Source: Alphaproteobacteria bacterium 16-39-46 (lineage in GTDB: Bacteria; Pseudomonadota; Alphaproteobacteria; 16-39-46). From it: a stretch of 51,526 bases of DNA. The notes beneath the pieces were generated by a model that saw only the letters and a list, made by a program, of their open reading frames with translations, ran no database searches and was not told the origin of the DNA. Positions 1 through 51,526 of this stretch are shown piece after piece. Position 1 is the first letter of the stretch. The number at the start of each line of letters is the position of its first letter. The stretch is taken from the NCBI GenBank assembly GCA_002257235.1, contig NCGZ01000007.1, forward strand, positions 1 to 51,526, given 5' to 3'. The translations under genes were made by a program, and so were the position numbers.

Positions 1-336
1 CAACTTATTTAATTTATGGGGAGCAGTATCAACCTCTCCAAATCTGAAATTAACTTTTTTAGATTTGTCTTATTTTCTTTGTACTTGTCCAAAGTCCAAT
101 TTTTAGACAGTTAGATAAAGAGGGCTGTTCTGATGACTTTTCACTTAAGAGTAGCCTTTCAGTCTTGAAGAAATCTTCTTAACACTTTGATCTTTTTTGT
201 AAATAGCACTTTATCTCGTTTTTTGCTTAAAAGGGGCATTGATTATTTTAAATCAATGCGGCATGCTTATTTCAGGATTAGGCATTAAGGACATGAATTT
301 AACGCATGTTCGACGATCAAGATAGAGAATTTTCAT

Positions 337-558
337 ATGGATGGTCAAAAAAAAGTTAAGAGTTTTGATAAAAAGGCAGGATTAGACCCCCGTCTTTTAG
401 AGGTTCTTGTGTGCCCTTTAACAAAAAAGCCGCTTATTTATGATAAAGAGCAGCAAGAACTTGTGAGTCCTTCAGCAGGGCTTGCCTATCCTATTCGTCA
501 AGGAATCCCGATTATGCTTATTGAAGAAGCACGCTCCTTCGAAGAGGAAAGACCCTAA
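337..558 (+). CDS. ycaR: Trm112-like (UPF0434/YcaR) protein
   Basis: [12 protein letters not shown]...[13 protein letters not shown] signature. Confidence 0.9.
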
Positions 559-686
559 ATGAAATTTTTTTTAAATATTTTTTCGCGAGGTCGACAGAAT
601 TTTACCTCAACCCCCTTGGGGGGTATTTGTTGATTTTTATGTAATAATTTTTTTTTGCAGTTTTTTTAAATTTGGAGGTTCCAAGA

Positions 687-2000
687 ATGGGGCTACTTCA
701 CAGTGTTAATTGGTCATTTTTCAACAAAAAAAATATAAAAGCGCTTTCGATATGGTCCATTGCGGCTTTTTTCTACGGCTATGAGTTCTTTTTAAGAGCG
801 TCTCCCAGTGTGATGCAATCTGAACTTCAGAGAGATTTTTTGTTGGATGCGGAAGGGCTTGGGTTCATTGTTTCTCTGTATTATTGGGCCTATGCTTCCA
901 TGCAGGTTCCAGCCGGAATGCTTATTGATAGATTTGGCCCCCGAAAAATCCTGACCTTGGCAGCCCTTATTTGTGCATTAGGCATTCTTGCTTTTGGATT
1001 TTCAACAGAGCCCGTTTTGGCGGGAGTTTCGCGTTTTATGATTGGGTTTGGTTCTGCCTTTGCGATTATTGGAACCTTTAAACTTGCTGGAAACTGGTTT
1101 CCTGCGTCGCAATTTGCCTTTTTTGCAGGGTTTACCCTTACTTTTGGAACCATTGGAGCGACGCTTGCTGGAGAGCCTTTGGCTGTTCTTGTGAATTGGA
1201 TAGGATGGCGGTCCAGTCTCTTTTTTCTGAGTGGTGTCGGCATTTTGAATGCAGTTGTTTTATGGTTTTTTGTGAAAGATCATCCTTCCTCTCAAAATTC
1301 AAAAATCTTCCCAGAGGCAAACAAGGATGAGAACGCTGGAAAAGTTTGGGAAACTTTTAAAGCTGTGATCTCAAATTCTCAAAGCTGGTATATTGGGGCT
1401 TTTGCAGCCTTCATCTATATCCCCATTACATGTTTTGGGGAACTTTGGGGATTTCCTTTTATTATGAAAAGTTGTTCGTACGGGAAGACAGAAGCTGCCT
1501 TTGTCATTTCTCTTATTTTCATTGGGATTACAGGAGGGGCGCCTCTCTTTGGCTGGCTCTCAGATTCTTGGAAACGGCGAAAAATTCCTCTTTTCATGGG
1601 GACTTTTGGGGCCCTGATTTCTGTCACTATTGCCATTTATGTTCCGAATCTCTCTCTTGGAATCATGTCTTTTTTGATGATTGTTCTCGGGATATGCCTC
1701 GGGTCTCATATGATTCTTTTTGCGCTTATTCGTGAAAATAATCCGCCAAATGCCTCCGCGATTGCCTCTGGATTTGGGAATTTTGTATGCATGATTGTCC
1801 CAGGTCTTATTCAGTATCTTATTGGGGTGTCTTTGGACTTTTTAAACAAAGGAGGCGTTACGACGAATGAAAAGTTTTATAGTCTTTCCAGTTTTAAGAT
1901 CTCTCTCCTTTTTATTCCTGTAGGACTTGTCTTGGCGGCGATTTGTCTCTCTTTTGCGCGTGAAACCTATGCTCGGCAAGTAAATGAGACACGGGTATGA
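687..2000 (+). CDS. MFS transporter
   Basis: About 12 hydrophobic segments; motif A GMLIDRFGPRK and a second GWLSDSWKRRK. ATG at 687 chosen because GGAGG lies at 674-678 (ORF track starts at 672). Confidence 0.9.
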   Translation: MGLLHSVNWSFFNKKNIKALSIWSIAAFFYGYEFFLRASPSVMQSELQRDFLLDAEGLGFIVSLYYWAYASMQVPAGMLIDRFGPRKILTLAALICALGILAFGFSTEPVLAGVSRFMIGFGSAFAIIGTFKLAGNWFPASQFAFFAGFTLTFGTIGATLAGEPLAVLVNWIGWRSSLFFLSGVGILNAVVLWFFVKDHPSSQNSKIFPEANKDENAGKVWETFKAVISNSQSWYIGAFAAFIYIPITCFGELWGFPFIMKSCSYGKTEAAFVISLIFIGITGGAPLFGWLSDSWKRRKIPLFMGTFGALISVTIAIYVPNLSLGIMSFLMIVLGICLGSHMILFALIRENNPPNASAIASGFGNFVCMIVPGLIQYLIGVSLDFLNKGGVTTNEKFYSLSSFKISLLFIPVGLVLAAICLSFARETYARQVNETRV

Positions 2001-2784
2001 AGAAAGATTTTTTGAAAAAAAAGAGGGAAAGAGAAAAAAAATGGGGTCCCCATTCAGTTTGAAGGATACTTTTGGATTTAAGGTCTGGGGATATAGTCTC
2101 TCTTTTTTGATAAATGGAATCCTTATGGGAAGTCTTTTTTTAGGTCTCTGGAAGACAACCACGCTCATAAACGCTTCTTTTTCGTCTCACGTCTTTCCAG
2201 TCCATATTTTACTGGAAGAGGCTTCCCAAGCCTCTTCCATAATGCGGAAGGATGTTTTTTTTCACTCAAAAAATCAAAAAAATAACCTGTCTTCTGGAAA
2301 GAAAAAACAGGATCTTAAAAAATCTTTCCGAAACCAGAAAATGCGGAGAGACTTTTCAGAGGTCCTCTCTCCTGTTTTTAAACCGCTCGAAGCGACTTCA
2401 AAGAGACTTCTCTCTGAGCAAAATAAGGGTGAGAAAACACGGGCAAAACCTGATTTTGAGGTTCTATTGGGGACTTCAGATTCTTTTTTGAAAGCCCCTG
2501 AACTCCTTCAAGGAAGTCCGGTATCGTATCCTGAGGAGGCCAGGCGTCAGGGGTTAGAAGGGGATGTTACGCTTCTTTTGACGATTGATGAAAAAGGCAA
2601 CGTTCATGATGTTTCTGTTCGAAAACAAAGTGGCTGGATACTTCTTGATAATCATGCGGTGGCGCATGCAAAAACAATGAGCTTCCACCCTGCTCTTAAA
2701 GATGGAGAGCCGATTGTTGTTTCTGTTGAAAGAACGCTTTCTTTTCGTCTTGAAGATGAAAAAAATCTATCTTCTCTTGATTGA
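1984..2784 (+). CDS. TonB family energy transducer (N-terminal TM helix, C-terminal TonB domain)
   Basis: YPEEARRQGLEGDVTLLLTIDEKGNV...SG..LLD..A motif. Confidence 0.8.
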   Translation: MRHGYEERFFEKKEGKRKKMGSPFSLKDTFGFKVWGYSLSFLINGILMGSLFLGLWKTTTLINASFSSHVFPVHILLEEASQASSIMRKDVFFHSKNQKNNLSSGKKKQDLKKSFRNQKMRRDFSEVLSPVFKPLEATSKRLLSEQNKGEKTRAKPDFEVLLGTSDSFLKAPELLQGSPVSYPEEARRQGLEGDVTLLLTIDEKGNVHDVSVRKQSGWILLDNHAVAHAKTMSFHPALKDGEPIVVSVERTLSFRLEDEKNLSSLD

Positions 2785-2847
2785 GATCGTACTCTCGATT
2801 AGATTTAAGTGTATGATGACTGTTTTAAAGCCTTAGAAAGAAATTAG

Positions 2848-3543
2848 ATGAGACAATTGTACCATTTTCCGCTCTGTCCGTTTTCAAGGAAGGTACGGGT
2901 CGTCCTCAGTGAAAAGAAACTTGAGGCAACGCTTTTATATGAGCCGATTTGGAAACGTCGTCCAGAATTTCTAAAATTTAATCCTGCGGGTCAAGTTCCT
3001 GTTCTTATCGAAAATATTTTAGTGGACCCCCGTCGTCCTCCGAAAGAACATGTGATTGCCCATAGTCAGGCCATTTGCCAATATTTAGATGAAACTTATT
3101 CTGAAAGACCCTTGATGGGGGACACACCTTTGACACGGGCAGAGGCTCTCAGGCTTATTGGATGGTTTGATGAAAAATTTTTTCTTGAAGTAAGTGGACC
3201 TCTCTTGTTTGAGCGGATTTTTAAACGTTTGGTAGGGCATGGGGGTCCCGACTCTGCGCGCATTCGAAAATCATTGGGATTTATTGCGCTTCACATGAAG
3301 TATCTCGATGAATTGATTCAAGAAAGACATTGGCTTGTGGGAGAGGCACTTTCGATTGCAGATATTGCAGCGGCTTCCCATCTCTCAACGGTTGATTATT
3401 TTGGTAATATTAAGTGGGATGATTATAAACATGCAAAGGAATGGTATGCGCGTCTTAAATGCCGTCCAAGTTTTAGGTCTCTTCTGAAGGATCGTATTCC
3501 GGGGATCCCTCCAGATGAAATTTATGATCATCTTGATTTTTAA
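2848..3543 (+). CDS. fzlA: Glutathione S-transferase-like FtsZ-binding protein FzlA
   Basis: LYHFPLCPFSRKVR, NPAGQVPVL, WYARLKCRPSFR.LL.D. Confidence 0.75.
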   Translation: MRQLYHFPLCPFSRKVRVVLSEKKLEATLLYEPIWKRRPEFLKFNPAGQVPVLIENILVDPRRPPKEHVIAHSQAICQYLDETYSERPLMGDTPLTRAEALRLIGWFDEKFFLEVSGPLLFERIFKRLVGHGGPDSARIRKSLGFIALHMKYLDELIQERHWLVGEALSIADIAAASHLSTVDYFGNIKWDDYKHAKEWYARLKCRPSFRSLLKDRIPGIPPDEIYDHLDF

Positions 3544-3552
3544 AGGGGCAAG

Positions 3553-4404
3553 ATGCTGACACAAAAATCAATATTACTTCTTGGATGTGGATATGTTGGA
3601 AAAATTTTGGGACGTCGCCTTCTCAAAGAAGGGTGGCAAGTGTTTGCAACGACCCGTGCGCCAGAGTCTCAGCAGCATTTAAAGGAGTTAGGGTTTAATC
3701 CTGTTTTATTTTCGAGGCCAGAGCCTTTGGATACCATCACGCATGTCTTGTCCTCTATTCCTCCCTCGCACGCGGGAGATGATGGTCTTTCTTTTTTAAT
3801 CAAACAGAAAAAAAAGCCCTCTTGGATAGGATATCTTTCAAGCACCTCTGTTTATGGGGACCATCACGGAGATTGGGTGGATGAAAATTCTGAAACGCGT
3901 GGAGAGACCCCTGAAGGACTTGGACGACTAAGATCTGAAGATGCTTGGAAAAAATGGGCCGAGAGGCAAGAATGCGCTTTCTTGATTTATCGACTATCAG
4001 GGATTTATGGGCCCTACCGCAACGTTTTTCAAAGGGCAATAGAGGGAACAGATTCTCCAAAAATGAGAAAGCCGAATCACGTGTTTTCACGCATTCATGT
4101 AGATGATATTTGTACATTTCTTGTTAAATCTCTGTCTCTTTCTTCAAAATTTTCTCTTTTCAATGGCGCAGATGATCGGCCAGCCTCTTTTGAGGACGTG
4201 AGAGGCTATGCTTATTCTCTTCTAGGGCACGAAGTCTCTTTTAAAAAAGAAAAAGAAGAAGAAAAAGTGCTCTCCTCTTTCTCTTTTTTTAAAGAAAACA
4301 GGCGTGTTTCAAATCAAAAAATGAAAGAATTTGTCGGAGAGGATCTAAAATTTCCAACTTTTCGAGAAGGATTAAAGGATATTTTTGAAAAGAGGTTGTT
4401 TTAA
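3553..4404 (+). CDS. NAD-dependent epimerase/dehydratase (extended SDR)
   Basis: GCGYVG Rossmann motif, YLSSTSVYGD, RLSGIYGP, SRIHVDD. Confidence 0.85.
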   Translation: MLTQKSILLLGCGYVGKILGRRLLKEGWQVFATTRAPESQQHLKELGFNPVLFSRPEPLDTITHVLSSIPPSHAGDDGLSFLIKQKKKPSWIGYLSSTSVYGDHHGDWVDENSETRGETPEGLGRLRSEDAWKKWAERQECAFLIYRLSGIYGPYRNVFQRAIEGTDSPKMRKPNHVFSRIHVDDICTFLVKSLSLSSKFSLFNGADDRPASFEDVRGYAYSLLGHEVSFKKEKEEEKVLSSFSFFKENRRVSNQKMKEFVGEDLKFPTFREGLKDIFEKRLF

Positions 4405-5558
4405 TGACGTTCCCTACGATTTTGCAGGTCTTACCGAGTCTTGAAACGGGAGGTGTTGAGCAGACAACACTTGATATTGCAGAAGCTCTTCGTCAAAAAG
4501 GATGGGGGGCTGTTGTGGCTTCTCAAGGAGGGCGGCTTGTCGAGACTCTTCGAAAAATGGGGGTTCGTCATATTGATCTTCCTTTAAAATCTAAAAATCC
4601 AGTGCAAATTTGGAAAAATTCAAAAAAATTAAGAGAACTCATAAAAGAGGAAAGAGTTTCTCTTGTTCATGGACGCAGCCGAGCGCCAGCGTGGAGTGCT
4701 TATTGGGCAGCACAAACGCTGAGCATTCCTTTTGTCACGACGTTCCATGGGGCTTATAATTCGTCAGGTCTCTTTAAAAAAAACTACAATGGTATTATGA
4801 CAAGAGGAGATGTCGTCATTGCCAACTCTAAATTTATTGGGCATCAGATAGAGACCTTTTATAAAACACCTTTTGAAAAAATTCGGGTTATACCAAGAGG
4901 TGTTGATCTCGCGTTTTTCAACCCTCAAAAAATTTCTGAGGCTCAAAAAAGAGACCTCAGAAAGGAGTTGGGGCTTTTTTTTGAAGAAGGACGTCCCCTT
5001 TTAATTTTGCCAGGACGACTGACTTCCTGGAAAGGTCAAAAGCTATTTTTAGAGGCATTGCTGGGGCTTAATACAAAAAACTATTTTGCGCTTCTTGTGG
5101 GAGACGACCAGGGACGTCAGGAATACCGGGATCAGTTGGAGACGTTTATAAAAGAAAAAGGATTGTCTGGGCAGGTACAGATTATTGGACATCGGTCCGA
5201 TATGCCTCTTGTTCTCTCTCTTGCCGATGTGGTGATTTCAGCATCAACGGATCCTGAGGCCTTTGGACGGATTATGATTGAGGCCTTTGCGATGGAAAAG
5301 CCCGTGATTGCCCCCGCTCATGGGGGTGCCCTTGAAATTGTGCAAGATCAAAAAAATGGGTTCTTCTTTAAGCCCGGAGACACTGAATCATTGACAGAAG
5401 TCTTAAATAAAATATTATCTCTTTCAAAGGAAGAAAGAAATCGGTTAGGACTATGTGGACGCTCAACGGTTGAGACAGAATTTACCAAAGAGGTGATGTG
5501 TGAACGGACGCTTGATGTTTATAAAGAAGTACTAAATGAAAAAAATTTTAGTTATTAA
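4404..5558 (+). CDS. Glycosyltransferase family 4
   Basis: GGVEQ, TTFHG, EAFGRIMIEAFAM motif. Confidence 0.9.
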   Translation: MTFPTILQVLPSLETGGVEQTTLDIAEALRQKGWGAVVASQGGRLVETLRKMGVRHIDLPLKSKNPVQIWKNSKKLRELIKEERVSLVHGRSRAPAWSAYWAAQTLSIPFVTTFHGAYNSSGLFKKNYNGIMTRGDVVIANSKFIGHQIETFYKTPFEKIRVIPRGVDLAFFNPQKISEAQKRDLRKELGLFFEEGRPLLILPGRLTSWKGQKLFLEALLGLNTKNYFALLVGDDQGRQEYRDQLETFIKEKGLSGQVQIIGHRSDMPLVLSLADVVISASTDPEAFGRIMIEAFAMEKPVIAPAHGGALEIVQDQKNGFFFKPGDTESLTEVLNKILSLSKEERNRLGLCGRSTVETEFTKEVMCERTLDVYKEVLNEKNFSY

Positions 5559-6507
5559 ACTTGGGGCTTTGGGAGACTTTCTACAAGCCTTAGGCCCCTT
5601 TAAAAGTCTCAGAGATTACTATAAAGAAGATCATCTCGTGCTTTTGACAACGCCGGCTTTTAAAGGGTTGGCTGAAGATACGGGTTATTTTAATACCGTT
5701 TTGGTCTTTCCGAGATTAAAAGGAAGACATGTTTTTAAGCTTATGCGGCGTCTTTTGAGTCTTAAAAATCAGAATTTTGAGATGATTTATGATCTTCAGA
5801 CATCTTCGCATACGTCGCGCTATTTTTATTATTTAAGGCTCTTGGGTTGGCGTGGAAAATTTTCAGGAATTGCCTTTGGGTGTAGTCATCCTCATAAAAA
5901 CAAACAGCGGGATCTTCAACATACGCTTGAGCGGCAAAAAGAACAATTGCAGGATGCCGGTCTTTTGAAGGTCTTCCCGCCTGATCTTTCTTTTTTATTA
6001 AAGAAGAAGGTGGGCGTTGAAACAGCCCAAATTCTTGAGACGAATGATCCTTTTGTTATTCTTGTGCCAGGAGGTGCTCCAACACGTCTTCAGAAAAGAT
6101 GGCCTCTTGAAGGATGGTTCGAGATTTTGAATCGGCTAGGGGAAAAGAAAATAAGAGCAATTGTTATAGGGGGACCGGGTGAAAAAGACTTAATTGAAGC
6201 TTTTAAGTCTCCCCATCCTTATCTCACAAATCTTATTGGAAAGACCTCTTTTGTAGATTTAGCCCATTTGGGAAGGCGTGCTTTTTTTGCACTTGGGAAT
6301 GATACAGGACCCATGCATCTCCTTGCTCTTGTTGGATGTCCGTGTACGGTGCTCTTTAATTTAAAGGAATCAAATCCAGATCTTTGTGGCCCCTTTGGAA
6401 AAAAAGTTTGTTATCTGTGTGAAAAAGATTTAAGTAGATTAGAGGTTGATCGTGTATGGAAAAACCTTTTAGAGCATGACAAGGATGCCCTAAAGAAAGA
6501 TTTTTAA
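5536..6507 (+). CDS. Glycosyltransferase family 9 (LPS heptosyltransferase-like)
   Basis: IKLGALGDF, KRWP, GNDTGPMHL. Confidence 0.9.
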   Translation: MKKILVIKLGALGDFLQALGPFKSLRDYYKEDHLVLLTTPAFKGLAEDTGYFNTVLVFPRLKGRHVFKLMRRLLSLKNQNFEMIYDLQTSSHTSRYFYYLRLLGWRGKFSGIAFGCSHPHKNKQRDLQHTLERQKEQLQDAGLLKVFPPDLSFLLKKKVGVETAQILETNDPFVILVPGGAPTRLQKRWPLEGWFEILNRLGEKKIRAIVIGGPGEKDLIEAFKSPHPYLTNLIGKTSFVDLAHLGRRAFFALGNDTGPMHLLALVGCPCTVLFNLKESNPDLCGPFGKKVCYLCEKDLSRLEVDRVWKNLLEHDKDALKKDF

Positions 6508-6517
6508 GGGTTGAAAG

Positions 6518-8446
6518 ATGAAAGACGTTCTTGAGATAAAATTACCAGATGGATCTTGCCGCACATATCCCCAAAAAGGGAACATCGTGACGGGAGAAAG
6601 CATCGCTGCTTCCATTGGGAAGCGTTTGGCAGAAGATGCTGTTGCGATTCGTGTGAATGGCACGCTGAGAGATTTGACGCGTCCTCTTGGGGAAGATGCT
6701 TCCATTGAAATTATTACCCGTCAAGATCCAGAGGGTCTTGAGATTTTACGTCATGATACGGCTCATATTTTAGCGGAAGCTGTCAAAGAGCTCTATCCAG
6801 AAACTCAAATTACCATTGGTCCAGCCATCGAAAACGGTTTTTATTACGATTTTTATCGAAAAGAGGCATTTTCCACGGAAGATTTTGAGACCATTGAGAA
6901 AAAGATGCGGGAAATTATTGATCGAAATACGCCTTTTGAGCGTGAAGAATGGTCCCGTGATGACGCTCTCACTTTTTTTAAAAACCAAGGAGAAGCATTT
7001 AAGGCAGAACTTATCGAAAGTATCCCCAAGGGAGAGACGATTACCCTTTACCGTCAAGGGGATTTTATTGACCTTTGTCGGGGGCCTCATTTGCCATCGA
7101 CGGGAAAAATTGGAAAACACTTTAAGCTTATGAAGCTTGCAGGGGCTTATTGGCGTGGCAACTCCAACAATCCTATGCTGCAACGTATGTATGGGACGGC
7201 GTGGGCAACAGAAAAAGAATTAAAGGATTATTTATATCAACTGGAAGAGGCAGAAAAGCGGGATCATCGTAAGTTAGGGTTAGAGATGAATTTATTTCAT
7301 CTTCAAGAAGAGGCACGGGGGAGTATTTTTTGGCATCCCAAAGGATGGGCCCTTTATGTTCTTCTTCAAAATTATATGAGAAAACGTCTTTCCAAACAAG
7401 GTTATCAAGAAGTTCATACGCCAGAGATTTTAGATCGGAGTTTATGGGAGGCGTCAGGTCATTGGGAGAAATTCCGTGAGGAGATGTTTGTTCTAAAAGA
7501 TGAAGATCGTGACCTTGCTTTAAAACCGATGAGTTGCCCTGGGCATATTCAAATTTTTAAACAAGGGATTAAGAGTTATCGGGATCTTCCTTTAAGGTTT
7601 TCTGAGTTTGGGTCCTGTCATCGTAATGAACCTTCTGGGTCTCTCCATGGCCTTATGCGGGTTCGCAGTCTTGTTCAAGACGATGCGCATATCTTTTGTA
7701 CTCCAGAACAAATTAAAGAAGAGACGGTCTCTTTTTGTGCTCTTTTACGCTCTATTTATAAAGATTTTGGATTTGAAGATATTGCAGTGAAATTTTCGGA
7801 TCGTCCTTTAAAACGTGCTGGGTCTGATGAGGTTTGGGATAAAGCTGAAAAAGCTTTGAGAGAAGCAGCCGAGGCTTCGGGCATTGAGCTTATTTTGAAT
7901 CCTGGAGAAGGTGCTTTTTATGGTCCTAAATTGGAGTTTGTCCTTAAAGATGCCATTGGACGTGATTGGCAATTGGGGACACTTCAGGTTGATTTTATTT
8001 TGCCAGAGCGTCTTGGAGCCTCCTATGTTGGAGAAGATGGTCAAAAACATATTCCGGTTATGATACATCGGGCTATTTTTGGATCCATGGAAAGATTTAT
8101 CGGAATCCTTCTCGAACATTTTGCAGGGAAACTTCCTCTTTGGTTAGCGCCGATTCAAGTTCAAGTTTTAACCATTACTTCTGATGCAGAAATTTATGGA
8201 AAACAAGCTCTTGAAGCGTTAAAAAATGCAGGATTGCGTGCAGAAGGGGACTTTAGGAATGAAAAGATTTCCTATAAGATCCGGGAGCATAGTCTTCAAA
8301 AAATTCCTGTTTTGTTGATTATTGGAAAAAAAGAAGCAGAATTAAATCAGGTAACACTTCGGGTATTCGGAAAAGAAGGGCAAGAAACGCTTGCACTTTC
8401 TGATGCAGTTGCTAAACTTTCTTTAGAAGGAAAAGGTCCTTTTTAA
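6518..8446 (+). CDS. thrS: Threonine-tRNA ligase
   Basis: TGS domain, [40 protein letters not shown]. Confidence 0.98.
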
Positions 8447-8483
8447 AGGAAACAAATGTTCAATTTAACTAAAGGAGACAATC

Positions 8484-9104
8484 ATTAGTTCCATGAAAGA
8501 TACAAATTCGACTACGCCACGGACGCCTTATCAAGGTCCTCCCAAACGGTCCTCTCAAGATTCAGATCCAACCTCACGGTCGCGTGATGGACGTTCTGCG
8601 CCTGAGGGGCCGCGGCTCAATTCTGCCATTCGGGCACTTCAAGTGCGTGTTGTGGGAGAGGATGGCGAAATGATTGGCGTCTTGAGTCGTAAGGAAGCAC
8701 TTGATCGCGCTATGGAGGTTGGTCTTGATCTTGTCGAAGTATCGCCGGATGCTGATCCACCTGTTTGTAAGATATTAGATTATGGAAAGCATAAGTATCA
8801 CGAGCAAAAAAAACTTGCGGCGGCTCGAAAAAAACAAAAAGTCGTCGAAATCAAGGAAATTAAAGTGCGTCCTGTGACGGATGAGAATGACTATCAAGTT
8901 AAATTACGGGCCATGAAGCGTTTTATTGAAGAGGGGAACAAGGTAAAGGTTGTTCTTCGATTTAAAGGACGCGAAATCAGCCATCATGAGCTGGGTCTTA
9001 AAGTTTTGGAACGCATTAAAGTTGATATGGACCTCTTTTCAAAAGTTGAGCTTGATCCAAAATTTGAAGGTCGCCAGATGATTATGATGCTGGGTCCAAA
9101 ATAG
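8484..9104 (+). CDS. infC: Translation initiation factor IF-3 (probable ATT start at 8484)
   Basis: LDLVEVSP..PPVCKILDYGK, KEIKVRP, FKGRE. In-frame ATT lies 6 nt after AGGAG (8473-8477); first ATG is at 8493. Confidence 0.95.
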   Translation: MSSMKDTNSTTPRTPYQGPPKRSSQDSDPTSRSRDGRSAPEGPRLNSAIRALQVRVVGEDGEMIGVLSRKEALDRAMEVGLDLVEVSPDADPPVCKILDYGKHKYHEQKKLAAARKKQKVVEIKEIKVRPVTDENDYQVKLRAMKRFIEEGNKVKVVLRFKGREISHHELGLKVLERIKVDMDLFSKVELDPKFEGRQMIMMLGPK

Positions 9105-9156
9105 CAGCCAAAGGCGTATTAAAAACCCACTTCCTTGTGAAACCAGGAAATTTAAG

Positions 9157-9714
9157 ATGGATGAGACCTCTATTTTAAAAGCTTTTTTTGAAAAAGCAGG
9201 AGAGGTGGGTTTTTATAATGTTTCTTACGAAGAACTTTCTGAGGCGCTTTCCTTAGAAAGCTCATTTCTGAGCCATCAGTTTCCGACGCCGATTGATTTT
9301 TTAAAAGCACTTTTAAACAATCTGGATAAAATTTCTCCAGAGCCTGAAGATTTATCAGAATTGACTCTTAAAGAATCTTTATTTGAGTGTTTTATGTCTC
9401 GGATTGAGGCTCTTGAGCTTTACCAAAAAGGGCTTAGACGGCTTATTGTCGATTTTGAAAAATCTTTCTTTTGTGACGGAAAAATGATCTTTTTGTTGAA
9501 AGACATGACGCCTTTTTTTTTAAAGAGTATGACCTCTATTTTAAATCAAGTGGGAGTTGAACCTCAAACGTCCAAAAAAATGGCGCTCCTTATTGTATAT
9601 GGTCTCACCCTTCGGATATGGGCCCATGATGAAACGCTTGATCATTCTCAAACGCTCCAAGCTCTTGATCATGCCCTTGATCTTCTGATGCTCAAGTATG
9701 AAGGATTTGCATGA
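9157..9714 (+). CDS. TetR-like/COQ9-related hypothetical protein
   Basis: N-terminal HTH-like GFYNVSYEELSEAL; C-terminal W.HDET.D...T..ALD..L. Confidence 0.5.
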   Translation: MDETSILKAFFEKAGEVGFYNVSYEELSEALSLESSFLSHQFPTPIDFLKALLNNLDKISPEPEDLSELTLKESLFECFMSRIEALELYQKGLRRLIVDFEKSFFCDGKMIFLLKDMTPFFLKSMTSILNQVGVEPQTSKKMALLIVYGLTLRIWAHDETLDHSQTLQALDHALDLLMLKYEGFA

Positions 9715-9767
9715 TATTAAAGTTTAGCGTTTGAAGGTTTGTTTTTTAAGAGTAGGGAAAAGGGTTT

Positions 9768-10154
9768 ATGCAAAAAGAAATGATTTTGACCACACGTGCA
9801 CCAAAGCCTTTTGGATCGTATTCTCAGGCTATAAAATTTGCGGAATTGCTCTTTATTTCTGGTCAATTGCCTATAAAAGAAGGGACCCAAGAAATAATTT
9901 CAGAGGATCCTATCGAGCAATTGTATCAATGTTTTGAGAATATCAAAAATATCTGTGAAGCTGCTGGTACAGATATGAATCAGGCTCTCAAAATTAACGT
10001 CTATTATACTGACAGTGATGTGTCAGATAATCTTAATAACGTAATGGAAAATCTATTTACTGAGCCCTATCCGGCACGGATTAGAATAAGGGTAGCAGGT
10101 CTTTCCAAAAATGCAAAAGTAGAAATTGATGGAGTATTTATATGTCCCAATTAA
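9768..10154 (+). CDS. ridA: RidA/YjgF enamine-imine deaminase
   Basis: APKPFGSYSQA, LFISGQLP, PYPAR, KVEIDG. Confidence 0.85.
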   Translation: MQKEMILTTRAPKPFGSYSQAIKFAELLFISGQLPIKEGTQEIISEDPIEQLYQCFENIKNICEAAGTDMNQALKINVYYTDSDVSDNLNNVMENLFTEPYPARIRIRVAGLSKNAKVEIDGVFICPN

Positions 10155-19923: not shown

Positions 19924-20191
19924 TATTTTCAACGGCTAAGGATGAAACTGTAAGAAGTGTTCCGGCTAAAAAACGAAGGTGCATTTCAGAGCAGTTTTCT
20001 CAGATCAAAAAAATAGGGGCAAAGATCCTCCCTCCCTCTTTACAAAAAAAATAGTTTAGAGAGGGCTTTTGCTGTTTGTTTTCGTTGTTTTTTTTAGTTA
20101 CCTGTTTTCAACAAGTGACTAACTTCAAGAGAGTCTTTCGTGTGGAAAATTTTCCAAAAGGAGAATCGTTCTAAAGACAGCTTTCTATCTC

Positions 20192-22648
20192 TTAGTCATC
20201 ATAGTAAAGTCCGGCAGGAGGAAGACAAACGATTTTTCTGGGAATAGGGATCTCGCATGAACTACAACGGAGCTCTTCTAAACCATTTCCGATGATCTTA
20301 AATGTAAAATTTGAAAGAAGGCTCCTTACGCCAAATACGGAAAATCCGTGTTTGGATTTGTCATAAGGAGTTCCATCGCTTGCTGTAAATTCTGCAACAC
20401 CTTCAAGAGAATAAAAGAACTTAAACATAGAAGTAATGCTATCGTAAACAATTTGCTGGAGTGGTTTGAAGGGGGCACCTCTTGCTCCCTTTCTGTAAAA
20501 AGACTCTCCTATGGTTAAGGCCTCCCTTCCGCGCTCTAAATTAAGGTCAATAAGAGCGTGCTTCATGGCTTCCAACAAATTTTCATTATGGTTGCTTATC
20601 ATTTGAAATCCGTTTTCAAAGTATCGATGATCTACCTGAGCCATAACAATTCCATATCTCTGAAGAAACCCTAGAGTCTTTCTATCAAATAAATCTTCTT
20701 TAGAAACTGCATCCATATCTATATCACAAAAAGCAGCATAGGAGCCTCTTTCCACTTTAATCATATGGTAAAGAATGATTTGTTTTGATAAATCTATACG
20801 AAAATAAAGTGGTAACTGAGGGGAAAAAACATCTAGGTTCTCTTTGATCAAAGGAATCTCTCTTATATTTCTTAACAATATAGGTGGGAAAGAGCCTGGT
20901 TCTTTTTCAGTAAGTTCCGTCAAAACAGCCCTTGTTTGAGAAATAGAAGCTTCCGTTGTATAATTAAGATCGTACCAAATATTAATTATTGCTCCCCGTG
21001 TATTTATATATCCCCATTGAAGGATAGTTCTCAAATATTGATCAACCAAAGTTTTTTGGTCACACGCAGGGAAAATATATTGTCCAAATTGGCTTGTTCC
21101 TCTCTTTATCCAGAGGAAATTTAGAGAATACTGGTGAGGGTCTAATTGCTGAGAAGAACACAAAGCAATAGAACTCAATTCTGGATATTGCGATAAGTCT
21201 TGTATAGCACGACTTTTTATTTGATAAAGATTTGGATAATGTCCATGCTTTACCCCTTGTGCAATATGATTTAAAATAACGGGTATGAGCTCTTGTGTAG
21301 AAAGGGCATCAAAATCAATTCGTTCTAAGTAGGGGAAGCGTGTTTGAGCAAATCTCTTTTCTAAAGAAGATGGATCTGGGTTTTCTGAGGAGTAAATAGA
21401 ACCCTTCTTTAAGAGGTGTAAAGAAATACTATTATCTCTAAAAAGAGCAGTTGAGGGGATATCCGTACTTTCCAGAAAAAGACACACTGATGATGGATTC
21501 CATAAAGAATTCCATTGAATGGGAGATCTATAAATACTTCCATCCCGATGATAAGCTGGAAAGCTTACACGGGGGGTAAAGCCATAATCCAAAAGGGCTC
21601 CCTTTTCTTTCGTTGAAAAAGGGACTCGAACTATGAGTTCGAAGTTATTTCCTGTAAAGGTTCTTTTAAGAGCATCTCCAGAATAAATAATATTATCTCC
21701 CAAAGAGAGAGAGACATTTCCCATGGCATTATAGAGGTCTTTTCGAGGCAGAAAATAAGCACGAAGGTTTTGTTGCGGAGGAATAGGGAATGTCTGTACA
21801 ACTTCTCCTAATTTTAAATGCATTGAAAACACATTGAAAGGAAAAAAATTATCATTTCCTATAACAAGAGCAAAAGGCTTAATATCCCTATATGCCATCT
21901 CAAAGCGAGAGATATCATCGGCCCCAAGAGTCTTTCGAACAGCTTCAAAACCAGAAATTAAAAGAGGATCTAGGCTTTTTGGATTGAGGACAATTTTTTC
22001 AAGAAACTTCATGTCTGCGGTTTGTTCATTTTCTCCTTCATATTCTCTTTCTTTTTCCAGATCCTCTCCTTCCATTATGATTGTTAAACTCTCTCCTCTT
22101 GCACCCTTCATGTCAGTTATGGCAAAAGCTGCCTGTACCAAATTTTTAAAGATATAAAGGTATCGATCGGCGTAGGTTGGATCATTCGGATCTCGAGACT
22201 CTTTAATTCCTTGAAGTGTCGCTTGTAAATATTTTACTGAAGAAACCATGTTTGCTGATGGATAGAGAACGGCCTCTAGGAAGGCCTCTGTAATAAGAAG
22301 CAGGTGATCTTCGGAATCAACTGATCTGAAATCGAAACAAGAAAATTGCTCATGGCGGCCCAAAAGGATAAATCCTAAGATCTCTTCGGATTTTACTCTA
22401 AGAGACTCTTTAAGGGGTGTCATTTTAATCTCAGGTCCAGAATCTTGGTATTCCCAGAGAGTTTGTCGGTAAGAAGATCTAAGACTCTCTAAATTTCTAA
22501 AAGCTTCTTCTTCTGGATTTGCATGAGACACGAAAATATTGGCGCTTAATAGATTAAAGAAAATAAGAAGAATGACAAAAGAAATTGTCTTCCCTTTGAA
22601 TAAATTTATAAAGCGTATTTTTAAATTATTTTGAATATGTTGAAACAT
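20192..22648 (-). CDS. Large exported protein with a C-terminal GT-A/DxD glycosyltransferase-like domain
   Basis: 818-aa ORF with hydrophobic N-terminus; LNFLWI, INIWYD, FRIDLSK, GSYAAFCDID, ENGF. Function is inferred. Confidence 0.55.
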   Translation of the reverse strand: MFQHIQNNLKIRFINLFKGKTISFVILLIFFNLLSANIFVSHANPEEEAFRNLESLRSSYRQTLWEYQDSGPEIKMTPLKESLRVKSEEILGFILLGRHEQFSCFDFRSVDSEDHLLLITEAFLEAVLYPSANMVSSVKYLQATLQGIKESRDPNDPTYADRYLYIFKNLVQAAFAITDMKGARGESLTIIMEGEDLEKEREYEGENEQTADMKFLEKIVLNPKSLDPLLISGFEAVRKTLGADDISRFEMAYRDIKPFALVIGNDNFFPFNVFSMHLKLGEVVQTFPIPPQQNLRAYFLPRKDLYNAMGNVSLSLGDNIIYSGDALKRTFTGNNFELIVRVPFSTKEKGALLDYGFTPRVSFPAYHRDGSIYRSPIQWNSLWNPSSVCLFLESTDIPSTALFRDNSISLHLLKKGSIYSSENPDPSSLEKRFAQTRFPYLERIDFDALSTQELIPVILNHIAQGVKHGHYPNLYQIKSRAIQDLSQYPELSSIALCSSQQLDPHQYSLNFLWIKRGTSQFGQYIFPACDQKTLVDQYLRTILQWGYINTRGAIINIWYDLNYTTEASISQTRAVLTELTEKEPGSFPPILLRNIREIPLIKENLDVFSPQLPLYFRIDLSKQIILYHMIKVERGSYAAFCDIDMDAVSKEDLFDRKTLGFLQRYGIVMAQVDHRYFENGFQMISNHNENLLEAMKHALIDLNLERGREALTIGESFYRKGARGAPFKPLQQIVYDSITSMFKFFYSLEGVAEFTASDGTPYDKSKHGFSVFGVRSLLSNFTFKIIGNGLEELRCSSCEIPIPRKIVCLPPAGLYYDD

Positions 22649-22859
22649 TTTATGGAAATACCTTCTATAATTTCTTTAAATATAATTAACAGTCTAATAT
22701 GTCTACATAATAGAAATAGGTATTATTTTAATAAAAATCAAGGGTACATTTTTTTTAAATGGATGATGTGCATATGAAATGAGAACAATCAGTATATTCT
22801 CGAATAGATAAAAATATAATAAATATTTTTTATATAAAATTAAATATATATTTTTAAAA

Positions 22860-24242
22860 TTAAATTTTTGTACTATACTTTAACGATCGAATATAGTTAT
22901 TTTTCTTTTCTTGAGAAGAAAATGTTTTCCATTTTTTTGAAATGGAATCCGAAAGAGATTCATTTCGGTCAAGAACCTGGAAGAGAGGTTCTAGAAAACA
23001 ACTTTCATCTTTTCCATTAGAAATGCAGATATTTCGACGTTTAAGTCCTTCTTGTGATATTTCTAAACACGTGGCGAGAAGATATTTCAGCGGCTTTCCT
23101 CGAAATTGAGTGTGAATCCCAGTTTTTGGGGTCTCTTTCCTTAAAAAGGATCTCTCTTCTTGGCTGAGGGCGCCCACTATGTCTTTAATTTGAGTTAAGC
23201 TTTGAGGATCATAGAAGAGACCTGCCCAAAGCGCTGCAAGCGCGTAGCCAAATTCAAGGGGTCCAGAATCAGCGCCCCGCATTTCAAGATAAGTTTTGAG
23301 CCGAACATCAGGAAAAACAGTGCTGATATGTAGCTCCCAGTCAGTTATTGTGGGAAATTTTCCGGGCAAACTTTTTAAATTTCCTCTCATAAAATCCCGA
23401 AATGTCTGAGGGGCGGCAGGGATATATTTTCCATTTCGGTAAATAAAATAGAGCGGGATATCTAAAAGATACTCGATATATCGCTCAAACCCCATTCTAT
23501 CATCGAAGACAAATTCGAGCCCCCCTGTCCGCGCGTCATCTGTGTGTTGCCAGACATAAGAGCGATAGCTTTGAAAAGGGAGAATTTGACGTTCCCTCAG
23601 AACTGAGGAGGCAAAAAAGGTTGAGATAAGAGGCTGCAAGGCAAGTCCGATTCGGAATTTTTCACACATATCTTGTTCAGAGGTATAGTCAAGAGAGACC
23701 TGAAAGCTTGCTGTGCGTGTCATCATGTCAAGACCGAGAGAGCCTTTTTGGGGCATATAATCACGCATGAGAAGATAGCGTTCTTTTGGCATCCAAGGAA
23801 TGTCCTCAAAATTGGAAAGAGGGTCAAATCCAAGACCGAGAAGCAAAAGATTTTTTTGGGAGGCTAGGGGAAGTACTGTTAAAAGATAACGCTGATGCTC
23901 CTCTTTAAGAGCAAAGACATTTGAATGAGGGGAGGAAGAGAACTCTAATTGCCCCCCGGGCTCAAGAGTGAGGAGAACCCCTTCTTTCTTCAGTCCAATA
24001 AGGGCTGTATTTTCGTAAATACCCTCCCATCCGACAGTGAGAAAATCTTTAAAAAGAGCAGAGAGCCCATTTTCTGTACCATAAGGGACGCGCTGCAGAG
24101 AATTTGCCTCAAAAACAAATTTCTCATGTTCCAGCCCAACCCGGAGGGATGAAAGGGTCTTTTTCCCTTTCTCAAAATAGTCCTTGAGCTCTGAGGGTCT
24201 GGTTAAAAAGAGAAGAGGAGAGGTCTCTCGGAAAGAAGACAT
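22860..24242 (-). CDS. gshA: Glutamate-cysteine ligase (GCS2/plant-type)
   Basis: GLEHEKF, TLEPGGQLE, WMPKERY, MMTRTA..QV.LDY, FPDVRLK.YLEMRGAD. Confidence 0.95.
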   Translation of the reverse strand: MSSFRETSPLLFLTRPSELKDYFEKGKKTLSSLRVGLEHEKFVFEANSLQRVPYGTENGLSALFKDFLTVGWEGIYENTALIGLKKEGVLLTLEPGGQLEFSSSPHSNVFALKEEHQRYLLTVLPLASQKNLLLLGLGFDPLSNFEDIPWMPKERYLLMRDYMPQKGSLGLDMMTRTASFQVSLDYTSEQDMCEKFRIGLALQPLISTFFASSVLRERQILPFQSYRSYVWQHTDDARTGGLEFVFDDRMGFERYIEYLLDIPLYFIYRNGKYIPAAPQTFRDFMRGNLKSLPGKFPTITDWELHISTVFPDVRLKTYLEMRGADSGPLEFGYALAALWAGLFYDPQSLTQIKDIVGALSQEERSFLRKETPKTGIHTQFRGKPLKYLLATCLEISQEGLKRRNICISNGKDESCFLEPLFQVLDRNESLSDSISKKWKTFSSQEKKNNYIRSLKYSTKI

Positions 24243-24261
24243 TGGTTTTTAAATAAGAAAG

Positions 24262-24999
24262 TTATGCTCCTTTTTGAGTCGAGGCCATAAAAAGACACAA
24301 AGACATGATCGCTGCTGTTTCTGATCTTAAAATTTGAGCTCCAAGACTGACTGGCTTCACAAAAGATTTTGATTTTAAGAGTTCTTTTTCTTCCACAGAA
24401 AATCCTCCCTCAGGTCCCACAAGAAAAGAGCATCCTCTTGGTTCTTTTTTAAGGGCCTCCCAAAGAGGGAGAGCATCTGCTGCGCGTTCCTCACAAAAGA
24501 AAAGAGCCTCGGAAGGGGACCACTTTTCAAGCATGTCTTCAAGGCTCATGCTTTCATGAACATTTGGTATGCCTAAGCGTTCACATTGCTCTACAGCTTC
24601 AATAGCGCGTGCTTCTATGCGCTCGAGGTTAATGTAAGAGGGGACCGTATGTTTTGTAAAAATGGGAATAAAGTCTGAAACCCCCAGCTCTGTTGCTTTT
24701 TCGACTAAAAAGCCAAGACGCTCCCCCTTTAAAGGAGCGAATAAGAGATTGAGAGTGGTTGTTTTGGGTTGGGGATGCGTTTGTTTTTTAATGGTAAGAT
24801 GAACGATGCGTTTCTGAATTTCAGAAATCTGTGCTAAAAATTCTCCATCTTCCCCGTTGAAAATAAGAAAACTTTGTCCCACGCTGAGGCGCATGACATT
24901 GAGAAGGTAGTGACTTTGTCGCGGGGTTAAGAAAACACGATCGTTTTCCTTGAGAGGGGTTGCAATAAAAAGGCGAATGCTGTGTGTCTGATCGTTCAT
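24262..24999 (-). CDS. rsmE: 16S rRNA m3U1498 methyltransferase
   Basis: HYLLNVMR, EKATELGV, EAVEQCER, VGPEGGF, LG..ILRSETA. Confidence 0.95.
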   Translation of the reverse strand: MNDQTHSIRLFIATPLKENDRVFLTPRQSHYLLNVMRLSVGQSFLIFNGEDGEFLAQISEIQKRIVHLTIKKQTHPQPKTTTLNLLFAPLKGERLGFLVEKATELGVSDFIPIFTKHTVPSYINLERIEARAIEAVEQCERLGIPNVHESMSLEDMLEKWSPSEALFFCEERAADALPLWEALKKEPRGCSFLVGPEGGFSVEEKELLKSKSFVKPVSLGAQILRSETAAIMSLCLFMASTQKGA

Positions 25000-25229
25000 A
25001 AAGTTACCCTTCCTCAGGTTATTTTAAATATTATAGCGCTTGATTAACACCATGAGAGACCTTAACATCCCTCTTGGTGAAACTTCCAAAATTCACGAAT
25101 CCCTACCCTCTCGCGTATTGTAAAAAGGAGGGATCTATCACGAGAGACGTTTAGGAGACCAAAATTTTTAACGTAAGGTCTTATCATTATTAATTTATTT
25201 TTCAAACTTAAAAGAGTCTACTTGAAAAA

Positions 25230-26165
25230 ATGATTCAAAAACAACCAGAAAATGAAAAAAATAGATTTGAATCTTCAGATATTCCTCTGAAGAGGCTCTC
25301 AAGAGTCCCTTTGTTTTGGAGATCAAAGATTCTCCTCATGCGTCTCGACAGACCTGTTGGTATCTTTCTTCCTCTTTTTTCTGCCTTTTTAGGGCTTTTT
25401 GGAAGCGCTTTTCCACATTTTCCAAAGATGTCGGATATCTTTCTCTTTGGTCTTGGGGCGCTGGTGATGCGCGGAGTTGCCTGTATTTTAAATGATATCT
25501 GTGACCGAAATTTTGATGCAAAAGTAAAAAGAACACAAATGAGACCCCTTGCTTCAAAAAGCACCTCTCTCCTCTCCGCTATGGTGTTGCTTCTTTTTTT
25601 ATTGGGGGGTGGATTTTTCATTTTGATTCAATTTAATCGTGAGACTATTTATATAGGATGTCTTTTGGTTCTTTTAAGCGGGCTCTATCCTTTGATGAAA
25701 CGCATTACATATTGGCCTCAAATCTTTTTAGGAATAACATTTAATGCAGGTGTTTTGATGGGATGGACATCCCAAGGGAAAAATTTAGATTTAACTTGTT
25801 TTATTCTCTACGGAGGCACTGTTTTATGGACGATTGGGTATGATACAATTTATGCATTTCAGGATATGGATGATGATCTTTTGATTGGTGTTAAATCGTC
25901 GGCTTTAAGAGTAAAAAACCAAGCAAAAACGTTCTTGATAAGCATTTACATAGGAAGTTTAGGACTTTTTTGTTGGTTTGGAGAAAGGTTAAATCTTAAC
26001 TTTTTTTATAAAGGAGCTTGTTTTCTCGTGGGACTCCATTTTTTAGGGCAAGTGCTAACACTTGATATAAATGATGCGCCGGCGTGTTTAAAAAAATTTA
26101 AATCAAACGTGTGGGTAGGTCTTATTCTTTTTTTGGGTCTTGTCCTCAACACTTTAATGAGATAA
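25230..26165 (+). CDS. ubiA: 4-hydroxybenzoate polyprenyltransferase
   Basis: LMRLDRPVG, ND.CDR.FD..V.RT..RPLAS, YPLMKR.TYWPQ, YDTIYAFQD..DD. Confidence 0.93.
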   Translation: MIQKQPENEKNRFESSDIPLKRLSRVPLFWRSKILLMRLDRPVGIFLPLFSAFLGLFGSAFPHFPKMSDIFLFGLGALVMRGVACILNDICDRNFDAKVKRTQMRPLASKSTSLLSAMVLLLFLLGGGFFILIQFNRETIYIGCLLVLLSGLYPLMKRITYWPQIFLGITFNAGVLMGWTSQGKNLDLTCFILYGGTVLWTIGYDTIYAFQDMDDDLLIGVKSSALRVKNQAKTFLISIYIGSLGLFCWFGERLNLNFFYKGACFLVGLHFLGQVLTLDINDAPACLKKFKSNVWVGLILFLGLVLNTLMR

Positions 26166-26244
26166 TTCGTTAAGGGAGATTCTTTCTAAATAAGGAAAGA
26201 AAGAACTGATATATAACCTATTGACCTAATAAAGAGTTTATCCA

Positions 26245-27597
26245 ATGAATCCGAATTTGTCTTCTTCTGCCATTCAGTCTTTGCTTCAAGAAACACTTGA
26301 AAGTTCTTTAAAACGAGGGGCTGATGGCGCGGATGTTCTTTATGTTCAAGGAACATCTCTCAGTCTTTCTTGTCGTAATCAGACCATCGAAGAACTTGAA
26401 AGATCCGAAGGCGTAGATCTTGGGTTGAGGGTTTTTAAGGGGAAAAGACAGGCCATTGTTTCAACCAGTAATCTTTCAAAGGAGTCGATTATAGGCCTTG
26501 TGGATCGTGCGCTTGCAATGGCAGAACTGGTTCCAGAAGATCCCTTCTGCGGGCTTGCTTCAAAAGAAGATCTTGCCCAAACTTATGGAAATTATGAATC
26601 GAGTGATCCTCTTGAAGATACAGAGGAGACACTTGTGTCAGAAGCATTGGTCTGTGAACGTGCGGCTTTAGCTGTCAAGGGAGTCTCTAAATCAGAAGGT
26701 GTTGAGGCTTCTTGGGGAAAAAGTCTTGTTACTTTGGCGACAAGCACGAATTTTTATGGGTCTTATCAAGATTCTAGCCGATCCCTTTCTGCGGCGATGA
26801 TTGCTGAAAAAAATGGAAAAATGGAGAGGGACTATGCTTTTACGTGTGCTATTTATCGAGAAGATATGACCCTTCCCGAAACAGTGGGCAAAGAAGCCGG
26901 AGAAAGAACGGTGAAGAGGCTTTCCCCAAAGAAGATTCAGTCAACAAAACTTCCTATTGTCTATGATCCCCGTGTCGGATCAAGCCTATTAGGACATTTG
27001 GCGAGTGCCATTAATGGTGCGAGCATTGCGAGAGGAACAAGTTTTTTAAAAGATAAACTCAACAAGCAGCTCTTTTCCGAAAAGATGATAATTTTAGATG
27101 ATCCTCATATTAAGAGGGGACTCAGGTCGAGAGGCTTTGATGTGGAGGGAATTGCCACGCGTCCCTTAGCCGTCATTGAAGACGGTATTCTAAAAACATG
27201 GATTTTAGATTTAAGGACAGCCCGTCAGTTAAATTTAAAAACTACGGGACATGCAAGTCGAGGGACAGGGGGCATTCCTCATCCTTCTGTGAGCAACTTT
27301 TATATGAAAGCGGGTGTCCTCACGCCTCACGATCTTATTAAAAGTCTTCCGAAAGGTCTCTATGTCACAGAGCTTATGGGATCTAGTGTAAATTTGGTCA
27401 CAGGGGATTACAGCCGAGGCGCTATTGGATTTATGATTGAAAATGGTGAAATAACTTATCCTGTGAGCGAAGTTACAATCGCTGGAAATTTAGGAGATAT
27501 GTTTCTGAACTTGACACCGTGTAACGATTTGATCCACCAGTATGGCATTGATGTGCCAACGTTAATGATTGAGGGGATGACAATTGCAGGAAGTTAA
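26245..27597 (+). CDS. pmbA: TldE/PmbA metalloprotease subunit
   Basis: MERDY, ARGTSFL, FD.EG, TGHA, GDYSRGA.GF.IENGEI.YPV.E.TIAGNL. Confidence 0.9.
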   Translation: MNPNLSSSAIQSLLQETLESSLKRGADGADVLYVQGTSLSLSCRNQTIEELERSEGVDLGLRVFKGKRQAIVSTSNLSKESIIGLVDRALAMAELVPEDPFCGLASKEDLAQTYGNYESSDPLEDTEETLVSEALVCERAALAVKGVSKSEGVEASWGKSLVTLATSTNFYGSYQDSSRSLSAAMIAEKNGKMERDYAFTCAIYREDMTLPETVGKEAGERTVKRLSPKKIQSTKLPIVYDPRVGSSLLGHLASAINGASIARGTSFLKDKLNKQLFSEKMIILDDPHIKRGLRSRGFDVEGIATRPLAVIEDGILKTWILDLRTARQLNLKTTGHASRGTGGIPHPSVSNFYMKAGVLTPHDLIKSLPKGLYVTELMGSSVNLVTGDYSRGAIGFMIENGEITYPVSEVTIAGNLGDMFLNLTPCNDLIHQYGIDVPTLMIEGMTIAGS

Positions 27598-27838
27598 AAG
27601 AAGCGCATTAACTCAAAAGAGTTTTCTTATTTTTGGAGCCTGTTTGGTGATGATTGGAACACAAGGGTGTGGCAAAAAAGGACCCTTAGACCCGCCAGTA
27701 GGTGAGGTGAGTACGTATCCGGCTCCCTATCCTCAATATGCCGATGGCCCGGATGAAGAAGAAGTTCTTGGAAGCCTGGATGATCAGGGTCTCGAAAACT
27801 GGCCAGAACAGCCGTTGCTAAAGAAAGAAGCTGTTTAA
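27584..27838 (+). CDS. Small lipoprotein (LptM/YifL-like)
   Basis: Lipobox followed by CGKKGPL.PP. Confidence 0.7.
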   Translation: MQEVKRSALTQKSFLIFGACLVMIGTQGCGKKGPLDPPVGEVSTYPAPYPQYADGPDEEEVLGSLDDQGLENWPEQPLLKKEAV

Positions 27839-27930
27839 TCTAATATTTTTCAATTGAATCCCCAAATTTTAGGATGTAAAAAAACAAAAGAGTTATGATA
27901 TACTTTGTTCCTAATATTAAGGATTAAAAG

Positions 27931-29712
27931 ATGACAGAATTCCACAATAAGCCCTACACCATAAATATTGGCACAGACGATTTTAAAGAAATGGCAGCAG
28001 GCAATGACTTGTTTGTCGATAAGACGTCTTTTATTTCTACGCTTCTGGGGGGGGGGTATAAGGTGACTCTCATCACGCGTCCACGTCGGTGGGGCAAGAC
28101 TCTTAATATGACAATGCTTCAGTATTTTTTTTGCGTTCCCGTTAAAAGTAATGGAGATATCGATGAGGAAGAGCAATCAAAAAGGCGGGATATTTTCTCA
28201 AAATTAAAGATTGGGGAGCATCTCGATATCTTAGAAAATTATCTTGGAAAATTTCCGGTGATTTTTGTGTCCTTTAAAGAAATTAAAGGAAATGTCTATG
28301 AGGCAACCGAAATGGATGTCCGAGAGCTTATTTATGGGCTTTATGAGACGCATGAATATCTTCTTTATAGTGATAAGCTTTCAGAGTGGCAAAAAGATCT
28401 TTTTAAAAAATTTATGACAAAATCGTTTGATCTTGCTGAATTAAAAAATAGCCTTTTCCATCTCAGCAAGATGCTCTATGCGCATTTTGGTCAAAAGGTT
28501 TTTATCTTGATCGATGAATATGATACCCCGTTGAATGATTGGTACGCCCTTCAATTGGCACGCGAGACTCTTTCCTCTGCAGAGGATACCTACTTTCAGA
28601 ATGTTTTAGGTCTTTTTAGAGGGATTTTCAGCAGCACTCTTAAAGGAAACGACTTCCTTGAAAAGGGCGTTGTGACAGGAATTTTGCGTGTTGCGAAAGC
28701 AAGTCTTTTCTCGGGGCTCAATAATTTTGGAGAGGATTCGATCTTAGATGACGATTATGCAGAACATTTTGGATTTACAGAGGGGGAAGTGAATACTTTG
28801 CTCCATAAATCCAACATAGACAAAAACCCAGAAACAGCTCTCGCTCTAAAATCTTGGTATAATGGATATAATATTGGCGGTCTTACGATCTACAACCCCT
28901 GGTCCATTATGAACTGTATTCAAAATCGGGGGAAGTTTAAAGCCTATTGGGTTGGAACGGCGAGCACAGCTCTTATCGAACAGGCCCTTGTTCTTGATAA
29001 GTTTCAGGAAGAAATGCAGACTCTTATTGAAGGGGGAAGTGTTGATATGATTGCGGATCCTAAAATGATTTTTGCAGATATTAAATCATCTCCCAATGCG
29101 CTTTATAATCTCTTACTCTTTTCGGGCTATTTAACGGCGATAAAAGCAAAGCTCGCGATGGATGGGATAACCTATCTCTGCAGTGTCAAAATCCCCAACT
29201 ATGAAGTTCGAGGGGTCTTTATGACGTCGCTTGTTCAGTGGATTGAAAACAAGTTTAAAACAGACGCGCGCGGGTATAGAGCCTTTGTGACGGATCTCCT
29301 TTCAGGCGACGTTCTAAAATTTATAGAAACCCTTAAATCTTACCTCGAAGTTTCAGCAAGCTATTTTGATTCAGGAAAATATGCGGAACTTTTATATAAT
29401 GGATTTATGTGGGGTCTTTTTGCAAGTAGCGTGAACGAGGATTACTTTGTTGAAAAGGAACGTGAAACCGGATCCGGGCGTGCCGATCTTCTCATTATTC
29501 CGAAAGAAACAGCACCTTTCCCGTTTGCTCTTATTTTAGAGTATAAAATTGCAAACAAAACAGAAGATTTACAAACGGTTGCGCAATCTGCGCTCGATCA
29601 AATAGAGTCAAAAGAGTATTCTTCTAAAATTAAGGCGTATAAAAACGTCGAAAAAATTATCCGTGTTGGCCTTGCGTTCTCAGGGAAAGATGTTGCGGTG
29701 GCTTTTAATTAA
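27931..29712 (+). CDS. AAA-ATPase-like plus PD-(D/E)XK nuclease (PDDEXK_9 type), paralog 2
   Basis: TRPRRWGKT, ILIDEYD, ERETGSGRADL...LEYK; collinear with 11211..12989. Confidence 0.9.
   Translation: MTEFHNKPYTINIGTDDFKEMAAGNDLFVDKTSFISTLLGGGYKVTLITRPRRWGKTLNMTMLQYFFCVPVKSNGDIDEEEQSKRRDIFSKLKIGEHLDILENYLGKFPVIFVSFKEIKGNVYEATEMDVRELIYGLYETHEYLLYSDKLSEWQKDLFKKFMTKSFDLAELKNSLFHLSKMLYAHFGQKVFILIDEYDTPLNDWYALQLARETLSSAEDTYFQNVLGLFRGIFSSTLKGNDFLEKGVVTGILRVAKASLFSGLNNFGEDSILDDDYAEHFGFTEGEVNTLLHKSNIDKNPETALALKSWYNGYNIGGLTIYNPWSIMNCIQNRGKFKAYWVGTASTALIEQALVLDKFQEEMQTLIEGGSVDMIADPKMIFADIKSSPNALYNLLLFSGYLTAIKAKLAMDGITYLCSVKIPNYEVRGVFMTSLVQWIENKFKTDARGYRAFVTDLLSGDVLKFIETLKSYLEVSASYFDSGKYAELLYNGFMWGLFASSVNEDYFVEKERETGSGRADLLIIPKETAPFPFALILEYKIANKTEDLQTVAQSALDQIESKEYSSKIKAYKNVEKIIRVGLAFSGKDVAVAFN
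28047..28056 (+). repeat. G10 homopolymer in the 5' coding region of the ATPase-nuclease
   Basis: cttctGGGGGGGGGGtataag. Confidence 0.9.
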
Positions 29713-29807
29713 AGCAATTTTTGACCCCTCCAAAAGCTTCTCATTTAAAGATTTAAGAGATTGAGCTTGTAACCCTGAGCGGGAAGAAATTATGAGGATA
29801 TCACTAA

Positions 29808-31793
29808 ATGTGTCAAAAATCTGAGGAACGGCTGCGGGGATTTACTAATAAAACAATAACGTCCTGTACTCTTATTTTTTTGAGTCTTTTCTTTTTGACG
29901 TCTCACGTCTTGAGTCAGGTAGACTCTAAAAAAAATGAAATACAATTTTGTCCTTCTTCTTTTCAAGCCTTAAAGGAGGGAAGGTGGGGGGAGGCTGTGA
30001 CATTTTCAACGTCTTCTTGTCCTTTGTTAAGAGAAACAGCAGAATGGCTTTTAATGCAAGAGCCTCAATCAGGATGTACTTTTGAGCAAATTTCTCATTT
30101 TATTACGCGTCATCTTGACTGGCCTAAAATAAACGTTTTAAAAGAGCGTGCTGAAGAGGCTATGGATGAGAAAGTTTCTGATTCATCTCTTATTGCTTGG
30201 TTTCAAGCTCACCCTCCCCTAACAGGGACCGGGAGTTTTTTTTATGCTAAAGCTCTTCTCCGTAAGGGCATGAAAAAGCAGGCTCAAAAGTTTCTAAGAC
30301 ACACTTGGCAAACACAAATCATGGACCCAAGTGCGTATCAGAAATTTATGAAGGAATTTGAAAACGACTTGACGCCCAATGATTTTCTTAAGCGGGTTGA
30401 TATGTTATTGTGGGAAGAAAATGTAAAGGATATTTATCCGCTTTTAAAATATCTTCCAATTCTTCAGCAATTATGGGCTCATGGTCGAATTTCTTTGATT
30501 ACAAATAATGCGCATGCACAGAAATTTTTTGAAATCATCCGTTTTTTATTTAAAAAAGATCCTTTCTTGCGTGCTGGTTTATCTTATGATTATTTAAAAT
30601 ATCTTCGGAGAAAAAAGACTCTAGAAGCCTATGAATTTTATGAGACAGTTTCAGCTAAAGATCGTCAGCACCATTTAGATAAATGGTGGATAGAAAAAGA
30701 TTTTTTATGTCGCAGAGCTATTTATAATAAAAATTATAAAGTGGCTTACACGATGGCACGTGATCATCATATTCTCGAGGGGAAGGATATGGCAGAAGCT
30801 GAATTTCTCTTGGGATGGCTAAGTTTAAGGTTTCTGGAAAGTCCACAAAAAGCGCTCTCTCATTTTAAATATCTTTATAAACATGCAAAACGTCCACAGA
30901 CTAAAGCGCGTAGCGCTTTCTGGGTGGGACGCTCCTATGAAGCCCTAGGACAAAAAGTAAATGCTGGTAAATGGTACCAGAAAGCAGCTGAATACCAGTC
31001 GACTTTTTATGGTCAGTTAGCTTCTGATAAAATTAGAAAACCCCTTAAAGTTCAAACATTAGTGGTACCCCCTCAACGTCAAAAACTTTATAATGCTCAG
31101 CCTTTAGCTCAAGTCGCACAATTATTTTATGCGTCAAACCAAATTAAAAAAGGGCGTCGAATCTTATCTTTTCTTCAAACAAAAGCATCTTCTCTTGAGG
31201 AGGCCTTAGCTCTTATTGCTTTGACACATCAATTAGATCCTGAGTTTAAAGGAGGCATTATTAACGATCTTTCGAAAGATTGGGAGCTTTTAATTCATGA
31301 CGCATACCCAATCTTGCCTCTTCCAAGAAAAACGGTGCCGGCATCCTTGGTCCATGCCATTATTCGTCAAGAAAGTTCTTTTAATCCCTCTGTCATTAGT
31401 TTTGATTATGGGCACGGTTTAATGCAGCTTATGGATTTTACAGCGAAGAGAATGGCAAAACGGTTAAATCTACCATTTTCAGAAAGTAGACTGACGGAAG
31501 ATCCTCATTATAATATGGTGTTAGGAATAGAACATATAGAAGAAGTCCTTGAAGAGGTGGCGGGAGCACATATTTTAGTTATTCCTTCTTATAATGCAGG
31601 CGTGAAGGCTGTTGAAAACTGGATGGAACAACATGGAGATCCTCGAGGTCTGTTGCCCTATCCAATAGATCTCATTGATTGGATTGAGCTTATTCCCATA
31701 AAGGGAACCAGTGGTTATGTTCAAAGAGTCTTAGCAAATAAGCGAATTTATGATGTATTGTTGTCATCACAAAATTCAAATGAAGGGACTTAA
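29808..31793 (+). CDS. slt: Soluble lytic transglycosylase (Slt70-like)
   Basis: AIIRQESSF, GLMQLM, YNAG, DWIELIP...T.GYVQRV; helical N-terminal region. Confidence 0.9.
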   Translation: MCQKSEERLRGFTNKTITSCTLIFLSLFFLTSHVLSQVDSKKNEIQFCPSSFQALKEGRWGEAVTFSTSSCPLLRETAEWLLMQEPQSGCTFEQISHFITRHLDWPKINVLKERAEEAMDEKVSDSSLIAWFQAHPPLTGTGSFFYAKALLRKGMKKQAQKFLRHTWQTQIMDPSAYQKFMKEFENDLTPNDFLKRVDMLLWEENVKDIYPLLKYLPILQQLWAHGRISLITNNAHAQKFFEIIRFLFKKDPFLRAGLSYDYLKYLRRKKTLEAYEFYETVSAKDRQHHLDKWWIEKDFLCRRAIYNKNYKVAYTMARDHHILEGKDMAEAEFLLGWLSLRFLESPQKALSHFKYLYKHAKRPQTKARSAFWVGRSYEALGQKVNAGKWYQKAAEYQSTFYGQLASDKIRKPLKVQTLVVPPQRQKLYNAQPLAQVAQLFYASNQIKKGRRILSFLQTKASSLEEALALIALTHQLDPEFKGGIINDLSKDWELLIHDAYPILPLPRKTVPASLVHAIIRQESSFNPSVISFDYGHGLMQLMDFTAKRMAKRLNLPFSESRLTEDPHYNMVLGIEHIEEVLEEVAGAHILVIPSYNAGVKAVENWMEQHGDPRGLLPYPIDLIDWIELIPIKGTSGYVQRVLANKRIYDVLLSSQNSNEGT

Positions 31794-31935
31794 AGAGGAT
31801 TGAGGTTAATCTTTTTTTAAAAAATTATGGGACATTTTTTGATGTTTTAAGTTGATTTAAAATCATAAGGTGTTAAATTGAATCGAGAAGTAAGAAAAAT
31901 AATAGGTAATTTTTTAAATGGAAGGTAAATATAAA

Positions 31936-32253
31936 ATGAAAAAACTGTATGTCTTAGCTTTAGGAGTGATTTTTTCAACAAGTGGTGCTTATGCAGAGCC
32001 TGGGTTTGATTGTCGTAAAGCCACGACACCTACTGAGCATGTTATTTGTTCTGATGATGGTTTAGGTGTGCTCGATAAGGAAATTAATGAAGTTTATAAA
32101 AAATGCCTAGCATCGGTTCCTGATACTGAGGCGCTTAGAGTTGAGCAAAGAAAGTGGTTAAAAGAAGAAAGAAGTGACTATAAAACTGATGTAGGGCATC
32201 TTAAAGAGGTTTACACCCAACGAATTGCTGAGTTAAAAGCAAAACTAAAATAG
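31936..32253 (+). CDS. LprI-family lysozyme inhibitor, secreted
   Basis: Signal peptide; FDCRKATTPTEHVICSD..L..LD......Y; EQRKWL. Confidence 0.8.
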   Translation: MKKLYVLALGVIFSTSGAYAEPGFDCRKATTPTEHVICSDDGLGVLDKEINEVYKKCLASVPDTEALRVEQRKWLKEERSDYKTDVGHLKEVYTQRIAELKAKLK

Positions 32254-32257
32254 AAAT

Positions 32258-32345
32258 TTGACATCCTCTCCCTCCTAAAGGAGGGAGAGTACTTAAATTC
32301 AAGCAACAAGTTGGTCTAAGGGTTTTTCCTACTTTATCGAAGCTG
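32258..32345 (-). mobile_element. Orphan IS200/IS605 right end (tnpB 3'/omega-RNA-like remnant)
   Basis: Minus strand reads ...cgataaagtaggaa...ctctccctcctttaggagggagaggatgTCAA, with a perfect 11-bp stem at 32266-32289. No tnpA or tnpB nearby. Confidence 0.7.
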
Positions 32346-32441
32346 TCTTCACCGCTTTTGACAAGGTTGGCTCTTTAACATAAATTGAGAGAGATCATGT
32401 GTTAACATAGTTCCTAAGTTAAAAATAAGAGCTGGATAATT

Positions 32442-32780
32442 TTAAAACAGTTTTTGCCCATTTGGAACGGATGGGTCAACGGTCACGAGAGAGACAGCTC
32501 CATTTTCATCTGCAAATCCTACCAGTAAAAACTCTGACATAAATCCTGCAATATTTTTGGGATCCAGGTTAACGCAGCCGACAACGATCTTCCCAGGCAG
32601 GTCGGTGAGCGCATAATTTTCTGTAATTTGAGCAGAGGTTTGCTTAACGCCAATCTCGTCCCCAAAATCAACCCAAACCTTATAGGCAGGTTTACGGGCT
32701 TTCGGAAAAGATTCTGCTTTTACAATCCGACCTGAGCGTAGATTCACTTTTTCAAAGTCTTGGTAAGTTATGTTTGACAT
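32442..32780 (-). CDS. csaA: tRNA-binding/export chaperone CsaA
   Basis: FPKARKPAYK...DFG..IG.K.TSAQIT..Y; SEFLLVG; VPNG.KLF. Confidence 0.9.
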   Translation of the reverse strand: MSNITYQDFEKVNLRSGRIVKAESFPKARKPAYKVWVDFGDEIGVKQTSAQITENYALTDLPGKIVVGCVNLDPKNIAGFMSEFLLVGFADENGAVSLVTVDPSVPNGQKLF

Positions 32781-32791
32781 GTCGATCTCCT

Positions 32792-34072
32792 TTAGAGATT
32801 AGGGTTAAAAGAAACAGATTTTTCTTTTAGAGGAGATGAAAAAAGAAAAAAAGAGAGGAAAAGACTTAAGAGTACAGCTCCTAATATCACCGAAAAAGCC
32901 ATATAATAGCCCTGTTCTGGATACAGAGGAATCCCATTATGATCTCGAGTCCCTTGCCAACTTGCGTCTAAGAGGATCCCAAAGAGATACTGTAAGGTAG
33001 CGCCTCCCATCATCACAGCACCATTAATAAATCCTGTGATGGTTCCGGAATTTTTAGAAGATCCAATGCGACACGCATGGGCGAAACAAAGCATTTCAGC
33101 ACCGGCAAAGAATCCAATGTTAAAAAACAAGATGCCTTTTAAAAAGAAAGAAGACTCAAGGGCAAAAAATAACAGAAGAAGATTGATGAGAATTCCCCCG
33201 AGACACGCGATAATGAGAATTTTCTGATGTATTTTTCGACTCAAAAGCGGAATTGCAACGCTTCCAATACAGAGTCCAACATAAAGGAGAGAAGTGAGGT
33301 GGGCAGCCTTTATGCGGGACAAATGATAAACCTGCATGCAAAATGAAACGCCCCAGAGGTCCGCAAGAACAGAAATGGTGCTATAAATTCCGAGGGCAAC
33401 AGAACCGCTGATCCAACATTGACGTGATTTAAAAATGGAAAGAAGAGAGGAAAGCGTTTTTGACGTTTCTTTTTCAAATTCTGTTTTCTCATTGAAGGCA
33501 AAACTGGGTTTTTCTCTGAGGCCATAATAATTTAAGATTGCAACGAGAGCACCAATACCACTCAAAAGGACCAAGGTTTCACGCCATGTTATGATTTCAA
33601 GAAGATAGGCAACGGTATTTCCGCCATTTAAAGCCCCAATTGTTCCTGCCGTCATCGTAAATCCAAAGAAAAGAGATTGATGTTTAACCCCAAATCCTCC
33701 TAAAGCAACCTTTGCAACTGAAAGGAAGGCGGAGGCTGATCCAATGCCGATAATGATGCGGCCCAATGTTGCAACCCCAAAATGATCTGTTTTTGCCACA
33801 AGAAGAGAGCCAAAGATGCACAGAAAAATGGAGATGAGAATCAATCGTCGAGGACCCCACAAATCGGCAAGAATTCCCACTGGAATTTGCATAAAACTAT
33901 AGGCATAAAGGGAAACGGAGGAGAGGAAGGCAATTCCTGCAGCATCGGTTGAAAAAGAGGCCATCATGTCTGAGATCATGACACTGGGAGAGACCCTGAG
34001 CACAAACTGATACATGTAAAATGTTGATGCGCAAAAGAAGGCAATATAAGAAGAACGGGAAAAGGAACTCAT
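32792..34072 (-). CDS. MFS transporter
   Basis: GILADLWGPRR motif A; about 12 TM segments; same subfamily as 687..2000. Confidence 0.9.
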   Translation of the reverse strand: MSSFSRSSYIAFFCASTFYMYQFVLRVSPSVMISDMMASFSTDAAGIAFLSSVSLYAYSFMQIPVGILADLWGPRRLILISIFLCIFGSLLVAKTDHFGVATLGRIIIGIGSASAFLSVAKVALGGFGVKHQSLFFGFTMTAGTIGALNGGNTVAYLLEIITWRETLVLLSGIGALVAILNYYGLREKPSFAFNEKTEFEKETSKTLSSLLSIFKSRQCWISGSVALGIYSTISVLADLWGVSFCMQVYHLSRIKAAHLTSLLYVGLCIGSVAIPLLSRKIHQKILIIACLGGILINLLLLFFALESSFFLKGILFFNIGFFAGAEMLCFAHACRIGSSKNSGTITGFINGAVMMGGATLQYLFGILLDASWQGTRDHNGIPLYPEQGYYMAFSVILGAVLLSLFLSFFLFSSPLKEKSVSFNPNL

Positions 34073-34303
34073 TTTTTTACTCTCAAAGCTTAACCAAATG
34101 GCGCCTAAAATAGGGGCTTTTTAAGGTATGTTAATTTTTCTGGAAAAAGGGAACAATTAAGCTTAAGCGACCCGAGGTCGCTTATAGAGAAAACAGAGAG
34201 TAAAAGAATATGTGCTTTGAGTCATATTTTATAAATAAGTGAAATTTGCATGAAATTCAAGGTTTATTTTAAATTTGTGTCTAAATTTAGAGATTTTGAC
34301 ACC

Positions 34304-35821
34304 CTAGATTCTTCTCAAAAGTAAATGAAAGGAAGGGAGAATGTCACTATAATCAATCTTATTGAGGATGTTTTTTTTATCATCGTTTTCTGGGTTGTTG
34401 TATTTTTCATTTTGACTGTCAATAATATCTCTAACATGTGTATCAAAATATTCGATGAGCAATTGTTTATCGTAAGTGAGAGGGCTTGTGAGGAGATGAT
34501 CAAAGTTTTTCGCCCATAAAGAAGGGGGAAAAGAGGGGACAAAGCGCCATTCGCTCGTTTCGTTATGATCGAGCAAAGTATGGCTTGGAACATGTGTTAC
34601 GGTTGCGGGTACACGAAAATGAAGATTTTTTTTACTGGGAAAAGAAAGCAGTTGAGTTCCACCATCTTTTGAACTTCTTTCTGCGATGAAAGAGTGTCGA
34701 TCATCGTGAGGGTTTTCAATATTAAATTCATTTATAGCGCAGACATGACAGTGAGGCATTTCTAATTGTGCTTCTTTAAAACTTCTTAATATCTCTTCTA
34801 TAAGAAAAGAAATGCCACTTCCTGTATAAATAACGTCAACAAAATGAAGAGATTTTAGATTTTTGTTTTCTGGCGTGAGTCCAGCTTGCCTTAGCCGGGT
34901 TCTTAAGTGATCTAATCGCTCAGGGGTAATGCAATTTCTACTATCTTTAAGAGTTGGTTTTCCCGAAAAAGGAAAGAAAATAATATTCCGAAGGTCGTCA
35001 GGTTCGCTGGATTGTAGGATCATTTGAACAGCACGTCCAAGAAGGTAAACTGTATTGCCTATAAAAATCAAGGAGTCTCCTTTTTGACTGACGTGTAGAA
35101 TTTTTTGGGCGCCTAGATAAAGATTTTGAATCAAGTTATGGTCCAAAAAACCATACGATTGTGAGAGAAAAAACTGTCGACGTCTTTCAGAGTTCGATGG
35201 AATCTCCCCTTTGAAGTAAGTGGAAGAAAAAAAATGATAAAAGAGATGATCTGAGGGCAGTGTGCCTTCTCGAAACTTTTCAATTTCTTTTTGATATTTT
35301 TGACCATATAGGGGATGCTCGGAAAGATCTTCAATAGCGTCTCTCGGGCGCAAAAAGAGATCTCTTGGAGAGCATTTTTTATAAATTCTATTTAAGATCT
35401 CTTTTTGGTGTGAAGAGGGAGCCGCTAACATGAGTTCAAGATGTTCCATCCATACAGGAATTTCATCACGAAATTGCATTGGTATTCCGAAATAGTCTTC
35501 TGTAAAGAACCGAGAGGCAACAGAGTCTGCTTTTGGCTGTCCTAATTTTTCAACGAGATAATCATAAAAATAGTGTTTTGCTTCTTTAGGGCTGACCAAA
35601 AGCTTCTGAGAGAGGAAGGGGGGTCCATTGAGACTATCAATGAGGGTACCCAAGTGATCTCTGAGAACTTGATTTTCTCTGGGGTTCAAAGACCTTGTAT
35701 TAGGTGTTTCGGAGAGGTCTATAATCTCAACGGGAGGAAGGGCTTCTAAAACAGACGATAATTGACTGAAAAATAATGTTAAAAGAATAAAAGTGACGTA
35801 TTTAATTTGTTTGAAGGGCAT
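34304..35821 (-). CDS. Exported hypothetical protein with a PRTase-like motif
   Basis: Signal-peptide-like N-terminus; LHFVDVIYTGSGI resembles the PRPP-binding loop. ATG 35821 has GAGG upstream. Confidence 0.55.
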   Translation of the reverse strand: MPFKQIKYVTFILLTLFFSQLSSVLEALPPVEIIDLSETPNTRSLNPRENQVLRDHLGTLIDSLNGPPFLSQKLLVSPKEAKHYFYDYLVEKLGQPKADSVASRFFTEDYFGIPMQFRDEIPVWMEHLELMLAAPSSHQKEILNRIYKKCSPRDLFLRPRDAIEDLSEHPLYGQKYQKEIEKFREGTLPSDHLFYHFFSSTYFKGEIPSNSERRRQFFLSQSYGFLDHNLIQNLYLGAQKILHVSQKGDSLIFIGNTVYLLGRAVQMILQSSEPDDLRNIIFFPFSGKPTLKDSRNCITPERLDHLRTRLRQAGLTPENKNLKSLHFVDVIYTGSGISFLIEEILRSFKEAQLEMPHCHVCAINEFNIENPHDDRHSFIAERSSKDGGTQLLSFPSKKNLHFRVPATVTHVPSHTLLDHNETSEWRFVPSFPPSLWAKNFDHLLTSPLTYDKQLLIEYFDTHVRDIIDSQNEKYNNPENDDKKNILNKIDYSDILPSFHLLLRRI

Positions 35822-35951
35822 TTTTGACCTCAAAAATGAAAACCGATATGTAAATATAAATATATATAAGAACTCTTAAATTTGAAAACAAGAGTTTTGG
35901 ACAAAATAAAGCAGGAATAACGGTATTTTTTTATTCTCAAAATTAGGAAAT

Positions 35952-36106
35952 GTCGATTATGTGACGCGTTTTGAGGTCTATTTTCTCCTCACATAATTAA
36001 CAAAAGTCGATTATGTGAAGAGTTTTGAGGTCTATTTTCTCCTCACATAATTAACAAAAGTCGATTATGTGAAGAGTTTTAAGTGGCGTTTTCTATTCAT
36101 ATGAGG
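35952..36106. repeat. 54-bp tandem repeat (2 near-identical units plus 1 degenerate), each with an internal inverted repeat
   Basis: Units start at 35952, 36006 and 36060; ATTATGTGA...TCACATAAT palindrome in each. Confidence 0.95.
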
Positions 36107-36147
36107 TAGACTTGATGAAAGTATGCAGAAAGGAGGATAATATCTCA

Positions 36148-37587
36148 ATGTCAATATTTGTTGGAAGGAAAAGGGAACTTGAACGACTGAAGGTACTTTT
36201 TTCCAAAAAATTTGCGAGTTTAGCCGTTATAAAAGGGCGCAGACGAATTGGTAAAAGCCGATTGGTAGAGGAGTTCGCAAAAGGAAAAAAGTTTTTTGTT
36301 TTTTCAGGAATTCCACCTACGGATGGGATTTCAGCACAATCTCAAAGAGATGTTTTTGCACGTCAACTCGGAAATCAAATTGGATTACCCAGTATTCAAT
36401 CTCAAGATTGGTCAGATCTTTTTACATTACTCGCACGCTATACAAATCAAGAACGTGTGGTGGTCTTATTTGATGAGATATCATGGATGGGATCCAAGGA
36501 CCCTACATTTCTTGGAAAACTGAAGAATGCATGGGATTTAGAATTTCAAAAAAATCCAAAGTTTGTATTGGTTTTTTGTGGATCTGTATCAACTTGGATT
36601 GAACAAAATATTATCAGTAGTACAGCTTTTTTTGGGAGGATCTCCCTTTATTTAACATTAAAAGAGCTGCCCTTGGATGAATGTAATGAGCTTTTAGATG
36701 TTCAGGGGTTCCGTGGATCCACTTATGAAAAATTTAAAATATTATCCGTAACAGGGGGGATCCCTTGGTATCTGCAACAAATTCAATCCAATCTCACAGC
36801 GGACGATAATATTAAAAATTTATGTTTCAATAAAGATGGGATCCTTTTTAATGAGTTTAATCTAATTTTTCATGACATATTTGAAAAAAGAAGTGAGATT
36901 TATAGGCCCATTGTGGATGTTTTAGCCAATGGTCCACGAGAATATAATCAAATAATCCATGAGTTAAAATATTCGAAAAGCGGGACTTTAAGCTCTTATC
37001 TTGAGGATCTTATTCAATCGGGGTTTGTACAGCGTGATTACACTTGGAATCTTAAGGCAGGAAAATCTTCTCGATTAAGCCATTTTCGCCTCAGTGATAA
37101 TTATTTAAGATTTTATCTTAAATTTATTTGGCCTAATAACGTTAAAATTCTGCAAGATAGTTTTAAAGATGTTACTCTATCGTCGTTGCCGGGTTGGAAG
37201 ACGATTTTAGGACTTCAATTTGAAAATTTGGTTTTGAATAATCGAAAAAAAATATGGGAAAATCTCCAGATAAGACCTGAAAATATTGAGTCTAACAATC
37301 CTTTTTTTCAAAGAAAGACAGAGAGAACACATGGTTGCCAAATTGATTATCTTGTTCAAACTCAATTTAACACTTTGTTTGCGTGTGAGGTTAAGTTTTC
37401 TCAAACGGATATAAAATCAGAAATTATTCAAGAGATGAAGGATAAGCTTGCACGCCTTATGCTCCCTCGAGGATTTTCTTGTTTCCCTGTTCTTATTCAC
37501 GTGAATGGCGTCAATGAGCATGTCGTAGATCAAGGGTATTTTACAGAACTTATTGACTTTTCAGAGTTTTTAGATAAAAAATCATGA
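36148..37587 (+). CDS. Archaeal-type ATPase (ATPase_2/AAA) plus wHTH plus DUF234-like PD-(D/E)XK domain
   Basis: FVGRKREL, GRRRIGKS, LFDEISW, TGGIPWYL, C-terminal QIDYL...CEVKF. AGGAGG RBS favours ATG 36148. Confidence 0.85.
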   Translation: MSIFVGRKRELERLKVLFSKKFASLAVIKGRRRIGKSRLVEEFAKGKKFFVFSGIPPTDGISAQSQRDVFARQLGNQIGLPSIQSQDWSDLFTLLARYTNQERVVVLFDEISWMGSKDPTFLGKLKNAWDLEFQKNPKFVLVFCGSVSTWIEQNIISSTAFFGRISLYLTLKELPLDECNELLDVQGFRGSTYEKFKILSVTGGIPWYLQQIQSNLTADDNIKNLCFNKDGILFNEFNLIFHDIFEKRSEIYRPIVDVLANGPREYNQIIHELKYSKSGTLSSYLEDLIQSGFVQRDYTWNLKAGKSSRLSHFRLSDNYLRFYLKFIWPNNVKILQDSFKDVTLSSLPGWKTILGLQFENLVLNNRKKIWENLQIRPENIESNNPFFQRKTERTHGCQIDYLVQTQFNTLFACEVKFSQTDIKSEIIQEMKDKLARLMLPRGFSCFPVLIHVNGVNEHVVDQGYFTELIDFSEFLDKKS

Positions 37588-37599
37588 AGATATTTGTAT

Positions 37600-37689
37600 C
37601 GGAGTCTCTTAAACAAATGGACTCCGACTCAATTATGATCTCTCATAACTGAGTCGCGACTAATTTATGATGGCATCATAACTGGGTCG
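37600..37689. repeat. Three abutting hairpins; two are related CGAC-TTATGA/TCATAA-GTCG palindromes
   Basis: 37600-37626, 37625-37656 and 37657-37689. Confidence 0.85.
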
Positions 37690-37758
37690 AATGCGTGCGA
37701 GATTATTATTTAACAATTTGAAATATTTGGAAAAAATGGCGTAGATTTACGAGAAAAT

Positions 37759-38697
37759 CTACTTTTTCGTATGCTTTAGAAGATAAATGCCACTGAAAAT
37801 GATAATAGAGCTCCCTAAGATCAGAGAGAAGGATGGAAGTCTGTTCCAAATCATATCATCAAACAGCAAAGACCAGAGAAGTTGCGTATAGATGAGCGGC
37901 GCTAAAACAGCGGGGCTTGTTTGCCGAAAGGCCAATGCGAGAAAACTTTGACCCAAGGCTCCAAAAATCCCAAGACCGAGAATATCCCAGATATGGTCTT
38001 GACCAAGAGGGACCCATGTTTCAAAGGGCGTAAAGAGAAGCCCTCCGAGTGTTGAAAACAAGGCATAATAAAATAAGATGGTGAGCATTCTATCTTTTTT
38101 AACGATCGTGCGGAATGAGAGAAGAACGATGGCATCAAAGGTAACAGCAAGCAGACACGCGAGAGAAGCTTTGATGTGAAACGTAAAAGGGGTTGTAAAG
38201 GGCGCCGTTATGATTAAAACGCCAATAAAACCAATCGTAATGGCAATCCAATTTTTAAACTTAATGTGTTCTTTAAAAACGAAAAGAGAGAGAAGGGTGA
38301 TGATAAACGTCTCCGAAAAACTGATCGCTGTTGCATCAGAAAGGGGCATGATCTCAAAGGCATAAAACAAGAAATAAAGACAAAATGCTGAAAATATACC
38401 TTGAAATCCATGGATTTTAAGATGAGGCGTTGAAAAGACGGAAGAGAGATTCTTTGAGGAGAGGATTAAAATATAAAGGGTGAGGGGGATGAGAAAAATA
38501 AGCCCTCTTAAAATCACCATTTCTCCCAAGGGATAATATTCAGAAGAGGTTTTAATAAAAACATTTGCAATAGAATAGGCAAGAACACCGAGAAGAAAAT
38601 AAAAAGCTCCTTTTAAAGGATGAGATTTCTTTTGGGGGTTGCCTTCTGGGAGAGGGATATATTCAACGACGGTAAAATTATCTCCAGCCTCTGTCAT
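37759..38697 (-). CDS. DMT/EamA family transporter
   Basis: About 10 TM segments; PL..AT.ISF, E.I....WIAI.IGF.GVLII, APL.YTQL.W. Confidence 0.88.
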   Translation of the reverse strand: MTEAGDNFTVVEYIPLPEGNPQKKSHPLKGAFYFLLGVLAYSIANVFIKTSSEYYPLGEMVILRGLIFLIPLTLYILILSSKNLSSVFSTPHLKIHGFQGIFSAFCLYFLFYAFEIMPLSDATAISFSETFIITLLSLFVFKEHIKFKNWIAITIGFIGVLIITAPFTTPFTFHIKASLACLLAVTFDAIVLLSFRTIVKKDRMLTILFYYALFSTLGGLLFTPFETWVPLGQDHIWDILGLGIFGALGQSFLALAFRQTSPAVLAPLIYTQLLWSLLFDDMIWNRLPSFSLILGSSIIIFSGIYLLKHTKK

Positions 38698-39638
38698 CCA
38701 TGTCCACCTTCTGGACTTAAGGGGATTTCTTCTGCGAGAGCGGCTTGTGTCGGAGATTTATAAATAACATAGCATCCGCTTCCAATCAGAACGGCTGCGC
38801 CGAGGAACGTATAAATATCTGGAACTTCACCCCAGAAAAGATATCCGAAGAGAGCAGACCAGATGAGGATTGAATAGATGAGAGGAGAGAGAACACCAGC
38901 CGGGGCGTATTGAAAAGCTTGTGTTGCAAACATTTGCCCTAAAAGACTAAAAACACCAACGCCGAGTAAGAAAAGAAGATCTTCTAAAGAAGCAATGGGT
39001 GTCCAGCCTTCGAATGCCAGCAGACAGAGACCAAAAAAGAGAGAAAAAAGAGCGTAATAGACCAAAATGGTGAGGACTGAGTCTGTTTTTCCCATTTTAC
39101 GGGGATAAAGGAGAACCATACCGTCTAACAGCCCCCCGATGAGCATAAAAATGGCACCGAGTTCAATGAAGTTGGAGAGATCAGAACCTGGACGTGCAAT
39201 GATCAGAACCCCTGAGAAGCCAATCGCAATGGCAATCCACTGAGGAAGGCTGACCTTTTCTTTTAAAAAAGGAATGGAGATGATGGACATAAACAAGACG
39301 TTTGTGAATCCTAAGACAGTTGCACTCGCAAGAGGAAGAAGTCCCAATCCTGCAAAAATACACCATAAAGAAACAATGATGAGCAGGCCTCTAAAAATGT
39401 GAGATTTTATATTTTCTGTTCGAAAGACAGCTAAAGGCGCCATTTTTTTTTGGATGAAAAAGATATAAAAAAGCAAAGGGAGCAGGATCGTAAGGCTACG
39501 AATACTTAAAATTTGTGAAACCGTATAAGTTGCTGTTGTATCTTTAACGAGTGCATTTCCTATGGCAAAAAAGAAAAACGCTAAAAGCATTGAAATAATG
39601 CCTTTAGAAAGATGTTTCTGAGTGCGTTCTTGAGACAT
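38694..39638 (-). CDS. DMT/EamA family transporter (tandem paralog)
   Basis: LKEKV...QWIAI.IGFSGVLII.RPG; SPL.YS.L.W..LFGY.FWGE.P. Confidence 0.9.
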   Translation of the reverse strand: MSQERTQKHLSKGIISMLLAFFFFAIGNALVKDTTATYTVSQILSIRSLTILLPLLFYIFFIQKKMAPLAVFRTENIKSHIFRGLLIIVSLWCIFAGLGLLPLASATVLGFTNVLFMSIISIPFLKEKVSLPQWIAIAIGFSGVLIIARPGSDLSNFIELGAIFMLIGGLLDGMVLLYPRKMGKTDSVLTILVYYALFSLFFGLCLLAFEGWTPIASLEDLLFLLGVGVFSLLGQMFATQAFQYAPAGVLSPLIYSILIWSALFGYLFWGEVPDIYTFLGAAVLIGSGCYVIYKSPTQAALAEEIPLSPEGGHG

Positions 39639-39668
39639 TATGCCTCCCTTGTTATAAAGAAAGAAAAA

Positions 39669-40457
39669 TTAGTCGTTTATGGCATATTTTAAATCGTCTT
39701 CATCGTCTTCATCGTCCTCTTCAAGATCATCGAAGTCCAGAAGATTTTCCTCTTGGTCCGTTGTTTCTGACGAGTGGGTACTTCCTTTTTTCTCAAGATA
39801 ACGAAATGGTTCTTGTTCTCTTAAATCGGCACCATCTAGGTAGCTTAAAATTTGTTGATTTAATTCGAGCATGTGCTCTTTGAAGAAATGACCGGCGCCT
39901 TCAATAACGTTATGGGAAATGGTTATACCCCGTTGTTTGGAAAGTTTTTCAATCAAAAGCTTAACGGAGTCAGGGGGAACAATATCATCCCGATTTCCAT
40001 GAACAATCATTCCTGAAACAGGGCACGGAGCAAGAAAACTAAAATCATACATATTTGCTGGAGGAGCAATGGAAATAAAGCCGCGCACTTCTGGGCGGCG
40101 CATGAGAAGCTGCATTCCAATCCAAGCGCCGAAAGAAAATCCAGAAACCCAAAATGAGCGTGCATTTGGTCTAAAAGCTTGAAGCCAGTCCAAAAGGGTG
40201 GCTGCATCACCCAGTTCGCCTTCACCTTCATCGTAAACGCCTTCAGAGCGGCCAACACCCCGAAAGTTAAATCGCATCACCGTAAATCCCTTTTGGGCAA
40301 AAGCTTGATACGTTAAGTACGTGACCTTGTTATTCATGCTTCCCCCATGGAGTGGGTGAGGGTGAAGAATTAAGGCAACCGGCGCGTCTAGATTGGGAGC
40401 AAGATGATAACGTCCTTCGAGACGCCCGACAGGGCCATTAATGATTATTTCAGGCAT
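39669..40457 (-). CDS. Alpha/beta hydrolase (conserved next to alphaproteobacterial isc), acidic tail
   Basis: GP.GRLEGRY, HPHP..GG.MNN, FNFRGVGRSEG, GFSFG. Confidence 0.9.
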   Translation of the reverse strand: MPEIIINGPVGRLEGRYHLAPNLDAPVALILHPHPLHGGSMNNKVTYLTYQAFAQKGFTVMRFNFRGVGRSEGVYDEGEGELGDAATLLDWLQAFRPNARSFWVSGFSFGAWIGMQLLMRRPEVRGFISIAPPANMYDFSFLAPCPVSGMIVHGNRDDIVPPDSVKLLIEKLSKQRGITISHNVIEGAGHFFKEHMLELNQQILSYLDGADLREQEPFRYLEKKGSTHSSETTDQEENLLDFDDLEEDDEDDEDDLKYAIND

Positions 40458-40569
40458 GAAGTCCTCATAAAATATAGGAGAGGGTTAAAGAGAAAGTAGA
40501 TCAAAATTTATAATTGATGAATCACTCTAAAAGAAAAGTTTTTTTTTTAAAAGAAAAATCTTATTTTTT

Positions 40570-40598
40570 TTGACGAAATTCTATTTTAGGTGTATATC
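40570..40598 (+). promoter_or_regulatory. Putative sigma70 promoter of the isc operon
   Basis: TTGACG, 17-bp spacer ending in TG, then TATATC (weak -10). Confidence 0.4.
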
Positions 40599-40603
40599 TT
40601 TCA

Positions 40604-40628
40604 AAAGTTGATTTTATTAGTCAGGTTT
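40604..40628 (+). promoter_or_regulatory. Putative IscR type-1 binding site
   Basis: AAAGTTGATTTTATTAGTCAGGTTT matches 21/25 positions of ATASYYGACTRWWWYAGTCRRSTAT, upstream of iscR. Confidence 0.7.
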
Positions 40629-40683
40629 AGATTTTTTTCTTTTAAAAATTAAAAGAGACTCTGTTGAAAAGGAGCTATCCCCC

Positions 40684-41145
40684 GTGCATCTTGGAACCAA
40701 AGGACGATATGCTGTCATGGCTATGATTGAACTTGTAGCGGCTGAAAAAAATCAGGAACATGAGGGGCGTCCCATTCCTCTTTCTCTTATTGCGGCGCAT
40801 CAAGAGATTTCTATTTTATATCTTGAGCAAATTTTTTCAAAACTCCGGAAAAAGGGTCTTGTTCGAAGTATTCGTGGTGTTGGAGGAGGCTATGTTCTCG
40901 GAAAACCTCCTCACAAGATTTCTGTAGCTGACGTTATGGAGGCTGCAGAAGAGTCTTTTCATATAACGCGCTGTACGCCCCAAAATAAAAAAGGATGTTT
41001 ACGGAATCAAATGCGATGCCAGGTTCACCACGTATGGGAAGAATTGGAGCGCCGCCTTTATGATTATCTTCACTCTTTGTCTTTGGCTGAAATTTATCAA
41101 AATCCTCGGGAATATGAGCAAAATAGGAATTTAAAAGATGCTTAA
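40684..41145 (+). CDS. iscR: Rrf2 family regulator IscR
   Basis: TKGRYAV.AM.EL, YLEQIF, SIRG.GGGY; three Cys plus His. Confidence 0.9.
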   Translation: MHLGTKGRYAVMAMIELVAAEKNQEHEGRPIPLSLIAAHQEISILYLEQIFSKLRKKGLVRSIRGVGGGYVLGKPPHKISVADVMEAAEESFHITRCTPQNKKGCLRNQMRCQVHHVWEELERRLYDYLHSLSLAEIYQNPREYEQNRNLKDA

Positions 41146-42256
41146 TGCGACCCCTCTTATTTATTTCGATTATAATGCAACCGCGCCTCTTGGAAAAGGC
41201 GTGAAAGAGGCTGTCTGTTCTGCTTTGGACCAGACGGGCAATCCGTCGTCCATTCATCGCTCTGGAAAAATTGCGAAAAGCATTTTGACGAAAGCCAGGC
41301 AAATTCTCGGAGATCATTTAGGTATTTCACCGCAAGATCTTATTTTTACAAGCGGAGGAACCGAGGCCAATGCAATGGCACTCTATGGCGTCGATGTGGA
41401 GGTTCTGTTTGTCTCTTCCATTGAGCATGCGTCAGTGTTCCAAACCGCTCAACGGAGACCCAATACCCTATTTCAGGAAATCCCAGTTAATTCTCAAGGG
41501 ATTATAGATTTAGAGGCTCTTACATCGCTTTTAGAATCCGTTAAAGGAAAGAAAATATTGATTTCGGTGATGATGGCAAATAATGAATCTGGGGTTGTTC
41601 AACCTCTCTCGGAGATTCAAGAGCGCGCTTGCTCTTATTCTGCTCTGATGCATGTGGATGCCGTTCAAGCCCTTGGAAAAATGCCAATTTCAAGAGAAGA
41701 CCTAAAAGTTGATCTCATGAGTTTTTCAGGCCATAAAATTGGGAGTCCGATGGGCGTTGGGGCACTTTATATTCGAGAAGGCCTTCCTTTTAAAAGTCTT
41801 TACGGGGGAGGGGGCCAAGAACGTCGTTTGAGGTCTGGAACCGAAAACGTTTCAGGAATTGCAGGATTTGGAAAAGCCGTTGAAAATATTGATTTTTCAA
41901 AATGGGATATCGTAAGGTCTCAAAGGCTGTATTTAGAGAGAGCTTTAAAAGAAAGATTTTCAGATCTTTTTATTGCTTCAGAGAATGTGCCGCGTTTGCC
42001 CAACACAACCTTAATGGGGCGCCCTTCTTTGCCCAGCAGTACGCAGGTAATACAATTGGATTTAGAGGGAATTTGTTTGAGCTCTGGGTCTTCCTGTTCT
42101 TCTGGGGTTGTAAAAGAGTCTCTTGTGTTAAAGGCCATGGGGACGCCTGAGAAAATTCGTTCTTCTGTCATTCGCGTGAGCTTGGGACCGGAGACGCGGC
42201 AAGACGATATTGAACGCTTTATAACTGTATATACGCGCCTACAAGGAAAGTCTTAA
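41138..42256 (+). CDS. Cysteine desulfurase-like (NifS/IscS paralog)
   Basis: [42 protein letters not shown]. Confidence 0.9.
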
Positions 42257-42257
42257 A

Positions 42258-43475
42258 ATGGAAACGACACGCCAGATTTATCTCGATTACCAGGCCACAA
42301 CACCCTGTGATCCGAGGGTGCTTGAGAAAATGATTCCTTTTTTTAAAGAGGATTTTGGAAATCCCCATTCTCGTAATCATTCTTATGGATGGAAAGCTGA
42401 AGAAGCAGTCGAAACAGCACGCGCTCAAATTGCAAGGGTTCTTAAAGCAGATCCGCGGGAAATTATTTTTACAAGTGGGGCAACGGAGGCGAATAATTTA
42501 GCGCTTAAGGGAGCTGCTTATTTTTATAGAGATCAAAAAACACATCTTATTACGACCTTGACGGAACATAAATGCGTTCTTGATACGTGTCGTTATCTGG
42601 AACAAAATGGATTCCAAATTACCTATCTTCCTGTCCTTTCCAATGGGCTCATTGATTTAGAAGTTCTTGAAAGGGCCTTTACGCCTCAAACGGGTCTTGT
42701 TTCGATTATGGCGGTGAACAATGAAGTGGGTGTTATTCAGCCGCTTTCTGAAATCGGAGCACTTTGTCGCCTCAAGGGAGCGCTATTTCATACGGATGCG
42801 GCGCAAGCGGTCGGAAAAATACCCCTCGATGTTAATGCGATGAACATTGATTTATTGAGTCTTTCGGGACATAAGATTTACGGACCTAAAGGGGTCGGAG
42901 CTCTTTATGTGAGAAGAAAGCCTCGGGTCAGGCTCGAGGCTCTTATTCATGGGGGAGGCCAGGAACGCGGATTCAGGTCCGGAACACTCCCGACACCGCT
43001 TTGTGTTGGATTGGGAGAGGCTTGTTTTATTGCAGAGCAAGAAAGAGAAGGTGAGACTGAGCGTTTGAATGAGCTTCGAAATCGATTTCTTGAAAAAATA
43101 CACAGTTCTCTTGCAGATGTATACTTAAATGGAGATCTTGAAAAAAGAATCCCTGGAAATTTAAATTTAAGTTTTGCTTATGTTGAAGGGGAAGGATTGA
43201 TGATGGGTATTAAGAATTTAGCCCTGTCATCGGGGTCCGCCTGCACGTCAGAATCTTTAGAACCGTCCTATGTCTTAAGGGCCCTCGGAGTGACAGAAGA
43301 TTTAGCACATACCTCTTTGAGAATTGGGTTTGGACGGTTTACAACACAAGCGGAGATGGATGAAGCGGCGGAAAGTATTATTAAAGCGGTGACGCGCTTG
43401 CGTGAAATGAGTCCTCTTTGGGAAATGGCCCAAATGGGAGTTGATATCAAGTCCGTGACGTGGGCCGGACACTAA
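42258..43475 (+). CDS. iscS: Cysteine desulfurase IscS
   Basis: [37 protein letters not shown]. Confidence 0.97.
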
Positions 43476-43476
43476 T

Positions 43477-43580
43477 GCCTAAAACGAAAGCCTAAAACGA
43501 AAGCCTAAAACGAAAGCCTAAAACGAAAGCCTAAAACGAAAGCCTAAAATGAAAGCCTAAAATGAAAGCCTAAAATGAAA
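43477..43580 (+). repeat. 13-bp VNTR x8 (GCCTAAAA[C/T]GAAA)
   Basis: 5 C-type units followed by 3 T-type units, between the iscS stop and the iscU RBS. Confidence 0.97.
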
Positions 43581-43594
43581 GAAGGAGACGAGAT

Positions 43595-43987
43595 ATGTCA
43601 TACAGTAAGCAACTTATAGATCATTATGAAAACCCCCGAAATGTTGGATCACTCGATCCAAAGGATATGAATGTGGGAACTGGGCTTGTCGGTGCGCCCG
43701 CGTGCGGGGATGTGATGAAACTTCAAATTCGCGTGACAGATGACGGGGTTATTGCGGATGCAAAATTCAAAACCTTTGGATGTGGGTCGGCCATTGCATC
43801 AAGTTCTTATGTCACTGAACTCTTGTGTGGTATGACACTGACGGAGGCAACAAGCATTAAAAATAATGCCATTGCACAGCATTTAGCACTTCCTCCAGTT
43901 AAGATTCATTGTTCCGTTTTGGCGGAAGATGCGATTAAAGCGGCCATTCAAGACTATCAAAATAAACAAGTTGAGAGTCAAAGATAA
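43595..43987 (+). CDS. iscU: Fe-S scaffold IscU
   Basis: DHYENPRNVG, GAPACGDVM, KTFGCGSAIASSS, LPPVKIHCS. Confidence 0.97.
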   Translation: MSYSKQLIDHYENPRNVGSLDPKDMNVGTGLVGAPACGDVMKLQIRVTDDGVIADAKFKTFGCGSAIASSSYVTELLCGMTLTEATSIKNNAIAQHLALPPVKIHCSVLAEDAIKAAIQDYQNKQVESQR

Positions 43988-43990
43988 AAA

Positions 43991-44341
43991 ATGACTGTTT
44001 TAACCCCAAGACCCTCTTTTTTAAAGGTCGACGAAAAAGCGGCTCAAAAAATTAAAGAGCTTCTTGAAAAGCGGAATAAGCCCTCTCTTGGCATTCGGAT
44101 TGGTGTTAAATCGCGCGGGTGCTCTGGACTTTCTTATGTTCTTGAGTATGCCGATGAGATGTTGCCCTTGGATGAAAAAATTAATGTTCATGGTGTGACC
44201 ATTATCGTGGATTCAAAAGCTGTGATGTTTTTGATCGGAACGGAGATGCACTATGAAGAAACGGACCTAAATTCTGGATTTATTTTTAAAAACCCAAATG
44301 AAAAGGGCCGGTGTGGCTGTGGAGAGTCCTTCCATGTTTGA
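43991..44341 (+). CDS. iscA: Fe-S carrier IscA
   Basis: GCSGLSY, NPNEKGRCGCGESF. Confidence 0.95.
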   Translation: MTVLTPRPSFLKVDEKAAQKIKELLEKRNKPSLGIRIGVKSRGCSGLSYVLEYADEMLPLDEKINVHGVTIIVDSKAVMFLIGTEMHYEETDLNSGFIFKNPNEKGRCGCGESFHV

Positions 44342-44942
44342 GGCCATGTCTAAGGAGGAGAAGAAACATCTCTGTGACGTTTCGGACGAGGGTGAGGGAG
44401 CATCTCTTTTATTTTGCAAGATTTGCGGGAAGCTGTTGGCGCCGCGCCCTGATTCTTCTTATTTTACTGTTTTAGGAATGAGAGACACTTTTCCCCTCAA
44501 TCTCCAAGATCTTGAAAAAAATTATCTTGCGCGTCAGAGGCTTTTGCACCCAGATCAATTTGTTCTAAAATCCGAAGAAGAGCGTTTTGAGGCGCAAGAG
44601 CATACAATCCTTTTAAATGAAGCGTATCGTACCTTGAAATCTCCCTCTTTAAGAGGATATCATCTTCTCTCTTTAAAAAAGAAGAAAGAGGACGTCTTCG
44701 ATAAAACGCAAGACCCTCTTTTTTTAATGAACATGATGGAAGAGCGTGAGCAGATGGAAGCGCTTAACACTCAAAATGATATAAAAGAAGCCTCCAATAG
44801 GATAAAAGAGCATCTTCAAGGACTTGAAAAAGAGATGGGAGAAGCTTTTGACGTTGAAAACCTTCAAAAAGCATCTCAGCTTTTAGATCACTTTCAATAT
44901 CGTCTGCAACTTTACAAACTGCTTCAGGCAAAATTATTATGA
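44334..44942 (+). CDS. hscB: Co-chaperone HscB
   Basis: J-domain HPD, LNEAYRTLK.P..R..HLL; operon position. ATG 44334 has GGAGAG upstream. Confidence 0.9.
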   Translation: MFEAMSKEEKKHLCDVSDEGEGASLLFCKICGKLLAPRPDSSYFTVLGMRDTFPLNLQDLEKNYLARQRLLHPDQFVLKSEEERFEAQEHTILLNEAYRTLKSPSLRGYHLLSLKKKKEDVFDKTQDPLFLMNMMEEREQMEALNTQNDIKEASNRIKEHLQGLEKEMGEAFDVENLQKASQLLDHFQYRLQLYKLLQAKLL

Positions 44943-46744
44943 CCCAGACACATACACATCTTTTTCAAATCACGGAGCCTGGAGAAAGAAGGCAAGAAAC
45001 CCCTGAAAACAAGACACTTGCCATTGGGATTGATCTTGGGACCACCAATACGGTGGGGGCTGTCTTAGAGGAAAAGAATTCTGTCCCGCGGCTTATAAAA
45101 ATGCTGGATGGGACAACCCTCATTCCTTCGATTGTTTCTTATACCAAAAGTGAGATTCATGTCGGCAAAAAGGCACTTCAAGACTTAAACTTTAAGCCAG
45201 AAAATGTCATAAAATCTGTCAAGCGCTTTATGAATCAAGCGGGATCAAAGACATTTAACGTTGCGGGTAAGTCTTTGACGCCGCTTGACGTTTCCTCTGA
45301 GATTCTAAAATTTATCAAAGAACAAGCGTCCCGTGATTTAAAGGAGGATGTGACAAAGGCAGTGATTACCATTCCTGCCTATTTTGATGAGGCCGCACGC
45401 GCTGCAACAAAGGCAGCAGCAGAACTTGCGGGGTTTGAGGTTTTAAGATTGATCCATGAGCCAACGGCCGCAGCCTTGGCCTATGGTCTTGATAAAAAGG
45501 TAGAAGGCCTTTATGCTGTCTATGATTTGGGCGGCGGCACGTTTGATTTTTCGGTTCTCAGACTTGAAAAGGGGCTCTTTAAAGTCATTGCAACGGGCGG
45601 AGATCTGAGTCTCGGGGGAGATGATTTTGATGAGGCCATTCTAGACCTTTTAAAAGCGCAAAATCCCCTTCTCAAAACGGAACTTGAACGCAATCCCAAC
45701 CAATTGATAGAGATTCTTCTGAAAGTCCGTCTTTTAAAGGAAAAATTAACCACGTGCTCTTCTCTCGATGAAGCGATACACGTGGGGGACAAGACTTTTG
45801 CTGTATCCTTAACCCAAAAAAACTATAATCTCCTCATTGAAGAAAAAGTGGAAAAAACCCTCAAAATTGTCTCTTCCGTCCTCAAGGATGCAGACATTGA
45901 AAAGAATGAGATCGACGGGCTTATTTTGGTGGGAGGGGCAACACGAACGCCCCTCATTCAAGAAATGCTCACAACATTCTTTAAAAAAGAGCCCCTTACG
46001 AACTTAGATCCAGATCATGTGGTGGCGCTCGGGGCAGCCTTTCAAGCCCACGCACTTGTCTTTGGGTCTGATACGCTTCTTCTTGATGTCACGCCGCTTT
46101 CCTTAGGTATTGAGACAATGGGAGGAATTGTGGACAAAATCATTCCGAGAAACAGTCCCATTCCATTGCGCCAATCTCAAGAATTTACAACCTCTCAAGA
46201 CGGCCAAAGTGCTCTCTTGATTCATGTTATCCAGGGAGAACGAGAGCTTGTGGCGGATTGTCAGTCCCTTGCACGGTTTGAGCTTACGGGCATTCCCCCC
46301 ATGCCGGCAGGTCTTCCCCGAATTAGTGTGTCGTTTTCAGTGGATGCCGATGGTCTCTTAACTGTCTCAGCCCATGAAAAAACAACAGGAGCCCGTCAAG
46401 AGATTGCGGTCTATCCCACCTTTGGTCTGAGCCCTGAAAAAATTAAAGAGATGCTGTTTGAAAGCTTGTATCACGGAGAGGAGGATCTTCAAAAACGCCT
46501 CCTTCTTGAAGCGCGCCAGAAGTTAGAGCAAGACATTACGCTTGTCAAAAAAGCACTTGGGGAAGTGCAAGATGCCTCCGAGAACAAAGAGTTAAGAGAC
46601 GTCTTAAAGGAGAGCGAAGAAGCGTTAGCTCAAGAAAACATCAGTCTCTTAAAAGAAAAACAACACGCTCTCTCTCAGGCTGCAGAACCTCTCCTAGAAA
46701 AGAGACTGTCACAGGGCGTTCAGAAAGTTTTAAGGGAAATTTAA
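44939..46744 (+). CDS. hscA: Hsp70 chaperone HscA
   Basis: GIDLGTTN, EPTAAA, DLGGGTFD, DVTPLSLG; follows hscB. Confidence 0.93.
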   Translation: MTQTHTHLFQITEPGERRQETPENKTLAIGIDLGTTNTVGAVLEEKNSVPRLIKMLDGTTLIPSIVSYTKSEIHVGKKALQDLNFKPENVIKSVKRFMNQAGSKTFNVAGKSLTPLDVSSEILKFIKEQASRDLKEDVTKAVITIPAYFDEAARAATKAAAELAGFEVLRLIHEPTAAALAYGLDKKVEGLYAVYDLGGGTFDFSVLRLEKGLFKVIATGGDLSLGGDDFDEAILDLLKAQNPLLKTELERNPNQLIEILLKVRLLKEKLTTCSSLDEAIHVGDKTFAVSLTQKNYNLLIEEKVEKTLKIVSSVLKDADIEKNEIDGLILVGGATRTPLIQEMLTTFFKKEPLTNLDPDHVVALGAAFQAHALVFGSDTLLLDVTPLSLGIETMGGIVDKIIPRNSPIPLRQSQEFTTSQDGQSALLIHVIQGERELVADCQSLARFELTGIPPMPAGLPRISVSFSVDADGLLTVSAHEKTTGARQEIAVYPTFGLSPEKIKEMLFESLYHGEEDLQKRLLLEARQKLEQDITLVKKALGEVQDASENKELRDVLKESEEALAQENISLLKEKQHALSQAAEPLLEKRLSQGVQKVLREI

Positions 46745-46752
46745 GAGGATTC

Positions 46753-47511
46753 TTAACCATTTTTCTTTGCGCTTGCACGTTCTTCTGGAGAAAGTAGATG
46801 CTTATTCTGTCCAATGTAAAGGGGTTTTTTTGAAATTTTCCACGTACCGTCAGTTTGTTTATCATAGTGAACATTCTCGACGACGGCATAAACTTTTCCG
46901 TCTTTATAATGACGCGTTAATTGACTCACTCTAGCTGATATGGGGAGAACGAAATAATTTCCCCAATCTGAATTATAATGTTCTTCCCCATTGAGAGGAA
47001 TGTTAATAGAAGAAAGTTGAGATGTTGATGATGGAACGATCTTTCCAAAAAAATTGATTTGACGACTTGTTCTTTCTGTATGCCATGCAAAATGTAATGC
47101 GACTCGATTGTTGACAGTTGCTTGGTTTATCTTTGCGCTTGTAGGATTCGTATTAAAGGCAAAAATATCCTTATCTTTCAAAGGAGTTATCCCTACGATT
47201 CTTGGGACCGGATAGCCGGCAGGGTCTATGGTTGTTAACGCGCCGTATGATCTGGATCCAATAGGTTTAAAAATCCCAGCTTTATCTGAATCAGCCTGAA
47301 AACTTTCTACAATTTCAACTGGGCTCTTAAAACCTGCGAGTTGTGTTTCTAATGAAGGTTGAAAATTCTTTAGAGGTGCAATGATGTTTCCTTCTACAAG
47401 GATCTCTCCTTGAAGCAGATTAGGGTTTTCTTCTGTTGCATATATAAAGTTTGCAAAATGAGATAAGAAAAAAAGAGAAGAAAACACGAAAAGATATTTT
47501 TTATAGTTCAT
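46753..47511 (-). CDS. Exported pyridoxamine-5'-phosphate-oxidase-like (split-barrel) protein, copy 1
   Basis: Signal peptide; LTT.D..G.P..R.V...F.T...S.K..Q...N..V.L.F.W...RQ....G. Confidence 0.65.
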   Translation of the reverse strand: MNYKKYLFVFSSLFFLSHFANFIYATEENPNLLQGEILVEGNIIAPLKNFQPSLETQLAGFKSPVEIVESFQADSDKAGIFKPIGSRSYGALTTIDPAGYPVPRIVGITPLKDKDIFAFNTNPTSAKINQATVNNRVALHFAWHTERTSRQINFFGKIVPSSTSQLSSINIPLNGEEHYNSDWGNYFVLPISARVSQLTRHYKDGKVYAVVENVHYDKQTDGTWKISKKPLYIGQNKHLLSPEERASAKKNG

Positions 47512-47873
47512 TGTGGAAAGCCCATTATAATTGGTGTTTATTGAACTCTTTTACTTTTGAAGAAAGCAAGTTTCATGAAGTTTAAAAGAAAGCCTGAAAG
47601 AGTCAAGAGATAAAAATTTAGAAAAAAATCTATTCCTTATGCCGGATAAATTCAATTTATTCGGAGGGAACTCTCTAAAAATTCGGAAAAAAATGAGTGA
47701 AAGATAGATTTGACCTAAAAATCTCTTCAAATTATAAAATTGAGATGGAGGGCAATTTTCTTTCTCAACGAAGAATTTCTTTCGCTTCGGAGGACAAAAA
47801 CAAAAGACGCATAAAACCAAGTGTGATTCTATGCGTCTTAAGGATAAAATACGAGCTATTTCTGGTAAAAAAT

Positions 47874-47936
47874 CTCTCCTAGAAGAGAGACTGCCACAGG
47901 GCATTCAGAAAGTTCTGAGAGAAGTTTCAGAGGATT
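47874..47936 (+). repeat. Diverged copy of the hscA 3' end (46689-46751)
   Basis: 55/63 identical by manual alignment; stop TAA changed to TCA. Confidence 0.9.
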
Positions 47937-47952
47937 TCTAAATGATTTTGTT

Positions 47953-49455
47953 GGTAGTGTAAGAATGTTTCTGTAAATTCAAAAAATAAAGGTATTCAGG
48001 TGACAGTCCATGAATTATTCTTTTTAGACGATTCAAACCTAAAAGGAGAATACAATGAACTGCCAAGAAAAAGATAACAATATTGAACGCGTAATGAAAC
48101 ATTTAAATGAAGAAGGGCTGGATGGAATGGGAAATGCCATTCAAATTCTTATCAATACTGCTATGCAAATAGAGCGACAAAGGCATCTTGGAGCGTCTTC
48201 CTATGAAAGGACAGAAGATCGCTTAGGCTATTCCAATGGCTTTAAATCAAAAACCGTTCAAACCCGCGTTGGAGCTTTAAATTTTAAAGTTCCCCAAGTT
48301 CGTGACAGCAGTTTTTATCCTTCTTCTTTAGACAAAGGCATTAGATCCGAGCGTGCTTTAAGAGTGGCTATCGCAGAGATGTACTTTCAAGGGGTATCAA
48401 CCCGTAAAGTCTCTTTTGTTATGGAAGAGCTTTGTGGATTAGATATAACGTCGACCCAAGTCAGCAGAGCGGCAGCATCTTTAGATCAAGAGTTTGAGCT
48501 TTGGAGGAATCGTCCTTTAGGTCGATATCCTTATGTTTTTTTTGACGCACGCTATGAGTCCATACGTCATGGAGGATGTGTTATTAAATGTGCCGTTTTA
48601 ACAGCTATTGGAATTACACCAGAAGGCCAAAGAGAAGTTTTAGGCGTTTCTATTGCTCTTTCAGAAGCTGAGATTCATTGGTGTAACTTCTTTAAAAGTC
48701 TTCAAGCACGAGGTCTTCATGGAATAGAACTTACCGTCAGTGATGATCATGCTGGGCTCAAGGCTGCACGTCAGGCTTTTTTTCCTTCTATTCCCTGGCA
48801 ACGCTGTCAGTTTCATCTGCAACAAAATGCACAAGCTTATGTTCCTAAAAAAGACTTGAAGAAAAAAGTTGCTGCAACCATTCGGAATATTTTTAATGCT
48901 CCTAACCGTCAGGAGGCAGAGCGTCTTTTAAATATATCCATTGAGAGTTACAAAAAAGAGGCTCCCCTTTTATCTGAGTGGATGTATCAAAATTTAACGG
49001 AAGGCTTTACTATTTTTGATTTTCCTCAAAACCATCAAAAATATGTGAGGACTTCAAACATTTCTGAACGCCTTAATAAAGAAATTAAAAGAAGAACTCG
49101 GGTAGCAACTATTTTCCCGAATGTCGCTTCTTGTTTGAGACTTGTTACTGCTGTTGTTCTGGAAATTTCAGAAGAATGGACGATGAGTAAAGCTTACTTA
49201 AGCCAAAAGGAGTAATCAAAGACCGTCATTTGAATACATTTTTTCTCTGCAATCCCCTTTCTTTCATTTGTGACAAGCGAGTTCGGGGAAATCTGCATTT
49301 TTTCCAGAAAAAAAGAATCTTTTTCTGTCAAAAATTCGATTTGAAAAAAGAAATAGATTTTTAGAAAAGAAAATCTTTTAGATTTCTTATTTTTTAGAAA
49401 TTTTTTTTAACAAAGAGGGGAAAATTCGAAAGTACAGAAAGGATGTTGCTTTATC
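47953..49455 (+). mobile_element. IS256 family element
   Basis: Imperfect terminal IRs sharing TTTCTGTA (ggtagtgtaagaatgtttctgta vs reverse complement gataaagcaacatcctttctgta); no direct repeat seen. Confidence 0.7.
48055..49215 (+). CDS. IS256 (Mutator) transposase, apparently intact
   Basis: NGFK...VPQVR, GVSTRKV, FFDA, SDDH.GL, QRCQFH, RTSN..ER.NKEIKRR. Confidence 0.95.
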   Translation: MNCQEKDNNIERVMKHLNEEGLDGMGNAIQILINTAMQIERQRHLGASSYERTEDRLGYSNGFKSKTVQTRVGALNFKVPQVRDSSFYPSSLDKGIRSERALRVAIAEMYFQGVSTRKVSFVMEELCGLDITSTQVSRAAASLDQEFELWRNRPLGRYPYVFFDARYESIRHGGCVIKCAVLTAIGITPEGQREVLGVSIALSEAEIHWCNFFKSLQARGLHGIELTVSDDHAGLKAARQAFFPSIPWQRCQFHLQQNAQAYVPKKDLKKKVAATIRNIFNAPNRQEAERLLNISIESYKKEAPLLSEWMYQNLTEGFTIFDFPQNHQKYVRTSNISERLNKEIKRRTRVATIFPNVASCLRLVTAVVLEISEEWTMSKAYLSQKE

Positions 49456-49538
49456 GAAAGGAGATTCCTTAAACTCAGGTAACAAGCTGATTTAAGGATG
49501 GTTCCTGATTCAACGAAACCGGCCTTCACCGCCTTTAA

Positions 49539-50467
49539 CGATGTTGTTCTCCAGTAACGGAGGGCGTAGTCCTTTTCAGAATAATTATTGTGAGCCCAAA
49601 GTTACAGGAAAACAAAATGTTCCAATGACCGGCCAGCCTCTTCTCCTTTTAGATCTGAAATTGAAACTTTCTTAATATAATTGGCAACGCCAACATCAAA
49701 AAGGTAAAACTTTGGCGTTGCATGGAGTGCGACTCTTTTAGAGCGTTTAAAATAAGGGTGAAGATGATACCCTACCAGAGTGTCTTCTAAAATCTGGTAA
49801 TACTCTTTGACGGTTTTGGAGTCGATATGGCAGTCACGTGCAATATTCGAATAATTTACCAGTTCTCCATGACTAAAGCGTAAACTTCCCATAAATCGTA
49901 TAAAATAGGGGAGGTTTCTCACGAGACCTTCTGTTTGGATTTCATGGGTGAGATAATCTTCAACATATGATTTTAGAAAGCGCTTCGGGTTTGACGATAA
50001 ATAATGCGTTGGAATAAGGCCATGGGAGAACACGCGTAACAAATCAAGATCTGGAACTTCTGCGCTGACGAGGGGAAATAAATTAAACTTCCAAGCGCAT
50101 CACCCAACATATTAACGCCTGATCGTCTCACTTTGCGGGCGCTCGACCCACAGAGAACAAACTGATACTGACTTGATTCAATAATATAATCTATTTCATC
50201 AAGGATTTCTGGTATTTTTTGGACTTCGTCGACGATGATGACGCCGTGTCTTGGGCCTTGTTCAAGCTCTTCTCTGAACCTATGAGGCTCACTTGAATAT
50301 TTGAAGTACGCATCTGACTTTAAAAAATCGTATTGGATGGCGTCTGGAAACCGTACTTTCAAGAGCGTAGATTTTCCCGTCTTTCGTGCTCCCCACAAAA
50401 AAGCTGACTGATTTCCGGCTAAATCAATACTTAACAACCGTTTAAACTGAATCAAAATGGACCTCAC
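49539..50467 (-). pseudogene. AAA_14/DUF4143-type ATP-binding protein, disrupted
   Basis: GARKTGKST, VDEVQK, GSSAR. Frameshift near 50100 (restores AWKFNLFPL), TAA at 49602-49604, and homology ends after YWRTTS. Confidence 0.85.
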
Positions 50468-50481
50468 TCCTAATAAATAGA

Positions 50482-50509
50482 ATCTATTCGGAGTACGGTC
50501 CGAATAGAT
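50482..50509. promoter_or_regulatory. Perfect 11-bp inverted repeat immediately upstream of the ATPase pseudogene (operator-like)
   Basis: ATCTATTCGGA-gtacgg-TCCGAATAGAT. Confidence 0.55.
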
Positions 50510-50599
50510 ATTAATGTAAAGAGGTTATAGAGATTTTTGGGGGTGAAAAGTAGACGTGGAAAATACATGATTTAAACAGAAAAGGTGCCTTTTATTCTT

Positions 50600-51316
50600 T
50601 TATTTTGACTTAAAAGCTGATTCAGGAAGGCGATAACGGGTTTTTACCAAAGAGATAGGCTTTTCTCTTTTGACCCAACCTCCGGTTTTGAGATCTTTGG
50701 TAAATTCAATTTGGTCAGAAGCGTAATATACATAACGATCTTTATCATAATAGCGTTTTGAGTGGCTTATGTTCACGACGGAGGGCGTAAAGCCATATGA
50801 TTCTTGAGCTGACTCTCCCTTTTCTACCGATTTTTTGGAAGAGAGAGGAGAGGATGATACTGCTATTTCTGCCACGGTGCCTTTCTTGTGGATTTGAACA
50901 CAGTGTTTTGGGGTGGAGTGTGACGTGTGGACGCTCACCTTATTATAGGCTTGTATTTGGCTTATTTTATCACTTTGAGAGGGCGTTTCAAAAATACCAT
51001 TTCCATCTGGGTCCCAAGTAAAATCTACTTTTCGTGAAGATGGAAAGCCGTTTTCATCGAGTGTTGTAAGTACGACTGTGTTTTGTTCTAAAAATGACCT
51101 AGAAGGAGCTTCATCTTGCGTCAAAGCAATTATAGTTGAAGAGGGGTCATTATGACTCCTAAAATATGCTGAGTTTGATTCAAGATTAGAAGTCTCAAGA
51201 GGGCGGAACCTCATATCAGCGTAAATAACTGGCTCATCATTGGCACACGTGAAATCTGCCGCATAAAAAAGAAGAAAAAGAGAAAAGAAGACGAAAAGAT
51301 ATTTTTTGGAGGTCAT
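50600..51316 (-). CDS. Exported PNPOx-like protein, copy 2
   Basis: Signal peptide similar to copy 1 (KKYLFVF.SLF.L); LTTLDENGFPSSRKV...T..QS.KI.QI....KVS. Confidence 0.6.
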   Translation of the reverse strand: MTSKKYLFVFFSLFLLFYAADFTCANDEPVIYADMRFRPLETSNLESNSAYFRSHNDPSSTIIALTQDEAPSRSFLEQNTVVLTTLDENGFPSSRKVDFTWDPDGNGIFETPSQSDKISQIQAYNKVSVHTSHSTPKHCVQIHKKGTVAEIAVSSSPLSSKKSVEKGESAQESYGFTPSVVNISHSKRYYDKDRYVYYASDQIEFTKDLKTGGWVKREKPISLVKTRYRLPESAFKSK

Positions 51317-51378
51317 TATGGAAAGTCCTTTATTTGATTGGTTATTATTGAACTTTTTTGCTTTTTAAGAAAGCAAAC

Positions 51379-51429
51379 TTTCATGAAGTTTAAAAGAAAG
51401 CCTGAAAGAGTCAAGAGATAAAAATTTAG
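51379..51429. repeat. 51-bp exact repeat of 47571-47621, upstream of both PNPOx-like genes
   Basis: tttcatgaagtttaaaagaaagcctgaaagagtcaagagataaaaatttag at both sites. Confidence 0.95.
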
Positions 51430-51526
51430 TGTAAGAGTTCATAACAAATGAGACAAAATTCAAGCAGCCTGAAGAGAGGAATTTTGAATATACTGCAAAG
51501 GAGTGAGACCTTTCAAGTTCCGATGT

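What the first reader, a model, noticed from the sequence alone, without database searches (positions are those of the whole stretch)
35952..37689. ATPase-wHTH-nuclease gene bracketed by a 54-bp hairpin array upstream and stacked palindromes downstream
Seen: three 54-bp-period units end just before the RBS, each with an ATTATGTGA/TCACATAAT inverted repeat. Immediately after the stop are three abutting hairpins. Two of them are related palindromes (CGACTCAATTATGA-tctc-TCATAACTGAGTCG and CGACTAATTTATGA-tggca-TCATAACTGGGTCG) that share the TTATG/CATAA core and a GTCG end with the upstream array. Inference: these are cognate binding sites for the protein's winged helix (autoregulation with copy-number tuning), or the ends of an uncharacterised selfish or defence cassette built on an ATPase-nuclease. 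It is not a CRISPR array because there are no unique spacers.
Basis: partly seen in the sequence, partly recalled or inferred. Interest (0 to 1): 0.7.

Follow-up and report, generated by a model that had tools for sequence, protein, structure and literature searches.

The report
Phased operator array before ATPase-nuclease gene
The 54-bp repeats in front of this ATPase-nuclease gene are lineage-specific palindromes, spaced 54 bp apart, that occur before most of its relatives and probably let the protein control its own gene. The hairpins behind the gene are the leftover control region of a different ATPase-nuclease gene that has been deleted.

Summary

**Upstream.** The 54-bp array (35941-36111) is best read as two 38-bp palindromes, TCACATAAT-TAAC-AAAA-GTCG-ATTATGTGA, with decayed half-sites on both sides. 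In 56 of 77 homologous loci (50-71% aa identity; Chlamydiota, Holosporales-like, Legionellales, Thiotrichales and others) the best upstream repeat period is 53-56 bp. Control regions give 2 of 74 and 2 of 66. The period also appears in homologues at 28-45% identity, including Wolbachia phage WO. Arm sequences differ between lineages and between paralogues in one genome. Within a locus, arms are 90% conserved and spacers 55%. The array is therefore most likely the cognate operator of the encoded protein, a STAND/Orc-like ATPase with a winged helix and a PD-(D/E)xK nuclease (PADLOC candidate PDC-S27). Binding itself is inferred, not shown.

**Downstream.** The two palindromes (37625-37689) match the region just upstream of AAA_14/DUF4143 (PDC-S01) genes elsewhere. 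In the window they are followed by a roughly 20-codon stub. They are the orphaned control region of a deleted neighbour gene, not a cassette end.

The "bracketing" idea and the shared-core idea are not supported.

The parts
35952..35968 (.). Distal lone right half-site (GTCGATTATGTGACGCG). Its left partner (about 35931-35947) has decayed.
   Evidence: alignment with L001 and L085
35985..36022 (.). Palindrome P1: CTCCTCACATAATTAAC-AAAA-GTCGATTATGTGAAGAG. Dyad at -144.5 from the ATG.
   Evidence: inverted repeat I20; the half-site is in register with the family pattern ARM-AAAT-CGACA
36023..36038 (.). 16-bp spacer TTTTGAGGTCTATTTT between the palindromes. This is where close relatives differ.
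36039..36076 (.). Palindrome P2, identical to P1. Dyad at -90.5 from the ATG.
   Evidence: inverted repeat I21
36093..36111 (.). Decayed left half-site of a third, promoter-proximal palindrome (CTATTCATATGAGGTAGAC). The expected dyad is at -36.5.
   Evidence: it keeps the 54-bp phase
36112..36141 (+). Promoter-like site TTGATG-18-GATAAT, ending 6 nt before the ATG. The geometry is that of a leaderless transcript. It overlaps AAGGAGG at 36130-36136.
   Evidence: same geometry as L052, L055, L056, L062, L070, L071, L074 and L080
36148..37587 (+). Gene for a 479-aa protein: P-loop STAND/Orc-like ATPase (1-245), winged helix (about 249-316) and C-terminal PD-(D/E)xK nuclease (E359, D400, E414-x-K416).
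37600..37626 (.). Hairpin 1 (CGGAGTC-N13-GACTCCG). It is not conserved in relatives that are 93% identical. Its right arm aligns with the TTGACT -35-like hexamer of intact PDC-S01 genes.
37625..37689 (+). Two abutting 32/33-bp palindromes (CGACTNANTTATGA-N4-5-TCATAACTGRGTCG). They are the orphaned upstream control region of a deleted AAA_14/DUF4143 (PDC-S01) gene.
37682..37744 (+). 5' stub of the deleted PDC-S01 gene, reading LGRMRARLLFNNLKYLEKMA*. The original ATG now reads CTG. It is colinear with the first ~20 codons of L157 and L213.
37731..37767 (.). Bidirectional intrinsic terminator (GTAGATTT-ACGAGA-AAATCTAC with T-runs on both strands). It serves the convergent EamA gene and, on the + strand, the ATPase gene.

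Best explanation
**Upstream array.** It is a set of cognate DNA sites for the encoded ATPase-winged-helix-nuclease. Each 38-bp palindrome is bound by two winged-helix domains. The variable arm would be read in the major groove and the adjacent A-tract by the wing. Palindromes repeat every 54 bp, about five helical turns, so bound dimers lie on one face of the DNA and can join through the oligomerising ATPase domain. Because the array runs into the core promoter, occupancy sets the gene's own transcription. Repression is the more likely direction. Each lineage and each paralogue has its own arm sequence, so co-resident copies do not cross-talk.

**Downstream palindromes.** They are not part of this unit. 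They are the orphaned control region and first ~20 codons of a neighbouring AAA_14/DUF4143 (PDC-S01) ATPase-nuclease gene that was deleted. That family has its own control-region layout: two abutting 32-bp palindromes, the second covering the start codon.

**Shown versus inferred.** Shown: the conservation, phasing and lineage specificity of the sites; the homology of the downstream element; the protein's domain make-up. Inferred: that the protein itself binds the sites; the direction of regulation; the oligomeric assembly.
For: **Family-wide phasing**
- The best direct-repeat period upstream is 53-56 bp in 56 of 77 homologous loci, against 2 of 74 downstream controls and 2 of 66 far-upstream controls.
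- All 27 strong cases (at least 20 of 24 matches) have period 53-55; no control reaches that score.
- At least 3 exact 8-mer half-sites in both orientations occur in 40 of 77 upstream regions, against 2 of 75 and 1 of 81 controls.

**Selection on the sites**
- The arms differ between lineages, but the layout is constant: ARM, A-tract, centre, T-tract, ARM'.
- Between successive units of one locus, arms are 90% identical, A-tracts 85%, centres 59% and spacers 55%. Selection therefore acts on the half-sites and their spacing.
- Among relatives about 93% identical in DNA, the core palindrome is invariant and substitutions fall in the spacer, the outer arm positions or the decayed third unit.

**Private specificity**
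- Co-resident paralogues have different arms. In KR126_chlam_5 they are TTGTTCGC, TTACTTCAAA, CCTGCTCAAAA and ATATCATAAAA.
- No second gene is conserved next to the family, so the only factor that travels with the sites is the encoded protein.

**Reach of the feature**
- The phasing persists in distant homologues: a Desulfosarcina plasmid (45% identity, period 54), L224 (33%, period 54), Wolbachia phage WO (28%, period 56) and IMG/VR contigs (period 54).

**DNA-level rather than RNA-level role**
- Arm mismatches show no G-T excess over A-C (66 against 63).
- Promoter-like sites lie within or just downstream of the array.

**Protein**
- PADLOC PDC-S27, E = 4.7e-84 over the full length.
- AlphaFold2 mean pLDDT 88. 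The nearest structures are PABY2304, NLR resistosomes and Orc1/Cdc6, including DNA-bound forms.
- The winged helix is the most divergent domain: mean pairwise distance 0.59, against 0.44 for the ATPase.

**Downstream element**
- Window 37625-37673 is 41 of 49 identical to L157 1614-1662, which ends 10 nt before the ATG of an AAA_14+DUF4143 gene.
- L213 and L212 show the same layout and arms.
- The MAFFT alignment is colinear through the first ~20 codons.
- The syntenic relative L083 has an intact PDC-S01 gene at this position and in this orientation.
Against: - There is no binding data.
- The winged helix is an integral part of STAND and Orc modules, and in STAND proteins it does not bind DNA.
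- Mantel and mutual-information tests linking the winged helix to arm sequence were no stronger than for other domains, because phylogeny dominates.
- In the window the promoter-proximal palindrome is decayed and the two intact palindromes lie at -90 and -144. The direction of regulation is therefore open.
- Only 14 of 30 loci with both features called show a full palindrome over the -35 to -10 span.
- Promoter calls are consensus matches only. A good Shine-Dalgarno sequence conflicts with the leaderless reading.
- For the downstream element, only three clearly homologous loci were found.
- The stub's protein similarity is weak (5 of 20 identities).
- The palindromes are better preserved in the window than a dead relic need be, so they may still be bound by a PDC-S01 protein encoded elsewhere in the genome.
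Confidence: 0.65

Rival explanations
1. The phased array is mainly an assembly platform rather than a transcriptional operator. An Orc1/Cdc6- or STAND-like oligomer nucleates on its private sites. This could park the nuclease in an inactive DNA-bound state, or act as an origin-like or partition-like site of a mobile element. Any effect on transcription would be secondary.
For: The fold is closest to Orc1/Cdc6, including DNA-bound complexes, and to oligomerising STAND ATPases. The strict 54-bp phasing and the 2-4 units suggest a higher-order complex. In the window the intact palindromes lie upstream of the promoter. The family occurs on plasmids, in prophage-like contigs and at a variable hotspot.
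Against: The array always abuts the gene's own start and often overlaps promoter-like hexamers. There is no GC-skew inflection or conserved AT-rich unwinding element next to it. The gene occurs as a lone chromosomal gene between housekeeping genes in many genomes.
Confidence: 0.17
2. The palindromes act as RNA or single-strand hairpins, for example 5'-UTR structures, attenuators or processing sites, rather than as double-stranded protein-binding sites.
For: Arms change between lineages while staying complementary. Some units are near-perfect long hairpins, for example in L055 and L071.
Against: There is no strand-asymmetric G-T tolerance: 66 G-T against 63 A-C mismatches. Both dyads of the 54-bp unit are symmetric. 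The best promoter-like sites lie downstream of most units, so those units would not be transcribed. Rfam finds nothing. A fixed 54-bp spacing with unconstrained spacers is not expected for independent hairpins.
Confidence: 0.05
3. The sites are bound by another factor (a host regulator or a nucleoid protein), or are non-functional tandem duplications that merely tolerate copy-number change.
For: Copy number differs among near-identical relatives. The window's units are 94% identical, as expected after a recent duplication.
Against: Arms are private to each paralogue in one genome, which a shared host factor cannot explain. Arms are conserved while spacers are not. The phasing is conserved down to about 28-33% protein identity. 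No second conserved gene accompanies the family.
Confidence: 0.06
4. One reading: the upstream array and the downstream palindromes are the two ends of one selfish or defence cassette.
For: Homology with close relatives stops about 25 nt upstream of the array. The gene sits in a variable segment between EamA and PmbA that is empty in L084.
Against: Downstream synteny continues through the palindromes at 93% identity. Homologues have no downstream palindromes. The downstream element matches the upstream region of another gene family. The motif similarity between the two flanks is at chance level.
Confidence: 0.03

Closest known systems
PADLOC phage-defence candidate PDC-S27 (single-gene ATPase + PD-(D/E)xK)
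   Same: Full-length HMM match at E = 4.7e-84. Same domain make-up as described in PMC12988326.
   Different: No cis-element is described for PDC-S27 in the papers found. Anti-phage activity is unproven: one representative gave no protection against T4, T5 or T7 in E. coli B (bioRxiv 10.1101/2024.09.26.614923). This subfamily is concentrated in intracellular and symbiotic bacteria.
Archaeal-type ATPase_2 proteins (Pfam PF01637; PABY2304, PDB 2QEN)
   Same: Pfam ATPase_2 at 50.8 bits against a cut-off of 33.2. It is the best structural match, at E = 8.6e-11.
   Different: 2QEN lacks the C-terminal nuclease. No sequence-level PDB relative was found with the family profile.
Orc1/Cdc6 initiators with ORB repeats at archaeal origins
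   Same: An AAA+ domain plus winged-helix fold, and repeated inverted sites next to the protein's own gene.
   Different: There is no origin signature here (no skew switch). The protein has an added nuclease domain. The sites are phased at 54 bp and run into the promoter.
STAND transcription factors that bind arrays of sites, such as MalT (from my own knowledge, not tested here)
   Same: An oligomerising P-loop NTPase whose DNA-binding domain would read several phased sites in a promoter.
   Different: MalT uses a C-terminal LuxR-type HTH and regulates other operons. Here the winged helix lies inside the NTPase module, the only visible target is the gene itself, and the effector is a nuclease.
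Dedicated winged-helix repressors of defence systems, such as BrxR/CapW-type regulators (from my own knowledge)
   Same: Palindromic operators in front of defence or defence-candidate genes.
   Different: Those regulators are separate small proteins. Here the presumed DNA-binding domain is part of the effector, and the operators are multi-copy and phased.
PDC-S01 (AAA_14 + DUF4143) genes, for the downstream element
   Same: Window 37625-37744 matches the upstream region and first codons of L157, L213 and L212. Those proteins match PDC-S01 at E = 6e-51.
   Different: In the window the gene body is gone. Only the control region and a ~20-codon stub remain.

Membership tests
PADLOC PDC-S27 | Full-length match to the PDC-S27 profile | tested here: met
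   PDLC04984, E = 4.7e-84, residues 1-456 of 479
PADLOC PDC-S27 | P-loop ATPase fused to a PD-(D/E)xK nuclease | tested here: met
   Walker A GRRRIGKS (30-37) and Walker B LFDE (107-110). E359, D400 and E414-x-K416 are invariant in 28 homologues. The model shows the alpha-beta-beta-beta-alpha-beta order in 350-451.
PADLOC PDC-S27 | Protects against phage | not testable with these tools
   One PDC-S27 representative gave no protection against T4, T5 or T7. Nothing is known for this subfamily.
Pfam ATPase_2 (PF01637) | Score above the gathering threshold | tested here: met
   50.8 bits against 33.2
Pfam DUF234 (PF03008) | Match of the C-terminal domain to the DUF234 profile | tested here: not met
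   No hit at E<=10 on residues 340-479. Only DUF4143 appears, at E = 0.05 and below its cut-off. A WO-phage homologue at 28% identity is annotated as DUF234-fused.
Autoregulatory operator of a DNA-binding protein | Sites are conserved next to the gene across homologues and specific to each lineage | tested here: met
Autoregulatory operator of a DNA-binding protein | Sites overlap the core promoter | tested here: inconclusive
   14 of 30 loci show overlap. In the window only a decayed half-site abuts the -35.
Autoregulatory operator of a DNA-binding protein | The encoded protein binds the sites | not testable with these tools
   Covariation tests were inconclusive.
Orc1/Cdc6-ORB replication origin | Origin signature (skew switch, AT-rich unwinding element) beside the repeats | tested here: not met
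   Cumulative GC skew rises steadily through 36 kb.
CRISPR array | Identical repeats separated by unique spacers of similar length | tested here: not met
   Only 2.6 units, and the 16-bp 'spacers' are copies of each other.
Dispersed REP/MITE-type palindromes | Many copies scattered through the genome | tested here: not met
   Neither motif occurs elsewhere in the 51.5-kb window.
Intrinsic terminator (for the three downstream hairpins) | GC-rich stem followed directly by a U-run | tested here: not met
   No T-run follows any of the three hairpins on either strand. A canonical bidirectional terminator lies separately at 37741-37767.
PDC-S01 (AAA_14/DUF4143) upstream control region (for the downstream palindromes) | Sequence homology and same layout as the region before intact PDC-S01 genes | tested here: met
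   41 of 49 identity to L157. The same arms occur in L213 and L212. The alignment is colinear into the coding region.

The most novel reading that the evidence does not exclude
PDC-S27-like, and perhaps PDC-S01-like, ATPase-nucleases may be sequence-specific DNA-docking machines. Each copy would carry a private address, a 54-bp-phased palindrome array, on which an Orc/STAND-like oligomer assembles. That would couple self-recognition, expression control and the licensing of the nuclease. The orthogonal arms of co-resident paralogues would then form a readable protein-DNA recognition code for a widespread but functionally unknown class of 'defence candidates' in intracellular bacteria and their prophages.
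Probability: 0.15. Interest if true: 0.8.

Novelty: new variant of a known kind. Interest (0 to 1): 0.6.

Why it matters
PDC-S27 and PDC-S01 are among the most frequent "candidate defence" genes in archaea and bacteria (PMC12988326), yet no mechanism or regulation is known for them. One tested representative of each did not protect E. coli.

This analysis gives a concrete handle. Each gene would come with its own DNA ligand, which can be read from the sequence. Binding, oligomerisation on DNA, autoregulation and nuclease control then become directly testable, and paralogue pairs offer natural specificity swaps.

It also warns annotators that palindrome stacks in such hotspots can be the orphaned control regions of lost genes.

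Tried and rejected
1. **Shared core between the flanks.** The longest shared word is 7 nt, with p of about 0.10 in composition-matched random palindromes. Rejected.
2. **Covariation of the winged helix with arm sequence.** In the partial Mantel test the winged helix gave r = 0.14 (p = 0.016), but the ATPase and linker domains gave similar values. Per-column mutual information was not enriched in the recognition helix or wing. With 46 loci, phylogeny dominates. Inconclusive.
3. **RNA-hairpin reading.** No wobble asymmetry and no Rfam match.
4. **Downstream hairpins as terminators.** No U-runs follow them, and a separate bidirectional terminator exists.
5. **Dispersed-repeat reading.** The 14-mer metagenome scan returned essentially single chance hits, apart from L157.
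6. **Empty-site comparison at nucleotide level.** L083 and L084 are too diverged for exact insertion boundaries to be read. Only gene order is informative.
7. **Sigma-54 or enhancer-binding-protein reading.** I saw no GG-N10-GC promoter on inspection.
8. **The other ATPase-nuclease gene in the window (27931-29712).** It has no upstream array.
9. **A viral-contig scan for PDC-S01 relatives.** It found nothing.
10. **A PDB sequence search with the family profile.** It found nothing.
Full report
**1. What is in the sequence**

The gene runs from the ATG at 36148 to the stop at 37587 on the + strand and encodes 479 aa. Tandem Repeats Finder reports one strong array just upstream: 35941-36080, period 54, 2.6 copies, 94% matches, score 245. 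It also reports a period-32 pair at 37625-37689 just downstream.

The half-site GTCGATTATGTGA and its near-complement occur five times, all within 35952-36072 and nowhere else in the 51.5-kb window. Shuffles give 0.78 expected matches, and 0 of 100 shuffles reach five. The downstream arm motif is likewise confined to 37625-37689.

**2. The protein**

- Pfam gives ATPase_2 (50.8 bits against a cut-off of 33.2) and a weak ArsR-type HTH at residues 255-295.
- PADLOC gives a full-length match to the phage-defence candidate PDC-S27 at E = 4.7e-84.
- Walker A (GRRRIGKS), Walker B (LFDE) and a nuclease triad with its helix glutamate (E359, D400, E414-x-K416) are invariant in 28 homologues.
- The AlphaFold2 model (mean pLDDT 88, pTM 0.86) shows an ATPase, a winged helix (helices 249-290, beta-hairpin wing 294-315) and a C-terminal alpha-beta-beta-beta-alpha-beta domain.
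- The nearest solved structures are the Pyrococcus ATPase PABY2304, plant NLR resistosomes and Orc1/Cdc6 initiators, including DNA-bound forms.
- Pfam DUF234 is not matched, even at E<=10.
- In the literature PDC-S27 is an unvalidated candidate described as an ATPase fused to PD-(D/E)xK (PMC12988326). One representative gave no protection against T4, T5 or T7 (bioRxiv 10.1101/2024.09.26.614923).

**3. The upstream array is a hallmark of the family**

I fetched 80 loci encoding homologues at 50-71% identity from species-representative genomes. They come from Chlamydiota, Caedibacter and other Alphaproteobacteria, Legionellales, Thiotrichales, Coxiella, Bdellovibrionota and Verrucomicrobia. Nearly all carry 2-3 palindromic units directly before the gene.

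| Test | Upstream of the gene | Controls |
|---|---|---|
| At least 3 exact 8-mer half-sites in both orientations | 40 of 77 | 2 of 75 (downstream), 1 of 81 (inside the gene) |
| Best direct-repeat period (20-100 tested) falls in 53-56 bp | 56 of 77 | 2 of 74 (downstream), 2 of 66 (700 nt further upstream) |
| Strong periodic match, at least 20 of 24 | 27 of 77, all at period 53-55 | 0 of 74 |

- **Layout.** It is constant: a variable arm of 6-10 nt, an A-tract, a centre that is often close to CGACA..TGTCG, a T-tract, and the complementary arm. A spacer of about 16-20 bp follows.
- **The window.** Its unit fits this pattern when read as TCACATAAT-TAAC-AAAA-GTCG-ATTATGTGA, that is P1 at 35985-36022 and P2 at 36039-36076. 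The nearest arm relative is L013 (CTTCACATAATCGACA).
- **Distant homologues.** The phasing persists on a Desulfosarcina plasmid (45% identity, period 54), in L224 (33%, period 54), in Wolbachia phage WO (28%, two palindromes, period 56) and in six IMG/VR contigs (period 54).
- **Family size.** It comprises 5800 clusters at 50% identity with E<=1e-3.

**4. Evidence for selection and for private specificity**

- Between successive units of one locus, arms are 90% identical and A-tracts 85%, while centres are 59% and spacers 55%. In most lineages the repeat is therefore not a fresh duplication. The half-sites and their spacing are what is maintained.
- Among three relatives about 93% identical in DNA to the window, the core palindrome is invariant. 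Differences fall in the spacer, the outer arm positions or the decayed third unit.
- Unit number varies among these relatives: two palindromes in L001 and L002, three in L085, and two plus flanking relics in the window.
- Paralogues that share a genome always have different arms. Four different arms occur in Anoxychlamydiales KR126_chlam_5, and pairs differ in six other genomes assembled from metagenomes.
- No other gene is conserved beside the family. The simplest factor that can co-vary with the sites is the encoded protein, whose winged helix is its most divergent domain (distance 0.59 against 0.44 for the ATPase).
- Direct covariation tests were inconclusive.

**5. DNA or RNA, and the link to the promoter**

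- Arm mismatches show no excess of G-T over A-C (66 against 63), so there is no RNA-wobble signature. Rfam finds nothing.
- Promoter-like sites fall into two geometric classes. In one, the -10 ends 20-36 nt before the ATG. In the other it ends 6-7 nt before the ATG, which implies a leaderless transcript.
- The window's TTGATG-18-GATAAT-6-ATG (36112-36141) has exactly the second geometry, shared with L052, L055, L056, L062, L070, L071, L074 and L080.
- A full palindrome overlaps the -35 to -10 span in 14 of 30 loci where both could be called. In the rest, including the window, full palindromes lie just upstream and a half-site abuts or enters the promoter.
- Autoregulation is therefore well motivated, but its direction is not settled. 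The AAGGAGG at 36130-36136 leaves the leaderless reading open.

**6. The downstream hairpins belong to another gene**

- Homologues have no conserved palindromes after the stop. The similarity between the two flanks is at chance level.
- A metagenome scan for the 14-mer arm gave mostly chance hits. One, L157, carries the whole structure: CGACTCAGTTATGA-CTCA-TCATAAATAAGTCG followed directly by CGACTATTTTATGA. It is 41 of 49 identical to window 37625-37673 and ends 10 nt before the ATG of a 407-aa ORF.
- That ORF is AAA_14+DUF4143, which is PADLOC PDC-S01.
- Its homologues L213 and L212 show the same layout with the same or similar arms, and L211 and L214 show looser versions.
- The alignment is colinear from a TTGACT hexamer through both palindromes into the first ~20 codons. 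In intact genes the right arm of the second palindrome is the ATG-AGA-CGG start itself. In the window that ATG reads CTG, and the frame (LGRMRARLLFNNLKYLEKMA*) stops at 37744, inside the EamA terminator.
- The relatives L001 and L085 keep only one decayed palindrome.
- The syntenic relative L083 has an intact PDC-S01 gene at exactly this place and in this orientation. L084 has neither ATPase gene.
- A canonical bidirectional terminator lies at 37741-37767, so the three hairpins are not needed for termination.

**7. Context**

The segment between the EamA pair and PmbA/UbiA is variable.
- In the window it holds a 593-aa AAA-ATPase_like+PDDEXK_9 gene, an SLT-domain gene, an MFS transporter, a 509-aa ORF without matches, the ATPase_2 gene and the PDC-S01 stub.
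- In L084 the same segment holds only an 82-aa ORF.
- The locus is thus a hotspot that collects three unrelated ATPase-PD-(D/E)xK gene types.
- Homology to the closest relatives ends about 25 nt upstream of the array. It continues downstream, so gene plus both flanks is not a discrete cassette.

**8. Verdict**

- The idea that the downstream palindromes are related sites or a cassette end is not supported.
- I found no description of these phased arrays in the literature searched.
- I rate the finding as a new variant of a known kind, namely an operator array for autoregulation. It is attached to a widespread ATPase-nuclease family of unknown function.

Noticed in passing
window 27931-29712 (+): A third type of ATPase-nuclease gene (593 aa; Pfam AAA-ATPase_like PF09820 + PDDEXK_9 PF08011) lies in the same variable segment, right after PmbA. 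It has no PADLOC match and no repeat or palindrome array in its 330-nt upstream region.
   Followed up: partly
window about 27.9-37.7 kb; loci L083, L084: The segment between PmbA/UbiA and the two EamA genes is a variable hotspot. L084 has only an 82-aa ORF there. L083 has an intact PDC-S01 (AAA_14+DUF4143) gene. The window has five genes plus a gene stub.
   Followed up: partly
L157 1614-1672; L213; L212: In PDC-S01 (AAA_14/DUF4143) genes, two abutting 32-bp palindromes sit at the start of the gene. The start codon and the conserved Met-Arg-Arg codons form the right arm of the second palindrome. This looks like a second family with private control sites, in a different layout.
   Followed up: partly
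window 43477-43581: A perfect-looking 13-bp tandem repeat (GCCTAAAACGAAA, 8.1 copies, 98% matches) fills the gap between the second cysteine-desulfurase-like gene and the NifU/IscU-like gene (ATG at 43595). In relative L085 the corresponding gap is only about 55 nt.
   Followed up: no
window 37731-37767: A bidirectional intrinsic terminator (8-bp stem, T-runs on both strands) overlaps the EamA stop codon. The consensus scan missed it because the stem has few G-C pairs.
   Followed up: partly
window 34304-35833 (-): A 509-aa ORF divergent from the ATPase gene has no Pfam or PADLOC match. It is absent from the upstream flank of the close relatives L001, L002 and L085. All three of those contigs break 200-300 nt upstream of the array, in a shared G+C-richer sequence, which suggests a repeated element there.
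   Followed up: no
L033, L046, L051, L054 (first 160 nt after the homologue's stop): In a few homologous loci, copies of the same kind of palindrome (arm, AAAT, GACA...) also occur downstream of the gene. They may belong to a following paralogue or be extra sites.
   Followed up: no
L224 2770-3410; L211; L213; L214: Neighbours of distant ATPase_2 and PDC-S01 homologues include a PhdYeFM-PIN toxin-antitoxin pair, Fic genes, conjugation genes (TraG/VirD4, TraE, TraL, MobA), an integrase and a transposase. These genes therefore often sit on or beside mobile elements.
   Followed up: no
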